IMG/VR virus record: IMGVR_UViG_3300031455_000001
Span: 64,001 to 128,000 of that record
Length of the DNA: 64,000 nucleotides
Direction: 5' to 3' (one strand)
Source: a virus
Shown here: positions 1 through 64,000 of the stretch, piece by piece
Position numbering within the stretch: the stretch's first letter is position 1
How the letters are laid out: every line of letters starts with the position of its first letter
Notes under the pieces: generated by a model
Database searches by the model: none
What the model saw: only the letters and a program-made list of their open reading frames with translations
What the model was told of the DNA's origin: nothing
Translations under genes and position numbers: made by a program

Positions 1-636
1 ATCTCTTAATATTCTACCTTTAATTCCTACTAATTTGCCAAATCGATTCCTCATAGGTATTGTGATTCTTTTGGACTCAAGATCAAATCCAACTCCATAA
101 TATTTTTGAGTTCTATATGAAATACCTTCCATTAGCCAATCGTATGAAGGGTATGGGATAAAGTCGTTCAATACTGTTTCAGGTAATATAGGGTTAGGCT
201 GTATATTCACATCGTTCTTTCTCTTATTTCTTATTCCTAATAACCAATTTAAACTTGAATCTTTTTGATCTTCTTTAAAAGCATCATTAGCTAAATGCTT
301 TAACCCACAAATGTCACTGATAAAATTCTTTGAATTGTTTAGGTTGCTCTTTATTTCCTCTCCACGCTTGTCAAAGTGGACATAACTGATTAAATCAAAT
401 AGATCAGAAGAAGGAAAGTCTGACTGATTTCTAATAGTAGATGATAATGAATCATTCAATTTCACCTGTACTGCCCTTTTGTTTTTACTGTTAAATTTGC
501 CAAATGGCAGTTGGCACGTGATGAGGTTTCCATTCTGTTCATATTTTACATATTCACAATCAATTTCCTCTAATAACTTTTCGATTTTTTCCGTATTATC
601 TAGGAGATGTTTTTTTATGATTTTGAATACATTCAC
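1..636 (-). CDS. dnaG: DNA primase (DnaG-like), N-terminal part, runs off window
   Basis: Not in ORF track; GTG at 636 after AAGGTGG RBS; reads MNVFKIIKKHLL...VGFDLESKRITIPMRNRFGKLVGIKGRILRD; adjacent to DnaB. Confidence 0.85.
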   Translation of the reverse strand, partial: MNVFKIIKKHLLDNTEKIEKLLEEIDCEYVKYEQNGNLITCQLPFGKFNSKNKRAVQVKLNDSLSSTIRNQSDFPSSDLFDLISYVHFDKRGEEIKSNLNNSKNFISDICGLKHLANDAFKEDQKDSSLNWLLGIRNKRKNDVNIQPNPILPETVLNDFIPYPSYDWLMEGISYRTQKYYGVGFDLESKRITIPMRNRFGKLVGIKGRILRD

Positions 637-664
637 GTTGAAACCACCTTTTTAATACGGAAGC

Positions 665-2188
665 TTACACTTTCGCCATTCTTGTAACATCAAAATAAGC
701 CACTTCTCTCCATGTATTGAAATTATAATTTACATCATAGACAATACCAATATCTGATTCACCTTCTCGATTCTTAGCAATAAACAGCAACATGTATTGC
801 CTTTCTGGTTTTAATTCATATGGCTTCCTACTCCATTTGCCAGAAAGCTTATGTAGTTCCTCGTCCCAATTATAGGCGTGGATTGGGTTTTTACCACCTT
901 CAAATTCGTCATGGTAAATTAATCTACCCATTAAGACTACTCCAGCAACTTCAACTATTTCTAATGATTTACCAACTGATGATAGGTCTAAAGCTCTGTA
1001 TTCCTTACCTATTTTCAGTTGAACCGTTGCTAAGGTGGCGCAATTATTAGCATCTGACTTTATTGAGTCATAAAGTTTTTGTGCTGAATCACTAAATTCT
1101 TGCCAACGTGCATTTTCTCCAGTTCCTACTTCTGGTTTAAATGTGTCAAAGAATACGTATTTATAACCAAGAGGGCGATACAATTCAATCCTGCTGATCA
1201 CATCATCGATTCTATATTTAGTTAGTTCAACAAATTTGATCATGTCTTTTCGATGTGTGTAAAGCCATTCTTTAGCTTCTATGAGCCTATCTTTTGTCTC
1301 TTTGTCAAATTTACCTTCTGCCAACTTAGTTCTGGAGATAGGCTTATTTAAGATGCTTGAAGATACTGTTGCAAGCAGAAGTATTCTCCACTTTAAAACA
1401 CCTTCCTCATTAGCAAATATAATGCCTTTCTCATTATCATGTAGCAAGCTCATTACCCCTGCGTGCATGCCGAATGAAGTCTTACCCATTCCAGAAGATA
1501 AAACTAGATACATCAACGTGCCTTCTTTCCACCCTTTTATCTTCTTGTTTAATCTAGGCGTGTCATGAAAAAGAAGACCCATTGTCTCTCCAGCATCCAT
1601 CATTGCTATTGTCTCATCTAGATCGTCAATAAGATTATGTTCTTTAACCTCACCGCTGTTTACATTCATGAATGCTTCCTTATGTTTGAATTGAAAGTAC
1701 ATTTTTAACTGTTGAAGGTTCATTTGTGCCAATTTGTTCACCAAATTAGTATTATATGTATTGATTAATCCGTTTTTTGCGAATTTCCTTAGTGTTTCAT
1801 ACTTCTGCACTTCACTGAAGTGATATTCATCATTTTCTTTATCTACGTGGCATTCTTCCTTCAATATTTTTATGCTATTATACTCCCCAAACTCTTCATA
1901 ATAATATTGAATACCTTTTTTCCCTTTCTTTTCTTTTCTAGAAGAAACAAATGAATACGCTGTAACATCGTCAAATGTTCTAACGCCATTATCATACATC
2001 TCTTTGCCTAGCCAAAAATAAAAAAACCACTTATTGTTTGTAAAAGTTTCTTTTTCTATATTATGACTTCTATATTTTTGATAAAGAGAAGGTGTTTTCC
2101 ATAGATAACCCACAAATAATTGTTCATGAATTTCACTTGGTACTATAAATTTCTCTTTGCTGTCTATCAATTCTGCCAAATAAAACAC
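665..2188 (-). CDS. dnaB: Replicative DNA helicase (DnaB family)
   Basis: Walker A SSGMGKT, ANEE, FFDTFK, C-terminal IAKNREGE. Confidence 0.9.
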   Translation of the reverse strand: MFYLAELIDSKEKFIVPSEIHEQLFVGYLWKTPSLYQKYRSHNIEKETFTNNKWFFYFWLGKEMYDNGVRTFDDVTAYSFVSSRKEKKGKKGIQYYYEEFGEYNSIKILKEECHVDKENDEYHFSEVQKYETLRKFAKNGLINTYNTNLVNKLAQMNLQQLKMYFQFKHKEAFMNVNSGEVKEHNLIDDLDETIAMMDAGETMGLLFHDTPRLNKKIKGWKEGTLMYLVLSSGMGKTSFGMHAGVMSLLHDNEKGIIFANEEGVLKWRILLLATVSSSILNKPISRTKLAEGKFDKETKDRLIEAKEWLYTHRKDMIKFVELTKYRIDDVISRIELYRPLGYKYVFFDTFKPEVGTGENARWQEFSDSAQKLYDSIKSDANNCATLATVQLKIGKEYRALDLSSVGKSLEIVEVAGVVLMGRLIYHDEFEGGKNPIHAYNWDEELHKLSGKWSRKPYELKPERQYMLLFIAKNREGESDIGIVYDVNYNFNTWREVAYFDVTRMAKV

Positions 2189-2190
2189 CT

Positions 2191-2793
2191 CTAATTCAAT
2201 AAATCTGATATATCCATTTCATCTGTCTTTTTACCTTTGCCACTCTTAGTTTCAACTGTTTTTATAATCTCATTATCAATATTTTGTGCGGCTACTTTTC
2301 TCTCAGCAATAGATTCTCTCATCTCATTTTCTTTAATTCTACTTTCAACGAGTGATAATTTATCACAGACAATAGCAAGTGCGTATCTCAAAGCATTAGT
2401 TAATCCGCCAAAATCTTTTTTTGAGTTCCAGTATTGTATTGTCTCTGAGCAATATTCAAAAGTTTTTGCTATTAGGATATAGCTGTAGCCTTTTTTATAT
2501 TTATAATCATCTCTGCCAAAAAATTTAGTCCCATTACGTAAATCTTGAAGAAAAGGGTATATGCCATTAGGGATGGTTTTTGCTCCATATATCTTCTTTA
2601 TCACTTCAATAAGAATATCTAATTCTTCTTTCTCTTTTGCTTTAAACTTTTTCTCTTTCAAATGGTGAATGTGACATTTTTTGTGATAAAATTTGTTTAC
2701 AGGCTTCTTAACCCCAACAACTTCAATGATCATATCATCTTTATTTGTATCATCGATCTTACACCTTGCACATTTTCTTGTTTTTTTTGCCAA
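2191..2793 (-). CDS. Zn-finger replication protein, putative helicase loader
   Basis: CxxC...HxxC N-terminus; directly upstream of dnaB. Confidence 0.5.
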   Translation of the reverse strand: MAKKTRKCARCKIDDTNKDDMIIEVVGVKKPVNKFYHKKCHIHHLKEKKFKAKEKEELDILIEVIKKIYGAKTIPNGIYPFLQDLRNGTKFFGRDDYKYKKGYSYILIAKTFEYCSETIQYWNSKKDFGGLTNALRYALAIVCDKLSLVESRIKENEMRESIAERKVAAQNIDNEIIKTVETKSGKGKKTDEMDISDLLN

Positions 2794-2818
2794 ATCAACA
2801 ACCTCCTAACGTATATTA

Positions 2819-2847
2819 ATTATACCATTATTTATTGCTATTGTCAA
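2819..2847 (-). promoter_or_regulatory. sigma-A promoter for loader-dnaB-primase
   Basis: TTGACA-17-TATAAT with extended TG on minus strand. Confidence 0.8.
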
Positions 2848-2859
2848 GGCTATATGATA

Positions 2860-2888
2860 AATGGACACCCTTTTGGAGTGTCCATTTA
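2860..2888. terminator. Hairpin, probable intrinsic terminator
   Basis: aaatggacaccc-tttt-ggagtgtccattt just past the 2893 stop. Confidence 0.55.
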
Positions 2889-2892
2889 CTTA

Positions 2893-3438
2893 TCAAAGCT
2901 TTCTCTTTAAAAACATCTTTGTCTCTACATTATTTGAAAATTCTAATATCATAGATACAGCTAGAGGCATTTCTTCTTTGCTGATATTGCTGGTGTTAAT
3001 GTTTAAGGCTAACGATTGACCTAAATTACTAGACAGTACCTCATCGTACTTTTCTAAAATAGATCTTACATTTTCTGACTTAATCATATCATCGCCGCGC
3101 GCCATCATTCTATTTTTTATTTTTTCTTCCGATGCAGTAACATATACCATCAGTGCATTTTTACTGGTTTTATCTGCCAATTCATCAAACTGTAGATAAT
3201 TCATTAGAGGATAGTCAAATAATGTTCCATATACCAAATTAGACATATAAAATCTATCAATGATTATATTCTCACGATCCAACAACTTAGACATATGATC
3301 GTACATTCCATCTCCGCCAAGCTCAGAGATTTGAAATGAAGACCCTTTTACAATTTTATAGCCTGTTTTTTTAGAAAGCAACTCTGCTATTGTTGATTTT
3401 CCAGCACAATCACAGCCTTCAATGATAATTATAGACAT
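2893..3438 (-). CDS. Nucleotide monophosphate (dTMP-like) kinase
   Basis: IIIEGCDCAGKST P-loop and IIDRF motif. Confidence 0.85.
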   Translation of the reverse strand: MSIIIIEGCDCAGKSTIAELLSKKTGYKIVKGSSFQISELGGDGMYDHMSKLLDRENIIIDRFYMSNLVYGTLFDYPLMNYLQFDELADKTSKNALMVYVTASEEKIKNRMMARGDDMIKSENVRSILEKYDEVLSSNLGQSLALNINTSNISKEEMPLAVSMILEFSNNVETKMFLKRKL

Positions 3439-3442
3439 CTAT

Positions 3443-4225
3443 TCACTTTCCTTCTCTCAATACAGTTATTGTTGCGCTCTGCCTTCCAAAATTTAATGCC
3501 TCATCTGTGCTACCCACTAGGAAATCGACTATATTTCCATTAATAGCTCCTCCAGTGTCAAGGCTGACGGCTTCAAATACTTCACCATTATTCAGCTCCA
3601 CACTGACAATGGAGTGCATTGGTATTACATTGGGATCAGTTGCGATAATTCTTCTACCTTCATAGTAAATGGTATCCCTTACATCAACGCCTGTAGCTGT
3701 TACGCCTGTGCATCCTTCAGCGCACATACCGATATAGGCTGTCATCTCTGCATTTATTTGACGACCACTTGCAACTTGAGCTTCAGTTTCTACAATGTCA
3801 ATTGCGTCCACAACACTTCCTTCGTCATCAATCTTAAAATTTACTTCTGCAACCTCTTGTTTTTCCAATTCCAATTGTAACTGACTTGACTTTTCTTTTT
3901 CCGATACCAATTCTGACTCTAACTGCTCAACTTGACTGACTAATGTGTCAATACTATCTTTCTGCTCATTGATTTGAAGTTCCTGCTCATCGATAACCTC
4001 TGTCTTGGCATTCAAATCATTATCCTTATCCTCAATAAAAACCTCTAGGTTGGCTATCTCGGTTGACTTATTTTTTATGTCATCCTGTAGTTCAATGTTT
4101 TCATTAATTGACTCACTATATAAGTGTTGTGTGTAGAGTAAGGCAGATACTACGCAAACTGTTAAAGTCAATGCCAATGCTGTGCTAACCTTTTTTATTG
4201 TTTTGTTATTTTTCATAACTATCAC
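3443..4225 (-). CDS. Secreted coiled-coil + 3D-domain cell-wall protein
   Basis: Signal/TM, coiled coil, TAY...TATG...IATDPNVIP...DTGGAINGNIVD. Confidence 0.85.
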   Translation of the reverse strand: MIVMKNNKTIKKVSTALALTLTVCVVSALLYTQHLYSESINENIELQDDIKNKSTEIANLEVFIEDKDNDLNAKTEVIDEQELQINEQKDSIDTLVSQVEQLESELVSEKEKSSQLQLELEKQEVAEVNFKIDDEGSVVDAIDIVETEAQVASGRQINAEMTAYIGMCAEGCTGVTATGVDVRDTIYYEGRRIIATDPNVIPMHSIVSVELNNGEVFEAVSLDTGGAINGNIVDFLVGSTDEALNFGRQSATITVLREGK

Positions 4226-4314
4226 TCCTAGAATCGTTACTCTAGAGTTTTATTGAGAGGATTATAAAATATTATAGGTTAGGAGAAAAATCTCCCAACC
4301 TATGTTTTTATGTA

Positions 4315-5358
4315 TTAAGCTTTACTTTTTACAAATTCTAATGCTTTGGATAATTCAACTTCATCATCTGATTTTCTATAGTCAACACTTCCTAGATGTT
4401 CTTTGAAATAAGCGCCGCACTCTTTCTTATCTGCAACTTTTAAATCTTTAACGATCAGTCCAATTTCCTCGATAAGCTCATCTGCTGTCTTAACATTTTT
4501 AACACTGTCAACATAAGATTCAACTTTTTTATCTTGTTCAACCTTTTGTTCTTTTTTAGCCTTTTCTACAGCTTTTTTATCTCCACCATACTCTGCTAGA
4601 ATAGCCTCTTCTACAGTATCGATGAAAAGCTTAAAACCATATTCAATTCTATTTGGAACATGGTTGAACCGACTTCCAGCTTCAAGACCAGATTCTCCAC
4701 GGAAATACATATATCGTTTGTCTACTGGAACACCTTTGATTAGTTCTTTAGTCAATTCAATAAAAACAATGAAGTCAACCATGTTTAATACAAGATCTCT
4801 CACACGACCGCTTAGAGAGAGTATTGTCTTGTCATATTTTAACCCTTCACGTGTTTCAAACTGCTTATCCTTATCATGTGTTAGAAAAAACAAAGAAAAT
4901 CCTGCTCGATCTAACTTTGAAATCTGATCGCCCATCTCACGTTCTAACAATTCGTATCCTTTGCCATATGCCAAGTCATTAATTGCCGTATATCGCTTTC
5001 CATCTTTACGTGATTGAGTTTTTAATACATAATCTGTAGCCATCTTACCCATTACGTCAACTGTATCTAGAGCTAAGACTTTATACGTAATGTCATCTTT
5101 GCTTTCTACTAGTTCATCTACCAGCTCAATAAAGTCATTCCAATCATTAATATCATCTGCATGAACTCCATCTAGTGCGCTATATCCTTTTTCAAAAGCG
5201 ATAAGAAGCAATTTTGATAAATCACCATCGAACTTTTCTTTGATGATTCCATGAATTAAAGATGTTTTTCCACTTTTTGGACGTCCAGCAATAATGTATT
5301 TATATTGAAAAACGTCTGCGACAACTTTATGACCTTTTACCTTAGACAATCTACTCAT
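4315..5358 (-). CDS. AAA ATPase, Sak4-like single-strand annealing protein
   Basis: GRPKSGKT, LALDTVD, YGKGY, EAGSRF; next to SSB. Confidence 0.75.
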   Translation of the reverse strand: MSRLSKVKGHKVVADVFQYKYIIAGRPKSGKTSLIHGIIKEKFDGDLSKLLLIAFEKGYSALDGVHADDINDWNDFIELVDELVESKDDITYKVLALDTVDVMGKMATDYVLKTQSRKDGKRYTAINDLAYGKGYELLEREMGDQISKLDRAGFSLFFLTHDKDKQFETREGLKYDKTILSLSGRVRDLVLNMVDFIVFIELTKELIKGVPVDKRYMYFRGESGLEAGSRFNHVPNRIEYGFKLFIDTVEEAILAEYGGDKKAVEKAKKEQKVEQDKKVESYVDSVKNVKTADELIEEIGLIVKDLKVADKKECGAYFKEHLGSVDYRKSDDEVELSKALEFVKSKA

Positions 5359-5475
5359 TTATTTAATTTTCCCCTTTTTCTCCATTATTTATGGAGCAGG
5401 GGGATTTCCTGCTGTTTTTTAATACCCTATGTTTTATATGTGTTATACCGTTATTTTATGTAATTGTTACATGTA

Positions 5476-5501
5476 TTAGCAATAATTCGGGTGTTCTGTT
5501 A
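5476..5501 (+). repeat. 26-bp TTAGCAATAA-N8-TTCTGTTA element
   Basis: 36 bp identical to 13792-13827; more copies at 17370 and four at 32039-32239. Confidence 0.85.
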
Positions 5502-5539
5502 TATGTTTTTTACAACATCTCATAAATTCAGCTTATGAA

Positions 5540-6658
5540 TCAAAACGGAAGGTCGTCTTCATCTTCTTCATCATCATCTACTTCAAATGGGTTAGAAGAC
5601 TTTTTATTCTTGCCACCAAATTCATTGGAATCATCTTCTACTAATTCATCTTTTACAAAGTCGTCTTCTGTATAAACTGCTTTATCCCATCCTTCGACAC
5701 CATTAACCTGCATCTCATTGATATAATTCGTCACAGTGTATGTCTCTGCATGTTTTGGTTTTTGCTTACCACCGAAATCCTTAAACAGATCATCGTCATC
5801 ATCTTCATCTGACTCAACCTCTGTTTTCAAAGCTTTATTCCAAGTTTCTCCATGCAAAGTTAAGACATCACCAAACTTAACCTTATCCTTGATGGTCGAC
5901 ACCATTTTCACCATGCCTTTGTCCGTCTCGCCATTTTCATCAACCCAACGGATAACCATTGTCGTATCATGCCAATCTTCTTTAAAGTCAATAATTCGAC
6001 CAGACAGATAAGCAACTGATTCTTTTTTATCAATATCGATTCCTAGATAAACAATATCTTGCTCAAAGTATGAAACCTCTTCAAATTTCTCATCTTCAAA
6101 ATCGATATCTTTAATCTTGAAGCATCGTTCAATAACGTATTGTTTTTGTTCTACTTCTTGACCTTGTTGATTAGTCCAACGGCTATAACGAATCTCGCCC
6201 TCAATAACAACACTGTCGTCATTAGTCAGGTTTTCATATATCTCTTGAATCGCTACATAATGTGGCAATCCTCTAGTAATCAATTTTCCTTTATCATCAA
6301 GATCAAACCCGATTCGTGACTGAATAACAGCCCAACCATCCTCACGAAGATCGTCTTCAGTTTCTTCCCAAGTTCCAAAAGGAATTTTTTTTCCTTTAAA
6401 GTTTTCATCTTTCTTCCTAAGCTCACTATTCCACATGAACACTTCTGTTGGCTCGTATTCAAAGCGTGTGACATTGATTCTATTTGTATCAGAAGTCTTT
6501 ACTCCAAAGCGAATGCTACGATATGTCTGACCTTGCCGATTGCCTTCCTTGGTTTGTTCCTCTTCTTTATAAGCACCTTGCTGATCAATACCAGCAACCT
6601 TACCAATTACTTTAAATTTGCTTTTTGATTGTACTAATTTTGCTTTTTCTTTTGCCAT
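5540..6658 (-). CDS. Single-stranded DNA-binding protein
   Basis: OB-like segments, acidic tail ending DDLPF. Confidence 0.75.
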   Translation of the reverse strand: MAKEKAKLVQSKSKFKVIGKVAGIDQQGAYKEEEQTKEGNRQGQTYRSIRFGVKTSDTNRINVTRFEYEPTEVFMWNSELRKKDENFKGKKIPFGTWEETEDDLREDGWAVIQSRIGFDLDDKGKLITRGLPHYVAIQEIYENLTNDDSVVIEGEIRYSRWTNQQGQEVEQKQYVIERCFKIKDIDFEDEKFEEVSYFEQDIVYLGIDIDKKESVAYLSGRIIDFKEDWHDTTMVIRWVDENGETDKGMVKMVSTIKDKVKFGDVLTLHGETWNKALKTEVESDEDDDDDLFKDFGGKQKPKHAETYTVTNYINEMQVNGVEGWDKAVYTEDDFVKDELVEDDSNEFGGKNKKSSNPFEVDDDEEDEDDLPF

Positions 6659-6755
6659 ATTACTAAATTCTCCCCCATTATACTATTATTTATAACACTT
6701 GCATAAAAAATTGGAGGAAAAAGAGTCTCACCTTTTCCCTCACTCAATATATTAA

Positions 6756-6784
6756 ATTATACCATAATTATTGGTTTTTGTCAA
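6756..6784 (-). promoter_or_regulatory. sigma-A promoter
   Basis: TTGACA-17-TATAAT. Confidence 0.75.
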
Positions 6785-6788
6785 ATCG

Positions 6789-7163
6789 TTATATTACATA
6801 CTTTACAACATTCGTCAAAGGGTTGATCCTAAGATCATTGAAAATACTGTCCAGATTAACCTTTCCCTCTTCTACCGCCATTTTAACCATACTCATCTCA
6901 CTTACACTAAATCCTCTTTGGAAAGCGTTCTCAAAGCTTGCCTTGTAACCTTCTGTCTCACACATGATGATGAAAGCAGATAGCCCCATATCTACGGTCA
7001 TCATCTTATGCATTGCGTAATCGTGAAGATCGTCAAAAGCGAAATCATTCTTATTGTAAAACTGTATGTAAAACACTCTAAACTCTTCGAGTGTTCTAAT
7101 CACACTTAAAGCAAACTTTCTTGGTAATTCAAATTGCTCAATTAACTGGACGATTTTTTCCAT
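6789..7163 (-). CDS. Hypothetical protein
   Basis: ORF with GGGGAG RBS. Confidence 0.75.
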   Translation of the reverse strand: MEKIVQLIEQFELPRKFALSVIRTLEEFRVFYIQFYNKNDFAFDDLHDYAMHKMMTVDMGLSAFIIMCETEGYKASFENAFQRGFSVSEMSMVKMAVEEGKVNLDSIFNDLRINPLTNVVKYVI

Positions 7164-7223
7164 TAATGCATCTCTCCCCTATCAATGTAATATTATAGTA
7201 ACATAGGCAATAATATCTGTCTA

Positions 7224-7553
7224 CTACTTTTTTAATGGATATTTTTTTTTGAATATTTCCTTTTCTTTTTTAACTTTATCCACATCAACATCGATAATTT
7301 GGAAAAAATCGTTATAATTTAATCTTAACACTTCGGCTATAGCATGAGCGTACAGAAGTTTCCATGTCGCCCGATTAGATAGGAGGTTCATGAAACCCTT
7401 ATATGTCAAATCTAATCCGTAACGGTCTGTAATCCTCCTGTGTAGCTCTGTATAATCTACTCCTTGCTGATCCATGAACTGCTTTAATTTCACCTTGTCC
7501 AGCACCATATCCTTCTTATGGATTGTTGGTGTTCTGATCTTTTTCTCCTCCAT
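7224..7553 (-). CDS. Putative Cro/Xre-like HTH regulator
   Basis: LKQFM...YTELH...AIAEVL helix pattern; coupled to the integrase-like gene. Confidence 0.55.
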   Translation of the reverse strand: MEEKKIRTPTIHKKDMVLDKVKLKQFMDQQGVDYTELHRRITDRYGLDLTYKGFMNLLSNRATWKLLYAHAIAEVLRLNYNDFFQIIDVDVDKVKKEKEIFKKKYPLKK

Positions 7554-7559
7554 TTAATA

Positions 7560-8633
7560 TCATCCCTTCGTCCCATATGTCTTCTCGATGTTTTCAACAG
7601 TCACGATGCCTTTTAAATTATGATAAGAAGCAATATTAAATCTGTCTGCAATTATTTTTAATTCTACAATTGAAATTTCTGGTTTACCATCTGTTATAAA
7701 TTCTCTTGCCTGATGAATCATACCACTACGTTGAATATACTTTGCAGTTAGGTTGTCAATTTTCAAACTATCTGCAATTGTTTGTATTCTTCTATATACT
7801 ACGAATTTATCCACAGGTGCATTATGATTAATTGTCTTTGTTATGGACGCTCTGACTACATATTCATTCTTGACTAAGTCGTTAAAATTTCTGATATTAG
7901 ATATTTCTTCCATATCTCCATTTTTCTTAACGTATATACTCTTTTCAATAGCTCCTGCAATCAATGATAGCGTTCTGTCATCCACTTTTACAATTCTTTC
8001 AGTAAATCTAAGAGGCTTGCCATTGTCATCGTATTTTAAAGTGTTGAATAAGTGTAATTCCTTTTTATCCCAATCAATATCATTCTTAGTTAAGTTTCTT
8101 ATTTCACTCATTTGCTTACCACCAACACCCATAAATAGCAGACGGATAATTACTGAATCTTGATAATTTACACATGATTCTTCATATCTTATCAAGTCTT
8201 CATTTGTAAAATAAATTTCACTATTAGTTAGATATTTTTGGAAATCATTGGGTTTTAAGTTATAAAGTGGGTTAAACATTACATAGCCACTTTGAACACT
8301 CCAGTTGATATAACTTGAAATTATTCTGCTATAACTTTCAATTGTGTTTCGGTTATTCGCTTTAAATCCAAAAAGAATTACTTCAATTTCCTCTAATGTA
8401 AATTCTGAGAGGTCTTTCTCCAATAAAGACTCATTGGCATATGTTAAGCCAAATATTCTCAAGTAGCTTCTAGATGTTTCCTCTGATATGACATTAGAAC
8501 CGATCATGTAGCTTATAAAGTCCATTTTTCTTTCTTCTCTGTACAAAGGGTTGTTTTTCTCTACAATTGTCATCGTCACTATAACCACTCTCCTGCTTTG
8601 CGTTTTTTTATTGCCTAAATATATTATACCCAT
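7560..8633 (-). CDS. Tyrosine-recombinase-fold protein, probably a catalytically inactive repressor (YopR/MrpR/SroF-like)
   Basis: Int-like core; catalytic R box reads GVGGKQMSEI and HxxR box reads YIQRSG; true start probably GTG at 8579. Confidence 0.7.
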   Translation of the reverse strand: MGIIYLGNKKTQSRRVVIVTMTIVEKNNPLYREERKMDFISYMIGSNVISEETSRSYLRIFGLTYANESLLEKDLSEFTLEEIEVILFGFKANNRNTIESYSRIISSYINWSVQSGYVMFNPLYNLKPNDFQKYLTNSEIYFTNEDLIRYEESCVNYQDSVIIRLLFMGVGGKQMSEIRNLTKNDIDWDKKELHLFNTLKYDDNGKPLRFTERIVKVDDRTLSLIAGAIEKSIYVKKNGDMEEISNIRNFNDLVKNEYVVRASITKTINHNAPVDKFVVYRRIQTIADSLKIDNLTAKYIQRSGMIHQAREFITDGKPEISIVELKIIADRFNIASYHNLKGIVTVENIEKTYGTKG

Positions 8634-8917
8634 TATTTAATACATTTATTCCTCTTATATAAAAAATAATAGCATATTTTTTTTTATTAGTCAAAATTGA
8701 CTTGTCGAAATATGTCTATTGAGAAATTATGGGTAATCGACAATTTTATAAAACACTTCTGCGTCCACAGGGAGAATCTTAAAAGATCGTCAAATCTTTA
8801 AGATAACAGCATCAGTAACTATGTGTGTTTTGGTTTTAAATCACCTTTGTTGATATTATTATACTTACAACGTTCCTTGTATATATTTTATCACAAATAA
8901 TAGTATAAGTCAATAGC

Positions 8918-9352
8918 CTATAGTCCGAAAACCTTTAAATTTTCATCATAAATTGACCAGTCAAGTGTTTTATGACGATCTTTTATATGGTTCATCCATA
9001 CCGTAATAACTTTATTGTTGCTTAAACTGTAAACAACGTGAATATTATAACATCTGTTCACTATAGACTTCGATCTAAGAACTACTCTTTCTTGATATGT
9101 ATCCTCAAATTTCAATTTATCAATTTTATATTCAATAAGTTCTGAATTGTGAATTGCTGAGGTTAAATCTTTTTTCGTTATTTTAATTCCCTTTTCCAAT
9201 GATCTGATGAATGTATGATCTGTAAAGATCCATTCATCCTCTTTCACTTTTTTTAATCTGCTCCAAATAGATGAAGCTTCTTCCCTTGTCATCTGCGATC
9301 CATGCTTTCTTTTTCCTGCATATTTAGCAAGATCGTATTGCTTCACAATCAT
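8918..9352 (-). CDS. DUF4258-like protein
   Basis: FTDHTFIRSLEKGI...LIEY...HVVYSL...VITVW. Confidence 0.6.
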   Translation of the reverse strand: MIVKQYDLAKYAGKRKHGSQMTREEASSIWSRLKKVKEDEWIFTDHTFIRSLEKGIKITKKDLTSAIHNSELIEYKIDKLKFEDTYQERVVLRSKSIVNRCYNIHVVYSLSNNKVITVWMNHIKDRHKTLDWSIYDENLKVFGL

Positions 9353-9426
9353 TACAATACCTCCTATATCATTATTTTTTGTATTTAAGGGAGATTACGA
9401 ATGGTTGATGCAATCTCCCTCTGTGT

Positions 9427-9843
9427 TTAGCTTAACTCTTTTTCGCCTTGATTCTGTTCATTGCATAGCTCTTTAAACTTCTTCTCATCTCTATCTGTTA
9501 AAGCTTGATTAATTCTTTGTTGAGGAACTTCTTTAAGCACATGATTTAGCAGGCTTTCAACATCCTCATTTAAAACATATTCATTTTCCACTCCAAGATA
9601 TGGTTCTAACATTGCATCCGTAAACCTATGTAGTCTGTTGCTGTCAATTCCCAACTTGTAATACTTTCCATCCTCAATATCTACAATTGTGGCAGTCAGT
9701 CCACGATACTCTTTCATTCTGTGAGAGAATACCTCTGAAACATCGCTTTGATTATTTGAGTATTTCGCATTGACCACTAGAGAATTTTTCACGACTACAG
9801 ACTGACCTACTTTAAATTGAAGGTTATCATTTTTGCTCTCCAT
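9427..9843 (-). CDS. IDEAL-domain protein
   Basis: C-terminal RINQALTDRDEKKFKELC. Confidence 0.65.
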   Translation of the reverse strand: MESKNDNLQFKVGQSVVVKNSLVVNAKYSNNQSDVSEVFSHRMKEYRGLTATIVDIEDGKYYKLGIDSNRLHRFTDAMLEPYLGVENEYVLNEDVESLLNHVLKEVPQQRINQALTDRDEKKFKELCNEQNQGEKELS

Positions 9844-9865
9844 TCAAATCACTCCCTTATAGTTG

Positions 9866-10153
9866 TTATTCAATGCTCTCAACGATCGTTACTGTACCTT
9901 CAAATACACCAAATACGGTGTCAGCTTGGAATATGTATGTTTCTGCTTTATCATTTTCAGTCATCGGTCTTGTAAGATACCAGAGAGTATCATCTTTCCA
10001 CGTGACATTAACGAGTTTTTCACCAATAGGTAATTCATGTGTGTAACTACCACCAAAATTTCTAGACTTCCATTGATCGCAACCAGTTAAGGCAAGTACC
10101 GATGTTAAAATTAACACAATCATAAGGGTTTTAATCCTACTCATTAAAATCAC
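9866..10153 (-). CDS. Lipoprotein
   Basis: Signal peptide with LTGC lipobox. Confidence 0.75.
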   Translation of the reverse strand: MILMSRIKTLMIVLILTSVLALTGCDQWKSRNFGGSYTHELPIGEKLVNVTWKDDTLWYLTRPMTENDKAETYIFQADTVFGVFEGTVTIVESIE

Positions 10154-10295
10154 CTCTTCGCAATTTATCTTTCACTTCTTTTCTATTATTCTTTTTCTTT
10201 TTATCTTCTTTGATTTTTGTAACAGGACTAATAGTTCCCCAATTATTCCGTGAATTAGTAATAGAACCGATTGTTTTCTTTTTCTTCTTAGCCAT
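10137..10295 (-). CDS. Small basic hypothetical protein (52 aa)
   Basis: Hand-translated MAKKKKKTIGS...; overlaps both neighbours. Confidence 0.55.
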   Translation of the reverse strand: MAKKKKKTIGSITNSRNNWGTISPVTKIKEDKKKKNNRKEVKDKLRRGDFNE

Positions 10296-10512
10296 ATTGC
10301 TCATCTTTTCTTCTATTCCAACTTGCTAAATGATAATTTACATAATGATCAAAAGATGGTATTGGGATAGCATTGCTTTCTCTGAGACATTCAACATATA
10401 ATAAATACCTGTGTCCGAAGTGGTTTAAAAGTTCGTCTGTAAGAATTATTTGAGTCATTGCCATCATCTCCTTTGTTGTGTTAAGTATATCATTATTTTT
10501 TGCATTAGTCAA
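10288..10512 (-). CDS. Hypothetical protein
   Basis: ORF in co-oriented run. Confidence 0.6.
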   Translation of the reverse strand: MTNAKNNDILNTTKEMMAMTQIILTDELLNHFGHRYLLYVECLRESNAIPIPSFDHYVNYHLASWNRRKDEQYG

Positions 10513-10666
10513 GATCTTTTTTTGCTAAAAAACACTGAATATTTGTCCAAATCAATCCAATATGAAGGCATATTCTTGCTTCGAATTTTGATATTTTTTC
10601 CTTTATTGCAAAATCACTAACCCACTCATCATCAACTTTGATTTTATATGGATTCCATTTACTCAT
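10505..10666 (-). CDS. Small hypothetical protein (53 aa)
   Basis: Hand-translated MSKWNPYKIK...; GAGGTG RBS. Confidence 0.6.
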   Translation of the reverse strand: MSKWNPYKIKVDDEWVSDFAIKEKISKFEARICLHIGLIWTNIQCFLAKKDLD

Positions 10667-10718
10667 TAATCTTCACCTCACTTATTTAATATTATGGACA
10701 TTGTAGAAAAGTAACATT

Positions 10719-10997
10719 TTATCCAATTAGTTTTTGTACTACTTCTTGATGTGTAACTATCGTCAGTTCTACAATCGCCACAGGCTCATCACAACATAAT
10801 ATATAATTCCAACTACCATTACCTGTTACCATACTTCTAGCTTCGTGTTCTGCTTTTGATTTTGATTCAAATAGATGTGCCTGTGTAGGAGTTGGCGTAG
10901 AGTAAACATCCACATCATTACTTCCAACTTGCTCCATATATAAATATTGTTCATTTTCATCTATCAGTGCAAATCCTTTAATTTCCATTAATACCAC
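10719..10997 (-). CDS. Hypothetical protein
   Basis: RBS; bounded by TAAAA-N6-TTTTA-type elements. Confidence 0.7.
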   Translation of the reverse strand: MVLMEIKGFALIDENEQYLYMEQVGSNDVDVYSTPTPTQAHLFESKSKAEHEARSMVTGNGSWNYILCCDEPVAIVELTIVTHQEVVQKLIG

Positions 10998-11018
10998 TCC
11001 TTTTATAAAACGAGACTT

Positions 11019-11201
11019 TTATAAAGTTAATTCAAGCTTTCGTTTTTCAATCCAAAATTCGTTTCCATCATGAATATCATAAACCCTAACCATTTCTCCA
11101 TCTGTTTCAGATATTTTGACTTCATCAATGTGATAATATAAAGAGTTTTCACGCTCAAATTCTTTTCTAATTCTAAATGTTGGCTTCATAAATATCACCA
11201 C
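11019..11201 (-). CDS. Hypothetical protein
   Basis: RBS; bounded by TAAAA-N6-TTTTA elements. Confidence 0.65.
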   Translation of the reverse strand: MVIFMKPTFRIRKEFERENSLYYHIDEVKISETDGEMVRVYDIHDGNEFWIEKRKLELTL

Positions 11202-11235
11202 CTGTTTAAAACAAGATTTTTATCCAATAGGCACT

Positions 11236-11406
11236 TTATTGTTCATATATATAAACATCATTATTACAACTGCAACCAATAGTTATTCCATCACTCTGTA
11301 CATGGCTGAATGTAAATCCACTATCTTTATAATCTCTATTTGTAGTGTCATCTCTTACTGTAACTTCTCTCCCACAATCATTACAGATTATTTTGAACCC
11401 TTCCAT
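11236..11406 (-). CDS. Small Zn-ribbon protein (56 aa)
   Basis: Hand-translated MEGFKIICNDCG...GCSC; GGGAG RBS. Confidence 0.6.
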   Translation of the reverse strand: MEGFKIICNDCGREVTVRDDTTNRDYKDSGFTFSHVQSDGITIGCSCNNDVYIYEQ

Positions 11407-11494
11407 ATTATCATCTCCCTGTATAAAATTAACTTTTTAACCAATTCTTCATCTATGGGTTTATTGTATAACAGTTTAGTCGAGCTATTTTATT

Positions 11495-11611
11495 TTAATT
11501 AGTATTATTTCTTAGTTTCTGTATCTCTTTCACCATGTAATGATTAAAGCTACACTGACTTGTAAACGCAAGTATGACTCCAATAGTTAATCCAACCATA
11601 AATAAGACCAT
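11495..11611 (-). CDS. Small membrane peptide (38 aa)
   Basis: MVLFMVGLTIGVILAF...; AGGAG RBS. Confidence 0.5.
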   Translation of the reverse strand: MVLFMVGLTIGVILAFTSQCSFNHYMVKEIQKLRNNTN

Positions 11612-11626
11612 CCTATATCTCTCCTT

Positions 11627-11728
11627 TTATCTTGGTTTTCTCTTACCACATTCCTTGCACTTATAATCTGATGTCCTTGTCATACTCCAAACCCAATAAT
11701 GCCCTAATAAAATACACTTTAATTTCAT
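11627..11728 (-). CDS. Small Zn-binding phage peptide (DUF1660-like, 33 aa)
   Basis: MKLKCILLGHYW...CKECG; GGAGG RBS. Confidence 0.6.
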   Translation of the reverse strand: MKLKCILLGHYWVWSMTRTSDYKCKECGKRKPR

Positions 11729-11781
11729 GTATTTACTCCCTCCTATTTAGTTCAACTGCACTATATGTTCGAACCGTTTAG

Positions 11782-12066
11782 CTACTCGTATCCAATAATT
11801 TCGGTTCTTGTTCTTGTTTTCGGTTTAAGTTCCTTTGCTGTATAACCTTCACCATCGCAAACTTCGCATTTGACTTCTTTGTGCTTTATGTCTTGAACCC
11901 ATTCGCTATGTAGCAATCCTTGTGGGTATGTGTTATAACTAACAAACATTGCGCCTAAGCCTTTGCATTTCGGGCAAGCGAAAGGTTTGTTTTTCAAATC
12001 AATGATTTCACTTATTTTTAAATCTCCGTATCGATCCATTAACTGTTTTAAATCATGAATTTTCAT
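11782..12066 (-). CDS. Zn-finger protein (CxxCxGxG x2)
   Basis: CPKCKGLG...CEVCDGEG. Confidence 0.7.
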   Translation of the reverse strand: MKIHDLKQLMDRYGDLKISEIIDLKNKPFACPKCKGLGAMFVSYNTYPQGLLHSEWVQDIKHKEVKCEVCDGEGYTAKELKPKTRTRTEIIGYE

Positions 12067-12117
12067 TTTATCCCTCCTGTTTTATTCTACTGTCCGACAG
12101 TTTATTCGAACGGTTTG

Positions 12118-12372
12118 TTAAATTCGTTTATTCCATGATGTAATTAATTCTTCTTCACTGTCAAAAAGAAAAGTCCCAACTATCCCACCATCCTCATAAT
12201 GGTTTGCAATAGGGCAATCTTTATTCTCTTTATTGTCGTGTACAATAGAATAAGACAAGCCACTCCAAGGGTTTAACTTATAATCTTCGTCCCTTAAATT
12301 TCCTTCATCGTCACTAACTTGAATTTTTGCTTTACCGCCACAAAAAGGACATGGTTTTAAATTTTCCATCAT
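12118..12372 (-). CDS. Lar-family restriction-alleviation-like protein
   Basis: LKPCPFCGGKA N-terminus, WNKR C-terminus. Confidence 0.7.
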   Translation of the reverse strand: MMENLKPCPFCGGKAKIQVSDDEGNLRDEDYKLNPWSGLSYSIVHDNKENKDCPIANHYEDGGIVGTFLFDSEEELITSWNKRI

Positions 12373-12385
12373 ATTTCACTCTCTT

Positions 12386-12685
12386 TCATTGTTTATTCGA
12401 ACAGTGAATGAAATCACTTACCTCTTTTATCTCTTTCACACAATGATTTACATCATACTCGATTCCTTCAAAAGTATTTGTTCGTTCAAATTCTGATTCG
12501 ATAATTGCTAAGAAGTAATAGTCCTCACTCTTGCCAGTTTTAATGTTATCAATTAAGGTGTGATCTAAATCGCAAAATATTTCTGTGCCTTTATGATCAT
12601 TGTCAACTTGAGTGAGGATTTCAATATCTTTTTCACCTTTTTCATCAAGATATATATGCCCTGATACTATTGCTTTGAACTCCAT
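12386..12685 (-). CDS. Acidic hypothetical protein
   Basis: Cassette ORF with GGAGG RBS. Confidence 0.75.
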   Translation of the reverse strand: MEFKAIVSGHIYLDEKGEKDIEILTQVDNDHKGTEIFCDLDHTLIDNIKTGKSEDYYFLAIIESEFERTNTFEGIEYDVNHCVKEIKEVSDFIHCSNKQ

Positions 12686-12734
12686 TTATATCTCCTCCTA
12701 TTTGGTTCAACTGTCAGGCTATTTATTCGGACGG

Positions 12735-12959
12735 TTAATCTATTTCAATATCTTTCGTTGCCTCTTTCACCTTATCTTCAAGAGAATGAAGTTCTTCATA
12801 TAGATCATCTAATGTATTTTCTATTGCTTTTTCAAACTTTCTCCAGGTCACACCATATACAGGTTTACTATTCACTTTTAAATCCAAAAACCAATTATTA
12901 ATTTTCTCTGTTTCGCTTTTTAGTCTTTGAACTTTCTCTATTGCCTTGTAAAGTTCCAT
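12735..12959 (-). CDS. Coiled-coil hypothetical protein
   Basis: Cassette ORF. Confidence 0.75.
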   Translation of the reverse strand: MELYKAIEKVQRLKSETEKINNWFLDLKVNSKPVYGVTWRKFEKAIENTLDDLYEELHSLEDKVKEATKDIEID

Positions 12960-13010
12960 TTCTTATCTCCTTTCTACCGTTTGGTTCAACTGTCGGACTA
13001 TTAGTTCTAA

Positions 13011-13262
13011 CTAATCTTCAAACTTGCTGTAAGTCTTTTCAAAAATATCTGGTTTACAAGGGTAAAACTCACCGTTTACACCTTTGATAATATAGTCGCC
13101 AATATTAGCTGTCATAAGTCCCTTTAAAGTTTGTATGACAATAAAACCTTGTGATGGGTATGTTTCATACAAATCTTCAATAAATTCTTCTAAATCAACC
13201 CAATTGCTTCCTGTAAATTCAATGGCTTCGATTACTACAGCTTTCTTTTTAAATTTAGGCAT
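13011..13262 (-). CDS. Small conserved phage protein (KKxVVIEA...GDYIIKG..GEFYPCKPDIF family), candidate anti-defence protein
   Basis: Recognisable family signature. Confidence 0.75.
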   Translation of the reverse strand: MPKFKKKAVVIEAIEFTGSNWVDLEEFIEDLYETYPSQGFIVIQTLKGLMTANIGDYIIKGVNGEFYPCKPDIFEKTYSKFED

Positions 13263-13311
13263 CGTAATTCCCTCCTTTTTGGTTCAAGTGTGCGATAGTT
13301 TATTCGAACGG

Positions 13312-13539
13312 CTAATCTTCATATATATCAAATTCATCTGCGTGATCTTCTAAAAAATCATTCAAATGATCCTCTAAACGCTCTGAAAATCTAATTAGAA
13401 AATCATCATTGTTTGTTACAGATAATACGATCTCCTCGATTTTTTCTTGTGGGACTTCAAAAGCTAAATTCCCTTGATTATTTTGCAATCCATCCTTAAC
13501 AATAGTTTCCATAGCTTCTCTTAAATTCATTTTTAACAC
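13312..13539 (-). CDS. Acidic hypothetical protein
   Basis: Cassette ORF, D/E-rich C-terminus. Confidence 0.7.
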   Translation of the reverse strand: MLKMNLREAMETIVKDGLQNNQGNLAFEVPQEKIEEIVLSVTNNDDFLIRFSERLEDHLNDFLEDHADEFDIYED

Positions 13540-13560
13540 TCCTTATTTTTATTGTTTGGT

Positions 13561-13662
13561 TCAATTGCAAAGTTGTGTATTATTTTTCAATAGGGTTTGC
13601 ACTATAGCTTTTTCTTTGCTACTGGTTGAAAGTTTACCTTCTACAAGAAAAACAATATCCAT
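13561..13662 (-). CDS. 33-aa ORF, possibly 3'-truncated at a junction element
   Basis: GGAGG RBS; TGA stop lies inside the TTGAACCAAAC half-site. Confidence 0.45.
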   Translation of the reverse strand: MDIVFLVEGKLSTSSKEKAIVQTLLKNNTQLCN

Positions 13663-13793
13663 TCAGAACCTCCTCTCTAATATTTATTTTCCACTCGAAC
13701 GGTGTTTCAATAATCAACTGTATTTATTGATACTTTTATAAATATTATTATATCATTATTTATTGTCTTTGTATATAATTATTTTACTTTATA

Positions 13794-13819
13794 TTAGCAA
13801 TAATTCGGGTGTTCTGTTA
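13794..13819 (+). repeat. 26-bp TTAGCAATAA-N8-TTCTGTTA element
   Basis: Identical to the 5476 copy. Confidence 0.85.
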
Positions 13820-13939
13820 TATGTTTTAATTTTGCTACACTCTATGATGCTAAGAAAGATTTGTGGCATATGTGTCCACTTCTATACCTTGTTCATTATT
13901 CTTTGTGTGAAATTGTTGAGCATCGAATCGCTCAACAAT

Positions 13940-14125
13940 TTATGAGTCTTGCTGTTTTTTGTGATTAACTTCTTTTAAGATTTCTTTAGTTGCATCGACA
14001 TAGCCTTTATTAAGTAATTCCTCACAAATAATTAAAACTGTTTTTAAATCCTTCATTTTAACCATCTCCTTTTCTCTGTTTTTTAAAGAATTTTTACCCA
14101 AATGATTTTCTTGCATCAGCTCCAT
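13940..14125 (-). CDS. Hypothetical protein (true start probably near 14065)
   Basis: AAGGAG RBS before MVKMKD. Confidence 0.55.
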   Translation of the reverse strand: MELMQENHLGKNSLKNREKEMVKMKDLKTVLIICEELLNKGYVDATKEILKEVNHKKQQDS

Positions 14126-14324
14126 TATCGTATATAGAACATCCCCAGAAACTCATATTTTCTTCATTAAAATGTCTTGCAAAATTTTGATCTTTCTTAG
14201 CAAGATTTCTACAAGCATCTTTTAAGTCTATTCCTACACAATGACCTAAAAGGACAGCACCGCTACTTTGACCTGTGGCTCTATAACCTTCGCACCAGAT
14301 ATCATAATCTTTCATGTGAGCCAC
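14094..14324 (-). CDS. Hypothetical phage protein
   Basis: ORF in co-oriented run. Confidence 0.7.
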   Translation of the reverse strand: MAHMKDYDIWCEGYRATGQSSGAVLLGHCVGIDLKDACRNLAKKDQNFARHFNEENMSFWGCSIYDNGADARKSFG

Positions 14325-14534
14325 CTACATTTCTTCATGATTACTTTCAATTTCCACATAGTTTTCGTATTCAATCACTCTGATAGCCTCACCATATGTT
14401 TTTGTCATGCCGCCAATTTCAACTACTTTGTTTTTCGGTAATTTTTTCAACTCTGCAATTAATTCCTCTACAGTCATTTTATTTTCCCCCTTTGATTCTA
14501 ATTCGTGTTGTGCTTTTCTACTCATCTTCACCAA
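14325..14534 (-). CDS. Hypothetical phage protein
   Basis: MTVEELIAELKKLP common phage N-terminus. Confidence 0.65.
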   Translation of the reverse strand: MVKMSRKAQHELESKGENKMTVEELIAELKKLPKNKVVEIGGMTKTYGEAIRVIEYENYVEIESNHEEM

Positions 14535-14639
14535 TTACACTCAACAGAAAATCACTTAAACATTGCTCTTTTTATGCAAGATTTCAGAAATCCTACCTAC
14601 CGAAACGACACCTCCTTTTACTCTCCCCATCTACTCGAA

Positions 14640-14846
14640 CTACGCATTGAGTCTTTTTCCATTAGGTTCTCCAAGAAGCCTATTTGCTTTGCAATATAAA
14701 AAGTATTGGTCATTGTGTGAAATACGCATATTTTCATTGGTACTTCTGGATTCAAGATATACGCTATAATAAGTTTTGACAAAACCTTCAAGTTCTGAAA
14801 TCCTATCTTCCAATTCTTCAGACATAAAAATCCTCCTTTCGCACAT
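14640..14846 (-). CDS. Hypothetical protein
   Basis: Cassette ORF; stop inside half-site. Confidence 0.65.
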   Translation of the reverse strand: MCERRIFMSEELEDRISELEGFVKTYYSVYLESRSTNENMRISHNDQYFLYCKANRLLGEPNGKRLNA

Positions 14847-14899
14847 TAGGTTTTCAGTTCAGTATTTGGTTCCACTGACCGACCGTTTGATCGAACGGC

Positions 14900-15028
14900 T
14901 CACTTCATACATTTTTCACAATGTTTAAATGGATAGCCTTTCGATAATTCCACAACTCCGCATTTAGGGCAATGATCTTTGTTTAGCCAATCATACATTT
15001 CTTTTTCTTCATCTGATTGTTTAGTCAA
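14900..15028 (-). CDS. Small Zn-finger protein (42 aa)
   Basis: TTG start after GGAGG; CPKC...CEKC. Confidence 0.6.
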   Translation of the reverse strand: MTKQSDEEKEMYDWLNKDHCPKCGVVELSKGYPFKHCEKCMK

Positions 15029-15052
15029 TTCCATCCCTCCTATTTGTTCGTA

Positions 15053-15226
15053 CTACGCTGTATGATACTTATACTCTTTGATTCTTTCGTGGCTAATTTG
15101 GTGATAGTAGCTAACTTTTATCATTCCTTTACATTGATTACATTTGTATATTTCAGCTATATAACCAACTTGAAGCATATCATCAACGCATTTTGTATCG
15201 TTATTTTTGCATTTAATACAAAACAT
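15053..15226 (-). CDS. Small Zn-finger protein (57 aa)
   Basis: MFCIKC...CNQC; stop TAG inside half-site. Confidence 0.6.
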   Translation of the reverse strand: MFCIKCKNNDTKCVDDMLQVGYIAEIYKCNQCKGMIKVSYYHQISHERIKEYKYHTA

Positions 15227-15301
15227 CTATTTCCCCTCCTAGTTTGTTTCAACAGTCCTGCTGTTTATTCGTACTATGTGACATGTAATTTTGGTTATGC
15301 C

Positions 15302-15520
15302 CTACTTTATTTCCTTTAATATTGGACGAACACCTATCGCAATACTCACGCCATTCATAGCATAAAAGATGGTTTTAGCCGAATAATATTCGTGGTTTTT
15401 TCCTATTTTTGCAGCTTTATTTAGTTCTTCCAATATATCTTTATATTCTCGTTTAAGTGCTTCTACATCACTTTCACTTAAATTGCAATAGTCCTTAATT
15501 TCAAATTCTAGCTCGTACAT
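15302..15520 (-). CDS. Hypothetical protein
   Basis: GAGGAG RBS. Confidence 0.7.
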   Translation of the reverse strand: MYELEFEIKDYCNLSESDVEALKREYKDILEELNKAAKIGKNHEYYSAKTIFYAMNGVSIAIGVRPILKEIK

Positions 15521-15560
15521 ATTGATAATCTCCTCTTTTGTAATTGTACCGCACCATTTA

Positions 15561-15926
15561 TTAATAGGATGAAATTTTTGTTCCCGTGTTCAAGAAGATC
15601 CCCTTAACCTTTTTCCCTTGCATTAGCTCAAATTCAGCCACTTCATATCCCATTTCTAATGCCTTTAGAACCATTTCATCATAAATGTAAGCGTGAGCAC
15701 GTTCTTTTCCATGTCCGCAACAACTGAGTCCCATTGTCGCTAATCCACTTGCTAAGAGTGAGGACAACTCTTTTGCAATACAATCATCTACACAAAAGCT
15801 CTCTTTCTCGTAAAGATGCTGGATAGAAGGATGAAAATTCTCTCTTTTCATGATTACTCCACCACTATATCTTGTTCCTAAACACATATTACCCCTCCTA
15901 TATCGTGCGGTTAGATCACGACGCAA
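15561..15926 (-). CDS. SCCGHG-motif phage protein (start probably near 15850)
   Basis: VDDCIA...T..SCCGHG signature. Confidence 0.6.
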   Translation of the reverse strand: MRRDLTARYRRGNMCLGTRYSGGVIMKRENFHPSIQHLYEKESFCVDDCIAKELSSLLASGLATMGLSCCGHGKERAHAYIYDEMVLKALEMGYEVAEFELMQGKKVKGIFLNTGTKISSY

Positions 15927-15941
15927 TTTATTCTAACGGAA

Positions 15942-16076
15942 TTAATAAACTTCACCAGTATCAGACTCTTGTTCAGCGCATGGCATACACCACATTTGAC
16001 CTTCCTCGTCCATGATAAAGTCGTAATTAAATTTGTCGGTTGGTAGTGTTTCTTTTTTGCAAAAAATACATTCCTT
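15942..16076 (-). pseudogene. 5'-truncated Zn-finger gene starting right at a junction element
   Basis: KECIFC...WCMPCAEQ...* frame lacks an ATG/GTG/TTG start and RBS upstream of the first CxxC. Confidence 0.6.
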
Positions 16077-16098
16077 AACCGACAGTTTACTCGAACGG

Positions 16099-16308
16099 TT
16101 AATTTTCTATAGCAGCCCAACCCGAATCTAAATAGTTCCCTTCCCAATCTTCATACATTTCTTGAATAGCTTTTTCCAGTTCCTCTTCACTTTGGGAATT
16201 TAAATCCTCTTGTGTGAATCCTAGTTCTTCCAACGTTGAAATTTCTTCTTCTACCTCTCTACCTAATGCTACAGCGAACCTTATTTTAGTCTTTAATGTA
16301 TATTTCAT
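16099..16308 (-). CDS. Acidic hypothetical protein
   Basis: E/D-rich ORF. Confidence 0.7.
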   Translation of the reverse strand: MKYTLKTKIRFAVALGREVEEEISTLEELGFTQEDLNSQSEEELEKAIQEMYEDWEGNYLDSGWAAIEN

Positions 16309-16449
16309 TTACTGTGTCTCCTTCTCGATAATTGCTTTTATTTCTTTGTAACCTTGTTCAATACCCTCTCTTTGTTCATCCTCTAAATCACCAGTAATGT
16401 AATGGTCAAAAAGGTGGTTCAAAATATCAATAAGGTCTTTTTTCTCCAT
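16309..16449 (-). CDS. Small hypothetical protein (46 aa)
   Basis: Hand-translated MEKKDLIDIL...; RBS after half-site. Confidence 0.6.
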   Translation of the reverse strand: MEKKDLIDILNHLFDHYITGDLEDEQREGIEQGYKEIKAIIEKETQ

Positions 16450-16553
16450 CTCAATCCTCTCCTATTTGGTTCTATAGCTCGGTTCGTTAAATGGAGTATC
16501 CGATTTGTAATTCAACCCCAACAACCATCTTGCTTTCTATGCAGTTGAACAGA

Positions 16554-16757
16554 TCAACAATGCTTGGTTTTTATAATTTGCTTCCTCGATTGAATCTCTT
16601 CACTGTGAAATGGATTGTAGTCTTCTGAGTTATGGTATAGAACTGTTGTTTCTAGAGTCGTTCGGTAGTCACCTTCATAAATATTTACTTCAATTGCCAG
16701 TTCATTGTCGCGAATCATTTCAACGATAGTTTGTTTAATTAGCTTTTTATTTAACAT
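16554..16757 (-). CDS. Hypothetical protein
   Basis: AAGGTG RBS. Confidence 0.65.
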   Translation of the reverse strand: MLNKKLIKQTIVEMIRDNELAIEVNIYEGDYRTTLETTVLYHNSEDYNPFHSEEIQSRKQIIKTKHC

Positions 16758-16778
16758 AGACTATCACCTTTTCTTTTT

Positions 16779-16946
16779 TTATTTAGAAAGTATGAGATTC
16801 AACTTCTTCACCATACTCGTTTGGCATTCATCACAAACGTCACTGTATTTACTGTTTATAGTGTCTCTTTCACCACATATAGTACACTCATCAGTTATTT
16901 TAATATTGCTTTTAAGACTATCTTTAAAGTTAAATTCTTTCTTCAT
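16779..16946 (-). CDS. Small Zn-finger protein (55 aa)
   Basis: CTIC...CDEC. Confidence 0.55.
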   Translation of the reverse strand: MKKEFNFKDSLKSNIKITDECTICGERDTINSKYSDVCDECQTSMVKKLNLILSK

Positions 16947-16960
16947 CTTACTATCACCTT

Positions 16961-17362
16961 CTATCCGTAAACAAGTTCATTGAACAATGCGTATTGTACA
17001 ATACAGTCGGCAGTTGTCGCATCCCCGTTTTCAATATTTGAGTCATGAGGTCTTCTTTTATAGTTCATTGCATAGCCATCGATTAATTTATCTAATGTTA
17101 ATTCCCAAATCTCATCTTCGTCTTCTGAGTCAGAAAATTCAACCGATTTTCCTTCTAATAATAGTTTTGTCGCCCACAAAGATGCAGGCTCATCACTTGG
17201 CTTATCAATCCAATCTTCGCCTATATTTTCTAATCTAGCCCAATAACCAATTCCACCCTCTATTGCACTAATTATAATGTTTGATATATCGTTTGCGCTT
17301 AGTTCTTTTTCGACAACCGCAATTCCCACGATTTCGCTACCAAATTCCAACATATCAATCAC
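16961..17362 (-). CDS. Acidic conserved phage protein
   Basis: AIEGGIGYWA...DATTADCIVQYALFNELVYG. Confidence 0.75.
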   Translation of the reverse strand: MIDMLEFGSEIVGIAVVEKELSANDISNIIISAIEGGIGYWARLENIGEDWIDKPSDEPASLWATKLLLEGKSVEFSDSEDEDEIWELTLDKLIDGYAMNYKRRPHDSNIENGDATTADCIVQYALFNELVYG

Positions 17363-17369
17363 TCCTATT

Positions 17370-17395
17370 TTAGCAATATTTTAACGTTTCTGTTA
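17370..17395 (+). repeat. 26-bp TTAGCAATA-...-TTCTGTTA element (variant)
   Basis: Same length and arms as the 5476/13794 copies. Confidence 0.7.
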
Positions 17396-17405
17396 TATGA
17401 TTTAA

Positions 17406-17717
17406 TTATTTCAGTCTGTACTCCCAATCAGTAACTTCTCCGTCAACATACATGACTTTTAACACATAGGTTTTAGAGTATTCATCAAATCCTTGTGTAA
17501 AGAAGGCGGTTCCACTAATTTCATATAGATTATCCTTAACTTCAACAATTTCCGTCATTGACTTTGAAGATAATTCCATTTTCTCTTGATATCCTAAATC
17601 CATATTCTCAGTTAAAATTTGTACTGCATCATCAAACACCTTGTCATCACTTACAGAAGAACACGCTGTCAAAAGTACCACCATCATCATAACAGATAAG
17701 AATTTAATTGCCTTCAT
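17406..17717 (-). CDS. Lipoprotein
   Basis: LTAC lipobox; own sigma-A promoter at 17768-17796. Confidence 0.75.
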   Translation of the reverse strand: MKAIKFLSVMMMVVLLTACSSVSDDKVFDDAVQILTENMDLGYQEKMELSSKSMTEIVEVKDNLYEISGTAFFTQGFDEYSKTYVLKVMYVDGEVTDWEYRLK

Positions 17718-17845
17718 AAAACATCAACCTCTCTTTATTTAATTTTTTTATCCTTTTCTATAAGTTAATTATATCATAATTTTTATCTTTCGTCAAGCGA
17801 TAATTGATTAAAAAAATAATTATATTTTGTTTTTGTGGCGATTGT

Positions 17846-18211
17846 TTACTCGTCTTTCTCTTTTGTCAATGATTTTAATATTTCATACAAAGTATCTGGA
17901 TCTAATTTCCATGCACCCTTTCCTTCTCTTTCCTGTGCATATTCAAAAACCTTGATCCATTCTTTACTTATGCTTGATGATTTTAGAAATTCCTTATTGA
18001 TTCTTTTTAATACAGCTTTTTCAATGCTTTCTAAATTTAATGATTGCTCTATCGATTTTTCCACTTTCATTAAAACATTATTGACTGCTGATTCAATGTT
18101 TTCTGGATTGTGTTTTTCTAACAGTGTTATAATTTTCTCATTCTGCTTTTTGATGAGACTCATTTCTTTTTCAAGATCATCAATTCGCCTAGCCAACGGT
18201 TTTTCTACCAC
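17846..18211 (-). CDS. Coiled-coil hypothetical protein
   Basis: ORF with RBS. Confidence 0.7.
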   Translation of the reverse strand: MVEKPLARRIDDLEKEMSLIKKQNEKIITLLEKHNPENIESAVNNVLMKVEKSIEQSLNLESIEKAVLKRINKEFLKSSSISKEWIKVFEYAQEREGKGAWKLDPDTLYEILKSLTKEKDE

Positions 18212-18223
18212 GATGCAACCACC

Positions 18224-18478
18224 TTATTCGATAGTATCAAGTTGAGCTGGTGTGACGGTCAACGTATAGGGAAGACCACCTGTCTTTGATAATCCAAAAT
18301 AACCCATCCTTGAAACCACCACTACTGTGAAATCTACACCTTGAAACTTGACCTTATCACCTTTTAGAATCCCATTATAACCAATTATATGAGGAAATTC
18401 ACATTGCTCCAACGCAATAGTCGATATCCCATCTTCATTTTCATTGGCTTCATACCATTTATAAGGTTTTAGTTTCAT
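18224..18478 (-). CDS. Hypothetical protein
   Basis: ORF in co-oriented run. Confidence 0.7.
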   Translation of the reverse strand: MKLKPYKWYEANENEDGISTIALEQCEFPHIIGYNGILKGDKVKFQGVDFTVVVVSRMGYFGLSKTGGLPYTLTVTPAQLDTIE

Positions 18479-18710
18479 CTACACCGTCTCCCTCCAGTTC
18501 GCTAATGTGATAAGTAGTAACTTTTCCATTCTTGCCTTTGACTCTTTTCTTCTGCCTCTTAACAGGTGTATAGGTTTGAGCCATTTTTAATCTATTTCTT
18601 AGCTCCCAATATTCTTCTCGTTCTTTTTCAAATTCAGCTTTAGTTTGATTAGCTTTGCGTTTGAGTCCCATTCTTATCCCTCCAATAAAATTATCAGCCA
18701 ATTTTATCAT
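18459..18710 (-). CDS. Basic hypothetical protein
   Basis: GGAGG RBS before MGLKRK. Confidence 0.65.
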   Translation of the reverse strand: MIKLADNFIGGIRMGLKRKANQTKAEFEKEREEYWELRNRLKMAQTYTPVKRQKKRVKGKNGKVTTYHISELEGDGVDETKTL

Positions 18711-18736
18711 ATGTAAAAATGTTTTACATCTTTAAA

Positions 18737-18952
18737 TCATAACACTTTAATCTTTTGTATATAATTAAAAACAATACGAATCTCTTCTCCAGTGTTTAAA
18801 TCATTGCAAACTAAAACAATGTCTCTGTCTCTTCTACTAATTCCTTTAAATCCCAATCTCTGCACTTCAACTTCAACTTCATGAGACATACGATACACTT
18901 GTACTCTCAATTTCTTTCCGACATAGTCTTTTATGCTTACTTCTCTACCCAA
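18737..18952 (-). CDS. Hypothetical protein
   Basis: ORF with RBS. Confidence 0.65.
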   Translation of the reverse strand: MGREVSIKDYVGKKLRVQVYRMSHEVEVEVQRLGFKGISRRDRDIVLVCNDLNTGEEIRIVFNYIQKIKVL

Positions 18953-19036
18953 TCCTCATCATCCTCCTGTTTTAATTATATTAAACATATAACCACACCT
19001 TATAAGATGTGGTCTTTTATTGATTTTAGTCTCTTA

Positions 19037-19540
19037 TTAATTATTTTTGATTTCTTCAATAAAATCATTTATGTCGTCATGTATATTACTGAAGGTATTA
19101 TTGTTATCATAAGATTCAGATATGTTTCTAATTCCGCTTTTTATATAAGACATATCTAATGAGTCAATATCTAAATCACATTCAGAGAGAAATGCATTCA
19201 TTTTATCAACCATTATATTAAAAACCATTATATCTAGATTATCATAAAGAGATCGTGTGTAGTATTGGTAGTAGCCAGCTTTCATGAAGTCTTCAATATT
19301 AGTGCAACCTTCTGTCAAACCTTCGCTAACAGCTTCTTCTATATACTCTCTGATATCTTTTGCGTTCTCCCACAGATCATGGGTGTAAATGGGTATGAAA
19401 TTGTCTGCAATTTCTGAGATTGCATCACAAAGGTAGACATCATCATTGTAGTCTGAAACAAAAGAATTTAAAGCGTCTTCCTCATTTTTTAAATTTTGTA
19501 AAAGCTTATAATCATCTTTAACAATAATCTCTGTTGTCAT
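19037..19540 (-). CDS. Ocr-like acidic DNA-mimic (anti-restriction) protein
   Basis: LCDAISEIADNFIPIYTHDLW resembles T7 Ocr [21 protein letters not shown]; very acidic; ATG at 19540 after AGGGAG. Confidence 0.7.
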   Translation of the reverse strand: MTTEIIVKDDYKLLQNLKNEEDALNSFVSDYNDDVYLCDAISEIADNFIPIYTHDLWENAKDIREYIEEAVSEGLTEGCTNIEDFMKAGYYQYYTRSLYDNLDIMVFNIMVDKMNAFLSECDLDIDSLDMSYIKSGIRNISESYDNNNTFSNIHDDINDFIEEIKNN

Positions 19541-19594
19541 AAACAAGCACTCCCTTATGTTATGATTTATTACGTCTGACAAACCATTGGGCAA

Positions 19595-19915
19595 TTACTT
19601 AATAATGATCGTTGAGTGATAGTTGTTTCTGATCGCCAACATTCTACAAGTAGTCAATCTTCTACCTGTTTTCATTATCCATCCCACACCTTCATTAAAG
19701 GTTATTGGTATGCATTCAGAGTCAAGTATCACATCGCTTGTTTCACCCATAAATCGACCATTGATAGTTCCATCTGTCATAAGATTAACATTTGTAAGAT
19801 AGATGTAGAAATCTTGTTCAGAACTAAAAATCACCTTATCATCTTTCACTACTTCGAAGTTGTCCTCATTATTAAAGATCACATTTACTCTTTTGTTTCT
19901 CATAGGTTTTCTCAT
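19595..19915 (-). CDS. Hypothetical protein
   Basis: ORF with RBS. Confidence 0.65.
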   Translation of the reverse strand: MRKPMRNKRVNVIFNNEDNFEVVKDDKVIFSSEQDFYIYLTNVNLMTDGTINGRFMGETSDVILDSECIPITFNEGVGWIMKTGRRLTTCRMLAIRNNYHSTIIIK

Positions 19916-20091
19916 GTTGTATCAATCCTCTCGTATAGTTGCTTTATACGATTATTATATGCACTTATTGAGGATTTTATACTTATCAATGACTAGGATT
20001 TTATTTTTATTTGTCACTCAAAAATGTGCTTAAATAACTGTATTAATCATATTAACACTCCTTTTGGTAAAAGGGAGAAAAATCTCCCTTG

Positions 20092-21129
20092 TTAAATACG
20101 TCTCAATTGAAACATTAGATCCCTTAATGATTCTCTGCTTAATACTACTTCATTGTCACCTTGTTGAATTACTGCATGATCTCCTACCTCATAAGCCCAC
20201 ACATCTCCGTTTTCATCGTTTACTTCTGCCCAGATTTCTTCTTCTGCCCAATCACTTGCATAGTTGTAAGCTGAACTGCTGTAACCAAAATCGTTATGTC
20301 TATCTTTTGGATACCAAGCTTTAACCCACTTGTTTTCGTTGGGTACTTCGTTGAACTTTTCACAGTGTAAATTGATGATTGCAAATGTTTGCATAATAAG
20401 CCGAACCGTGTCTCCCATGTCGCTTAGTGATACAAACTCTCTGTCTGTATGTTCGTTCATGTAGCCAGCGCTTAAGTTGATTGAATTTACTCCATTTTGT
20501 GCAAAAGTCATTGCATCTGAGATGCCACCTCCAACACATGCCCAATCCTGCTCAATCAAACCAGAAACATTCTCCATGAACTCACCTACAGAATCACTAC
20601 AGAATGCCATTCCACAGCCTACAACGATATCTCGATTGCCTCTACGATCAACAACAATTGCCAAATCAGCATCTTCATAGAATCTCGGGTCAATTTTTTC
20701 CGATCCAACACAACCTACCTCTTCTTCTCTAGAGAAAGCAACTTTCACAGTGCCATTAAATCCTTCAAGTTGTTTAAGATTTCTAAGAACAGTCAGTACA
20801 ATTGCAATCCCTGCTCGGTCATCCGCTCCTAAAATAGCAGGCTTACCAGATGGAAGTTCCGCATTGATCATCCCATCTACTTCAACCAACACCTTATCTC
20901 TCATCACTCCACTAACCGTGTCCATGTGAGCCGATAGTAAAACCGTTGCACCTTTTCCATTTCCCATTTTCTTCTCTGCTAAAAGATTGCCATAATGATC
21001 CACCTTAACCATGTCTACTAGTGGAGTTAAAACAGGAATTAAATGCTCTCTAACTGGAGCCTCCATTCCACTCACTCCATATATGTTAAGTAGGTCAATC
21101 AGTTGTTCTCTCATTAGTTTCATTAGCAT
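20092..21129 (-). CDS. M20/M28/M42-clan zinc peptidase
   Basis: SAHMDTV, GADDRAG, EEVG, VVD, NEH metal ligands. Confidence 0.85.
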   Translation of the reverse strand: MLMKLMREQLIDLLNIYGVSGMEAPVREHLIPVLTPLVDMVKVDHYGNLLAEKKMGNGKGATVLLSAHMDTVSGVMRDKVLVEVDGMINAELPSGKPAILGADDRAGIAIVLTVLRNLKQLEGFNGTVKVAFSREEEVGCVGSEKIDPRFYEDADLAIVVDRRGNRDIVVGCGMAFCSDSVGEFMENVSGLIEQDWACVGGGISDAMTFAQNGVNSINLSAGYMNEHTDREFVSLSDMGDTVRLIMQTFAIINLHCEKFNEVPNENKWVKAWYPKDRHNDFGYSSSAYNYASDWAEEEIWAEVNDENGDVWAYEVGDHAVIQQGDNEVVLSRESLRDLMFQLRRI

Positions 21130-21210
21130 CTGCCCCTTTAATTGTTTTTCTTATTATATTAAGTATACTATAATTTATTGCTTTTGTCAAGAGATTATTT
21201 AAAGCTTTCT

Positions 21211-21855
21211 CTAATTTCTTTTTACATATTCTTTCTCCATATGTAATCGTTCTAATAAATTTTGATTCATAGCGCTTAACTGTGCATCTTCGATTTCTTC
21301 TATCCTCATTTTCACTTCTTCTATTTCACTATTGAAGCTTTTCAACAACTCAATAGTTGCTTCTTTAATCTCACTTAAGATTTCACCATTATAACTTATT
21401 GATTCAATAAGTGTCTTATATATAGTTATAAGTGTTATCTCGTATCTAATCATCGTATAGGAGTACGGCTCAATGTCTTCATGGGTCGATAACATGGTGT
21501 GAATATTTTTAGCATGATTTATAACTACGTAATCACCACTATGATAAAATTGATTATATTCGTCAAGACAAGCGGTATACCCACCTGTGATTAGATGATT
21601 TTTAAAAACTTCACTAACTAAGGATTTTAATGGCACATGTTCATAAATGAAGTTATCGTCACGGTGATAGAATGCTATAATGTTTTTACTTTTGTAAATT
21701 CTGAAATGAGAAAACTCAATTGGATCGATCGCACCTGAGTCTATATTCTCTAGAATCATCTGTAAATATTTTAATGTATTGAATTTAATATCTTCAACAG
21801 CTCGATCCTCACTTTTATTGAATAACCTTTTAAAGATATTGTTTAGAAAACACAC
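21211..21855 (-). CDS. Hypothetical protein
   Basis: 214 aa, GGAGG RBS, own promoter. Confidence 0.7.
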   Translation of the reverse strand: MCFLNNIFKRLFNKSEDRAVEDIKFNTLKYLQMILENIDSGAIDPIEFSHFRIYKSKNIIAFYHRDDNFIYEHVPLKSLVSEVFKNHLITGGYTACLDEYNQFYHSGDYVVINHAKNIHTMLSTHEDIEPYSYTMIRYEITLITIYKTLIESISYNGEILSEIKEATIELLKSFNSEIEEVKMRIEEIEDAQLSAMNQNLLERLHMEKEYVKRN

Positions 21856-21926
21856 AGCTAACGCCTCCTTTATTTAAGTATACCATTATTTATTGTTATT
21901 GTAAAGTCCTATTTTAATACAGCCTC

Positions 21927-22166
21927 TTACAAGAAAGAGGCTGTATTAAAATAGGTTTCAACATGGTCTGGATCATCCCAAGTAGACCACAGGGTGGTGG
22001 AGTCTTCATTAATATGAAGCCTATACGCTACTAAACCATTACTAGGGTATATCTCCAATTTATACTCTCTGCCATCAACCCTGTCAGTAACATTGACGAA
22101 CTGACTTAAACCATGAAAAGAACCGAATAAAGATTGAATGTACAATAATTGTTGTTTATTATCCAT
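21927..22166 (-). CDS. Hypothetical protein
   Basis: RBS. Confidence 0.7.
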   Translation of the reverse strand: MDNKQQLLYIQSLFGSFHGLSQFVNVTDRVDGREYKLEIYPSNGLVAYRLHINEDSTTLWSTWDDPDHVETYFNTASFL

Positions 22167-22234
22167 TAATAAACACCCTCTCCTTTTAAGTTTAAATTGT
22201 GAACTTATTAAGTGACTGCGCCAGTGTCAGTTGA

Positions 22235-22420
22235 TCATTGTTTAACATTGCTGTTTTTAATTTGCCATTCATATTCTGTATATGCAGAATACCAATCATT
22301 TCCATATAATTCTTCTACAAAACCAATCGCTTCCTTAATGGTGCTTGCCAATACCTCTGCAACTTCATTTTTTTGCGGGCTGTTTTTGCTAAATGTAAAA
22401 TAATATTTGTTCATTTTCAT
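22235..22420 (-). CDS. Hypothetical protein
   Basis: RBS. Confidence 0.65.
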   Translation of the reverse strand: MKMNKYYFTFSKNSPQKNEVAEVLASTIKEAIGFVEELYGNDWYSAYTEYEWQIKNSNVKQ

Positions 22421-22450
22421 CCCTCCATCTAAGCTGAAATATTATTCTTA

Positions 22451-22738
22451 TTAAATCACCCTAAGCACTGCTTCCTTTACTTCATAAGGAAGGCTACCCC
22501 ATTCCATCTGTTTGCCGATATTTTTATTATATTCCTCATCGTTTTCTAGTTCATCTAAATCAATGTAACCATTTTCATCCAAAGACCAAACACCTAAAGG
22601 ATGAGATGGGTTATAACTAGTTGCAACTGTAAAACTATCTCCATTCTCATAAAGTATACATATAGTATATCTGTCAATTGTTTCACCTTCATTATCAAAA
22701 ATGTACATAACTTCCTCTGGTTGCTCAATAGTTTTCAT
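22451..22738 (-). CDS. Acidic phage protein (DNxGxTxDRYT family)
   Basis: DNEGETIDRYTI motif. Confidence 0.7.
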   Translation of the reverse strand: MKTIEQPEEVMYIFDNEGETIDRYTICILYENGDSFTVATSYNPSHPLGVWSLDENGYIDLDELENDEEYNKNIGKQMEWGSLPYEVKEAVLRVI

Positions 22739-22869
22739 TTTCTTTTCCTCCTTATAGTTTAAAATATATTAAAGACTTATATTATTTATTGTGCATCTCT
22801 TATCTTAATTTAATTATAACACGCACATTATCTTTTGTCAAGAGACATTAAAAGAAAAATTTTACTTCT

Positions 22870-23100
22870 TTACCAGTTAGATTTTCCACCGCTTATTTTT
22901 ATAAGCTCTCTATCTGTAACCCATCCACGCTTCCCCATTTTATCTTTAACACCGTAATTAGTGCCATCGCGTGAAGGGAAATAAGTCTCCACGCAAACCT
23001 CTTCTAATATCTCAAATGAGTGTCCATAACCAAACTTGGATTCCTTATTGGATATAACAATTAAATGCTCTCCTATTTTATGCTCAACCTGTTCATACAT
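22870..23100 (-). CDS. Hypothetical protein
   Basis: ORF. Confidence 0.65.
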   Translation of the reverse strand: MYEQVEHKIGEHLIVISNKESKFGYGHSFEILEEVCVETYFPSRDGTNYGVKDKMGKRGWVTDRELIKISGGKSNW

Positions 23101-23232
23101 ACAATCAACCCCTATTATCTTATATCATTATTATATGCAATTGTGAGAAGGAATAGAATAGGTATAATATACTATTTATAATTATACTCTGCATATTAAC
23201 CACAATTTGAGCATTTAAAACTTAAGATATCT

Positions 23233-23649
23233 TCATTTCCACTCATTCTCCATGATTCTATTTTGTAATTGATCAACCATTCCTTCAATCTCTTTTTTTA
23301 CATAGAAAACATCTTTATAAGTTCCTCCGCTTAATATTCCTAATCCCATATTTGCCATGCTTGGAACTAGATCATCAAAATGAGCTGTATCAAATCCAAT
23401 AACATAGTCATCATCACTGAAATATTCCTTCATTTCATCAAAAACATTCTCGGCTTCTACAAAATAAGTTACTCCACCATGCACACCAACACTATGCTCA
23501 TCAAAATCTTCAATTTTTTTCATTCCTACATATCCGCATAGATGCCCTAGTGATTGATGTCTATAGATAGCGCACTTGTGTCCTTTGTATTCAAAATAAA
23601 CTTCATCAGGTTCATCTTTCCATACCATCACTAATTCATTTTCACTCAT
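23233..23649 (-). CDS. Conserved phage protein (CGYV...HGGxTY...GFDxAH family)
   Basis: Motifs visible. Confidence 0.75.
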   Translation of the reverse strand: MSENELVMVWKDEPDEVYFEYKGHKCAIYRHQSLGHLCGYVGMKKIEDFDEHSVGVHGGVTYFVEAENVFDEMKEYFSDDDYVIGFDTAHFDDLVPSMANMGLGILSGGTYKDVFYVKKEIEGMVDQLQNRIMENEWK

Positions 23650-23880
23650 TTAAACCACTCCTTTTATAATATCAGCTTTTTATATAGACTGTTTAATGAT
23701 TTCAATTGCTTTCTTTTGAGTTATTTTTTGTACTGCTCCAATACTTGAAATATAGAATTTGCCACGATAGTAATTTACGCCATGATAATTAGTACCTTCA
23801 TCACTTTTCATCTTTTCAATAATTGCTTTGATTTGCTTATCCATATTATCGCCCTCCGTTATTTTGATAAAAGTCGCATT

Positions 23881-24099
23881 TTATTTATTTTCTTCCAACC
23901 ATTCAATTTTATCTATTGTATAATCTTCAAGACTGCAACTTTCCTCTCCTTCTCCCTCATTTATTTCTACGTATTCGTCATATTGTTCTGCAACCGTTTG
24001 AATAAATTTATCATCCTTTTTCAACTCAATGACAATCGCATCTTGCACTAAGTTATCCATAATTTTTTTCACATTATTTAATGTAGTCATAATTATCAT
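23881..24099 (-). CDS. Acidic hypothetical protein, paralog A
   Basis: Paralog of 24844-25062. Confidence 0.75.
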   Translation of the reverse strand: MIIMTTLNNVKKIMDNLVQDAIVIELKKDDKFIQTVAEQYDEYVEINEGEGEESCSLEDYTIDKIEWLEENK

Positions 24100-24320
24100 C
24101 CTCCATTTTTAAATTAAGTATAGAATATCACCATTTTATACATTTTTAACTACAATATAAGTGTAATAATATCCATCATCTGATTGCGTTTGTTCGACAA
24201 CCTTATAATTCAATTGCTCTAACACAACTTCAACAGTATAATAATTTTCAACACGACAGATTACTTTTTCTCTCTTTTCCATATTATCATCTCCTTTTTA
24301 TTTTGTAGAAAATGAACATT

Positions 24321-24539
24321 TTATGCATATTTGAAATCAATATTGCCATCATTCACAACAGGTTTATAGAAGTTCCCAGATGTCGATTCGAATAATAATC
24401 CTTCATGATTTTCTACTTGTTTTAGATTTCCATATTCAATCCTAGTCAAAAGTAACTTATCATTGTTTTCAAGAGTTATTTTGAAGTGCCCTGCATTTTC
24501 AACAAATTCACTATTTTTAGTTTTTACCACTTTAATCAT
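24321..24539 (-). CDS. Hypothetical protein
   Basis: Bounded by TAAAA-N6-TTTTA-type elements. Confidence 0.7.
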   Translation of the reverse strand: MIKVVKTKNSEFVENAGHFKITLENNDKLLLTRIEYGNLKQVENHEGLLFESTSGNFYKPVVNDGNIDFKYA

Positions 24540-24843
24540 CTCCCTGTATAAAATTAGAATATTATCAATTAATACTCTTCTCTGTATTCTGATACAGAGA
24601 GAACTCTGTCTCTATCGTCATGTTTGTAAACCATCTTATTCGCTTGCTTCCACGCTTCTGCCTCATTTCTTGCGCTTACCACCTCGGCATAATCTTTACT
24701 GTTAGCGCTTTGATATTTGATTAGATAGGATTTCATTTTGGTTTCCTCCTCTTTTTATCTTATATTAAGTATACACTAAATTAATTCTTTTGTCAAAAGA
24801 TTTTATCATTAATTTTTTAATAAAAAACTATTAACTTGCTTGC

Positions 24844-25062
24844 TCATACATTTTCTTCCCACCATTCAATTTTATCAATCGTGTAGTTTTCAAGATTGCA
24901 ACTTTCTTCTCCTTCTTCTTCATTTATCATTACATAGCCATCATATTGTTCTGCGACCGTCAAAAGAAATGCAATATCTTCTTTCAACTTAGTGACTGTT
25001 GCATCTTGTACTAAATTTCCCATAACCTCTTTTACATTTTCTAAAGTAGTCATAATTATCAT
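24844..25062 (-). CDS. Acidic hypothetical protein, paralog B
   Basis: Paralog of 23881-24099. Confidence 0.75.
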   Translation of the reverse strand: MIIMTTLENVKEVMGNLVQDATVTKLKEDIAFLLTVAEQYDGYVMINEEEGEESCNLENYTIDKIEWWEENV

Positions 25063-25275
25063 TTTCCTCTCTTCTTCAGAGTTTTCAGAACACTTGTTTC
25101 TCCACGCTCATAACCGAAAGTAATAAAACCCTTTATGGTTCTCCTATCTTTTTCACTTAAATGACTCAACTGCATATCAACCATCTTGAACAATGATTTT
25201 AAGTTTTCCATGTTACCACTCTCCTTTAGCTTAATACCATTATATCATACATTTGTATCTTTTGTCAAAAGATTT

Positions 25276-25494
25276 TTAATCTTTCTTCCAATATTTTTGT
25301 GGTAGTGGAATTGTTTTAAATGAGTGACCAACACCATAAGCGCTTCTGTAATTATCAAGAAGATCATTTAATTCTGGTTTGTCTACAGCATAGTCACAAT
25401 GCTCATATGCTCTGTCATAAGGCGTTTTAACTAAGATCTGATACTTATATCCTTCTTCTGGTGAGTAAGCTTGTGGATAAGCCATATCAATCAC
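25276..25494 (-). CDS. Hypothetical protein
   Basis: ORF. Confidence 0.7.
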   Translation of the reverse strand: MIDMAYPQAYSPEEGYKYQILVKTPYDRAYEHCDYAVDKPELNDLLDNYRSAYGVGHSFKTIPLPQKYWKKD

Positions 25495-25973
25495 GCTCCA
25501 TTCGTTCTTTTTAGGTTTTGTAATGCACTAACTAAAAACTCACGTTCCTCATCATCTATCCATGTTATTTTATCAGCATTGGAAATATGCTCATCAACAT
25601 CTTCAAGATTGTTTATATATTCACTAGATCCTAAACCCCAGCCATTTGACGTGTGAATTGTTGCTAATGAGTTTGTATTTTCAACGCCAATCCAATCACA
25701 TACTTTTATAGTGCCACCATGATTACAGTTTATTTTATATTCTATGCAATCATAACCCTCTTTAATCCCTTTGTGACAGCCGACATATTCTACATATCGG
25801 GCGTGATCATCTGGATTAACCTCATTTAATTTTATAAGTGCCAAACTTACAAATCCATTTACTCTATAGTTATTCATTTTTTGTTTCTTTAATTGTTGAG
25901 CCAGAACAATCACATCATTCATTGTTGCCACTTGATTTATATAATCTTCTATTGTCATCATCATCTCAATCAC
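25491..25973 (-). CDS. Hypothetical protein
   Basis: ORF with promoter. Confidence 0.7.
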   Translation of the reverse strand: MIEMMMTIEDYINQVATMNDVIVLAQQLKKQKMNNYRVNGFVSLALIKLNEVNPDDHARYVEYVGCHKGIKEGYDCIEYKINCNHGGTIKVCDWIGVENTNSLATIHTSNGWGLGSSEYINNLEDVDEHISNADKITWIDDEEREFLVSALQNLKRTNGA

Positions 25974-26056
25974 GCTCCGATCTGTTTTCTAATACCATTA
26001 TATCATACATTTATATCTTTTGTCAAAAGATATAAATGTGAATTTGTAAAATATTT

Positions 26057-26245
26057 TTATTGTATGATTCCAATAAGATTTACTCTCTTTTGATAATCAG
26101 CAAGTCGCTTTGCTTTTTCAATAGTTGGTAATAATCTACCATTAGAATGCTCTACAGAAAATCCTATCTCACCATTTTCCTCAACTGTCCAGATCATTTG
26201 TCTTTTATAAATAACGCAACCAATAACTTTTCTCATAACTATCAA
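26057..26245 (-). CDS. Hypothetical protein
   Basis: ORF. Confidence 0.6.
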   Translation of the reverse strand: MIVMRKVIGCVIYKRQMIWTVEENGEIGFSVEHSNGRLLPTIEKAKRLADYQKRVNLIGIIQ

Positions 26246-26562
26246 ACCCCTTCCTTATGTTTAGTGATATAACAGTAATCAATTTCCCAACCCTGATAAA
26301 TGTAATGATCTAACCTCACACCTATATCAATGCCATCTAAGCAGTTGCCAAAAATAGAGTTTGCAATTTTACTAGGATCAAAATATCTACAATCATGATT
26401 AACCTTATAACTTCTTTCCAGCTCTGTATAAGGCTTATCAAAAGTATCTTCGGTAAAGACAATTACCGCTTCTTCCCAAGTTTTATCATTAGCAAGTTCA
26501 TGCAATGTAGTTTTTTTCATTATCATCATTCCTTTCCTGTCTGTAATACCATTATAACACAT
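26242..26562 (-). CDS. Conserved phage early protein
   Basis: VIVF...ERSY...SIFGNCLDG.D.GVRLD motif. Confidence 0.7.
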   Translation of the reverse strand: MCYNGITDRKGMMIMKKTTLHELANDKTWEEAVIVFTEDTFDKPYTELERSYKVNHDCRYFDPSKIANSIFGNCLDGIDIGVRLDHYIYQGWEIDYCYITKHKEGV

Positions 26563-26600
26563 GATTTATCTTTTGTCAAAAGATATTTTGCGCTATCAAA

Positions 26601-26789
26601 TTAATCTTTATCTACATCTAAATAATCTACATAATACTTATCAACACTACCTTTATTAAAGTCATCTGCAACCTTCTTTGCTTTTTCTTCTGATAAATAT
26701 GCGATATCATTTAATATTGAATCGTATGAATCCATTTCTTCCTGTCTTTTAACAATCCAAATTCTATCCATTTTTATCTCTCGCACCAT
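26601..26789 (-). CDS. Hypothetical protein
   Basis: ORF. Confidence 0.6.
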   Translation of the reverse strand: MVREIKMDRIWIVKRQEEMDSYDSILNDIAYLSEEKAKKVADDFNKGSVDKYYVDYLDVDKD

Positions 26790-27397
26790 TCCAAATTTTC
26801 AATTAACTTTTGATGATCCGTTCCTATATAAAATTGCAATTCACTTTCAATATTCTCTAGTCCATAAAACCCAAAACAACTTTCAATAATATCACCTTCA
26901 CTATCTTCAAAGAAGAATCCAAAAACATCACCTCTTAAATATTGATCATAAGTTTCAACTTCAGATACTAGACATTTTTCAGCTACTTCCAATCCATCAC
27001 ATTCTTTCAAAGCCTTCTCATTGCTTACGTGAGTCCAACCGATCTGACCACTATCCCAATTACAAGAAAAACCCGTTGTATTCATACTAAGTCCAGAATG
27101 ATCATAAAGATAAAGAGGTTTAATGATATATTTTTTCTCAATAATCTCCATCAAGCTTTCCATATTCATCACATTTAAATCAATATCAGGATCAATCTGA
27201 TTCACTAAATCTTCTAACAGATCTCTGGGATCTGAATAATTATGATTATCACCTAAATTATATTTGCTATGAAAACAAATCATTGTTCCAAGATTATCAA
27301 AGTCTTTTCTTGGTGATTCAACATCAGTATCTTGCATGATTTTAAGAACATGAGTATCATTTTTTGCAATTTTAACGGTGTGTGACATAATTATCAA
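26774..27397 (-). CDS. Conserved mobile-element protein (PLYLYDHSG...WDSGQIG family)
   Basis: Motif visible; acidic. Confidence 0.75.
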   Translation of the reverse strand: MIIMSHTVKIAKNDTHVLKIMQDTDVESPRKDFDNLGTMICFHSKYNLGDNHNYSDPRDLLEDLVNQIDPDIDLNVMNMESLMEIIEKKYIIKPLYLYDHSGLSMNTTGFSCNWDSGQIGWTHVSNEKALKECDGLEVAEKCLVSEVETYDQYLRGDVFGFFFEDSEGDIIESCFGFYGLENIESELQFYIGTDHQKLIENLEWCER

Positions 27398-27467
27398 TTC
27401 CCTTCTTTTCTTATATTTTTATTATACGGTTATATTGCATTTATAACATTTTTTTAAAATATTACTT

Positions 27468-27755
27468 TTATCCATGAACATAGTGAGCAATATTTCCGTT
27501 ACTCAAAACAGTATATTTATTTTCAAATTCCAGACTATAATCAACTTCCTCATATTCTTCTTTGTTTTCATAAATTTCTATATCCCCATTTTCAATATCT
27601 ATTCTTACATCTTCATGGCTTGTATAATTTGAATCCTCTACAATCTCTTGAATTAATTTTTCGTTAAGTTTGCTCATTTTAATTCCTCCATTTTCTGTAT
27701 CAAGATTTATTTTAACTCTTAACAATATTATAACAAGTAAATTATCTTTTGTCAA
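27468..27755 (-). CDS. Acidic hypothetical protein (start probably 27677)
   Basis: GGAGG RBS before MSKLNE. Confidence 0.65.
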   Translation of the reverse strand: MTKDNLLVIILLRVKINLDTENGGIKMSKLNEKLIQEIVEDSNYTSHEDVRIDIENGDIEIYENKEEYEEVDYSLEFENKYTVLSNGNIAHYVHG

Positions 27756-27794
27756 CAGATTATTGAAGAAAAAAGAGAAGTTTTCACCTCTCTG

Positions 27795-28016
27795 TTAAAA
27801 GAAAATCTTGACACCTTTTTTGTTGATTGCTTCCTCAACATCATTTTTTAAACTGTCAATTGCAGTTGGGTCTAATCTTTCCAATTCTTCCTTAAGGCGA
27901 GAGTCGATTGATTTAATATCCCCAATCAATTCAATTGCGTTATAGATACTGCCACTTGCATCATCTAAATGCTTCCATATTTCTTTTAAATTGTTAGCTG
28001 TTTTATATTTTGCCAT
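27795..28016 (-). CDS. Hypothetical protein
   Basis: RBS. Confidence 0.7.
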   Translation of the reverse strand: MAKYKTANNLKEIWKHLDDASGSIYNAIELIGDIKSIDSRLKEELERLDPTAIDSLKNDVEEAINKKGVKIFF

Positions 28017-28042
28017 TTAAATTCCTCCTGTTTAAAAGTTCT

Positions 28043-28285
28043 TTAAAATATTTCAGTAACTCTATAAGCGATGATTTCACCTTCATTATCATATTGAGGA
28101 GTCAATGCGTAGGAATCTTGTTTGTCGATGTGATTATTAATATCTTCTTTATCAACTTTCCAACAATCATTATACTTCTCACCATTCCAACCATTCAAAA
28201 CATAATGTGAGCCTCTAACTTCAACAACTTCCATTAAATTTGTTGAAAACTGATTAATATAACCTACTGTTTTCACTCCTATCAC
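28043..28285 (-). CDS. Hypothetical protein
   Basis: RBS, promoter. Confidence 0.7.
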   Translation of the reverse strand: MIGVKTVGYINQFSTNLMEVVEVRGSHYVLNGWNGEKYNDCWKVDKEDINNHIDKQDSYALTPQYDNEGEIIAYRVTEIF

Positions 28286-28354
28286 CCTCCTATTTGTTTT
28301 ACTAATATCATTATATCACACCTAATTTCTTTTGTCAAGAGATATTGAAATGTT

Positions 28355-28549
28355 TTACTCCATATTCACCAATGTGACAGCATCACTATTGTAACAAGCT
28401 AAAAATCCATCTTTAGTGAATACCGTAACAGTTGATTCACCTTTTTTGTTTCCACACTCATCATAATAAATCTTATGACTAATATCTATAACATCATGCA
28501 GTTTGCCATTAACTCTTGCTTTTATGTTGTGCAATTTCATCACCTTCAT
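28355..28549 (-). CDS. Hypothetical protein
   Basis: RBS. Confidence 0.6.
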   Translation of the reverse strand: MKVMKLHNIKARVNGKLHDVIDISHKIYYDECGNKKGESTVTVFTKDGFLACYNSDAVTLVNME

Positions 28550-28634
28550 ATGCCCTCACTCCTTGTTTTGTTTTGGGTTATGGTTTATGATATGCATTAT
28601 CTTTTGTCAAAAGAACAATAATTAAAAATAAATT

Positions 28635-29093
28635 TCATCCCTCATACAGCTTCTCCAGTCTATACTTGTACTCTTCAAGATCTTCATTTCTTTGCTTCAA
28701 TGCTTTCTCTTGAATTGAAATATCCTCATTGATCTTCTTAATATGGTTTTTGATATTGTTGATTTCAATCATCTTAACCATATCTTCAATTGTATTCTCT
28801 TCAATATTTATATTCTGCAATGTAGGTTTGATGATTATATTTTCAACTTTTCCGATTCTTTTATAAAGATACCTCTTGTCTTCTTTTAAAGAAACATCTA
28901 ATTTAAACAGTGTTATCGTCTTATTCTTCTTTAGTGAAATACTCCAAATGTGGTAATACAATCCCAAACCGCCAAGCTTTTCATCGATAATATCTTTAAA
29001 ATCATTATGACTTTCTGAAACATCAATTCTTTTATTTAAGAACTTTTTGCTCAAAGCACTGTTAGCGTCATTTATTGCCTCTATAAGCCTCAT
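28635..29093 (-). CDS. Hypothetical protein
   Basis: 152 aa ORF. Confidence 0.7.
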   Translation of the reverse strand: MRLIEAINDANSALSKKFLNKRIDVSESHNDFKDIIDEKLGGLGLYYHIWSISLKKNKTITLFKLDVSLKEDKRYLYKRIGKVENIIIKPTLQNINIEENTIEDMVKMIEINNIKNHIKKINEDISIQEKALKQRNEDLEEYKYRLEKLYEG

Positions 29094-29096
29094 TGT

Positions 29097-29312
29097 TCAC
29101 TCCCCATTCTTTATATCAGAATAAGCTTTATAAGCCGCTAGAAACTCTTGTGTGCTAATTCCCAACGTCTCTGCTGACAACTGAACTCCTAGAGCTTGTT
29201 GATATGTCTGATTGGATAGTTCACCGCATCCCATCTCTTTACATGCTCTAGCTGATTGCAGTTGTTTATAGAAGAATCTCACCAGATTGCTCAACATTTC
29301 TTCTTTGCTCAT
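29097..29312 (-). CDS. Hypothetical protein
   Basis: GAGGTG RBS. Confidence 0.7.
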   Translation of the reverse strand: MSKEEMLSNLVRFFYKQLQSARACKEMGCGELSNQTYQQALGVQLSAETLGISTQEFLAAYKAYSDIKNGE

Positions 29313-29435
29313 ATGCGTTCACCTCTTTGATCTGCTTTATATCTACAATATACCATAAAAATTTGTACTTGTCCACTCATAAATGTTAGAAATAAGCGAT
29401 AAAAAGGTTATATGATAGATTAATTTAAAAATATA

Positions 29436-29754
29436 TTGTCAATCCATGTAGTTATGTGTAGAATGAAAGACAAATAAAAAAATAAATAAAAAAAAACGAA
29501 AGGATTCGCACTCCTTTCGCTCACCACCAAAAGTGGATGTGATTCGCACTCACGCAAATCCACAAAAAAACACCACAAAAACCAAAATCAAAACCAAATA
29601 TATGACTTTATTATAAATGCTTATATAAGAAATTGCAACACTAAAATTAGCATTTACATAATTTTCATGGTGGTGAGTGAAACAGGCGAATCCTTTCCTA
29701 TACGGAAGGGATATTTGTGTTTCTTCCACATGGAATTGCCTGTACACCATGTAA
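29436..29754 (+). ncRNA. Putative structured leader/sRNA with two identical-loop hairpins and an alternative long-range pairing
   Basis: TTGTCA-17-TAGAAT promoter; hairpins 29497-29519 and 29533-29563 share GATTCGCACTC; 29499-29529 complementary to 29668-29696. Confidence 0.5.
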
Positions 29755-30037
29755 AAAACTGTTTGATTTGGAAGAAATCGTGCATAATGTCCTTAGTAGG
29801 CGTTTAAAATATCTTCCACCCGCCTGATTATTCCTATTCATATGAGGGCGGTGGTGGTCGCTACCATTAAAGGCGAGGGCGGTAGACGTTGTGATCAAGG
29901 TCACAGGTCGTCTTATCTGTTATCATTCTAGGGGCGTTTTTAGAATGGGATAAGGCTCAACGGAAGTTGAAAAGTCGAATAGGTTTATACATACGGATAC
30001 CTGTTAATGCTCCCGATTTTCAGATGAGGAACAGTAT

Positions 30038-30111
30038 AAAGATTTTGACTCTATGTTGACATCATTTTACATTTAATTGTATTTTGTTGCCAACATAGGG
30101 TCAAAATCTTT
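30038..30111. repeat. Long inverted repeat
   Basis: aaagattttgactctatgttgac / gccaacatagggtcaaaatcttt. Confidence 0.7.
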
Positions 30112-30338
30112 TTTCCAGCCGTTTCCAGTTCGCAACCCATTTTCAGAAGGGGTAAACCTAAAAGTCAAGAGCATAAAGAACTAAATAAACAATTTTTATG
30201 CTAAATAAGAGCATTGTAGGTTTGGATAACCACTATAAATATATAGTGGTATATATAGAGAGTATAGGAAATGTAGAAATTTAAAGAGAAATTGACTCTG
30301 ATATAAGTATACCATAATATTTTGCATTTGTAAATAAG

Positions 30339-30530
30339 TTAAAGGATGAATTTGTTATTATTAAAGATCCCTAAACCATACTGTAATTCAATAGCATAAA
30401 CAATATAATTTTCGATATTCTTTCCTTTGCCTGTTTCATTGGCTAACTGTACAATTTCTTTAGCTTTTAATTTTGGAATCCCAAAGCTGGATATTTTCTT
30501 TATGTATTTACGTTCCATGATTTCACTCAT
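30339..30530 (-). CDS. Hypothetical protein
   Basis: AAGGGG RBS. Confidence 0.6.
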   Translation of the reverse strand: MSEIMERKYIKKISSFGIPKLKAKEIVQLANETGKGKNIENYIVYAIELQYGLGIFNNNKFIL

Positions 30531-30697
30531 ACAAGCAACCCCTTTTGATTTTCATATCTGATTAATATAGCTATTATATAATTATTATACCCACTTGTAA
30601 GATTTTTTAAACAACAAAAAAAGGACTTACGCCCTTTAAATTTTTGAAGTCCAATATAGGGGTATTGCAGATATATTTTTTGAGTTTGTTTATAATG

Positions 30698-31126
30698 TTG
30701 ATCCAGTTTTGAGTCAATTTTATATAAGGGATATGAAGGGTAGATTTTAGAACGCTACATGAATATTGATCCACTTTTGAGTCAATTCTATAATAAGCAT
30801 TAGAAAATGATGATTGGATAATAAATTGATAAGTGAGAGGGATATTGAATAGATATTGATCTAGTTTTCAGTCATAAGGATAGAAGAAATGTGGCATGAG
30901 AGAATAAAGATGAAATTTGTTTACATAATTAAATTATTTTGCTTTTCACAGTCTGTTTAAATATTGATTCACATTTCTATCATGGTGATTAAAGTTGATT
31001 AAGATGTAATCGTTGTTATTGTGATTTTGTTTTTAATGTTGATTGGTGAATAGCTATAAAGAGATAGGATCAATTTGATTAGAGATAATTCAGACAATAC
31101 CTAAAAACTGATCCAGTTTTCTGTCA
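30698..31126 (+). repeat. Five 19-bp direct repeats TTGATCCAGTTTTGAGTCA
   Basis: Starts at 30698, 30766, 30856, 30964, 31108. Confidence 0.8.
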
Positions 31127-31456
31127 TGGTGATTGTAAGATGGTTAGATGTTTAATTGACTTAAAAAGCAAAACAACATATATAATTTCATATAATGATC
31201 TACTTTCTTATGGCTGTGATCGTTCAGCAATCGTCCTACAGTAGGTTTTGTTAACACTTTAAACTTCTTGCTTAGGAACATTGCGTAAAGTCTCCTTCGC
31301 CTCTCTACACTTGTTAAAATAGCAGGTGTATCTAATGAAAGAAGCTCTGTCTTATGGATCGTAATAAAAGTCAAAAATGAGAGGATGGAACACCTGTCTG
31401 ATTTTCTGATCTTAATAATTTTAGTAATTTCTTATTTTCCCGTAATCGTTATTGAG

Positions 31457-31885
31457 CTAGTTTAAATTCCCATAAATCACACCTTCTCTAATCATATTAA
31501 TCCAATCCTGATCTAACTTCTGTGCTTTTAGGTTTTTGAATGTGTCCAACCCTAAAACAAGATTAAATTTTTGATGCAATAGACTAGTTGTGAATTTTGA
31601 CTCCAGAGCCACCTTAACACATTTTGCACTACGTTCCGACCTAAATAAAAGCTCTCCTTCCGTAATGATAGAGTAAAATCTTGATGTTAATTCTGAAAGA
31701 GTAACATGACATCCGTGTTCTGCAAAAAAACTGTTAATCTCAAGATGGTTGGTGATAAATCCATTTTCAAAGTGGTTGCTGAGCATTTTTATCTGCCATA
31801 AATCACCGTATTCCTCTTTATGAATCTTCACAAGATCTATAGCCAAGCATGTTCTATTCGATTTTGTCATATTAAACAACTCCAT
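31457..31885 (-). CDS. Hypothetical protein
   Basis: 142 aa; promoter at about 31904-31932. Confidence 0.6.
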   Translation of the reverse strand: MELFNMTKSNRTCLAIDLVKIHKEEYGDLWQIKMLSNHFENGFITNHLEINSFFAEHGCHVTLSELTSRFYSIITEGELLFRSERSAKCVKVALESKFTTSLLHQKFNLVLGLDTFKNLKAQKLDQDWINMIREGVIYGNLN

Positions 31886-32038
31886 TCTTTTCTAATTGAC
31901 TTAATATTACCATTATTTATTGCTTTTGTCAACAAGTTTTCTTGATTTTTAAATTAATGATCTCTTCTTATTATATGTAGGATTTAATTTTTGTTTTCGG
32001 CTATGCTTATATAAAATACATGCTATAGCCATATATCA

Positions 32039-32239
32039 TTAGCAATAATTTAGAGTTTCTGTTAAGTACCTTATACTTATTATATACTTATTTAGCAATA
32101 AAAATAGGTTTGTGTTAAGGTATATACCTTATACTTAATTAGCAATAATTCATGATGTCTGTTAAGGTATATAAAATAAAATAAAGGCTATAATATAGCC
32201 ACTATACATATCATTAGCAATAATTCAGAGGTTCTGTTA
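32039..32239 (+). repeat. Cluster of four 26-bp TTAGCAATAA-N8-TTCTGTTA elements
   Basis: Starts at 32039, 32092, 32139, 32214. Confidence 0.85.
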
Positions 32240-32830
32240 AGAAGGTAGTATGGATAATATTATGATTAATTATTTATAATGAAAATGAAATGTTTATCAG
32301 GTAAATTGTTTGGAAATTTCACACAACAATAAATTATTTTAATATAATAAAATAATGGAATAAAAAGTAAATCAAGATTTGTTTATGTGTTTGAGTTTAT
32401 ATAAATATTTAATTATTCTTGTGACATATAGAAGAAATAGTGCATATTTGACAAATGAAACAAATAATGATTTAAGTTTTAATATCTAAACAATACCTAG
32501 ACAAGGGAAAACGTAAAAACCGCTCATAACGCAAATATGAGCCATTTAGAGCCATGCAATAATTTGCGTACAATAATCATGATTATTATTGAAAAAAGTA
32601 TTGACAAATGACTTTAAATAGTGTATTTATTGGCTTGCCAGTGTGGTTTTGAGATTTTTTTAACCATATAATAGAAGAAACACGACAATAAAAAATAATC
32701 GTATTTTTTAAAAATAAGTGTTGTAATTACAATAGATGAGCGTATAATAAGGAGTAAGAAGCGGTTGAGGTAAACCAACACACGGCTTGGCAGGCGGAAA
32801 AAAACTTTTTAAAAATATTAACAAAGTCTG

Positions 32831-32860
32831 TTGACAAAAGATTCTTATGAATGCTATAAT
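32831..32860 (+). promoter_or_regulatory. Strong sigma-A promoter of the plus-strand island
   Basis: TTGACA-18-TATAAT with extended TG. Confidence 0.8.
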
Positions 32861-32890
32861 AAGTTATAAGCTAAAAAGAAACAAAACACA

Positions 32891-32904
32891 CGAACATCTG
32901 TTCT
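32891..32904. promoter_or_regulatory. Firmicutes LexA (SOS) box
   Basis: CGAAC-ATCT-GTTCT just downstream of the promoter. Confidence 0.55.
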
Positions 32905-33198
32905 ATGAAAACAGAATAGCTTTTGGATGGTATCACCTTTAAACGGACTTCATTTCCTTGGTATACGGAAAACGACTTGCTAAGTCGTCAAACGTGCCTA
33001 ACATGCTCATACGGAGCGATGAACGAGTTTGGAGGGTAAATAATCCTTTATGATGCTGATGAACGTGAAACTCTTTTGTGAGAGAAAACACTTCATTATA
33101 AATGCAAAAAATAACGGTTTAAATTTTTTATTTCATTCAGGGATAGAAGTTTTTACTCTTCATTCCTTGAAATGAGGTAAAAAAATAAAATGTTTCAT

Positions 33199-33214
33199 TG
33201 TTCCACGTGAAACA
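33199..33214. other. parS site (Spo0J/ParB consensus)
   Basis: TGTTCCACGTGAAACA. Confidence 0.85.
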
Positions 33215-33233
33215 TTTAAAAGGAGAATGACAA

Positions 33234-33392
33234 ATGAATAAAGTCACCTTGATTTACCGTAATAATGGAGAATTAGAAATGAAAAGTAAAACGTTTAAAA
33301 ATCAAGCTGAATTAACAAAATTTCGAGATACTTACAAACATTCAATCATTGCTTATCATCTTCTTGAAAATGGGAATGTGTACAATGCGTAA
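33234..33392 (+). CDS. Small hypothetical protein (52 aa)
   Basis: AAGGAG RBS; MNKVTLIYR... Confidence 0.6.
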   Translation: MNKVTLIYRNNGELEMKSKTFKNQAELTKFRDTYKHSIIAYHLLENGNVYNA

Positions 33393-33555
33393 AATGGGAA
33401 AGATGTTTACTTATAAAGGCTTTACTATTCGTTTAGAAGATGAATTTTACATTATCTATACTAATGATGAATGGAAACTTGGAGAAGGTTTCCGATATTC
33501 AGAACATGAAGCTGGTAGCATTAAGGAAGCAAAAGAATTTATTGATTTTTATTAA
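33349..33555 (+). CDS. Hypothetical protein (start probably 33394)
   Basis: ORF in island. Confidence 0.6.
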   Translation: MLIIFLKMGMCTMRKMGKMFTYKGFTIRLEDEFYIIYTNDEWKLGEGFRYSEHEAGSIKEAKEFIDFY

Positions 33556-33557
33556 AT

Positions 33558-33573
33558 TGTTTCACGTGAAACA
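33558..33573. other. parS site
   Basis: TGTTTCACGTGAAACA, perfect palindrome. Confidence 0.85.
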
Positions 33574-33598
33574 AATAAAAATAAAAGGATGATGAAAA

Positions 33599-33865
33599 AT
33601 GAAAAAATTAACTAAAACACAAGTAAGAAAAGAGTTTAGAAAATCACTTAATAAAACAGTATTATTGTTTACGTCTAATTGTTCACCGTCTAATACAACA
33701 TGGTTTAAAGGCTTAGAATATAAAGGTGTAGAATATAATCCTTCTAACTATTCAATAACTTACAAGGAATTAGACGCTCACTTTGATAAATTTATAAATG
33801 AATTTGCATATTATAATTGCAACAGTGAACTAGGAAATAGAGTGCATTACTACATGGAACTTTAA
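33599..33865 (+). CDS. Hypothetical protein
   Basis: RBS. Confidence 0.7.
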   Translation: MKKLTKTQVRKEFRKSLNKTVLLFTSNCSPSNTTWFKGLEYKGVEYNPSNYSITYKELDAHFDKFINEFAYYNCNSELGNRVHYYMEL

Positions 33866-33964
33866 TTCATGAATTGAAAAAGAATAAATTTTATAAATGA
33901 TGTAAAACCTTGTTTTAGCTTAACAAGGTTTTAATTGATTTATAAAATTTGAGGAGGTTTTAAT

Positions 33965-34339
33965 ATGAATGAAAATGTAAAGAAATTTATTTCAATTGCT
34001 GGTTTGTCAGTTCTTTTGGTTGCTTGTAGCGGTGAAGAAATTGAAAGTGTTGCGGTACAGGTTGCAAATTCAAATACACAAAATGTCGCAGAAACAGTTA
34101 CACTGGATAATGTTCCACGTGAAACATTTACGCAAAACATTGAAATTGAATTGATTGAAGAAAATGAAGAAGGATTTATTTTTCTTGATCACGGTGCGGA
34201 ATTTGAACCAAGAATATTTGTTGATCATGTCGCTGTTGAAAATTGTGACTTGGTTATCGGTGAAAAGTATATCGGTGTTTTTGATTCAGACGGATGGGAA
34301 ATGTACGGTTTAGAAGGTTGTGGGCAATGGACGTATTAA
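33965..34339 (+). CDS. Lipoprotein
   Basis: LVAC lipobox. Confidence 0.75.
   Translation: MNENVKKFISIAGLSVLLVACSGEEIESVAVQVANSNTQNVAETVTLDNVPRETFTQNIEIELIEENEEGFIFLDHGAEFEPRIFVDHVAVENCDLVIGEKYIGVFDSDGWEMYGLEGCGQWTY
34111..34126. other. parS site (intragenic)
   Basis: TGTTCCACGTGAAACA. Confidence 0.8.
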
Positions 34340-34433
34340 AGGAGTGTTTTGAGAAATATTCCTTTGTTTTATTTTTTATCGTCATGACGGTTATGATGCT
34401 GATTTTTCTAACATTTTAAAGGAGGTAGGAAAA

Positions 34434-34655
34434 ATGAAAACATTATCAGAAGAAATGACAGTCGATGAATTGCTCAAAAATTCTTTAATTGACATGTATC
34501 TAGATAAAAAAGATTTTTCAATGGTTAAAAAAATCACTAATGATGATTATAAAATTGTGATTGATGAAAAAGAAAAAGTAAAACACTATGTTGTTAGATT
34601 TATCAGAATGGCTGAAAAAACAGATGTTGCAAGAATGTATATCAATGGAAATTAA
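34434..34655 (+). CDS. Hypothetical protein
   Basis: AAGGAGG RBS. Confidence 0.7.
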   Translation: MKTLSEEMTVDELLKNSLIDMYLDKKDFSMVKKITNDDYKIVIDEKEKVKHYVVRFIRMAEKTDVARMYINGN

Positions 34656-34687
34656 CGGCAAACTTTATTTCATATAAAAAATAAGGG

Positions 34688-36361
34688 GTGAGAAAATTGG
34701 GCGGTTTGGGCATGTTGAATGCGGTCGATTTAGAGGTAAGAAAAGATCTTCATGAACTAGGATTGGAAAATGTTATATTTGCAAAAATCGATGGCTTTGA
34801 GGGTATTTATCAGGTGGATTTCCCAAAAAATACTTATGATTATTTTATAGGCATGAATGGCGGAATTGTGATGTTTAATCAAAGAGTAAATGCTTTTCAC
34901 ATAGAAAAAATTATTCCACGTGATTTATACCTGAAAAGAAATGCCATAAAAGCAAAAAATAACGACATAAAAAACACAAAAGGGGAGAATGAAGAAATGA
35001 CTTATTCTATCGAAAAAACGCTAAAAAATGGAGTTAATAAATATTCGTTAAACATTGACAACGATTTCAATGAGGCTCAAAGTATGCTGGATCACAATGA
35101 AACGACATCTGATATTGACGCATATTCAGCTTACAATGAGCGCGTTGACAATGATTTTGTCGGAACTTATAGCGTTAAAGTAGATAGAAAAAGTGATTAC
35201 GATAGATTTATTAGAATGTTAGATGGTGATGTTTACAGAAAAAAACAGGAACATAGAAAAGATGTTGATGTCGAAGGATTTGAGGAGAGACGTAAAAAGA
35301 TTTATGCTGAATACGAATCCTTGGATGCTGACGGAAGATTTGAGAAAAGAAAATTTTATCAAGAAGAATTAAATAAAATATCAGTAGAAGAAGACAAGGC
35401 ACGTGATGCGTCTTGGTGTGAGTGTGACGCATGTAATTTTCGCCGTCCAAGGTATGAAGAATGGAAAACGGGAAAATATTACAAGACTGAAAAATCAGTC
35501 ATTAAATTGGGTAAATTGTTAGGGAAAAATAAATACGGGCAGGAAATTGTGGATTTTTATTCCACGCAAGTGAAAACAGAAAGAGAGGTCTTTTTAACTA
35601 TCAGTGATAGAGTTCAGCATATCGCTGGAATGTCTTTTTACAGTCCTATGGATTGGGACGGAATGAACGGAAGTTCATGCCAAGACCCTAAAAATGGTGG
35701 AGAATATTGTTTAACTCTTGGCGGTGCTTTACATGATGATAAGTTGTTTACTGCTATGCTTCATTATAGCCATGATGACATAGAGGACATGGAGGAAAAG
35801 TTAAGAGCTAGAGTGCTAATGCGCTATATGACGATTGACGGTGAGGCGTGTCTGTTGCCTACGGTTTATTATGGTAATAATGAGACAAAGAGCCTATTAC
35901 ATTGTGCAATGGAACAGCTACATGAGATGGATATATATGATAAGAGCATACTAGATGGTCGTGATAGAGTGTGTGAAGATGCTAATGGAGGTTTTGAAAT
36001 GATGGTAACTGATGAGATATACATTGAAAGAGAATATGAAGAAGAGAGAACTGTTGATTGTCCTGCATGTGATGGTAGTGGGAAAATGGAGGTTTATAGC
36101 GATAAGTGGGACAGATATGTGAATGTTGATTGTCCTGCATGTGATGGTAGTGGAGAGGTTGAGACAACCGTTATGGTTTACATTGATGAGTATGTAACGG
36201 TCGAAGATGAAATGAGTGTCAAGCCTTATGTTGAGGCGTATACTCATAGTGGACATAGTGTGACTATGTACATTGATAAGGATAAGCTGGATGATATTAG
36301 AGGAGATCATGGTAATGATGTTGATGTTGTGAGTGTGGATGGTGTGAGTGTGAGTGCGTAA
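34688..36361 (+). CDS. Large acidic protein with DnaJ-type Zn finger
   Basis: VDCPACDGSG twice; possible internal start at 34997. Confidence 0.75.
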   Translation: MRKLGGLGMLNAVDLEVRKDLHELGLENVIFAKIDGFEGIYQVDFPKNTYDYFIGMNGGIVMFNQRVNAFHIEKIIPRDLYLKRNAIKAKNNDIKNTKGENEEMTYSIEKTLKNGVNKYSLNIDNDFNEAQSMLDHNETTSDIDAYSAYNERVDNDFVGTYSVKVDRKSDYDRFIRMLDGDVYRKKQEHRKDVDVEGFEERRKKIYAEYESLDADGRFEKRKFYQEELNKISVEEDKARDASWCECDACNFRRPRYEEWKTGKYYKTEKSVIKLGKLLGKNKYGQEIVDFYSTQVKTEREVFLTISDRVQHIAGMSFYSPMDWDGMNGSSCQDPKNGGEYCLTLGGALHDDKLFTAMLHYSHDDIEDMEEKLRARVLMRYMTIDGEACLLPTVYYGNNETKSLLHCAMEQLHEMDIYDKSILDGRDRVCEDANGGFEMMVTDEIYIEREYEEERTVDCPACDGSGKMEVYSDKWDRYVNVDCPACDGSGEVETTVMVYIDEYVTVEDEMSVKPYVEAYTHSGHSVTMYIDKDKLDDIRGDHGNDVDVVSVDGVSVSA

Positions 36362-36404
36362 GGTTGTGTGTTGTGTGTGAGTGAGTAAGACTAAAGGTGT
36401 GGTT

Positions 36405-36439
36405 AAAAGGGTGTGCCTTAATTGGTACACCCTTTTTTT
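36405..36439 (+). terminator. Intrinsic terminator of the island
   Basis: aaaagggtgtgcc-ttaatt-ggtacaccc followed by a T run. Confidence 0.75.
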
Positions 36440-37740
36440 GTGTACTTTTTTAGTGATATAGGATGGTGTTAAATGAAGAATGTTTAAGAAAAGAAAGAAA
36501 TAAAATGAAGAAAAAAGAAAGAAAAAAGAAAGAAATGATAAAGGCTGTTGGTTGGTGATTGGGTGATGATAGGGTGAGAATAGAGATAAATATATGTTGT
36601 TTTGGTGTGATAGATTGTGTAATTATTGAGTGATGATTGTGTGTGGATTTGTATGGAGTATACATAAATATTGTATAAAGGTTGTATTGGCTTGTGTGTT
36701 GGGTGAGTGGTTTTTGTGTGAGGTTTGTACAATGTTTGTGTAAGGTTTGTATGAGATAGAGTGGAGAATGGTGATGTTGAGTTGACTTAACATGAGGGGA
36801 GTAAACTTGACATTATCCAGCCTGTTAAGTTAATAGGAACGTTTGTTCTGCTAGTAATTCTCTAAATAAGTGATCAAAAACATGTTCATGTACGGTCTTT
36901 GTAAAGAGTCATTATAAAATCATGTTGGTCGATATATTTGGTTCTTAATCCAAAATAGAAAAGGAAATTCATTTGATATCTAAGTATACTATAACTATAA
37001 TTATGGGGGTACTTTTCAACCTTTTTTGTTCGGCTTTTTTTTGATATCGCATATAGCACTCAAACAACCACACTCTATCCACCTTTTCACTCTAATTTCA
37101 CACGTTTTACCCTAAGAAAACACCTGTTTTTACATTTGAATAAAATCACAACAAAATCATAAAAAATCACAACAGAACCATAAATAAAACCATAATAAAA
37201 CCATAGAAAAATAATCATCTTTCAAAATTCTCAAACCTCTACTTTCTCATCAACCTCTTACAAACTCTTCACTCATCTTTCATACAACTATGCTAAAGAC
37301 CACTCAACATTCGTCTAAATCCCGTTACCAAACGTACTATTTTAAACATCTATATTTATCACCTCTAAAACAAACACCCTCTAAATCATCAAGAAATCCC
37401 GTTAACAAACCTAATTAACCCCTCCAATCAAGAACACCTATGGGGCATACCTTAACACCTTTGCATATAATCATACACAAACCCCGTTTGTTAACGCATA
37501 TTTTTTAGAGCAACCAAAAAACCCTTACCGTACACACGATTTTTACCATATTTATACCATAATTTTCCAATATTACTCTTACTCTTGATTTTCAATTTTT
37601 CACCACTTTTCATCACTTGTCAATAACTCGATAATCATCCGATCATTATTCATCATCCATTAATCATTCACACATTCATTATACAATATAAATATACATT
37701 CAGCATTCATCCAATCACAATCCAATTTTCATCTAGACCT
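36440..37740. other. Non-coding low-complexity region with abrupt GT-rich to CA-rich switch
   Basis: G/T-rich to about 36790, C/A-rich from about 37060. Confidence 0.75.
36837..36848. promoter_or_regulatory. Possible LexA box
   Basis: GAAC-GTTT-GTTC downstream of a TTGACA at 36807. Confidence 0.4.
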
Positions 37741-37858
37741 AACAAAAATATGCCAATATATTATCAGCTTTTTACTGAAAAATATATTGGCATATTTTTA
37801 CATAATCATCTATTCTTTCTATTCTTTCTTTTTATATATTTCTTTCTTTTTTAAACTT

Positions 37859-38341
37859 TTACAATCTAGTTTTAGTCAAACTTAAATTCTTGCCATAACG
37901 CAAAAGATCAAAAGAAAATACTAACTCTGTGGGATGGCTCTCTCCATAGACCATAGGTAATTTGTACTTACTTAACATGCATGATTTAATCTCAAGAGAA
38001 ACATCATAATCAAAACCACTATCCACATTTCTAGCAATGGACTTTCCCTTAATACTAAACTCTTTATCCATTTTACCATTCGAAACCAAATCAATAATAT
38101 CAAAGTCAATATACGCATCCCGAACTAACAGTTTACCATATACTCCAGAAAATGTCAACTCAATTGATCCAGCGCTTCTAATATTGATGAAAGTATCGCC
38201 ATTAGGATGTAAAATTTCTAAATCAAATGTATCTCGACTTGCAAATTTATTGCTATCTAAGTTGTCCGTATCATTAAACATTATTTTCACCATGATTATT
38301 ATCATCAATGTATAAGCCATATTTATCTGTTGAATGATCAA
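37859..38341 (-). CDS. Hypothetical protein
   Basis: ORF; start probably MFNDT. Confidence 0.65.
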   Translation of the reverse strand: MIIQQINMAYTLMIIIMVKIMFNDTDNLDSNKFASRDTFDLEILHPNGDTFINIRSAGSIELTFSGVYGKLLVRDAYIDFDIIDLVSNGKMDKEFSIKGKSIARNVDSGFDYDVSLEIKSCMLSKYKLPMVYGESHPTELVFSFDLLRYGKNLSLTKTRL

Positions 38342-38618
38342 CTTCGCAATCTAATTGTTTTAAAGCCAATATAGAATCTACTTCCTTATATGTAGTTACT
38401 AACTTCTTCTCTACAATAGTCAATTCTAAGCCCATTTTTCTCAACATTTCTTTGACATACCCTATATTTTCAAATCCACGAGCATATGGATTATTCTCAA
38501 ATACAAAGGCATTAAATTCACTATCGTTAAAGGACATTTTCATATGATCATATGAAGATAGGTATTTATCTCCCAACTTTAAATAATAAATAATCTCTAC
38601 CTTTTGCTTTTTACTCAT
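38274..38618 (-). CDS. Hypothetical protein
   Basis: Coupled ORF. Confidence 0.7.
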   Translation of the reverse strand: MSKKQKVEIIYYLKLGDKYLSSYDHMKMSFNDSEFNAFVFENNPYARGFENIGYVKEMLRKMGLELTIVEKKLVTTYKEVDSILALKQLDCEVDHSTDKYGLYIDDNNHGENNV

Positions 38619-38896
38619 TATTTTCCACCTTTTTCCCTCTTGGATAAGTAATTCATTAACACAACAAACTTGGAAACATAATAAACTCCAGCATAGTTAA
38701 TCGCCATGCTAACCTTTTGGTTGTCAGCCAACCCATCCCATTTATCAACAACCTTATTGATCCCAGAATTGGTTGATCGTCCTTCCACATGTAAAAAGAA
38801 TGTTCTAACTACATGATCGCTGTCTCCAGTAGATTTTTTTACATGCTCAATTGCATCGACATCAAACTTATCGATAATCTGATTGGTATAATCCAC
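38618..38896 (-). CDS. Hypothetical protein
   Basis: Coupled ORF. Confidence 0.7.
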   Translation of the reverse strand: MDYTNQIIDKFDVDAIEHVKKSTGDSDHVVRTFFLHVEGRSTNSGINKVVDKWDGLADNQKVSMAINYAGVYYVSKFVVLMNYLSKREKGGK

Positions 38897-38935
38897 AATT
38901 ATTCCTTCTTTCTATATTTAAAAAGCCTATTCACA

Positions 38936-39229
38936 CTATCCAACTAATTCAATAAGCTCATAATAATGTTCATTTTGTATTACATCATCAGCATCAACAG
39001 CATCAACAATATCCTCAGAAAACTCAAAGTGATATTTTTGACCATTATCTTCTACTTCATACGAAACAACCGAAAATTTAAACCATCTACCATGATCTTC
39101 ATTCCAATTAGAAACTTCCAGACAACCATTTAACAGGTTTTTAATATCATAATACTTACTGTCACCGACAGATCCTTCACCTAAGCGCTTTCTCAGATTA
39201 TCAACAACCGAATTGTTCATACATATCAC
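38936..39229 (-). CDS. Hypothetical protein
   Basis: ORF. Confidence 0.7.
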   Translation of the reverse strand: MICMNNSVVDNLRKRLGEGSVGDSKYYDIKNLLNGCLEVSNWNEDHGRWFKFSVVSYEVEDNGQKYHFEFSEDIVDAVDADDVIQNEHYYELIELVG

Positions 39230-39698
39230 CTATTCCGTCTTCTTCTGAAACAACCTCTACTTCATGACCGCAGTGCCTTATTCCATCAAAGAATCCCTCA
39301 ATATTTTCAGCAATCCTATCTAATTGTTGTTCACCCATTAAGACCAAACATTTGTTCTCGTCTAGTAAAGCAACGCACTCACCATTGCTAAAACTAACAA
39401 TATGGAACTTATAAGTTGTTTTATCATTATTTTTTATACTTGTTTGAGCAGATTTATCTAAGTTGATATTAACTGCCTGTTCTTGCTCATATTCACTAAG
39501 CAATTGAATCTCACCATCAACAAAAAACTCAGTATAGCCATTATCAAAACGAACAAAGTAATAACATTCTTCAATGCTCTCTACAAATCCTACTAAACCA
39601 TTAAACACAGCAATGTCATAGTGTTTCACATCTAAAACAATAACTCTTTCGCCTTTTCGAATAGCAGATTCTCTATTAGTCATTGCTTGCCCCTCCAT
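39201..39698 (-). CDS. Hypothetical protein
   Basis: ORF. Confidence 0.7.
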   Translation of the reverse strand: MEGQAMTNRESAIRKGERVIVLDVKHYDIAVFNGLVGFVESIEECYYFVRFDNGYTEFFVDGEIQLLSEYEQEQAVNINLDKSAQTSIKNNDKTTYKFHIVSFSNGECVALLDENKCLVLMGEQQLDRIAENIEGFFDGIRHCGHEVEVVSEEDGIGDMYEQFGC

Positions 39699-39879
39699 AT
39701 AACTGTTTAAGGATTTCTATAATTTCCTCTACACAATCCTTATGCCCCTTGAAGGCTCTTACATTTCCTAAGCCATCCTCCATCTTAAAACCTACAAGTT
39801 CTTCATTGTCTCCTAAGATACGAAGGCATCTGTCGCACATCTTCCTTAAATCCAAATTACTCATCATTATCCACCTCAA
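39676..39879 (-). CDS. CxxC...HxxC Zn-finger protein, tandem paralog 2
   Basis: Similar to 39857-40078. Confidence 0.7.
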   Translation of the reverse strand: MRWIMMSNLDLRKMCDRCLRILGDNEELVGFKMEDGLGNVRAFKGHKDCVEEIIEILKQLYGGASND

Positions 39880-40078
39880 AAGTATCCATCAACTTTTTAT
39901 TAAGCTCAAGCATACAATTCCTATGTCCTTTGAATGTGATCTCTTCACCATAATCGTCAATTATTTGAAACGCAAAAACCTCTTCGCCCTCTTTGATTAA
40001 ACCATAGCAACCACTACAAAGTTTTGACAAGTCGATTCCCATTTTTACCTCTCCCCTAACAAAATAAGGGAAAGGCAA
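39857..40078 (-). CDS. CxxC...HxxC Zn-finger protein, tandem paralog 1
   Basis: Similar to 39676-39879. Confidence 0.7.
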   Translation of the reverse strand: MPFPYFVRGEVKMGIDLSKLCSGCYGLIKEGEEVFAFQIIDDYGEEITFKGHRNCMLELNKKLMDTFEVDNDE

Positions 40079-40095
40079 AGCCTTAACCCTATAGT

Positions 40096-40893
40096 TTATT
40101 TATTTTCTTTTTTAGTTGATTTTTTAGCAGGAGCTTTTTTAGGTGTATCTTTCTTCTTAGCAGGAGTCTTAACTTCCTGTTTATCTTCTACAATTGTATT
40201 AGTGTCTGGTTTTTTAACAATTTCTTCTGCAACATTGCTCAACTTTTTACCAATATTTTGACCAGCTTTTTTAACATCTACATCATTATATTTAAGCATA
40301 TCTCCAGTAATACGATAAGAAGAAATCATACCAGACGCAAGTGTCATAGCTTTACTTGCACCGTCTTCTGTAGCTTTGAAGTCACCAGCAAATGCTCCGC
40401 TAATGCCATAACTTTCAGCAGTCTTTACAGCATCAATATTAGCACCTAAGAAGATAAATTGCCAATCATACTTCTCTGTCTGGTGTTTAACTTTCTCTTG
40501 AATAACTTTTTTATTGTATTCTTTAGATGAATTTTCTTCTCCATCAGTCATGATAACTACAACAACATTCTCTGGTTTGTCAGCTTCTGAAAATGTGTTT
40601 AAGCGTGATCCAAGACCATCCACCGCAACGCCAATAGCGTCAAGTAAAGCAGTTCCTCCATATGGAGTGTAGGTTTGACCATTAAGATCCTCAACTGTTT
40701 CAATATCTGCACTTTCATAAGTAGTTACAACACCTGAATCAAACAAAACCAAGGTTAGTCGTACTTCTCCTTCTTGCTTCTTTTGATCCTCAACAAAAGC
40801 ATTAAATCCTCCAATTGCATCCGATTTAATACCATTCATAGATCCGCTCTTATCTAACACAAAGACAATCTCGGTCAATCCTTTTTTCATCAT
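40096..40893 (-). CDS. vWA-domain protein
   Basis: MIDAS DKSGSM, GGTALLDAIG, MTDGEENSS; K/P/A-rich tail. Confidence 0.85.
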   Translation of the reverse strand: MMKKGLTEIVFVLDKSGSMNGIKSDAIGGFNAFVEDQKKQEGEVRLTLVLFDSGVVTTYESADIETVEDLNGQTYTPYGGTALLDAIGVAVDGLGSRLNTFSEADKPENVVVVIMTDGEENSSKEYNKKVIQEKVKHQTEKYDWQFIFLGANIDAVKTAESYGISGAFAGDFKATEDGASKAMTLASGMISSYRITGDMLKYNDVDVKKAGQNIGKKLSNVAEEIVKKPDTNTIVEDKQEVKTPAKKKDTPKKAPAKKSTKKENK

Positions 40894-41096
40894 TTAATCT
40901 CCTTTTTTCTCTCAACAACTTCTACAGATGTATATCCCACTTTGTGCAGGTTGCTCATTATGTACTCTAATTGCTCGAAAGTCCATCCGCTAATATCCAT
41001 TGCGTCTTGGATCTTTCTGCATGTAGCAATACTTTTATCATTCATATCAAACAAAAACTCACCTGTTTTAATCCTTAAAACCTTATCATTCATCAT
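40890..41096 (-). CDS. Hypothetical protein
   Basis: Coupled ORF. Confidence 0.65.
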   Translation of the reverse strand: MMNDKVLRIKTGEFLFDMNDKSIATCRKIQDAMDISGWTFEQLEYIMSNLHKVGYTSVEVVERKKEIK

Positions 41097-41394
41097 CTAA
41101 TCTCCTTTTTATCTCAGCATAGATTTCTTCATCATAAGCCTCTATCATCCCAGCCCCTAAAGAATTGTCTATACTAAACTTCAAAGACGAAAAATTACTG
41201 ATAAGATCAATACTGTTATGTGTATCGCACATCTTTAATGCAGAGTCAAACACATCTGATTTAAGCAATTCATACGTTTCTTGACTCATCACAAATACGG
41301 TGTCTTTTATATTCCCTAAATCCTTCACCCTAATAGCATCCATTTCGGTAGCTTGCAAACTCCAACATAACCATCTTTTGCTTTGAAGTTCCAA
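41086..41394 (-). CDS. Hypothetical protein
   Basis: Coupled ORF. Confidence 0.6.
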   Translation of the reverse strand: MELQSKRWLCWSLQATEMDAIRVKDLGNIKDTVFVMSQETYELLKSDVFDSALKMCDTHNSIDLISNFSSLKFSIDNSLGAGMIEAYDEEIYAEIKRRLDDE

Positions 41395-41494
41395 AATCCT
41401 AATATCTCATAACTCTTTACCACGGCATATGTGTAAAGGCTAACATAGCAAAATGCCAGATAGCCAAACACTAAAGATAAGGCTTCTATTAACA

Positions 41495-41749
41495 TTACGA
41501 TTTATCTTCTTCTAAAGATAATGCTTTGATTTTTGTTAGAGTGAGTTTTCGATAATCTGCATTGAATCTTTCTTGATATAAAGTCAATCCTTTTACTGGA
41601 GTGGCACTAGCTAAATCAAACTCAATTCTTCCAGTATCTTTATCAAATGAAACGTCAGAGATCTCAATGCCATTTGGTAAATTGAATAAGTTTTCAAGCT
41701 CTGCCAAATTTACTTGTAGTTTGCTTTTTGCGATCATAATTTCACTCAT
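41495..41749 (-). CDS. Hypothetical protein
   Basis: ORF. Confidence 0.65.
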   Translation of the reverse strand: MSEIMIAKSKLQVNLAELENLFNLPNGIEISDVSFDKDTGRIEFDLASATPVKGLTLYQERFNADYRKLTLTKIKALSLEEDKS

Positions 41750-41802
41750 CCTTTTATTTTTCTAATTTATATTAGAGGGCGGATAAGCCACCCTCATTTA
41801 TT

Positions 41803-42603
41803 TTACCAAGGCTCACAATCGCAATCATCATTTTGTAGCAGGCAGTCTTCACAGTTATCTGTTAAGTCTTCACCCTTTTCTTCATCTGACTCTGAAGAAT
41901 ATTTACCTAAGTCTTCTACTTCATCTGATTTACTATTATATGTTGCACCTGTTACGTAATTAAGCAATTCTTGAGGAGATACTTCTTGAAGCTCGTTATC
42001 TTTAATCATTGAATGATACTGGTCATAGCTCAACTCGACACGACTATAAGACTCTTCTTTAAGAAGTTGATGACCCATATATAAAACTTTAATCAAATCA
42101 ACTACTTCATTAGATTTGTCATTGCATGCATAGTAGTATTCATAAGATCCATCTTTATAAGATTTGACAATATTGACATTGAAGTTAGATTTTTCGTCTT
42201 CTTTTTTATCTTGTAATTGAAGAAGCTCAAAAATGTTGCCTCCATAAAAATCAACATAAACTCCTAGACTTGAGATTTCGTCAATGGCAATAAGTTCTCC
42301 AGCCTCAACTCTGTTGAACTTTTCGTCTAGCAAATGAACTTGTACATTTTTACCATCTTCTTGCAATACAAGTTCGTATTTATCATCACTAATTAATGAT
42401 TGAACTACATCGCGATCATAAACCATCTCGCCATTGATTTCTCCTAGTTCCACCAATACCGTTACAGTGTCTCGTTTTACAACATGATGTTTGCCATCAA
42501 AATCAACTAGAGTCACTGTATGTTTGATAAAGCTTACTTCAGCAATTTCACCCACTAAGTTTAATTCATGCGAATATCCTAATGCATCCTGTTTATTTAA
42601 CAT
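41803..42603 (-). CDS. Acidic protein, N-terminus weakly YopX-like
   Basis: GEMVYDRDVV...GNIFE pattern. Confidence 0.55.
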   Translation of the reverse strand: MLNKQDALGYSHELNLVGEIAEVSFIKHTVTLVDFDGKHHVVKRDTVTVLVELGEINGEMVYDRDVVQSLISDDKYELVLQEDGKNVQVHLLDEKFNRVEAGELIAIDEISSLGVYVDFYGGNIFELLQLQDKKEDEKSNFNVNIVKSYKDGSYEYYYACNDKSNEVVDLIKVLYMGHQLLKEESYSRVELSYDQYHSMIKDNELQEVSPQELLNYVTGATYNSKSDEVEDLGKYSSESDEEKGEDLTDNCEDCLLQNDDCDCEPW

Positions 42604-42712
42604 TATGTAATTCCTCCATTATAAGTTATGGCGTTTATCATGTTTTGTTCCTCTACGCCTAATTATAGTATATCATTATTTTTTGTATCTGTCAATTGCC
42701 TCTATTACATTA

Positions 42713-44977
42713 TTAAGATGTCTTTACATTAATCTTTTTATTATCTTCTACTGAATTGAATTTATTAAGCAGTTCATATAAGAAGCTTCTTCTCTCCATA
42801 TTGGCAAATTTCTTAATTGAATCATTAATTGTTTCTGCTTGACCCAATACGATCAGGTATTTCGTTGCACGTGAAACACCTGTGTAAATAAGATTGGCAT
42901 TAAGTTGATACGATGCTGATCTGTCTGTAATTGCAATGACAACTTTATACTGACTGCCCTGACATTTATGAATAGTCATTGCCCAAGAGTGCATGAGAGT
43001 TGTTAGCACTATCTCCCAATCAAGTCTTACGACTATCCCTTCATAATCGATAACCAAACATTTTTCTTCTGTATCAATATCAACGATCTTGCCATTATCT
43101 CCATTAAATAAATCAGCTTCTCCGCCATTTATCGTCTTAACACCATATGTGTTAGAGGTGTTCATAACTAAATCTCCAACTCGATATGTAATTTCGTTTT
43201 CTTTCTTGCCAAACTTTTTCTCTTTTTTTAATGAATTTTCTGGATTAACAATTGATTGAATGGTTTTATTCATCTCAACCGTTCCTAGTTTGCCTTTGTT
43301 CGTAGGAGTTAACAAAACTATATCATCTGAAGAGAATTTTTCTAAAAGCTTTTTATAGTAGTGGATATATCCATCACGTATATAATTTTGATTCACTAGA
43401 TGGAATAGGCAGTCATTTCCAATTCGTTTGCGACCTGTTTCATTATTATTTAGAAATACAACACCGTTACGAATGTCTGTTGCCACATTCAAGATGCCAC
43501 CTTTTTCTTGTCTGAATACTTTTTGTAATTGAGAAATTTTAATTACTCCACTACGGATGGAGTCGTACAGGAAGCTTCCAACACCAACGCTCGGTAATTG
43601 AAAATCATCTCCAACAAATAGAATCTTAGAATTATTGTTCTGAATCGCCTTAAACAACTTATCAAGAATAAAAACATCACACATAGATGATTCATCTACA
43701 ATGATAACGTCTTCATGAATATATTTAACTGCCCCTTCATCGTCATCATAAACACCAATTGCTCTATGGATTGTTTGTGCAGGGTGATTGGCATAATTTG
43801 CAAGAATTTTAGATGCCTTACCTGTTGGCGAAAGTAAAATAGTGGTTAAGCTTTTCTTTTTGATTAATTCAAGCAAAATTCTTATTAACCAAGATTTCCC
43901 CATTCCACCAGATCCTATTAATAATGAGATATTGTTCTCATTCCAATCATGGAAAAACTGTCTTTGTTTTTCTTCTAAGCTAACATTATTCTTTGCACAA
44001 TAATCATCTAGAAAAACATTTATACACTCCGTTTCAAATGTTTTCTTTGACTGCAATTTAAATTGAATCATCTTCATCGCTATTCCTTGCTCCGCAAGAT
44101 AAATATCGTCACGAGTAAACCTACCGTCAAGATTCATAATGCCTTTTGGGTTGCTGTTTAAAACTTCTTTTATATTATCTTTGCTTATAGCCAGCAAAGC
44201 AATACACCTGTTTAAAAGCTGTTTGTCACCCACCCAAGAATGACCATTTTTATTCTCTTCTCTAATGGCATAATGAATGCAACTAGTTATTCTGTGAGGC
44301 GACAACATATCATATCCGACCGCCTTAGCAATGGCGTCCGCTTTGAGAAACCCTATACCTTTAATTTCCGTTAATAAATAAGGATTCTGTTCGATCTTCT
44401 GGATTACTATTTGAGGACTTTTATATTCTTTAATAAGCTTCTTGATCATGTTATATTTTATCCCATATTTAGAAAGAAATATTAAAATCTCACTCATCTC
44501 TAGATTAGACAATACTTTATCTCGAAGTTTTTCAAACGTTTTTTCTCCAAGATTTTTAACTAAGCTATAATCGAACTCTCCCGATTCAATCATTCCTAAG
44601 ATATCTTGACCTTCTTTATATACTTCAAATATATTTTCTATCTGCTTTACAGTTAATATTGATTTCAAGAAGTCTTTTTGTTGTTCTACTGTAACTGGCT
44701 TATCTCTTCTGATTGAATCAACAATGTAACTTCCTTCATATTGAGAATTTTTATCAACAGATAGCTTTACAATCCACTCTTCGTTAAGATCCAACCTAGG
44801 CATACTGCCTTTAATTGATATATTTCCGTATTTATTTAATTTGATTTCAAATTCTGGATTAACCAAATCTTCTTCATTTACACTTGCTCCATATATACCA
44901 TATGCATCTTCGCTGTTGTAGAAAAGCTCTCTTGTCGCACTGACTCTGATTTCCAATTGCATCAACTCCTCTGTCAC
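42713..44977 (-). CDS. recD2: RecD2-like SF1B helicase
   Basis: HhH GIGFLKAD, GSGGMGKS, VDESSM, GDDFQLPSVG, TIHKCQGSQ, YTGVSRA. Confidence 0.9.
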   Translation of the reverse strand: MTEELMQLEIRVSATRELFYNSEDAYGIYGASVNEEDLVNPEFEIKLNKYGNISIKGSMPRLDLNEEWIVKLSVDKNSQYEGSYIVDSIRRDKPVTVEQQKDFLKSILTVKQIENIFEVYKEGQDILGMIESGEFDYSLVKNLGEKTFEKLRDKVLSNLEMSEILIFLSKYGIKYNMIKKLIKEYKSPQIVIQKIEQNPYLLTEIKGIGFLKADAIAKAVGYDMLSPHRITSCIHYAIREENKNGHSWVGDKQLLNRCIALLAISKDNIKEVLNSNPKGIMNLDGRFTRDDIYLAEQGIAMKMIQFKLQSKKTFETECINVFLDDYCAKNNVSLEEKQRQFFHDWNENNISLLIGSGGMGKSWLIRILLELIKKKSLTTILLSPTGKASKILANYANHPAQTIHRAIGVYDDDEGAVKYIHEDVIIVDESSMCDVFILDKLFKAIQNNNSKILFVGDDFQLPSVGVGSFLYDSIRSGVIKISQLQKVFRQEKGGILNVATDIRNGVVFLNNNETGRKRIGNDCLFHLVNQNYIRDGYIHYYKKLLEKFSSDDIVLLTPTNKGKLGTVEMNKTIQSIVNPENSLKKEKKFGKKENEITYRVGDLVMNTSNTYGVKTINGGEADLFNGDNGKIVDIDTEEKCLVIDYEGIVVRLDWEIVLTTLMHSWAMTIHKCQGSQYKVVIAITDRSASYQLNANLIYTGVSRATKYLIVLGQAETINDSIKKFANMERRSFLYELLNKFNSVEDNKKINVKTS

Positions 44978-45055
44978 CTTTAATATAGTATTATTATATC
45001 ATAATTTATTGTATCCGTCAAAATATCACACTATATAAAATTATTTTAAAAAATA

Positions 45056-45085
45056 GTCAACAAACAGGTTTTAAACACATATAGT
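45056..45085 (+). promoter_or_regulatory. sigma-E/sigma-K-like (mother-cell sporulation) promoter
   Basis: GTCAAC-16-CATATAGT; no sigma-A consensus seen on + strand here. Confidence 0.5.
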
Positions 45086-45100
45086 AAAACTAAGAACAGT

Positions 45101-45949
45101 TTGAAAGGGGTTTTAAAGATGCTTAAAACTGGAGTTATAGCGGTGGACGATGGTGGTTACTCAACTTGCGTAGTAACTAAGGATAGACAAGAGAAATTCC
45201 CATCAATAAAAGGTTCTTATGGGAATAGAACTTTGATCGATGCTAAAGGAAAGTATGATTACATTGTTGAATATGAAGGTGAAAAGTTTGTAATGGGCAC
45301 TCTTGCGCAGTACGATTGCAAGTTGCCGATACAGATGCATAGTGATTCGAAGCAGAATCTGTTCTTTGATTTATCCGTTCTTGTTGCTATTCATCAATTT
45401 GGCTTTTCAACTAACTATCTAGTAACATCTGTTCCTATCGCAATGCACAGTGAAGAGGAGAAGTTCGGCAGGATAGAAAGACTTGTTGGATCTCATACGA
45501 TCACAGTTAATGGATATAAAAAAACATTCACCATAATGGAGGCAAAAGTAGCGCCAGAAACCGCTGTTGCCTTTTGGATCGATGAACCAAGAGGTAAATC
45601 GCGTTACATTGATTTAGGATCAAGAACTATTGGGTATGCAACGACATTAAATGAAGATGATGTAACAAGATTTATTGACAGTGAATCTGGGACATTTAAA
45701 GGCAAGGGGTTGGAAGCTTTGAACGATGATTATGATCAAAATTCTTTAGCCGATTATATATGTGGTAGACTGCTTTCCATGTGGGGTTCTGGAGATAATG
45801 TATACATTATGGGTGGCGGAGCATTAGATAATGAACTTGTAGATTTCATTAAAGGTTATTTCTATAAAGCTAAAGTGATTGAAAATCCTCAAATGGCAAA
45901 TGCAATAGGTATGTATCTTTTGGGTCGAATCGCTTATGACATCTCTTAA
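45101..45949 (+). CDS. parM: Actin-like partition ATPase (ParM/StbA/Alp family)
   Basis: AVDDGG, APE, IDLGSRT, MGGGA; start probably ATG 45119. Confidence 0.85.
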   Translation: MKGVLKMLKTGVIAVDDGGYSTCVVTKDRQEKFPSIKGSYGNRTLIDAKGKYDYIVEYEGEKFVMGTLAQYDCKLPIQMHSDSKQNLFFDLSVLVAIHQFGFSTNYLVTSVPIAMHSEEEKFGRIERLVGSHTITVNGYKKTFTIMEAKVAPETAVAFWIDEPRGKSRYIDLGSRTIGYATTLNEDDVTRFIDSESGTFKGKGLEALNDDYDQNSLADYICGRLLSMWGSGDNVYIMGGGALDNELVDFIKGYFYKAKVIENPQMANAIGMYLLGRIAYDIS

Positions 45950-46229
45950 GAAAGGAGTAGGGATTATGAGAACAGAAGAAGAGGTTGATAAGTTAATTGA
46001 GGGAATGATCGATAGGACAAAAGGGAGGTACATCACTCAGGCTTGTGCATTCAATAAAACATGCCCTAGACAAATGGACTTACTGAAGAAGGCTTTAATG
46101 TCATCTGCCTCCTTCAGTGGCTTAACTAAAGAGATGTTAGCTGTTCAATTTAGTAGTTCAAGTTCCAATAACAGCATGATTATCCCATCATTTGATAGTG
46201 GAAAGAAAAATATTGGGAATTTTATTTAG
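45936..46229 (+). CDS. Putative ParR-like adaptor
   Basis: Small ORF overlapping the parM stop. Confidence 0.55.
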   Translation: MTSLKKGVGIMRTEEEVDKLIEGMIDRTKGRYITQACAFNKTCPRQMDLLKKALMSSASFSGLTKEMLAVQFSSSSSNNSMIIPSFDSGKKNIGNFI

Positions 46230-46495
46230 TTTTAGACATGTTTTAAACATATTAACAGTATATATAAATTATGAGAAAACTTTAAGAAAGGTTTAAAACA
46301 GTCGGCAAACCCTCAAAAACCAGTGATTCTTCATTAGAAAAGAAGCTAAGATAGCTAAATTTTAAGACAGGAAGTGTTCAAGAGGGTGTTCAAATTATAA
46401 TCTGAACACCCAAATCCCTGTTTTCCCCTTATATATCAACGTTTCTCCACACCTCTATTTTGCCGACTTTATACTTATAAAGGAGTGATAGCTAA

Positions 46496-46981
46496 ATGGC
46501 AAATTCAACTTTACAATTCAAAATTAATGATGGTCAATTGATTTTGCAAAATACAAAATGTATTATCGATGAGGTTAAATCTGCAACTTCATCATCAACA
46601 GCGTATATCTTTGACATACCATCTATAAAGAGGTCTATTAAGCAATCAACCAAAGGCAAGGCGATGTCTGTAGCACCATTTTTAGTTCTAGGTGTCGGTG
46701 CAGGAACAACAGATGGAGTTTTTTGGCAAGTATTTATGCAATATATCTTCCCGTGGCTCACTGACATAGCTAAGGTTTACTGTGCAATTAGAATAGCACA
46801 AGCGTTTTACCAAGAAAAAAGAGGTGGGCGTGATGAAGGAACAGGTTTCTCTGCCTTCGTGACGTATGGTAAATGGCTGTTACTTTTCCACATATTGCCA
46901 TTTGGTGTTGAGTTAATCGATCAGATAGGTGAGAAAATGTGGATTGATTTAAAGAATGACCACATAAATATCAGTCAATAA
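46496..46981 (+). CDS. Membrane protein, VirB2/TrbC pilin-like topology
   Basis: Two hydrophobic helices joined by a charged loop in the C-terminal half. Confidence 0.5.
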   Translation: MANSTLQFKINDGQLILQNTKCIIDEVKSATSSSTAYIFDIPSIKRSIKQSTKGKAMSVAPFLVLGVGAGTTDGVFWQVFMQYIFPWLTDIAKVYCAIRIAQAFYQEKRGGRDEGTGFSAFVTYGKWLLLFHILPFGVELIDQIGEKMWIDLKNDHINISQ

Positions 46982-47019
46982 TTTGAGTTGTCAATCCAAA
47001 AGTAAGGATGTGACATGAT

Positions 47020-47766
47020 ATGAAGGTTAAATTGAATGGAAATGATTTCTATGAAATTTCTGCTCCCTTTGGAGATGTGAGTAATATTCATCCCACAGGT
47101 CATACTGGAGTTGATTTAATTATGGAGGCAGGGACAAAATTATTCAGCCCTGTTGATGGAATTGTAGAGAGAATTGTAGATTATGGTAATGAGAATATAG
47201 GTAGAGGAATAATAATAAAAACAGATAGTGGTGAGAGCGTCATAATGGGTCATCTAAGCGACATTAAGGTCAATATAGGTCAGAGTATTAGTCAAGGTGA
47301 TTTCGTAGCTCTATCAGGCAATACGGGCTTCTCTACAGGAGATCATCTTCACCTTGGATTGAAGGATGAAAACGGAGGGTTCATTGACCCAGATTCACTA
47401 CTAGAAGTAGATCAGGAAATAAAGTTATTTGAGAAATTCTTGGAAAACGGTAAAATAAACCAATATTCCAATGACTCGTTAAAAGATAAAGGTATGTGGG
47501 AGTTTTTTAACGATTGGAGAAAAGAAGGATTTTTTGAAGCTATGTATGACAAACCTTTTTCTGAAGTTTTAAAGGATTTCTTTCTAGATTTGCTTTATGA
47601 AATCTCAATGTTCTTTTTGGCTCATGGTAATTTATTCTTGTTATTCCCAGCTATAGCTATCATGTTTTTAACTTTTCTCATAGGGCGAAATAAATACACT
47701 AAGTGGATTATACCTTTATGGTTCGGATACTTTGTAAGTACGGTTCTTTACAGAATATATGGATAG
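47020..47766 (+). CDS. M23 peptidase with C-terminal membrane anchor
   Basis: HTGVD, GHLS, STGDHLH; two C-terminal TM segments. Confidence 0.85.
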   Translation: MKVKLNGNDFYEISAPFGDVSNIHPTGHTGVDLIMEAGTKLFSPVDGIVERIVDYGNENIGRGIIIKTDSGESVIMGHLSDIKVNIGQSISQGDFVALSGNTGFSTGDHLHLGLKDENGGFIDPDSLLEVDQEIKLFEKFLENGKINQYSNDSLKDKGMWEFFNDWRKEGFFEAMYDKPFSEVLKDFFLDLLYEISMFFLAHGNLFLLFPAIAIMFLTFLIGRNKYTKWIIPLWFGYFVSTVLYRIYG

Positions 47767-47781
47767 GAGTGGGCATTACTA

Positions 47782-47865
47782 TTATTTTTTTATATTGCTC
47801 AATTTCAATACCTTAAAATTATTGAATGTCTTGCCAGTTAAATCATATTTTCTTTTTCTAGTCAT
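47782..47865 (-). pseudogene. N-terminal remnant of an HNH/AP2-type homing endonuclease
   Basis: MTRKRKYDLTGKTFNNFKV*; GGAGG RBS and sigma-A promoter at about 47888-47915. Confidence 0.55.
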
Positions 47866-47950
47866 TCTGCCACCTCCTATGTTTATATTATACTATAATT
47901 TATTGCATTTGTAAAATAAATATGTTAAATACGAAAGGGGATTATGAATT

Positions 47951-48100
47951 ATGGAGATGCTTCTTTTAGCTAAGGTTGGTCTTGTTATTGATGGTGTTGT
48001 AAAGTGCGGTTATCTGTTGGCGGGGAGCTACCTTGTTAGAACAGGTGTGAAATATGTTCAAGATTATAAACTATCTGTAGCCAACGAAAGAGGTGAGTAG
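47951..48100 (+). CDS. Small hydrophobic protein (49 aa)
   Basis: MEMLLLAKVGLVIDGVV...; coupled to the ATPase. Confidence 0.6.
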   Translation: MEMLLLAKVGLVIDGVVKCGYLLAGSYLVRTGVKYVQDYKLSVANERGE

Positions 48101-50909
48101 TATGACAACAACTATTCAACCTCTGCCGCAATATCAGCTTCCTATGGTTATAAAACAACCAAAAAAGAGATCGTTTAAAATCAAGGAGTTTATGGATATG
48201 TATAGAGAGCCAGTTATCACTTTTTGTATTACTCCAAATAACGCACCTGAAGTTCAGCGTGAAAGAGGGTCTAGGCATAAGAGGTATTCTGATTTTGAAG
48301 AAGAGATATTCATGGATAAAACTAAGTCAGACCTCTTACTGAATACGATTAATGGTTTATTCGCAAAGTTCTATGCACCAGAAAGAGTAAGACTCTCTAG
48401 AGATGGTGTAAGAATAAAAATGAACGATGTCGTCAGTTACAAAATTGCCATTAGTAATGGTCAAATGAAGTTTTATTTAACAGTCCCTAAAAAATGGTCT
48501 AAAAGTTTTAAGTCTGCAATAATCAGAGATTGGGGTCAAGTGGATATCACAGAGGTAGAAGAGAAAATTATTGAATTTAATCCTTCAAAAGCAAAAGCAA
48601 TGGAGATCCATTTGCGTCATCATTATGCCTTATCTTTAAAACATGAGAAAAAACAAGAAGATTCGCTCTACTCCTCTTTAGCATCTTTAGCGTCTACTAT
48701 GGGTGATGACGACAAGTTACTAATTGATTATAATATAGAACCAATAAACGGAGTGTGGAAAGGCAAGGCAATGAAAAAGATTAGAGATTTTAAAAATGGC
48801 AAAACACCTGCAAGAGAAGATGCTTTAACAGTAAGTGGAGTTATAGGTAAAGTTTTTGATGTATTTAATGTCATATTTGATGAATTTATTTTGATGATAG
48901 AAGAAATCATGGGATCAAAAGATGAAAAAGCGCTAAAGAAAGATCAATTATTTGACTTGCAATATAGTGACAATAAAGTACATGCAAACTCCAACGGATA
49001 CAAAGTCCAAATCAGAGTATTGGGTGAATCTGAAGATGAGAAAAAAGTAAAATATGCTTTTAGAAATATTGAAAATTCTTTCTCATTACTCAATGGCGAT
49101 AATAAATTTTCAATAACTCACATCAAAACAAAGCGTGGGATTAAATCAATTATCAAAGCAGTAGAAGAAAATAGACCAATACTGAATAGAACTACCGATG
49201 TGTATTTTGAAAAGGAAATGAGCAACATTCTTAAAATACCAAGCAAATCTACTCTCAGAGAGTATGGAAATGTTATTATGCAAGATAATTTTACTCGAAC
49301 AGAAATAGGTGACGATTTCTTTATTGATGAATTTGGTGCAATTCCATTTGGTTACACATTAGAGAAAGAGTCAAGAAGATTGTTATTTGGCGGATATCAA
49401 CGTGAAGATTGGACTCCAAAAGGTAGATGCGTAAAAGACAAGGTTGTTAAGTTAGACGATCGTAGTACAGCTACAATGGTGTTCGGTTCAATGGGGTCGG
49501 GGAAGACATCTTTATCTGAAAATCAAGCACTTTATACTTTTGGTGCGCATATAAAAGATTATGAAGAATGGAAAAAACAAAGTAAGTCAGTAGTTGTTTT
49601 CGATGTTGCCGATGGAAGCATGGTAAACAATATTTACAACCACATTCCAGACCACTTAAAGTCTAGAGTTATACTGTTAAACCATTCTAACTTTAACAAT
49701 CCAATTGGTGTTAATAATGCTGATTTAGCAGAATTTAACACAGATGTTATGAATGATGAAGACTATGCTTATACACTTGCCGAAATGGAAGCTAAATTAG
49801 TGTTAGAGATTCTTAAGTCAGACAAGACTATGGCTATGGACAGATGGTTCACATCTTCTCTTCAAGCCGTACACTCAGTCAACAAGGATTGGGGCTATAT
49901 AGAGGCGATGCGAACGCTTATAGATGACGACTTTAGAGCAACAGAAATCATACCATATTTAGAAAATAAAAGGTTAAAACTGGAGATGAAAACTTACCAT
50001 AAACTAGCCACAAAGGGAGAAGCAAAAACAATTATTCAAACCATAGAAAATAGATTTAGCCAGCTGGAAAGAGATCAAAAACTGTGGGATTGCATAGCCC
50101 AGAAACCATTAAGAGATGAAGATGGCAAAGTTAAATTAAATTTTAGAAAAATGATGGATGGAGATGAAGATGGCGCATATATGATACTCGTTTACATCCC
50201 TAAATCAGGAGTATCTAATTTGTATAGAAAATTCGTATTTTCTCATTATTTCACTAAAGTTTGGAACGTCTTATTGTCAAGAGAAGTAGGATTTGGAGGT
50301 CGAGAATACAGACCAGAAACATTAATCATAATAGATGAAATTCATCAGATAGTCGATATACCAATTGTGGCAAAGCTGTTTGTTGATTTATTTAAAGAGC
50401 CTAGAAAATACTCTGGACGATACTGGTTTACGTTGCACGGCTGGTCATCCCTTGCCAAGGCTGGTCGAGGTTTAGAGGGTGATATAAAACAGTCTATCAT
50501 GGACAATGGTTGCAACTTGATAATGCTCAAAGGTGGAGGAGAGGCTTTTAGCAGTCTGTCCGACTTCCTACAACCAATGACTATAGCAGATTTTAACAAC
50601 CTCATGAACATGGAGTTTTGTGGAATATTCGCTCTCAGATGGGCAAATAAAAATCACGTTTTTCAAGCAAGAATGTTGCCTGATCTAAAGGAAAACAAAG
50701 ACTTTAAAAAATTCAGCAATGCTGATTCTGACTTCCTAACCAAATACTCATCCGAATATGGATTGTCAAAACAAGAAGTTCGTGATGATAACCTTGAGCG
50801 TAGCTATTCTATGATTGAAAATTCTATTGTGAACAGCTTTGCAGAAGATGTGAGTGAGCAAGATTTAAGTCAATTAGAAAGTATCGGAAAAGAGGGCTTC
50901 AAAAAATAG
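48093..50909 (+). CDS. VirD4/TraG/HerA-like DNA-translocating ATPase
   Basis: GSMGSGKT, VVFD, IIIDEIHQ, EPRKY. Confidence 0.8.
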   Translation: MSSMTTTIQPLPQYQLPMVIKQPKKRSFKIKEFMDMYREPVITFCITPNNAPEVQRERGSRHKRYSDFEEEIFMDKTKSDLLLNTINGLFAKFYAPERVRLSRDGVRIKMNDVVSYKIAISNGQMKFYLTVPKKWSKSFKSAIIRDWGQVDITEVEEKIIEFNPSKAKAMEIHLRHHYALSLKHEKKQEDSLYSSLASLASTMGDDDKLLIDYNIEPINGVWKGKAMKKIRDFKNGKTPAREDALTVSGVIGKVFDVFNVIFDEFILMIEEIMGSKDEKALKKDQLFDLQYSDNKVHANSNGYKVQIRVLGESEDEKKVKYAFRNIENSFSLLNGDNKFSITHIKTKRGIKSIIKAVEENRPILNRTTDVYFEKEMSNILKIPSKSTLREYGNVIMQDNFTRTEIGDDFFIDEFGAIPFGYTLEKESRRLLFGGYQREDWTPKGRCVKDKVVKLDDRSTATMVFGSMGSGKTSLSENQALYTFGAHIKDYEEWKKQSKSVVVFDVADGSMVNNIYNHIPDHLKSRVILLNHSNFNNPIGVNNADLAEFNTDVMNDEDYAYTLAEMEAKLVLEILKSDKTMAMDRWFTSSLQAVHSVNKDWGYIEAMRTLIDDDFRATEIIPYLENKRLKLEMKTYHKLATKGEAKTIIQTIENRFSQLERDQKLWDCIAQKPLRDEDGKVKLNFRKMMDGDEDGAYMILVYIPKSGVSNLYRKFVFSHYFTKVWNVLLSREVGFGGREYRPETLIIIDEIHQIVDIPIVAKLFVDLFKEPRKYSGRYWFTLHGWSSLAKAGRGLEGDIKQSIMDNGCNLIMLKGGGEAFSSLSDFLQPMTIADFNNLMNMEFCGIFALRWANKNHVFQARMLPDLKENKDFKKFSNADSDFLTKYSSEYGLSKQEVRDDNLERSYSMIENSIVNSFAEDVSEQDLSQLESIGKEGFKK

Positions 50910-50957
50910 CTTTTTATTCTTTATTATATCATTATATTTTATGATTGTCAAGAAAGG

Positions 50958-51821
50958 ATGCTATATAATATGAAAAAGAGGGCATCTTGGAATGAGAGAG
51001 AACATGTGGATAGGATAACTTTAGATTGGGTAAAGACTAATTGCAGGTTGACAGGGAGAGAGATTAGTCTATTGCAATTAGTCTATGACCGCAAGCTAGT
51101 GAGAAGAGATCATTTGGAAATAATAAGCGAACAATACCGTAACACAGGTGACAACAGAAGCATTTTATTAAATAGGGCAATAAGGAAAATGTATCGTTGC
51201 ATGTGTCTTGATAAGGTTCATGAAAAACAAGAAATAGGAAAAGGGAACAGTCCTTGCATAGTAGCGTTGGACAGGGCGGGTTCACTGCTATTAAATGTTT
51301 CTCATAGGAAGAGAATAGCACAGCGTAAAGTTACTCACAAGGGGAGAACTTATGTTCTTAGAACATTACCTTTGAACTATAAACACATAAATGGAGTCAA
51401 TCAAATTGAGGTAGATACAATATTATCTGGTAATAAAATAGTTCAATGGAGACATGAAATTGGAATAAAATTCTTATATGGTGATGAGGAGATACTTGTG
51501 ATATCAGATGTCTTAATGGAGTTAAAAGTTAAAGAAAAATCATTATTTATTTTCTTAGAGTACGATACTGGATCGGAAGATATGGGGAATCGAAATACTT
51601 TTCCAACAATCCACGATAAATTGATCAAATATAGAAAATACAAGAACTCACAATTATGGAGTGAGAATTATCCTTATTTCCCAATAATCCTGCTTGTTAC
51701 AGAAGATGGCAATCGTATACCCTACTTCAATCAAAAATGTAAAGAATTGGGTTTGCAAGGCTTTGGTGTTTATCACAAAAATTATGTAAATTTCTTAAGG
51801 CACTTAGTGAATATCATTTAA
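50958..51821 (+). CDS. Replication-relaxation (Replic_Relax) family protein
   Basis: N-terminal wHTH (LTGREISLL), FLEYDTGSE, KLIKY. Confidence 0.8.
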   Translation: MLYNMKKRASWNEREHVDRITLDWVKTNCRLTGREISLLQLVYDRKLVRRDHLEIISEQYRNTGDNRSILLNRAIRKMYRCMCLDKVHEKQEIGKGNSPCIVALDRAGSLLLNVSHRKRIAQRKVTHKGRTYVLRTLPLNYKHINGVNQIEVDTILSGNKIVQWRHEIGIKFLYGDEEILVISDVLMELKVKEKSLFIFLEYDTGSEDMGNRNTFPTIHDKLIKYRKYKNSQLWSENYPYFPIILLVTEDGNRIPYFNQKCKELGLQGFGVYHKNYVNFLRHLVNII

Positions 51822-51936
51822 GTGCCTTAAATTTGCGATTTAAACCATTATTTTTTGTTTTAATACTTAGGTATTCAAATCTATTTAAAATTCAACCTAG
51901 ACCCCTTAGAATCGATTTAAAGGGCATATAGGGGTA

Positions 51937-52977
51937 TTACATAACCCCTAGCTTTTGCAACAACTTAATCTGCGTTGTTCTATCTACGTTCTTAATTAGC
52001 CCTAAAAGGTCGTCAGTTGACAGTCGATCAAACTCTTCCACGGGTATTTTAGTATTAATATCAACTGTTACAAGCTCCTCTAGATTCTTCTTAGCCATAT
52101 AATCATTCAGAGTAGTAGAGACATTATTGTGATCTCCATGTTGTTGCATGGCTTTAATATCTCCGCCTGTGATAATATTTACTTCGTTGATTGATGCCTT
52201 CTTGATTGAGTGGAAAACAATCTTCCTGTTACCAAAGTCAATGTTATCTCTGATATACTTCATCATCTTAGATATTGTTTTATCCGTCAACTCGAATATA
52301 TTATCGCTATCTTTAGTTCTAGCCTCCTTGTAGCTCATCAAAGCTTTATACAGGTCGTTTGAGATCTTCTTATGTGACCACTTATTACCCTTCCCTAAAA
52401 CCTTCATAAACCACACACCATCGATGTTTATAATCTGATCCCATTTTGCTGTGCGAATAGAATCCTTACGGAAGGCGGTAGCATAAGCAACTCTCACCAA
52501 TAGTGATTTCTCCAAGCCTTTACGAGTGGTTGACACCAGATTAATTATGGCTAATATTTCTTCATGTGTGAGCGTATCATAGCTCTCAACATCATGTTTA
52601 CCATAGCTCTCAACATCGAACCAAGCTCTTCTAACTTTGAATCCATCATCCTCAAACCTTTTGTATAACTCCCTCAGTGATGAAAATGTATTATTTACAG
52701 TCCCACCTTTGTACTGCTCCTTTAACGCAACTTGATACGATCCAATTTGGCTAGGAGTAAATATTAAATCATCTGGGTTTAAATCCTTTAACTCCTTACC
52801 TCTCATTGTTTTAAAAAAATCACGTATTGATCTTTCATATGTTCCTCTTGTGTTCTCACTATTCTGCGCCTTGCGTGAAAGGTAGGTATGAATTGTTGCA
52901 TAAACATTTTCTCCTTCAGTTTTCGGATTCAATTGTCTCACTGCACCTAGTTTAGCCATTACATCAATCCTCCTCAA
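51937..52977 (-). CDS. Tyrosine recombinase
   Basis: TAFR, GKGNK, FHSIKK, GDH, DY catalytic set. Confidence 0.85.
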   Translation of the reverse strand: MRRIDVMAKLGAVRQLNPKTEGENVYATIHTYLSRKAQNSENTRGTYERSIRDFFKTMRGKELKDLNPDDLIFTPSQIGSYQVALKEQYKGGTVNNTFSSLRELYKRFEDDGFKVRRAWFDVESYGKHDVESYDTLTHEEILAIINLVSTTRKGLEKSLLVRVAYATAFRKDSIRTAKWDQIINIDGVWFMKVLGKGNKWSHKKISNDLYKALMSYKEARTKDSDNIFELTDKTISKMMKYIRDNIDFGNRKIVFHSIKKASINEVNIITGGDIKAMQQHGDHNNVSTTLNDYMAKKNLEELVTVDINTKIPVEEFDRLSTDDLLGLIKNVDRTTQIKLLQKLGVM

Positions 52978-53048
52978 ATTATATAAATCATAATTTTATT
53001 ATACTATACTTTTTGTTAATTGTCAATGAAAAATTGATGCTATTTTTA

Positions 53049-53200
53049 GCAGGTAGTCTAGGTATCGTAGATATCAATATACTTAAGATTATATATATTA
53101 TATTTATATATACTATATTTTTATATATTATATTTATTATAATTATATATATTATATATAGGTATAGTATATTGATATTTACGATACCTAGACTACCTGC
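53049..53200. repeat. 35-bp inverted repeats around an 82-bp AT-rich core; origin candidate
   Basis: Arms 53049-53083 and 53166-53200 match 34/35. Confidence 0.85.
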
Positions 53201-53211
53201 CTAATTTGCTA

Positions 53212-54078
53212 TCAAATACCCCTCCAAATATATTCGTTAGGACTCATTTGGTGATCAGTATTACCCCCTCTGTTTGCCACCCATCCAGAATGGTTAACGG
53301 ATATATATTTCTTCTTTTTCAACTTTTTCAAATGACAATAAAATGTTCTGTTGCTGATTCCTGTCTCTAACAATATTTTGTATAAAGTTATGGCTCTTAG
53401 ATTGTTTTTGTACCCTTTGCATTTCGACTTGATATAGCAGTACAACATTAGATCAGTGTTGTCGAGGTCATCGCTGAATACAATAGATAAAAATTCATGT
53501 ATGTTAATGCTGTGTGTATTTTCGAAACTGTAAAGAGTTCCATAGTCATTTTCTCCATATGCATCTGTCGTCATGAATAAAGGCTCTTTAACTTCATAGT
53601 TGCGATTCTTGACAAGTGACCTGTATGAATTATAATTTATGTCGTTAGCTGAATCATCAATACAAACAAACTCCAACAATGACACACCATTGATTTTCTC
53701 ATCTTCGCGACTATAAGATCTTACTGGATAATTCTTTATGGTATTAGTGATCTGTAGTTGATCCAGCAGTCCTCCCTTTTTTATAAGTTTATCTACACTC
53801 TTTGTTTTTCTGCTATAACCCAATATTGATTTGATGTCACCATTTTGTACATAGGTATGATTCTCTACGTCAACAAAATGGCAATATTTATACAGGAACG
53901 ACACAGTTAATATATAAGCGTAAGAGAATGCTATTTGCTGAGCATTTACATTATTGTTTTCATCCTTATTCATTCCCGACAATGTTTTGAAGATACTGTT
54001 GGGAATCCTCACATTCGCCTCTCTGCCGTATAGATACTTTAAATTTTCAAAGTGTTCTCTCATTCCATACTCCCCCAT
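53212..54078 (-). CDS. Putative replication initiator / wHTH DNA-binding protein
   Basis: RIPNSIF, C-terminal TGISNRTFYCHLKKL wHTH; abuts the inverted repeat. Confidence 0.55.
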   Translation of the reverse strand: MGEYGMREHFENLKYLYGREANVRIPNSIFKTLSGMNKDENNNVNAQQIAFSYAYILTVSFLYKYCHFVDVENHTYVQNGDIKSILGYSRKTKSVDKLIKKGGLLDQLQITNTIKNYPVRSYSREDEKINGVSLLEFVCIDDSANDINYNSYRSLVKNRNYEVKEPLFMTTDAYGENDYGTLYSFENTHSINIHEFLSIVFSDDLDNTDLMLYCYIKSKCKGYKNNLRAITLYKILLETGISNRTFYCHLKKLKKKKYISVNHSGWVANRGGNTDHQMSPNEYIWRGI

Positions 54079-54158
54079 TTTTCTGTAAACCTTTTTGTAT
54101 TATATCATTATTTTTTGCTAATGTCAAGGGTTGGAAAGGATTTATGTAGCATAGTTCT

Positions 54159-54578
54159 TTGACAATTGAAACAAATAATGATATAATAATATTAGAAGGT
54201 AAGACTTCTAGAGAGGAAGTGGGGATTATTGGAGTCAAATTAGATGATGAATTAATCGTCACTTACGACAAACTCTACAGAGACAATGTTAGCATTGATT
54301 ACATTGATAAAAAAAATATCATAAATGAAAAAAATGCAGTATTACTTTCCCGACTGTATATGTTATCGCAATTAACGATAGGTGAGTTTGTTTATAAATC
54401 AATATATATAAAAAGAAAAGAGTTCGATTTGATGTGGAAGACATATAAAAGAGTGGCAATTGAAAACAACTTAAGACCCACTGTAGAAAATGGTAACCTC
54501 ATCTTCAACCATACTTTAAGAAGTCAAATAAGAACTGTAGGGGATAAATTTATTTTGAAAGGTGAAAGAGATGAGTGA
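54159..54578 (+). CDS. Hypothetical protein
   Basis: ORF. Confidence 0.6.
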   Translation: MTIETNNDIIILEGKTSREEVGIIGVKLDDELIVTYDKLYRDNVSIDYIDKKNIINEKNAVLLSRLYMLSQLTIGEFVYKSIYIKRKEFDLMWKTYKRVAIENNLRPTVENGNLIFNHTLRSQIRTVGDKFILKGERDE

Positions 54579-54963
54579 AAGTATTTATAGCAATGTAAAC
54601 CTTTCTGATACTGATGTTGTTAAATTTTTATTATTAAGCAGATATAGCTTAGACAATTACTACAACGAACAATCCAATGATTACTTTGATGTTGCAGGTG
54701 TGACAGGGATTGTTGATCAAGAGCTGATGTCTTTGTTCGCATCGCTAGACGAAATCATAAAAAAATTGGAATTAACAAAAAGACAGATAGCTATTTTGAA
54801 ATTACTGGAGTGCGGATTTACATTCTCTGATATCGGAAAAAACAACTCGACAAAGATGAGAAGAGAAAGTGCAGTAAAGTCATTTAATGCGATATGTGCT
54901 AAAATTGTGCAGGAAAATGATTCCAAATGGAAGCAGACAGTCAAGAAGGGATTAGTAAAATGA
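54562..54963 (+). CDS. sigma70-region-4/LuxR-like HTH protein
   Basis: LTKRQIAILKLLECGFTFSDIG. Confidence 0.65.
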   Translation: MKEMSESIYSNVNLSDTDVVKFLLLSRYSLDNYYNEQSNDYFDVAGVTGIVDQELMSLFASLDEIIKKLELTKRQIAILKLLECGFTFSDIGKNNSTKMRRESAVKSFNAICAKIVQENDSKWKQTVKKGLVK

Positions 54964-55703
54964 AAGAAATTAAGTCAGAAATTTTAATGGAAGAGGGGTT
55001 TGTTGGTTATAAATTATCTCTGTATGAAGATGGGACAGTTTCGTTGTATAACGAGAATGGTAATTTGATAACAGACACCTTTGATAGGAATGGATTTTGT
55101 ACATATTTTTCAAATGACAGTGGTGAATTTATTTATAAACATATGCTCATAGTTAAGTATTTATTCAACGGCAGTGACAATTGCAGAGTTAAGTTCCTTG
55201 ATGGAGACAATACAAACCTCAACATAAATAATATGGTATTGTGTGATATGAAGGATTACAGAGCTATTCAGATAGAGTTATCGAAAAATCATGATGAGAT
55301 GATGGCAGATAGAAAAAAGAAAAGTAGAGAAAAAAAGTTACAAAACACAGTCCACAAAGCTACTTACAATGAAGAGGATGTATTTTATCAAGTAAAGCTA
55401 CCCAATGGAGACAAGCATAAATTGATAAAGAATGTGTCAATTGAAGAGAAGAAGTTGATTGTTGAGAGTCTTTTAGCGCAATGGGATGATGTCATACTTG
55501 AGAATTGGAATAGCAATTCAATCACTTTCTTTCTTGACTCTTTAGCTAACTATCTAGTCTGGCACAACGACAAAGATGAAATAAGAAAAAGAAATGGCGA
55601 GATACTTTCCAATCGCAAAAACAACAAAATGGTTGGGTTGGAGAGAGATAGTAACCTGTCTTATCTTGAAGCCGATGAAGATAAAAGAGAGAGGTTTTAC
55701 TGA
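54927..55703 (+). CDS. Hypothetical protein with degenerate HNH-like segment (start probably 54960)
   Basis: VKFLDGDNTNLNINNM. Confidence 0.6.
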   Translation: MEADSQEGISKMKEIKSEILMEEGFVGYKLSLYEDGTVSLYNENGNLITDTFDRNGFCTYFSNDSGEFIYKHMLIVKYLFNGSDNCRVKFLDGDNTNLNINNMVLCDMKDYRAIQIELSKNHDEMMADRKKKSREKKLQNTVHKATYNEEDVFYQVKLPNGDKHKLIKNVSIEEKKLIVESLLAQWDDVILENWNSNSITFFLDSLANYLVWHNDKDEIRKRNGEILSNRKNNKMVGLERDSNLSYLEADEDKRERFY

Positions 55704-55706
55704 GTT

Positions 55707-56000
55707 ATGACAAATGCAAAATTAAATGAAGTATATAGCAAGTTTAAAAAAAGCGACAATAATGAGATCAAATGGTGTTATGTAAATACAGAAAATGAGT
55801 TTGAGTTTTTAGGAAGCACTTACATTATCGATAATACCGTTGAACAATATAAAGTATATAATAAATCAGGAGATGTTGAAAACTACACTAATGAGGCTTA
55901 CATGGAGCAAATTCTAGCAGTGTTAAGTTTCGGTGAACTTCACTTCTTCGACCAATATGGTGAATGTATAAATAACGATTTAATAGGTATGGTGAGTTAG
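55707..56000 (+). CDS. Hypothetical protein
   Basis: ORF. Confidence 0.7.
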   Translation: MTNAKLNEVYSKFKKSDNNEIKWCYVNTENEFEFLGSTYIIDNTVEQYKVYNKSGDVENYTNEAYMEQILAVLSFGELHFFDQYGECINNDLIGMVS

Positions 56001-56297
56001 TTGAAGTTGTCTGAATTGAAACACAGTGTGTGGGAAGATGAACGTGTAAGAAAGATGGGAATACGTAAGGGTGAGATAAAAATAATTGTGGATGTAGTCA
56101 TAGAAAAAATTGTTGAAGGTCTTTTTATTTATGGATGCGTCAAACTTAAAGGCTTATTTACTTTAGAAATAAGAAGAGCAAAAGGTCGAAGAATTACAAA
56201 TCCACAAACAGGAAAAGAAATGCATTCTAAAGATTATAACAAAATCGGGATAATACCATCAGAGAAAGTAAAGAGTGGTCTTAAAAATTTCGAGTAA
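56001..56297 (+). CDS. HU/IHF-family DNA-binding protein
   Basis: VKLKGLFTL...RRITNPQTGKEM. Confidence 0.85.
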   Translation: MKLSELKHSVWEDERVRKMGIRKGEIKIIVDVVIEKIVEGLFIYGCVKLKGLFTLEIRRAKGRRITNPQTGKEMHSKDYNKIGIIPSEKVKSGLKNFE

Positions 56298-57576
56298 TGG
56301 CTATTTGATGAGACAAGGGAGAATGACAATGAAAATGAGAGAAAATAACAAGAAGTATTTAGTTGATACAAATGAGCTTTTTAGAAATCCTAATGTGATT
56401 GTTGATCACAATGTGGTTATTACATCCCATGTATTGAGAGAAGTTGAACATTTAGAGTTAACCAAAAAACAGGATAGGGTTTTACAATATCAAATTAGAA
56501 GATTTAAAAAAATATTAGATAAACATGACCATGTCCTCTACGATTTAAAGGATTATGAATTTAATCTAAGAGATGATTGGGACGGGAAATATGTTGATAA
56601 TATCTTAATACAGGTTATGCTTGAGAACGATTTTGGCTTAATCTCTAATGATAGATTATTAAGAGAAAAAGCTAGGCTTTACGGTATTGAAATTTTAGAA
56701 ACAGATTTTAGTGATTATAGTGATTTTGAATATAAAGGATATGTCGAAGTAGAGATGTCCAGAGATGAATTTTCAGAATTTCATGATAATCGATTGGATA
56801 AAAATGAGTTTGAGTTATTGGTCAATCAGTATTTAATAATTCTAGATCCAGAAACTAAAGATCCATATGTAGCTCTCAAGTTCGATGGGGAATTTTATAT
56901 ATCAATCAAAGAAAAGGTAATTGACTCATATAGAATTGGAAAATTTAAAGCAAAAGATTTGTATCAAGCTTGTGTTATTGACTCCTTGATAAACAATAAG
57001 ATTACCCTAATAAGAGGTAAGGCTGGAACAGCAAAAACTTTAAGTGCAATGACTTACGCATTGCAACAAATAGAAAAAGGAAAGCATAATAAGCTTGTAG
57101 TGTTTAGTAATAGTTTACCAACAAAAGGTGCGGTGTTTCTAGGCATGAACAAAGGTAGTCTTAAAGATAAATTACTTCAAGTTTCTATTGGTCATATATT
57201 AGCCAGTAAAATTGGTAGTTATGATGAAGTTGAAGCTATGATGTTAACGGAAGAGCTTTTGGTTTTACCTATGAGTGATATTCGTGGCTTTGATACTACT
57301 GGTATGAATGCAGTAATACTTATTACAGAGGCTCAAAACTTAGATAGAGAACTGATGAAGTTAGCCATTCAGCGTGTGGGTGAAGATTGTAAGATGATTA
57401 TTGAAGGAGATAATAAAACTCAACTAGATTCTGAATTATTTGAAGGCGACAACAATGGTATGAATGCTGTCAGTAATGTTTTTAAAGGTCATGATTATTA
57501 TGGTGAAGTAGAACTTAAAAATATTTACAGAAGTGAGATTGCTAGGATGGCTGAGTTGTTGACTCAAGATGAGTAA
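56275..57576 (+). CDS. phoH: PIN-PhoH protein
   Basis: PIN LVDTN...VDN...SND; GKAGTAKT, IRG, TEAQN, GD..Q.D, RS. Confidence 0.9.
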   Translation: MVLKISSNGYLMRQGRMTMKMRENNKKYLVDTNELFRNPNVIVDHNVVITSHVLREVEHLELTKKQDRVLQYQIRRFKKILDKHDHVLYDLKDYEFNLRDDWDGKYVDNILIQVMLENDFGLISNDRLLREKARLYGIEILETDFSDYSDFEYKGYVEVEMSRDEFSEFHDNRLDKNEFELLVNQYLIILDPETKDPYVALKFDGEFYISIKEKVIDSYRIGKFKAKDLYQACVIDSLINNKITLIRGKAGTAKTLSAMTYALQQIEKGKHNKLVVFSNSLPTKGAVFLGMNKGSLKDKLLQVSIGHILASKIGSYDEVEAMMLTEELLVLPMSDIRGFDTTGMNAVILITEAQNLDRELMKLAIQRVGEDCKMIIEGDNKTQLDSELFEGDNNGMNAVSNVFKGHDYYGEVELKNIYRSEIARMAELLTQDE

Positions 57577-57579
57577 ACG

Positions 57580-58371
57580 TTGCTGAATGATGATTGCAAA
57601 GTTAAAATAAGGTGGAGTTATAAAAATAAATCTTTATATGAGTTAGCAGGATACTTTTTTACTGCTATTGGAGATGAGTTATATATCTATCCTAGCGAAC
57701 TAACAAAAGGTAGTAGTATTAGGGTTAACTATACATGCGACAACTGTGGTAAAAGTGTTGATTTAAAATATAGAGATTATATAAAGAAAGATAAAAGAAA
57801 TGGTGACATCTGCAATCAGTGTAGTTACATAGTAAACAAAAGAACACCTCCCAAGAAAGTAGAAGATATTATTTTTGAAATAGAGAAGAGTAGCAATTGT
57901 GTTTTCATTGGAAACAAAGAAGAATATAAGGATGCAAATTCATCTATCACTCTTAAGTGTATATGCGGAGAGATATTTATTACTACTACCTTGCTATTCA
58001 GACACGAAGATAAAAAACAATGTGATATCTGTGGGTTAAAACTTAGAATAGGAGAAAACCACTACAATTGGAGAGGTGGTGTAACTTCTGAAAATTACAG
58101 AGCCAGAGCGACATCCAAGTATCACAAATGGAGAGATGGTATTTATAAAAGAGATAATTATACTTGTAAAAAATGTGGAGATAAAAAAGGTGGGAATCTT
58201 GAAGCTCATCATATTTTAAATTTCTCAGATCATATAGATATCAGATACGATCTAGACAATGGTATAACTCTGTGTAAAGATTGCCATAGCAAAGGAGATA
58301 AGTCATTTCACAGTATTTATGGCACTCATAACAATACAAAAGAACAATTAGAAGAATTTTTAAAAATATAA
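57580..58371 (+). CDS. HNH endonuclease with Zn ribbons
   Basis: RDNYTCKKCG...LEAHHI...NGITLCKDCH. Confidence 0.85.
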   Translation: MLNDDCKVKIRWSYKNKSLYELAGYFFTAIGDELYIYPSELTKGSSIRVNYTCDNCGKSVDLKYRDYIKKDKRNGDICNQCSYIVNKRTPPKKVEDIIFEIEKSSNCVFIGNKEEYKDANSSITLKCICGEIFITTTLLFRHEDKKQCDICGLKLRIGENHYNWRGGVTSENYRARATSKYHKWRDGIYKRDNYTCKKCGDKKGGNLEAHHILNFSDHIDIRYDLDNGITLCKDCHSKGDKSFHSIYGTHNNTKEQLEEFLKI

Positions 58372-58380
58372 CATTAACTG

Positions 58381-58409
58381 TTGACAACAACAAAATATTA
58401 TGGTATAAT
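58381..58409 (+). promoter_or_regulatory. sigma-A promoter of the RNA cluster
   Basis: TTGACA-17-TATAAT. Confidence 0.8.
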
Positions 58410-58529
58410 TAGTTTATGAGTTAGGGAAGACCTCTAAAACTCCCGACAAATAAATGGGTGCGCTTCAATGGCGGGGATGATTAGTTGACTACTAATCATC
58501 CCAAATTAAAAAGAATGTAAGATAGGCAT

Positions 58530-58558
58530 TTGACAAGTGTAACAAATTATGATATAAT
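58530..58558 (+). promoter_or_regulatory. Second sigma-A promoter of the RNA cluster
   Basis: TTGACA-17-TATAAT. Confidence 0.8.
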
Positions 58559-58597
58559 ATGATTACATGTTAAATACTTAATCTATAATCATATTAA

Positions 58598-58669
58598 GTG
58601 GATGTAGGCTAGTGGTAAGTCGCTCGGTTTGGGGTCGAGAAATCGCAGGTTCAAATCCTGCCATCCGCA
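58598..58669 (+). tRNA. tRNA-Pro(TGG)
   Basis: Cloverleaf; acceptor GTGGATG/CATCCGC; loop TT-TGG-GG; TTCAAAT. Confidence 0.85.
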
Positions 58670-58717
58670 TTGGTTCTCACACCATAATAAGTGATTGTTT
58701 GGCTCAGATGTATTGGT

Positions 58718-58909
58718 GTAGGGGTTTGCTCCACGTTAAAAAAATAAAGCCCATAGTATTCGAGATGTGATGTCTCAACCTTTAGAGAGTTTGGCTGTTG
58801 TCTCTGGCTAATAATACAACAGAAAATATAATGCATAGCCAAAGACCAAGTGGGCGTGTCAAGTTATTGTAACTTGCTAAAGGTCAAAAATATATCTTAC
58901 CACCCCTAC
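58718..58909 (+). ncRNA. Unassigned structured RNA
   Basis: gtaggggt/acccctac closing stem, gcccat/gtgggc, tttggctg/tagccaaa. Confidence 0.45.
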
Positions 58910-59109
58910 CTATTGACATGGGTGAGTCGAAAAGTGGGGTTAAAAGAATGATAGGTGAGCTAAAGATTAAGCTACATTAAAAAAGAATGTCACTTTTTGT
59001 AGCACAGGATTCGAACCTGTAACATTGCCTATCCTGCTGATATTGACTTCGTGGTTATAGATATTGGCGATTGATTTTATAAAAAGACAGTTTTATCTAA
59101 AGTCAAGGT

Positions 59110-59242
59110 ATCTTGGATAGAGCCTACGATAAATTTCTGGTTAGTGCTTGTTAATTCTAAAGCCCTTTTCCTCACACCGATATTGCAACGGTAAAAGCAC
59201 TGTAGAAAAGTGAGGATTCAATTCGTAGGTTCTATCCAAGGT
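59110..59242 (+). ncRNA. Unassigned structured RNA overlapping the tRNA-His 5' end
   Basis: 20-bp closing stem with only G-U deviations; internal cctcac/gtgagg and agtgctt/aagcact. Confidence 0.6.
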
Positions 59243-59308
59243 GTGGCGTAATGGTTAACGCGGTAGACTGTGAATCTACTAATGAGAGTTCGATTCTCTC
59301 CATCTTGA
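59237..59308 (+). tRNA. tRNA-His(GTG)
   Basis: CAAGGTG/CATCTTG; loop CT-GTG-AA; TTCGATT. Confidence 0.8.
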
Positions 59309-59314
59309 CTTAAT

Positions 59315-59387
59315 GGATCTTTAGCATAATGGCTAATGCCCTCATCTCATAAATGAGCTTATGCTAGTTCGAATCTAGCAAGATCCA
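59315..59387 (+). tRNA. tRNA(CAT), Ile2-like or Met
   Basis: GGATCTT/AAGATCC; loop CT-CAT-AA; GGAxCTTTAGC start resembles Bacillus Ile2. Confidence 0.85.
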
Positions 59388-59408
59388 CTTCTACCTACCT
59401 TGTCGAAA

Positions 59409-59622
59409 GATAACTAGATGGGCTTCGCTGTGGGAGCGCTGTGAGATGTTGGCTAGGCAACTAACCCTAGATACTCATTTCAGACTTCGGGCGCTGGGCG
59501 CTGGACAGTTGGCAGGCAACAGAAAAACTTGTGCAAGACTCACTTCGGAGAAATAACGACACAGAAGATGGCGAGATAGGTACGCATAAGTCCAACGAGG
59601 AGACATTTCTTCGTTTGTTATC
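59409..59622 (+). ncRNA. Unassigned multi-branched structured RNA (about 215 nt)
   Basis: gataac/gttatc, tgggctt/aagtcca, ctgtg/cacag, agcgc/gcgct; GC-enriched. Confidence 0.5.
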
Positions 59623-59635
59623 AATTGATACTTAT

Positions 59636-59707
59636 GGGAGAGTAGCTGAGATGGATTAGCGAAGGACTGAAAATCCTTAGAGAGTGGATCGTTACCATTT
59701 TCTCCCA
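59636..59707 (+). tRNA. tRNA-Phe(GAA)
   Basis: GGGAGAG/TTCTCCC; loop CT-GAA-AA; non-canonical T-loop ATCGTTA. Confidence 0.8.
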
Positions 59708-59710
59708 CTA

Positions 59711-60304
59711 GGCGACTCGCTACCTCAAGTGCGATAAAAGTGCTGGATAGGTTGATGTTTCGACTTTCAGCAGGGTCTTACTGGTGTGTTAGACCCTAAT
59801 AAAAAGACACAGACCAACAAGAAAGTCATTGCACATTGTAGCGAAGTTAGATGGTTGATAACTACAATGAAATACAACCATCGACTTATACTTAATCACA
59901 TCTCATCTGCAATGTGGGTTGTGATAAATTCCTTGTGTAGCCTTACCATTTCTGATGTAGGATCGGTGGTAAAAGTGAAAGATAGATCCTACGCTGATCG
60001 CACTTGATACAAGGTTTGAGTGTGATCTAAATTAATTTTTCTATCCTTCTGCAAGCCATGCGTGGTGTCATCGACAGAGATGTTAAAGCAGATTAAAATT
60101 TTGGAGATATGGAGTTCATGACAGGTTCAAATATCTTACTTATTATTTTAAAATACCGTCAGTACCACCTGTATCTGGTCTATGATCGAAAACTGACAAC
60201 CGCAAGCGTCCTCCATACTTAATATATGGTGATACACCAGACAAGAATCGATAAAAAGTCGAGGGTGTTTGCAAGCTAGGTTGGTTCTTGGTATGAGCCT
60301 AGCT
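59711..60304 (+). ncRNA. Chain of H-type pseudoknots (unassigned RNA)
   Basis: At least four pseudoknots with explicit pairings (see findings). Confidence 0.5.
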
Positions 60305-60312
60305 ATTATAAT

Positions 60313-60387
60313 GTGGGATTGGTCTAATGGCTATGATTCCTGTTTTCCAAACAGGCGATGAGGTTTCGACTACCTCATCCCACACCA
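60313..60387 (+). tRNA. tRNA-Gly(TCC)
   Basis: GTGGGAT/ATCCCAC-A-CCA; loop TT-TCC-AA. Confidence 0.85.
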
Positions 60388-60416
60388 TAAATATAAATAT
60401 AAATGAGTTGTTTAAA

Positions 60417-60432
60417 TGTTTCACGTGAAACA
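60417..60432. other. parS site
   Basis: TGTTTCACGTGAAACA. Confidence 0.85.
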
Positions 60433-60510
60433 ATTTTATTTTTAGCTTCACAAATGGAACAAATTGTAATACATAAAATATTGATTCAAAGAGCAAAAAG
60501 GGGATATCCA

Positions 60511-60870
60511 ATGAAATCACGTAGAGAACGAAGAGCAGAAGCAAGAAAAAACAAAGTACCATTCGAGCCTCAATATTCTTCTGGTACAAGAAAATCTCCA
60601 GTAGAAGTTAAGGAAAAAGAAGATGGTGGATTTGAAGTTGTTGGTGGAGAAACCTATACAGTAGGTGGAGAACCTAAGTCTTATGAAGAAATGTATGGCG
60701 CAGGCTATGAGCGATTCAATGATAAGCACGTAACTATTAAAGAAGTAGAAGTATCGGTATCAGAAGATGCTGAAATTAAACTAGAAGAATTGATTAAAGC
60801 TACAGAAGGCAAAGAAAATCCTCACTTGGATCAAGACTTTGGGAAACCAGAAGGCAAAGAGCTTTTATAA
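60511..60870 (+). CDS. Hypothetical protein
   Basis: AGGGG RBS before MKSRRERR. Confidence 0.7.
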   Translation: MKSRRERRAEARKNKVPFEPQYSSGTRKSPVEVKEKEDGGFEVVGGETYTVGGEPKSYEEMYGAGYERFNDKHVTIKEVEVSVSEDAEIKLEELIKATEGKENPHLDQDFGKPEGKELL

Positions 60871-60965
60871 TAGATTAATTCTCGTTTAGGCGAGTGGTCG
60901 GGAAGACATTACGAGTCAAGGGCTAAAGCCTTTGGCTTGTTTGTGTTAAAAAAGGAGAGAATGAA

Positions 60966-62192
60966 TTGAGGTCTTTTAAGAATAAAGATGGAGAAAAGGT
61001 AGAAGTAACAGAAGATCATTTAAAGACGGCAATCAAAATCAAAAAAGAACTTCAAAGACTGTCACCATCAGGAAAGGCGTCTTGGGTTAAACTAGTGAGG
61101 ATGATGGAGTCAGAAGGATTTTATGATGCTTGCAACAATGAGTCGTACAGATGTATGATTAAAAGTCACCAGAAATCCATTGGTGAGCTACCAGAAGTCG
61201 CCAAACATGCTGAAATGGTTTCAGATAATAAGTTACAGTCAATTAAAGAAGCTGTAGGAGAAATGGCATACGCAAAGCGTGATGCGCAAAATGAGTATAG
61301 AAATCTTAGTAAGTTGAGAAGAGAAGTTATTGACACAGCTCTCTTTATAGAAGAAGTAAAAAGTGAATTGAGCAACTTGAATTTTGATAATATATCATTT
61401 AGCTACGACAGACTAGAAGAGACAGAGAATGCAATGACAGTTATGATGACTGATTGGCACATTGGATTAAGAACATCTAACTACAACTATAGTATAGCAT
61501 TGGATAGAGTGAAAAGCTATGCACAAAAAATTATACACTATGCTAAATTATTCAATATTACAGAAGTGAATGTCTTAGGTATAGGAGACTTAGTGGAGGG
61601 TGGTTATCTTCGACCACAGCAAGCGTTTGACATTGAATTTACATATAGTGAGCAAATAATAAAAGCGACAGAGATTGTTAATGCTTTTCTAATTATGCTA
61701 TCCGAAGAGTTGAATGTAGTCTATTTGGGTAGCGTTCTAGGCAATCATAGCAGAATGTATGATAAAGGAGCTACCATATCTGGTGATAGTGCAGAAAATA
61801 TTGTAGACGCAACAGTTAAATCATTTATAAATTTATTAGGAAACAAAAGGATATCTATAGATGATAAGAAGGTCACTAATTATGATATAGTATTTGAATT
61901 AAATAACAAAAAAATAAAAGCTGTACATGGAGATTTGTTAAGAAAATCATCCAATGAAAAAATAGTAAAATTTATATCGTCAGACAATGAGTTTTATGAC
62001 TTATTATTGTATGGACATTTTCATCATACAGACTACAAGGAAGAAAATCACGGTAGAATGTCTATAGGCGCAGGATGCTTACAGGGCACAACTGATTATA
62101 GTAAGCAACTTGGATATGACACTCTACCCTCTCAAACAATAATTATATTAGAGGGAGAAAGTATTATTCCAATAAGAATTGTTTTGGTGTGA
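60966..62192 (+). CDS. Calcineurin-like metallophosphoesterase (SPbeta YonJ-like)
   Basis: TDWH, GDLVEG, GNH, HGD, GHFH. Confidence 0.85.
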   Translation: MRSFKNKDGEKVEVTEDHLKTAIKIKKELQRLSPSGKASWVKLVRMMESEGFYDACNNESYRCMIKSHQKSIGELPEVAKHAEMVSDNKLQSIKEAVGEMAYAKRDAQNEYRNLSKLRREVIDTALFIEEVKSELSNLNFDNISFSYDRLEETENAMTVMMTDWHIGLRTSNYNYSIALDRVKSYAQKIIHYAKLFNITEVNVLGIGDLVEGGYLRPQQAFDIEFTYSEQIIKATEIVNAFLIMLSEELNVVYLGSVLGNHSRMYDKGATISGDSAENIVDATVKSFINLLGNKRISIDDKKVTNYDIVFELNNKKIKAVHGDLLRKSSNEKIVKFISSDNEFYDLLLYGHFHHTDYKEENHGRMSIGAGCLQGTTDYSKQLGYDTLPSQTIIILEGESIIPIRIVLV

Positions 62193-62197
62193 TATAA

Positions 62198-62347
62198 ATG
62201 CCAAAAAAATTAACTTGCAAAGAGTTTTCTGAAAGAATAAAAGAGAAATATGGAGATAATGATATACCTATGTTGATTATACCATTTTACGAGATCGAAA
62301 ATATTGATCGTATTTTGATGGATTTTATCAATTCAAATACAGGTTAA
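62198..62347 (+). pseudogene. Internally deleted homing-endonuclease remnant
   Basis: MPKKLTCKEFSERIKEKYGD fused to NDIPMLIIPFYEIENIDRIL, typical N- and C-termini of phage DUF723/Vsr-type endonucleases. Confidence 0.6.
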
Positions 62348-62465
62348 AACTATAATTTTATACAAAAGGTTACAAAAGTGAGTCCATAAGGCTATTTATT
62401 ATGAAGAGGATTATTTAAAAAGAGCATTGAATGAGACATTTAACCGTAACTCTCCCTTCGGTTAG

Positions 62466-63521
62466 ATGTTTCACAATGCTCTTTTTTGTTTTTTAACATT
62501 TCAGGAAGTGAATATAATGAACCCAAGAAGAAAGACTAAAGAAGAAATACCTAAGAAAAAATGTACCAACGAGAGTTGCGAAAGAGTAAGAAGCTACACT
62601 TTCTTTTATAAAGTAGACAGTCCTATATTTCCAGATGGAATGCTCAACATATGTAGAGATTGTGTGAGAGATCAAGTAGACATAGAAGATATGGATTCAA
62701 TTATAGGTTTCCTTAGACAGATCGACAAACCCTTTCATCAAAAGGAATGGGATAATGCTTTAAAAGCAAAAGGGCATCCTATTGGTGTTTATTTATCTAA
62801 GATCAATTCTTTAGTGCAGTATAAGGGTGAAACTTTCAATAACAGTGATGGATTCAATGGCTTTGGAAAAATTGATTTATCATCTGCTAAAACAAAGGAT
62901 GAGATCCTTAATTTAAAAGGAGAAAAAATATTTTATTCAGATGAACTAGTAGACAAGTGGGGCATCGGATATAAAAAAGAAGAATATCTTAAGATGGAGA
63001 AATTCTATCAAGATATGAGATTTACACACGAAATAAATACACCAGTACATATAGGAAAGTTAATGGAATTAGCTTATCTGCAAATAGAATTAACAAGATT
63101 GAGAAAAGAAAGAGCTATCTCTGATTATACAAAGTTAGCGTCTACCATTGACAAAATGGAGCAATCATCTGGATTTAGACCTGTTGACCGACAGGGTTTG
63201 GATGATGCCACTGGAATGAGAAGCTTTTCTCAGATCTTTGAAGAGGTTGAAAAAAGAGGATTCAGAATGCCTCCAGTGGTAGAGATTGAAAGAGACATTG
63301 TGGATGCAATGATAGTTTCTCTGGGAAATTACTACAATAGAATAGTTGGCAGGCAGATTCTTGCCGAGATACCAGATGAAATAAAAGAAGAACTTGATGA
63401 GTTTTATGAACTAGATGAAACTCCAGTCGAGATAAATGATGAAGAATACGAATATTTAGACTTCGGACTGGAAGAAGATTTAGAGCCAGATGAAAATCAA
63501 GACAAAGATGAAGATGCATAA
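62466..63521 (+). CDS. Putative terminase small subunit / packaging protein (start probably 62517)
   Basis: Zn-finger N-terminus, acidic tail, directly upstream of terL. Confidence 0.55.
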   Translation: MFHNALFCFLTFQEVNIMNPRRKTKEEIPKKKCTNESCERVRSYTFFYKVDSPIFPDGMLNICRDCVRDQVDIEDMDSIIGFLRQIDKPFHQKEWDNALKAKGHPIGVYLSKINSLVQYKGETFNNSDGFNGFGKIDLSSAKTKDEILNLKGEKIFYSDELVDKWGIGYKKEEYLKMEKFYQDMRFTHEINTPVHIGKLMELAYLQIELTRLRKERAISDYTKLASTIDKMEQSSGFRPVDRQGLDDATGMRSFSQIFEEVEKRGFRMPPVVEIERDIVDAMIVSLGNYYNRIVGRQILAEIPDEIKEELDEFYELDETPVEINDEEYEYLDFGLEEDLEPDENQDKDEDA

Positions 63522-63561
63522 TAGTTGACTAATAGCAAGACTGAAAGGTGGTGATGCTAAT

Positions 63562-64000
63562 ATGTCTTCTAAGTGGAAAAGTTTTGATGATTTAGAAAAT
63601 ATAAAGGGTACAAATTCAAATAAGAATATAAGTGAAATGCTTCCAGAGTTCGCTGAGATGCTTTCTTATTTTCAAGTTTACCCAGATAGATTTATTGATT
63701 ACATACTCCCAGAGGATAGCACGTTTAAACTATATCCTTTTCAGCGAGTATTTCTAAGAATCATGGCTCGATACAAGAAGATTTATTAGTACATCACCGC
63801 GACACGGGGAACTTCTAAATCTTTCTTGAATATATTATCAATGTATTTGAAATGTATATTCTTCCCTAATATAAAACTGTCGTTAGTTGCTCCACAAAAG
63901 GATCAGGCAAGTCAAATTGCTCAGCAAAATATTGAGCAAATTTGGAACTTTATGCCCCTGTTGCAGAAAGAAATCAAACCAAAAGGAATGACATTTGCAA
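63562..64000 (+). CDS. terL: Terminase large subunit (N-terminal part) interrupted by in-frame TAG at 63787-63789
   Basis: LYPFQRVFL...KKIY*YITATRGTSKSFL...VAPQKDQA; frame stays open to window end. Confidence 0.85.

Follow-up and report, generated by a model that had tools for sequence, protein, structure and literature searches.

A two-part repeat between stop codon and ribosome-binding site behaves as a portable gene-junction module in a relative of the giant Bacillus phage Tsamsa

The sequence analysed here (the window, 64,000 nt in full) belongs to the 155,345-bp genome of an uncultured soil phage, a relative of the giant Bacillus phage Tsamsa. Its hypervariable early region contains an array of about 24 small, co-oriented ORFs of 33–121 aa, many of them encoding CxxC mini-proteins (Table 1). 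The genes are mutually unrelated, with no paralogues inside the array, and share a standard junction, in agreement with the preliminary description, which had also recognized the Lar-like gene (Pfam PF14354). An Ocr-like gene lies near the array. About 15 of the small early genes are set apart by a single two-part repeat of about 35 bases, denoted the type-1 element, which runs from the stop codon of one gene to the ribosome-binding site of the next. Of the 20 junctions that separate genes from 11.4 to 16.6 kb, 15 have one or more of its units.

Both halves of the type-1 element are direct copies of one and the same 14-nt unit, which is asymmetric and reads C-N-G-T-T-(C)-G-A-A-Y-M-A-A-A. The order in a doublet is stop codon, unit, N7, unit, Shine–Dalgarno sequence (SD) and start codon, with intercistronic gaps fixed at 49–53 nt. 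The upstream (A) unit adjoins or contains the stop codon in seven of eight doublets, which bears out the earlier remark that stop codons are often part of the site, and the downstream (B) unit ends 0–1 nt 5′ of AGGAGG in most copies. Positions T4, G7 and A8 are invariant in all 26 units, next to positions that vary freely. The best-conserved positions fit a direct-repeat pattern rather than an inverted-repeat form, and the unit is asymmetric, since conservation is far stronger in its left arms than in its right arms. In a repeat search, six of the seven doublets in the window formed a 36-nt family with 64–81% identity.

A position weight matrix (PWM) scan of the whole genome found eight doublets: the seven in the window that had been listed before at stop/RBS boundaries, and an eighth elsewhere in the genome. 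Each is on the minus (coding) strand, and no doublet was found in 100 dinucleotide-shuffled genomes. The offset between units is 21 nt in seven copies and 18 nt in one. At a PWM score threshold of ≥15, A-type units numbered 13 on the minus strand and one on the plus strand (0.56 on average in the shuffles, both strands together), and B-type units 10 and one (1.33 on average in the shuffles). Besides the doublets there are about 13 single units, and doublets and singles alike are co-oriented with transcription. Among the half sites listed earlier, five were recovered as single units and two as partial ones (Table 1); those at about 11471 and, inverted, at about 16541 are weak, with 2–3 mismatches, and fall within background. 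The doublet outside the window is a near-identical copy and lies 18 kb off, beside other genes; copies occur at three loci besides the main block. Of roughly 180 junctions on the minus strand, about 20 have the element, which is therefore not a general translation signal.

Table 1. Features of the array and its surroundings. Positions refer to the window unless marked as genome positions.
Feature	Position	Strand	Remarks
Gene array	11236-16757	-	
Lar-like gene	12118-12372	-	In array
Widespread phage gene	13011-13262	-	In array; phrog_419
Type-1 doublet	11745-11776	-	18-nt unit offset, 4-nt spacer; between ORFs 11782-12066 and 11627-11728
Type-1 doublet	12079-12113	-	A unit 12100-12113, B unit 12079-12092; downstream of Lar-like gene
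Type-1 doublet	12700-12734	-	TAA stop immediately before A unit; B unit adjoins AGGAGG
Type-1 doublet	12979-13013	-	TAG stop forms first bases of degenerate A unit; B unit with full AACGGT right arm
Type-1 doublet	13277-13311	-	
Type-1 doublet	14864-14898	-	SD about 40 nt further downstream
Type-1 doublet	15242-15276	-	
Type-1 doublet (eighth)	genome 57870-57891	-	Outside window
Single A unit	12391-12404	-	Within final codons of ORF 12386-12685
Single B unit	13554-13567	-	Includes TGA stop of 33-aa ORF
Partial A unit	13687-13700	-	In leader downstream of internal promoter
Partial unit	14627-14640	-	Begins with TAG stop
Single unit	15042-15055	-	Occupies 24-nt junction; includes TAG stop, adjoins AGGAGG
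Single A unit	15926-15939	-	3′ of Zn-ribbon ORF stop; added to earlier list
Single A unit	16085-16098	-	Immediately 3′ of TAA stop; exact ACNGTT-N6-AACNGT
Single B-like unit	16464-16477	-	Adjoins SD
Promoter	13747-13775	-	Internal to array; sigma-A type, TG-extended -10; stereotyped family
Promoter	17768-17796	-	Same family; upstream of array
Promoter	10484-10512	-	Same family; downstream of array
Hairpin	13908-13939	-	10-bp stem; after ORF 13940-14056, before internal promoter; terminator-like by eye, no terminator-scan call
Type-2 linker	10702-10727	-	TGTTAC variant; also common to L081 and L082
Type-2 linker	10989-11021	-	TAAAA-GTCTCG-TTTTAT + SD; exact string of at least 15 nt common to relatives L081 and L082
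Type-2 linker	11203-11228	-	
Type-2 linker	11420-11445	-	
MrpR/SroF-family gene	7560-8633	-	Tyrosine-recombinase fold
Xer-like tyrosine recombinase	51937-52977	-	Core gene in all Tsamsa-like relatives
Third tyrosine-recombinase-fold gene	genome 139821-140825		

The type-1 element is mostly restricted to one 5-kb block with arrays of another junction, the type-2 linker, on both flanks, and the SD in this block has the flavour AGGAGG, as against the GGAGTGAT type in the neighbouring arrays. Such a distribution could be left by a functionless relic, in which the junctions were duplicated locally with their genes, or imported as a block, and are now drifting. We consider this improbable: the flanked genes show no paralogy, the block has no compositional anomaly, copies occur at the other loci, and some positions stay invariant through all 26 units beside others that vary freely.

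Stereotyped promoters that share a conserved AT-rich spacer number roughly 35 in the phage genome, and no type-1 unit lies at any of them. Neither a promoter nor a terminator was found in the element itself. Its strand-specific, intercistronic placement would suit an element that acts through RNA structure, whether as a processing site comparable to those of RNase III between the early genes of T7 or as a regulatory hairpin covering the SD, and a central AACTGTC-G-GACAGTT could form a stem of 5–7 bp in two or three copies. The stem is broken in most copies, however, and fold energies at eight type-1 junctions do not differ from those of shuffles (z from -1.6 to +1.7, mean near 0). The energy of the consensus fold is no better than -3.1 kcal/mol, without compensatory changes, and we judge a structural role at the RNA level to be very unlikely.

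The preliminary description had read each half as ACNGTT-N6-AACNGT, with the geometry of a tyrosine-recombinase core site. This dyad is exact in four units, but only seven of about 25 units match it within one mismatch, and at two mismatches the 83 occurrences compare with a genome background of about 64 per strand. The inverted arms are short (5–6 bp) and poorly kept, and in the dyad model they pair no better within a copy (68.7% of cells) than between (shuffled) copies (67.6%). Units that serve a site-specific tyrosine recombinase as core sites (Xer/pdif-, loxP- or integron attC-like) for the capture and shuffling of single-gene cassettes would account for the cassette-like layout of unrelated genes and for an idealized consensus that reads arm–core–arm twice; in addition, GTTGAAC can be matched by eye to the integron core GTTRRRY, and the genome encodes three proteins with a tyrosine-recombinase fold. 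The arms of dif, lox and FRT sites are nevertheless 11–13 bp long and attC sites measure 57–141 nt, compared to about 35 nt for the type-1 element, the halves of which are direct rather than inverted copies and maintain no hairpin. All three recombinase-fold genes belong to the core set of the relatives, and the type-1 element was absent from the parts of the relatives examined; the products of the Xer-like gene and of the third gene are 57–65% conserved there. This argues against service by the Xer-like recombinase, as had been suggested. Integron-integrase models scored the three proteins far under their cut-offs (23.4 versus 265; 61.7 and 82.1 versus 220). The remaining candidate of the earlier account, the protein encoded at 7560-8633, belongs to the MrpR/SroF family, members of which in SPbeta and phi3T are lytic-cycle repressors and not active recombinases; the catalytic tyrosine is missing in the phi3T protein, and recombinase function has been lost in SPbeta MrpR (PMC10516654; bioRxiv 10.1101/2025.11.27.690993). 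We therefore regard a recombinase site as extremely doubtful. The MrpR-family fold could explain the resemblance to such a site without any recombination.

The same observations bear on the possibility that the units are double-stranded DNA operators for a DNA-binding protein of the phage or its host, perhaps the MrpR/SroF homologue or another protein, with stoperator-like silencing or a block to transcription through the accessory array. The dyad of the consensus pairs far better than slid controls, the 21-bp phasing corresponds to two helical turns, and positions are conserved specifically, with no covariation. (We counted the dyad symmetry and the phasing against the reading we prefer, as both would fit a protein that binds DNA too.) Furthermore, parS DNA sites likewise fill stop-to-SD gaps in this genome, MrpR/SroF-family repressors recognize boxes that are long, asymmetric and dispersed over many sites, and stoperators (PMC3203893; PMC9283540) are also asymmetric, intergenic and co-oriented. 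On the other hand, the boxes known for MrpR/SroF proteins are rich in AT and situated in promoters; the stereotyped promoters with their AT-rich spacer offer a better candidate box than the type-1 units, which lie away from promoters. The weak conservation of the right arms also argues against an operator, and the exact abutment to the SD would be unexpected for a DNA site. On balance, this explanation appears rather unlikely.

The type-1 element was not found in other genomes in any collection searched. Tsamsa-like relatives use another junction linker, identical copies of which flank unrelated genes. The arrays upstream of MrpR have almost no genes in common among six phages, and in 37 of 39 inter-phage junction pairs with exact shared strings of at least 15 nt, neither flanking gene was homologous. 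The GTCTCG/TGTTAC linker pair, for example, encloses different genes in the window and in the relatives L081 and L082. When Tsamsa was compared with Thrax4 and Izhevsk (≈94% identity), most replacement end-points were no further than about 20 nt from a stop codon, start codon or SD, with many at 5 nt or less, and several were inside linkers or at promoters. Junction-precise gene replacement thus happens at the other junction modules of this phage family. The earlier proposal of cassette swapping holds to that extent, without its integron or tyrosine-recombinase mechanism. Exchange at the type-1 element itself would follow by analogy, since no second genome with the element was found.

Taken together, the type-1 element behaves as a portable gene-junction module and not as an integron-type recombinase site. 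We give about even chances to the reading that it is a lineage-specific stop–linker–SD module, recognized by sequence, which in addition provides a patch of homology where cassettes can be exchanged. The unit would be read by its sequence, not its fold, as an expression signal for accessory early genes, acting either as an unstructured translation leader or as an operator for an mRNA-acting factor. Because the same 35–45 nt flank unrelated genes, the element may passively offer a crossover patch, and single genes may be exchanged as cassettes by general (homologous) recombination between copies, as with the promoter-early stem-loops (PeSLs) of T4-type phages. The phage encodes recombination genes of its own, including an AAA_24 protein whose counterpart in Tsamsa is annotated as Sak4-like.

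Among known systems, integrons share with the array the co-oriented single-gene cassettes, a repeated site after each ORF and a GTTRRRY-like string. However, the phage has no IntI, attI or maintained hairpin, and the element is half the minimal length of an attC site, which is defined by structure, whereas the type-1 element is conserved in sequence. Xer dif/pdif sites are likewise short and flank small gene modules, but dif has an 11-6-11 layout with inverted arms, unlike the direct repeats described here, and the Xer-like genes of the phage are not element-specific. The SPBRE and Phi3TRE boxes bound by MrpR (SroF, YopR) are also repeated asymmetric elements in phages with an MrpR-family protein of tyrosine-recombinase fold; these boxes (15-bp motif, 26-bp box) differ in sequence from the type-1 unit and are found in promoter regions (PMC10516654; bioRxiv 10.1101/2025.11.27.690993).

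Stoperators of Cluster A mycobacteriophages, bound by L5 gp71 (PMC9283540; also named in PMC3203893), are numerous asymmetric sites that occupy short gaps between genes, point in the direction of transcription and are read by a monomeric repressor. They are 13 bp long, occur also at the early promoter and have a known binder, while the type-1 sites come in tandem pairs tied to the stop codon on one side and the SD on the other.

The start-associated sequences (SAS) and their extended form (ESAS) of Cluster K mycobacteriophages (Pope et al. 2011, PMC3203893) are asymmetric, occur in a single orientation and only in the non-structural part of the genome, and are located at the ribosome-binding site, shortly before the start codon. 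The repeat can include the stop codon of the preceding gene, about half of the sites have a two-part upstream extension, and the repeats are tied to unrelated gene families. Their sequence is unrelated to the type-1 unit, to which the SD is adjacent rather than internal; in the type-1 element the extension repeats the unit directly with a fixed 21-nt phasing, as opposed to the 17-bp inverted repeat with variable spacer in ESAS, and the host is a Bacillus-type organism.

PeSLs (Arbiol et al. 2010, PMC2839356; Comeau et al. 2014, PMC4122927) consist of a sigma-70 promoter and a terminator stem-loop, both lacking in the type-1 element, which, unlike a PeSL, is located within operons, between stop codon and SD. 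As in the array described here, PeSLs are short conserved regulatory modules between small non-essential genes in hyperplastic regions, with unrelated genes between copies, and recombination between copies explains the gain, loss and replacement of genes, as observed here at the other junction modules of the family.

The type-1 element is a two-part repeat of ~35 nt located between a stop codon and a Shine-Dalgarno sequence (SD). Its consensus in the mRNA sense reads stop, CCGTTCGAATAAAC, TGTCGGA, CAGTTGAACCAAAT, AGGAGG, 7–9 nt, ATG, and the gaps between cistrons are 49–53 nt at doublets, in which a stop-proximal A unit is followed by an SD-proximal B unit. Every doublet listed in the preliminary description was found again in the window. 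When the whole 155,345-bp record, of which the window comprises bases 64001–128000, was scanned with a position weight matrix (PWM), eight doublets were found, all on the coding strand, compared to none in 100 shuffles. The two units were offset by 21 nt in seven copies and by 18 nt in one. The ratio of coding to other strand was 13:1 for A units (shuffle mean 0.56) and 10:1 for B units (shuffle mean 1.33), and in the array at 11.4–16.6 kb at least one unit was present at 15 of the 20 junctions. The repeat is real and statistically solid.

The A and B halves are copies of one unit, and 26 units could be aligned with one gap to C-N-G-T-T-(C)-G-A-A-Y-M-A-A-A. Positions T4, G7 and A8 are invariant in this alignment and G3, A12 and A13 nearly so, while adjoining positions are free to vary. 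The inverted repeat proposed previously, ACNGTT-N6-AACNGT, holds as an idealized consensus, but is exact in only four units and has at most one mismatch in seven of ~25. The outer positions of the right arm are far less kept than those of the left, and in most B units the right arm is replaced by the start of the SD. Units may also stand alone at a junction (see table). The phrog_419 gene lies between two doublets (13262–13320 and 12959–13020), both of which are preceded by the identical 9 nt GAAGATTAG (Glu-Asp-stop), so that the repeat reaches into the last codons of both genes upstream of these doublets. A Zn-ribbon ORF (CxxC...CxxC) at 15911–16090, whose reading frame passes through an A unit, lacks any SD-preceded ATG or GTG in its frame; the ATG at 16071, which does follow an SD, is out of frame by one base and stands just ahead of T6 and A6 runs. 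A frameshift, an unusual start or an assembly error could account for this anomaly.

Coordinates of the features discussed in the text (genome, whole record; window, numbering of the window)
Feature	Numbering	Position	Remarks
Full type-1 doublet	genome	57870–57891	outside the window; 27 of the first 29 nt as in the window copy at 12113
Further type-1 copies	genome	60432, 41423, 41177, 40891	outside the window; 41177 and 40891 are lone units immediately 5' of the SD
Lone type-1 unit	window	15042–15055	entire 24-nt junction
Lone type-1 unit	window	16085–16098	immediately 3' of the stop codon
Stereotyped promoters (examples)	window	2836, 10501, 13764, 17785, 21179, 21894, 42684, 45010, 54116	
Type-2 linkers	window	10667–11445 (10.7–11.45 kb)	one side of the type-1 block
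Type-2 linkers, looser form	window	23600–24600 (23.6–24.6 kb)	other side of the type-1 block
MrpR/SroF (YopR) family gene	window	7560–8633	Pfam PF22822/PF22823; PDB 8a0a, 8bj6, 9rd5
Tyrosine-recombinase-fold gene	window	51937–52977	60–65% identity in all Tsamsa-like phages
Third, Xer-like tyrosine recombinase	genome	139821–140825 (L220:1084–2088)	outside the window; 57–59% identity, kept in all Tsamsa-like relatives
Lar-like gene	window	12118–12372	PF14354, 31.1 bits (cut-off 28.6); phrog_599
Very widespread phage family gene	window	13011–13262	phrog_419; DNA matches up to 82% in Staphylococcus phages
Ocr-like anti-restriction protein	window	19037–19594	phrog_2568, E = 6e-31; ~2.5 kb upstream of the array
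parS sequences in stop-to-SD gaps	genome	~40650, 41675, 41840	outside the window
parS sequence in stop-to-SD gap	window	~33558–33573	

Folding of eight type-1 junctions gave energies at the level of shuffled sequences (z = −1.6 to +1.7), and the consensus fold reached −3.1 kcal/mol with no compensatory pairs. A two-stem dyad model, as for an attC-like or long hairpin, had 68.7% of its cells paired, compared to 67.6% when partners were shuffled among copies; slid registers of the model gave 17–54%. Thus, although the consensus is symmetric, pairing is not maintained by the individual copies. This speaks against both a hairpin in the RNA and a recombination site that folds as a single strand, and leaves recognition by sequence. 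We propose that type-1 would be a signal of this sort, recognized most simply on the mRNA beside the ribosome-binding site, because its strand orientation is strict, it abuts the SD at a fixed position, and its conservation is position-specific without structure. Two other possibilities were rejected: CsrA-type GGA loops, since GGA is present in just three of the eight spacers, and avoidance of the restriction site TTCGAA (36 observed, 34 expected). Likenesses to a Spo0A box, a LexA (Cheo) box and a tRNA T-loop were seen by eye only, and the arrangement does not fit them.

The array is not a single transcription unit: three promoters of a stereotyped family lie at ~17.8, 13.76 and 10.5 kb, and a hairpin follows 3' of the ORF at 13940–14056. 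About 35 promoters of this form, with TTGACA, a conserved AT-rich spacer (GCAATAAATAATG) and an extended −10, occur genome-wide. No promoter or terminator was called within type-1 units, and a promoter inside the B unit was dismissed, as it is not conserved. An mRNA signal has a serious rival in a stoperator-like operator on double-stranded DNA, to which the two-turn phasing of the element and the symmetry of its consensus would be suited; stoperators, too, are asymmetric intergenic sites co-oriented with transcription. Stoperators are bound by the immunity repressor, and the same site is the operator at the early promoter. No type-1 unit overlaps any of the three promoters, and a partial unit lies ~50 nt downstream of one of them. 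Beside the internal promoter, a stretch of 30–36 nt (13792–13827) has an exact repeat at another place in the genome; for this reason, all contigs of the one soil DNA run that contains the window sequence, and that may be its source, break there. No RNA run was listed with this sequence. No rearranged form was seen among the soil contigs, an uninformative result, since their apparent joints are breaks at this repeated 30-mer and at the distant doublet copy, and such contigs cannot show rare circles.

The array lies within a run of small ORFs upstream of the MrpR/SroF gene, in a genome in which nearly all genes between 16 kb and 109 kb are on the minus strand. The G+C content of the window is 33.7%, and the type-1 block showed no foreign composition, an idea that was dropped. 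Three proteins with a tyrosine-recombinase fold are encoded in the genome, none of them adjacent to the array. By score, the 51937–52977 and 139821–140825 proteins are distant Xer-like proteins, far under the integron-integrase cut-offs (best integron-integrase score 23.4 bits, cut-off 265; XerA/integron model scores 61.7 and 82.1 bits, cut-off 220). The remaining one belongs to the MrpR/SroF family. MrpR, the master repressor of SPbeta, no longer functions as a recombinase despite its recombinase fold, and its target in promoter regions is the SPBRE (PMC10516654). The phi3T protein, which lacks the catalytic tyrosine, acts as a monomer on a 26-bp AT-rich box to which it binds (bioRxiv 10.1101/2025.11.27.690993). 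Whereas the SPBRE/MrpR box is AT-rich, asymmetric and located in promoter regions, type-1 units contain CCG/TCGA and lie between cistrons, and they bear no likeness to the phi3T box of the preprint. For the MrpR/SroF-family repressor, the AT-rich promoter spacer GCAATAAATAATG is a candidate target, better suited than the type-1 unit.

The window phage shares ~54–78% protein identity with the Tsamsa group of giant Bacillus siphoviruses (Tsamsa, Izhevsk, FADO, PJN02 and the Thrax phages), and no closer relative was found in the collections searched, where the MrpR query had no match above ~62% identity and a 938-aa protein query none above ~78%. The type-1 element was absent from relatives that have all three recombinase-fold genes, both in the MrpR-upstream arrays of five relatives and in four whole IMG/VR records; in the parts examined, there is consequently no recombinase specific to type-1. 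The suggestion that the 51937–52977 recombinase might serve the sites was not borne out, since this is a core gene of relatives without type-1. The PWM scan of related phages that had been proposed as a check found no copy in Tsamsa, FADO or three metagenomic relatives, and pattern scans of the four IMG/VR relatives gave matches at control level. Exact and degenerate patterns yielded either no match or 76 single chance matches in IMG/VR, 82 single matches in JGI metagenome contigs, none of which had several units on PWM rescan, and 42 single matches in unrelated taxa among GTDB genomes; a full copy had no blastn match at E = 10 in 50,697 phage records. Among the collections searched, the repeat has so far been found in one genome only.

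Upstream of MrpR, the arrays of Tsamsa, FADO and the three metagenomic relatives have almost no genes in common with each other or with the window phage. What the arrays of the Tsamsa-like relatives (loci L077, L078, L081, L082 and L083) have in common is a second junction linker, type-2, with the form (TGA)TAAAA-N6-TTTTAT-SD and discrete loop variants (GTCTCG, TGTTAC, ACTCAA, ATTAAA, TCTTAA and GTTTAC). We found no description of this linker in the literature searched. Among six phages, 39 cross-phage junction pairs had an exact common string of at least 15 nt, and in 37 of these neither flanking gene was homologous; phages sharing exact type-2 strings have proteins that are just 54–62% identical. 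The pair of linkers GTCTCG and then TGTTAC delimits one gene slot, which holds different genes in the window and in two relatives (L081 and L082). Between Tsamsa (L077) and Thrax4 (L167) and Izhevsk (L168), at ~94% identity, most replacements and indels have their ends no further than ~20 nt, and many no further than 5 nt, from an SD, a stop codon or a start codon. Several replacement ends are inside type-2 linkers or at promoters (−35 boxes), and two fall within a gene, at 27 and 40 nt from its edge. Linkers, promoters and SD-start strings are thus the conserved junction modules of this family, between which single genes are exchanged. Break-points share 15–40 nt of plain sequence identity, the kind of homology that general recombination would use. 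Tsamsa-like phages carry AAA_24 proteins (annotated as Sak4-like in Tsamsa) and RecJ-like genes.

No paralogues were found among the type-1-flanked genes within the array, and CxxC mini-proteins are frequent among its genes. The earlier account of the cargo as Lar-like, Zn-finger and acidic genes holds; as candidate anti-defence genes, it is narrowed to the Lar-like and Ocr-like ones, by family membership. In Bacillus phage Shbh1 (Herelleviridae, L169–L176), a homologue of the acidic gene at 13312–13530 is found amid junctions with a repeated leader of their own, CAGTAGAAGGAAAC, in ~5 copies; of the 14 positions of this leader compared, 12 agree with the CAGTAGAACCAAAC variant of the B unit. 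Host-type parS sequences (TGTTTCACGTGAAACA) occupy several stop-to-SD gaps, and isolated type-1 units lie near two of the parS clusters.

We consider type-1 to be best read as a junction module of the window phage lineage's own. It would further offer a ready patch for crossover, as the type-2 modules and PeSLs (PMC2839356; PMC4122927) suggest by analogy. Its mechanism may be that of an expression signal or of an operator, and the recombinase idea is unsupported. In large phages, anti-defence and host-takeover genes turn over fastest in the arrays of small early genes, and the array of the window contains a Lar-like gene and has an Ocr-like gene as a neighbour. If a factor reads type-1, this would add a new layer of regulation to the accessory genes of Gram-positive phages, and it would provide a handle on cassette boundaries, and hence on new counter-defence genes, in metagenomes.

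Compared to an integron, there is no integron-type integrase beside the type-1 array. An attC site is an imperfect palindrome of 57–141 nt in which the folded structure, not the sequence, is conserved, whereas type-1 measures ~35 nt, with pairing and fold energies at shuffle level. Xer dif and pdif sites, which XerC/D-type recombinases bind and cleave, have two inverted arms of ~11 bp around a 6-bp core; the arms of type-1 are at most 6 bp, and the right is far less kept than the left. The initial reading as tyrosine-recombinase or integron sites thus fails at each defining feature that could be tested (integrase, attC structure and dif arms). We regard it as very improbable that type-1 is a true recognition site for mobile single-gene cassettes, forming an integron-like platform for anti-defence capture through an unrecognized recombination activity (e.g., host Xer proteins or a phage recombinase-fold protein) or a dedicated DNA- or RNA-binding factor that steers recombination to the junctions. 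PeSLs combine a strong early promoter and a terminator stem-loop within the repeat (PMC2839356), whereas type-1 units have neither of these, as called, nor a stable hairpin; exchange between nearby PeSL copies gives rise to mini-circles, and PeSLs bound the indels and replacements between close relatives, a behaviour that in the Tsamsa-like family is seen for type-2 linkers, SD-start strings and promoters. In layout, the described system nearest to type-1 is the SAS and ESAS of Cluster K mycobacteriophages, whose function is still unknown; the 13-bp SAS consensus GGGATAGGAGCCC contains the SD, and the ESAS, an inverted repeat of 17 bp, has a 4–13-bp spacer (PMC3203893). Like these, type-1 is asymmetric, has one orientation, sits at the RBS beside start codons and occurs in the non-structural half of the genome. 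However, its sequence is unrelated, the SD is adjacent rather than embedded, and the second part repeats the first directly, at a constant offset of 21 nt. Phage gene-junction repeats are a kind already known, to which type-1 adds a variant; beside the junction modules of the Tsamsa-like phages it is a second dialect, so far unique, with unusually strict geometry and position-specific conservation.

Follow-up and report, generated by a model that had tools for sequence, protein, structure and literature searches.

A plasmid-like region of a Tsamsa-like Bacillus giant phage joins an actin-type partition cassette to a reduced conjugation-like operon

Results

A conserved gene string in two units

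The window analysed here is a 64,000-nucleotide stretch (positions 64,001 to 128,000) of the IMG/VR virus record IMGVR_UViG_3300031455_000001. Judging by that record and by its similarity to phages of the Tsamsa type, its source is a Tsamsa-like ('Tyrovirus') siphovirus of 155 kb, a Bacillus-type giant phage whose record was judged 94% complete. The Terminase_6N profile gave no match in a search of the phage, and the sole match of the ORF at 63562 was an unnamed PHROG. The locus described below carries, on the plus strand, genes for a ParM-like ATPase, a 97-aa adaptor, a 161-aa hairpin protein, an M23 peptidase, a 49-aa peptide, a 938-aa ATPase and a Replic_Relax protein, set between a RecD2-like helicase and a Xer-type recombinase (Table 1). 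A first-pass annotation, made from the letters alone, had described a run of ParM-like, M23, VirD4/TraG-like ATPase and Replic_Relax genes, and both the profile matches and the conservation of gene order confirm that this run is real.

Table 1. Features of the module and its flanks, with positions in the window
Feature	Position	Strand	Matches and remarks
RecD2-like helicase, divergent left neighbour	42713..44977	-	AAA_30 6.8e-29, HHH_RecD2, SH3_13, UvrD_C_2; phrog_4412 4.6e-251; near-consensus sigma-A promoter 45021->44993 (TTGACG-17-TATAAT with TG); gene kept in relatives
Promoter-/operator-like element GTCAAC-16-CATATAGTA	45056..45086	+	Upstream of parM; holds the conserved block TTTTAAACA(C)ATAT
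ParM-like actin-fold segregation ATPase	45119..45949	+	ALP_N 3.1e-12; phrog_691 'partition protein' 8.6e-43
97-aa putative centromere-binding adaptor (ParR/ParG-like)	45936..46229	+	phrog_32184 7.3e-34; start overlaps parM stop
17-nt element ACAtGTTTTAAACAtAT, second copy	46236..46252	+	Direct repeat D4, 88% identical; directly 3' of adaptor gene
28-bp palindrome GGGTGTTCA...TGAACACCC	46384..46411	.	Inverted repeat I9, 93% complementary; ~85 nt upstream of 161-aa gene
Conserved box TTGC(C/A)GACTTTAT..ATAAAGGAG	46460..46485	+	Short inverted repeat over RBS of 161-aa gene
161-aa helical-hairpin protein	46496..46981	+	phrog_30989 1.1e-47
M23 (LytM-type) metallopeptidase	47020..47766	+	Peptidase_M23 8.4e-20; phrog_33207 1.2e-98
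51-aa hydrophobic ORF, probably not a gene	47759..47914	+	No PHROG match; no tblastn match in relatives
49-aa conserved membrane peptide	47951..48100	+	phrog_31209 5.3e-20; stop overlaps ATPase start
938-aa VirB4-like ATPase, FtsK-HerA superfamily	48093..50909	+	phrog_5156 2.8e-210; fold matches
Antisense unit, no ORF	50713..50951	-	Sigma-A promoter 50951->50923; terminator-like hairpin 50725->50713
Replic_Relax protein, MOBC-type relaxase-like nuclease (wHTH + PD-(D/E)xK-like core)	50958..51821	+	PF13814 1.4e-12; phrog_9381 4e-68
Xer-type tyrosine recombinase, right neighbour	51937..52977	-	Phage_integrase 3.7e-11; phrog_1; perfect sigma-A promoter 53026->52998
Replication-initiator-like protein	53212..54078	-	phrog_19047 1.4e-73; 'replication initiator' in PJN02, Thrax2; perfect sigma-A promoter 54127->54099

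The order of the string is kept in all nine relatives compared (Tsamsa, Thrax2, PJN02, vB_BcoS-136 and five metagenomic or genomic relatives), at 45–76% protein identity in tblastn searches, and the whole ten-gene string is conserved among them; megablast returned no nucleotide-level matches to Tsamsa-like relatives. Phages whose proteins have diverged to 21–27% identity still retain the gene order and intact catalytic motifs; in the window phage the catalytic motifs of the ATPase, relaxase and M23 peptidase are intact. The lytic phages CampHawk and SPO1 retain the ParM-like, ATPase and Replic_Relax genes (PMC3357382), and an integrated prophage of Bacillus sp. FJAT-22090 carries the operon next to another actin-like gene in the opposite orientation. 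The association of a filament with the transfer unit, being kept in both settings, is robust. The ATPase–relaxase pair also occurs with two to four small ORFs in Thermoactinomycetaceae, both in chromosomes and on plasmids of 18.7 kb and 32 kb that lack virion genes. That the pair stands alone on such plasmids fits a self-contained function in DNA handling or transfer.

Taken as a whole, the module is a conserved 'plasmid-like / DNA-translocation' region of a temperate Tsamsa-like giant siphovirus, composed of two joined units. The gene identities support the earlier proposal that an actin-type partition cassette is joined, within a phage, to a reduced conjugation-like set.

The partition cassette

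The first unit is a type-II-style segregation cassette made up of the ParM-like filament ATPase, the 97-aa adaptor and a flanking pair of 17-nt elements. The parM ORF opens at TTG 45101, and translation likely starts at ATG 45119, which is preceded by GAAAGGGG. The encoded protein, 64–76% identical among relatives, matches ALP_N with 47.3 bits (cut-off 26.3) and scores 16 bits on the NCBIfam ParM equivalog model, for which the cut-off is 417. The adaptor fits by position and size, although a Pfam search with it gave no match; its closest named Atlas clusters are the ribbon-helix-helix proteins MetJ and TacA, at a value of 0.84 that lies below the trust level and serves as a lead only, and its orthologue has been named ParG-like/RHH (PMC9703825, PMC7685451). 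The first copy of the 17-nt element lies at 45064-45080, so that the two copies flank parM and the adaptor gene; in one relative, L007, a second copy is found at the same place. As in ParMRC type II partition systems (R1, Bacillus Alp families), an actin-fold ATPase gene is followed by a small adaptor gene, with stop and start overlapping. Unlike those systems, the cassette falls below the ParM equivalog cut-off, and a repeat search beside it found the two 17-nt copies only and no iterated centromere array.

A reduced T4SS-derived operon

The second unit comprises a candidate VirB2-like hairpin protein, an M23 hydrolase, the 49-aa peptide, a VirB4-like ATPase and a MOBC-type relaxase. Upstream of it, the 28-bp palindrome is present in all Tsamsa-like relatives. 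In the alignment 83.5% of cells are paired, against 36–52% when the alignment is slid, and compensatory changes affect 6 of 13 pairs; none of 500 shuffles reached the score. Since no T-run follows the palindrome, it is not an intrinsic terminator; it is a candidate oriT, nic region or operator. The conserved box over the ribosome-binding site of the next gene was present in eight of the nine upstream regions compared.

The 161-aa protein combines a variable N-terminal part with a conserved helical hairpin, whose loop reads EKRGGRDxGTG in the alignment; its 75 homologues are all unnamed. AlphaFold2 (AF2) places helices at residues 75-108 and 117-154 (pLDDT 68) with only moderate hydrophobicity (KD maxima 1.0–1.36), and a two-TM topology is plausible on these grounds. 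A Foldseek search against the PDB gave nothing significant. Its feature neighbours in the Atlas are TrbC/VirB2, T4SS_pilin, DUF4134 and DUF6112 at 0.81–0.82, a lead only, and we regard the protein as a VirB2/TrbC-like candidate. The 49-aa peptide is kept in relatives with a strong ribosome-binding site and is hydrophobic at residues 4-23 (KD 1.62); its gene lies directly 5' of the ATPase gene, as virB3 does relative to virB4. The 51-aa ORF between peptidase and peptide has neither a PHROG match nor a homologue in any relative (tblastn) and is probably not a gene.

The M23 protein was correctly described as a membrane-anchored peptidase. It carries its catalytic domain at the N terminus, with intact HxxxD (HTGVD at 28-32) and HxH (HLH at 109-111) motifs, followed by a strongly hydrophobic C-terminal segment at 195-224 (KD 2.26) that forms the anchor; PJN02-type relatives have a shorter form of 120 aa. 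The enzyme would be a wall-cutting, VirB1-like component. A degenerate M23 protein of the SpoIIQ type was rejected, given a score of 20.5 bits on NF053738 (cut-off 250), the intact motifs and the C-terminal position of the anchor.

The 938-aa ATPase had been labelled VirD4/TraG-like. No Pfam profile matches it at E<=0.01 (nor, for the identical protein P0001, at E<=1), and no NCBIfam model does. In its AF2 model (pLDDT 81.7) the N-terminal domain is soluble and of alpha/beta type, and an all-alpha insert interrupts the C-terminal P-loop domain; Walker A lies at G465-K471 and Walker B at D748-E749. The first 13 Foldseek ranks are taken by full-length TrwK/VirB4 chains (E 2e-14). In VIA-align comparisons, VirB4 4ag5 superimposes with Z 24.4 and an rmsd of 3.3 over 350 aa, full-length TrwK aligns over about 570 residues with Z 17.7, TrwB gives Z 22.8 through the shared nucleotide-binding domain only, and HerA gives Z 20.8. 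Residues 1-240 lack a hydrophobic segment, and one weak peak at 244-262 falls in a low-confidence helix. Because an N-terminal TM segment is absent and the best folds are those of TrwK/VirB4 and Gram-positive VirB4, the protein is, by its modelled fold, VirB4-like and not VirD4/TraG-like; T4SS-DNA_transf, TraG-D_C and TrwB_AAD_bind are all unmatched. The two-domain soluble architecture without TM segments and the P-loop fold are shared with the VirB4 proteins of R388 (TrwK) and Thermoanaerobacter pseudethanolicus (4ag5). Unlike these, the phage protein shows only 10–14% identity to them, is unmatched by CagE_TrbE_VirB and AAA_10, and has no matching VirB6, VirB8 or VirD4 partners. Its family is a small one: a search of 1.84 billion proteins gave 180 clusters at E<=0.001, and its members are carried by phages, prophages and plasmids of spore-forming Bacillota.

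How complete is the apparatus? The first-pass annotation saw no VirB4, VirB6 or VirB8 in the window, which stands for VirB6 and VirB8 and must be revised for VirB4. Profile searches found no homologue of VirD4 (PF02534), TrbL/VirB6, VirB8, TcpC, AAA_10 or FtsK elsewhere in the 155-kb record, nor did a complete T4SS turn up there, a finding that would have spoken against the earlier interpretation; divergent analogues of VirB6 and VirB8 may nonetheless be present. With VirD4, VirB6, VirB8 and TcpC absent, the set is incomplete by the usual rules for Gram-positive T4SSs, and it does not amount to a complete conjugative system, as only a VirB4-like ATPase, a hydrolase, a relaxase and small membrane proteins are present.

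The Replic_Relax assignment holds: PF13814 matches with 48.5 bits (curated cut-off 25.3), which places the protein in the MOBC relaxase superfamily. Nine homologues, including that of lytic CampHawk, share the invariant pattern I(P/S)D ... ExDxGxE ... K, and we take these core residues to map onto the TraX residues of Francia et al. 2013. CONJscan recognises PF13814 as MobC (PMC5357655). Like CloDF13 MobC and pAD1 TraX, the protein belongs to the Replic_Relax Pfam family and has an N-terminal wHTH-like part and an acidic/lysine core; unlike them, it is phage-encoded and its neighbouring ATPase is VirB4-like instead of being of the VirD4 type, and its nicking activity is predicted. In the 48-bp gap between the ATPase and relaxase genes lies a perfect sigma-A promoter (TTGACA-17-TATAAT with TG) that reads into the ATPase gene from its 3' end; it is absent from the four relatives checked.

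The element upstream of parM and the forespore proposal

What controls the module? The first-pass annotation read GTCAAC-16-CATATAGT as a sigma-E/sigma-K promoter and proposed that a machine transcribed in the mother cell carries the phage genome into the forespore, through the sporulation septum or the engulfing membranes. The string is exact at 45056-45085, while its assignment to sigma-E or sigma-K is a low-information match at chance frequency, with 6 occurrences of AC-16/17-CATAnnnTA in the window against 5.8 expected. The consensus strings used in scoring are ones that we take to represent B. subtilis promoters. On the sigma-K pattern AC-16-CATAnnnTA, the site scores 8/8, as do 3 of 1500 random stretches of 118 nt drawn from the record; the consensus match, AC-16-CATATAGTA, ends at a plausible distance of 32 nt 5' of ATG 45119, and the promoter motif is unique within the 155-kb record. 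The relatives score 6–7/8 at the same position, which is background level, so that the match is perfect in the window phage alone. On the sigma-E-type consensus they reach 11–13/15, above background only in part, and what is conserved in the nine relatives is only the CATAT core of the -10 region, found in all, and an upstream GT(C/A)-type box.

The contrast drawn with sigma-A promoters elsewhere holds in part. The record contains 22 perfect sigma-A promoters (0.4 expected by chance), which the parM site does not resemble; yet that site itself scores 9/12 as TCAACA-17-TATAGT and can be read, from its sequence, as a weak sigma-A promoter. It also overlaps the recurring 17-nt element, and hence could serve as an operator or as a centromere. 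No promoter of the sigma-E/K type was seen at the homologous modules of SPO1-like phages, Clostridium plasmids and Thermoactinomycetaceae elements, and Spo0A boxes are not enriched in the record (16 found, about 18 expected, an estimate from base composition). The SpoIIIA–SpoIIQ channel between mother cell and forespore, to which the module had been likened as an M23-fold protein with a secretion-type ATPase, would offer a resemblance of idea only: in the window phage the M23 enzyme is of the active type, the ATPase is VirB4-like and ring-building proteins like those of SpoIIIA were not seen. Moreover, for an episome to be captured in the forespore, the machine should have to act by the time of septation at the latest, and sigma-E and sigma-K become active only afterwards.

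Other observations speak for the forespore proposal. Besides the 8/8 match of the window phage on the sigma-K pattern, relatives score 12–13/15 on the sigma-E-type consensus at the corresponding conserved site, where the CATAT core is kept throughout. No sigma factor of the phage's own is recognisable in the record, and the recorded hosts of the ATPase family are endospore-formers without exception (all 65 phage records, all 23 plasmids and all 10 genome loci), as the first-pass annotation would predict, albeit in a sampling strongly biased towards Bacillus. SPO1, itself a carrier of the module, becomes trapped in spores as virospores, and attention has been drawn to its ParM gene 27.9 in this connection (PMC12991052). 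On balance, the sporulation promoter is weakly supported by the string, and we consider the forespore proposal in its original form improbable. The first-pass annotation is thus partly confirmed in its observations and partly supported in its interpretation.

Discussion

The module has been published before, and the window phage is one more member rather than a new kind of system. Pathria et al. [quoted passage not shown] The Tyrovirus region has the same layout (RecD2, then ParM, ParG-like, hypothetical, M23, 50-aa, 'T4SS protein' and Replic_Relax, then Xer and replication initiator), to which the window phage adds the sigma-K-perfect string, the second 17-nt copy and the antisense promoter. 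In the Tyrovirus papers the ATPase is called type IV secretion or TrwB-like, and the palindrome and sporulation are not discussed (PMC9703825, PMC7685451). The operon of 0305phi8-36 and SPO1 likewise sets a relaxase resembling MOBC/CloDF13 MobC beside a TM-less coupling-type ATPase, an actin-like gene and membrane proteins; the ATPase and relaxase of SPO1-like CampHawk are 24% and 27% identical to those of the window phage. Unlike the latter, these phages are lytic and lack the Xer and Rep neighbours, the SPO1-like version has no M23 gene, and 0305phi8-36 has a reported VirB6-like ORF that finds no match in the window phage record. New here are the covarying palindrome, the restriction to endospore-forming hosts, the pair on virion-less plasmids and the antisense promoter.

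We propose the following model for the action of the module. The adaptor would link the non-integrated phage genome to the filament, and the filament would set the genome's place in the cell. The relaxase may bind and nick at the conserved palindrome 5' of the operon, and the ATPase, held by the small membrane proteins next to a local opening in the wall, could then drive the processed DNA to or across the envelope or a septal barrier. In this way the episomal genome would be kept and, without virions, passed to a daughter or sister cell, to a neighbour or perhaps to the forespore. Control of the module presumably differs from that of the phage's sigma-A early genes, as parM lacks a consensus sigma-A promoter. 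A plasmid-like region in which a partition cassette and a reduced T4SS-derived DNA-transfer operon keep and pass on an episome is the best explanation we can offer, and we give it about an even chance. VirB4 proteins are not known to pump DNA themselves, which counts against transfer, as do the incomplete T4SS set, the M23 domain without a signal peptide and with its anchor at the C terminus, and the typing of the PJN02-like plasmid forms as non-mobilizable by MOB-suite. Transfer to a neighbouring cell was proposed in 2012; deletion of the homologous operon from 0305phi8-36, on the other hand, caused no growth defect in the laboratory (PMC3357382).

Does anything leave the cell at all? PJN02-like genomes have been deposited as circular 'plasmids' of 162–166 kb in complete genomes of B. 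amyloliquefaciens and B. subtilis, and these records, together with the adjoining Xer and Rep-like genes, support an episomal lifestyle. They would also fit a plasmid-prophage replicon with a partition kit, in which nicking by Replic_Relax initiates or resolves replication, the ATPase is a membrane-tethered, translocase- or helicase-like helper, and ParM and the adaptor segregate the episome. This is in line with the published reading, a 'plasmid prophage lifecycle' (PMC9703825, PMC7685451), with the PHROG name of the relaxase family, 'replication initiation by nicking', with the RecD2, Xer and Rep neighbours and with the incomplete T4SS set. Plasmid upkeep is, however, unneeded in the integrated prophage and in the strictly lytic SPO1-like phages and 0305phi8-36 (PMC3357382), where the same ATPase–relaxase–actin set is found; a purely cytoplasmic job would hardly call for a wall hydrolase and conserved membrane peptides; and on the small Thermoactinomycetaceae plasmids a separate DnaD-type Rep and ParA adjoin the pair. 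Maintenance alone is possible, in our estimate, and has about half the standing of the model proposed above.

It is also conceivable, if very unlikely, that the module serves competition, for instance the exclusion of superinfecting phages or conjugative elements, or that it is the slowly decaying relic of a captured plasmid. The authors of one Tyrovirus paper hold that the region came from a conjugative plasmid (PMC9703825), and the dispensability of the operon in 0305phi8-36 in the laboratory (PMC3357382) would suit either case. HerA-type defence ATPases are among the closest folds of the ATPase (Z 18–21), and the antisense consensus promoter suggests tight repression. Nevertheless, a defence partner domain (Sir2 or a DUF4297-type nuclease) is absent, and the retention of order and catalytic motifs across phages at 21–27% identity argues against decay.

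Returning to the preferred model of an episome kept and passed on, we speculate that it may be extended to a general form of virion-independent inheritance in large phages of endospore-forming Bacillota. A cytomotive filament would hand the free genome to a minimal VirB4-like/MOBC machine, which carries it across a septum, including the sporulation septum, and in the window phage a sporulation sigma factor would turn the kit on. We regard this extended version as a long shot. The filaments would be interchangeable in it, being ParM-like, MreB-like or TubZ.

What is the relevance of the module? Few unexplained modules of large Bacillus phages are as well conserved as this gene string, which persists in phages of lytic, integrated and plasmid-like type as well as on small plasmids, so far in endospore-forming hosts only. 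To its study the window phage contributes a candidate oriT, an operator-like repeat and an antisense promoter. If virion-independent inheritance were true, a single kit would explain both the episomal lysogeny of Tsamsa-like phages and the formation of 'virospores' by lytic SPO1-like phages. Should the module indeed move phage DNA without virions or into spores, it would define the smallest known conjugation-type apparatus and change the view of how phages persist and spread in soil bacilli.

Results

The window covers bases 64001-128000 of an IMG/VR virus record that measures 155,345 bp, is 94% complete by CheckV and lies at some distance from known phages. Megablast of the module against phage and plasmid collections gave zero matches, and a search for relatives among viral contigs with ParM as the query found none. 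At the protein level, the 938-aa ORF is 72–74% identical to proteins of Izhevsk, Tsamsa, Thrax1-5, PJN02, FADO, PBC2, Kirov and vB_BcoS-136, all giant Bacillus siphoviruses, and 24% identical to those of SPO1-like myoviruses. Given this protein identity without a nucleotide-level match, the phage is, as judged from sequence comparison, a new and rather remote member of the Tsamsa-like ('Tyrovirus') group. At the window edge (63562-63999), a putative terminase ORF matched solely an unnamed PHROG, and a Terminase_6N search over the whole record returned no match; the start of this ORF is interrupted, with a 75-aa ORF stopping at 63789 and another frame opening at 63826.

Profile matches bear out the genes reported for the module in the first-pass annotation, with the exception of a 51-aa ORF (47759-47914), which we rejected as a gene on finding its counterpart absent from every relative. 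In a tblastn matrix, a string of ten genes keeps its order at 45–76% identity in nine relatives, namely PJN02, Thrax2, Tsamsa, vB_BcoS-136, a B. amyloliquefaciens 'plasmid', a Halobacillus contig and three metagenomic contigs. Insertions occur in some of these strings: an endonuclease/'mobile intron protein' pair splits the RecD2-like helicase gene of PJN02 (L001:755-4194), and inside the vB_BcoS-136 module, NUMOD4 homing-endonuclease genes follow both parM and the ATPase gene. A close metagenomic relative encodes a second, different actin-like protein of 375 aa (ALP_N and MreB-like_C; L008:11635-13062), which together with a 98-aa partner sits just past the recombinase; this phage therefore has two filament systems.

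Features of the module and its surroundings (window coordinates)
Feature	Position	Strand	Matches and remarks
ParM-like ATPase	likely start ATG 45119, behind GAAAGGGG	+	ALP_N 3.1e-12; phrog_691 8.6e-43
97-aa ORF	overlaps parM stop	+	phrog_32184
28-bp palindrome	46384-46411		between partition cassette and T4SS-like operon, ~85 nt upstream of 161-aa gene
Small inverted repeat, CCCTTATATATCAAGGG-type	46426-46441		3' of 28-bp palindrome
Conserved box with short inverted repeat	46460-46485		covers ribosome-binding site of 161-aa gene
161-aa protein		+	phrog_30989
M23 peptidase		+	8.4e-20; HxxxD and HxH intact; strongly hydrophobic C-terminal segment
49-aa hydrophobic peptide	stop overlaps start of 938-aa gene	+	phrog_31209
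938-aa P-loop protein		+	phrog_5156
Antisense unit	50713-50951	-	perfect extended sigma-A promoter TTGACA-17-TATAAT with TG; terminator-like hairpin
Replic_Relax protein		+	1.4e-12
Module flanks			RecD2-like helicase (divergent); Xer-type tyrosine recombinase; replication-initiator-like gene

The 938-aa ATPase matched none of the Pfam and NCBIfam models and belongs to a small family (180 clusters at E<=0.001 in a set of 1.84 billion representatives), in which Walker A residues G465, G468, G470 and K471 and Walker B residues D748 and E749 are invariant. An AlphaFold2 model built with 40 homologues as input reached a mean pLDDT of 81.7, and full-length TrwK/VirB4 chains of the R388 T4SS ranked top in Foldseek (E 2e-14). 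By VIA-align, the model matches the VirB4 C-terminal domain of Thermoanaerobacter pseudethanolicus with Z 24.4 and rmsd 3.3 over 350 residues, followed by TrwB (Z 22.8), DndH-C (Z 21.8) and HerA (Z 20.8); these Z gaps are small, and the case for VirB4 is built on an architecture of two domains without a TM segment and on the full-length matches, with ~570 residues aligned to full-length TrwK. A PDB profile search by sequence yielded marginal hits only (DptH 1e-4, HerA 0.14, VirB4 0.6, TrwB 3). On this predicted structure, the protein falls into the VirB4/VirD4/HerA branch of P-loop ATPases with a VirB4 architecture. The earlier VirD4/TraG-like label is thus replaced by VirB4-like, in view of the full-length fold matches and of the N-terminal hydrophobic segment, of which none was found.

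CONJscan recognises the Replic_Relax family (PF13814) as the MobC relaxase superfamily (PMC5357655), and Pathria et al. tied phage members to CloDF13 MobC via HHpred (PMC3357382). Across nine Replic_Relax homologues, that of the lytic phage CampHawk included, the pattern I(P/S)D ... ExDxGxE ... K is invariant. It fits the PD-(D/E)xK-type core reported for MOBC relaxases by Francia et al. 2013. In the 161-aa protein, a variable N-terminal part precedes a conserved C-terminal hairpin of two long helices with an EKRGGRDxGTG loop between them. A language model places the protein nearest to the TrbC/VirB2, T4SS_pilin, DUF4134 and DUF6112 clusters, with scores of 0.81–0.82 that fall below the trust level, Foldseek of its fold against the PDB gave no significant match, and its hydrophobicity is moderate only; for these reasons we treat 'pilin-like' as a lead, not a result. 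An hhalign comparison showed no relation between it and the small proteins encoded ahead of the ATPase in pCLJ and CampHawk. The first-pass annotation would have counted a full T4SS at another site of the replicon as contrary evidence; no VirD4, VirB6, VirB8, TcpC, AAA_10 or FtsK homologue was found anywhere in the 155-kb record.

Compensatory changes preserve the 28-bp palindrome in all nine Tsamsa-like relatives: 83.5% of cells are paired, versus 36–52% after sliding, both sides have changed in 6 of 13 pairs, and none of 500 shuffles reached the score. The palindrome is a candidate oriT or operator; with no T-run after it, we rejected it as an intrinsic terminator. The antisense promoter lies within the 48 bp that separate the ATPase gene from the Replic_Relax gene and is directed into the 3' end of the former, with a terminator-like hairpin ~200 nt downstream and no ORF. 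It occurs in the window phage only, being missing from the four relatives checked, and marks a candidate antisense RNA.

How is the operon expressed? Perfect TTGACA-16..18-TATAAT promoters number 22 in the 155-kb record, against 0.4 expected, and a Sigma70_r2 search of the record was empty; the single Sigma70_r4 match was rejected as a sigma factor, being a GIY-YIG homing endonuclease. With these promoters and no recognisable phage-encoded sigma factor in the record, the phage seems to depend for its early transcription on the sigma-A of the host, acting at sites of consensus strength. The promoters of three neighbouring genes match the sigma-A consensus at 11–12 of 12 positions. As the first-pass annotation had noticed, parM is different, since none of the 22 perfect promoters lies there. 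Because parM lacks a consensus sigma-A promoter and no phage sigma factor is recognisable, the operon is probably regulated differently from the phage early genes.

[quoted passage not shown] The string is present (GTCAAC-16-CATATAGT, 45056-45085) and fits AC-16-CATAnnnTA perfectly, but the window holds six such patterns where 5.8 are expected, and read as a sigma-A promoter the site reaches 9/12 (TCAACA-17-TATAGT). The relatives partly keep the element: TTTyAAA(C)ATAT, whose core is CATAT, is present in all, and a box reading GTCAyy, GTATCA or GAATTA stands 15–16 nt upstream. Their sigma-K scores of 6–7/8 equal background, and they match the sigma-E-type consensus at 11–13 of 15 positions, where random stretches reach at least 13 in ~3% and at least 12 in ~23% of cases. 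Homologous modules of CampHawk, pCLJ, Thermoactinomycetaceae and metagenomic phages gave only background promoter scores. The 17-nt core recurs immediately 3' of the gene for the 97-aa putative adaptor, in the window phage and in one relative (L007), and for this reason the conserved block, rather than serving as a -10 box, may be an operator or centromere site for the adaptor. By eye, matches to the SPO1 middle/late promoter consensus upstream of CampHawk genes were unconvincing. Spo0A boxes number 16 in the record, about the expectation from base composition by our own estimate. The recorded hosts are all endospore-forming (65/65 phage records, 23/23 plasmids and 10/10 genome loci), in raw counts that include sampling bias and shared ancestry. 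In favour of sigma-E or sigma-K stand the consensus sigma-A promoters of the phage, which parM lacks, and the want of a recognisable phage sigma factor. Such control is possible but weakly supported, the link of the module to sporulation is weak, and we regard transfer from mother cell to forespore as very unlikely.

Discussion

The module as a kind has been published, its function there being equally at the stage of proposal, and its finding is not new. The Izhevsk (PMC7685451) and Tyrovirus (PMC9703825) papers cover the same region, gp11-gp19, as 'plasmid-like', and consider it probably derived from a conjugative plasmid and a sign of a plasmid-prophage stage. Pathria et al. found part of the module in SPO1 (genes 27.3, 27.4 and 27.9) and proposed DNA passage from cell to cell in biofilms, with sporulation unmentioned (PMC3357382). 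SPO1 has since been shown to end up trapped inside spores, as 'virospores', with the ParM gene 27.9 named as a possible aid (2026, PMC12991052).

PJN02-like genomes are on record as circular 'plasmids' of 161.9 kb and 165.6 kb in complete B. amyloliquefaciens/B. subtilis genomes, which supports an episomal state of these phages. In Bacillus sp. FJAT-22090 (L015:1232-5425, on a 438-kb contig), the operon adjoins the host gene yfkB and a 511-aa large serine recombinase, and hence belongs to an integrated prophage; ParM is replaced there by a different, non-orthologous actin-like gene in opposite orientation. Together with SPO1 and 0305phi8-36, this prophage shows that the pairing of a filament with VirB4/MOBC survives non-orthologous replacement and is not tied to plasmid life. 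The ATPase–relaxase pair also occurs with a few small ORFs on 18.7-kb and 32-kb Thermoactinomyces/Laceyella plasmids without virion genes, and chromosomes of Laceyella and Shimazuella carry several copies of it, while large Clostridium plasmids carry the ATPase with one small membrane protein. On pTvu19 (18.7 kb) and the 32-kb Laceyella plasmid, the ATPase, with or without Replic_Relax, stands behind a GntR/NUDIX pair; both encode ParA and an ERF recombinase, and the latter adds an XhlA/amidase lysis cassette. These plasmids may represent a minimal mobile element built around the ATPase–relaxase module. The main rival explanation, that the module serves maintenance and replication only, agrees with the neighbouring genes and with the published view but not with the lytic and integrated carriers or the wall hydrolase, and we consider it unlikely.

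What, then, might the module do? Starting from the gene identities, conservation, intact catalytic motifs and episomal records, which we regard as established, and from the probably distinct regulation, we propose as the likeliest mechanism a model whose steps are inferred. The adaptor and filament would place the free phage genome in position, and the relaxase would act at the 28-bp palindrome. The VirB4-like ATPase would dock on the small membrane proteins beside a locally cut wall and carry the processed DNA to or across the envelope or a septal barrier, so that the genome would be inherited or spread without virions. We give such virion-free inheritance or spread an even chance of being correct. 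Any transfer model faces problems in the missing VirB6, VirB8 and VirD4, in an M23 domain without a signal peptide, and in the operon deletion of 0305phi8-36, which left laboratory growth unchanged (PMC3357382). A role of the module in conflict, or as a relic, ranks last among the readings, at a very low probability.

The observation behind the forespore proposal was largely right once its labels are corrected, and the interpretation is supported in part, its sporulation element being the weak one. The functional question posed by this module is real, and the new details make its function testable.
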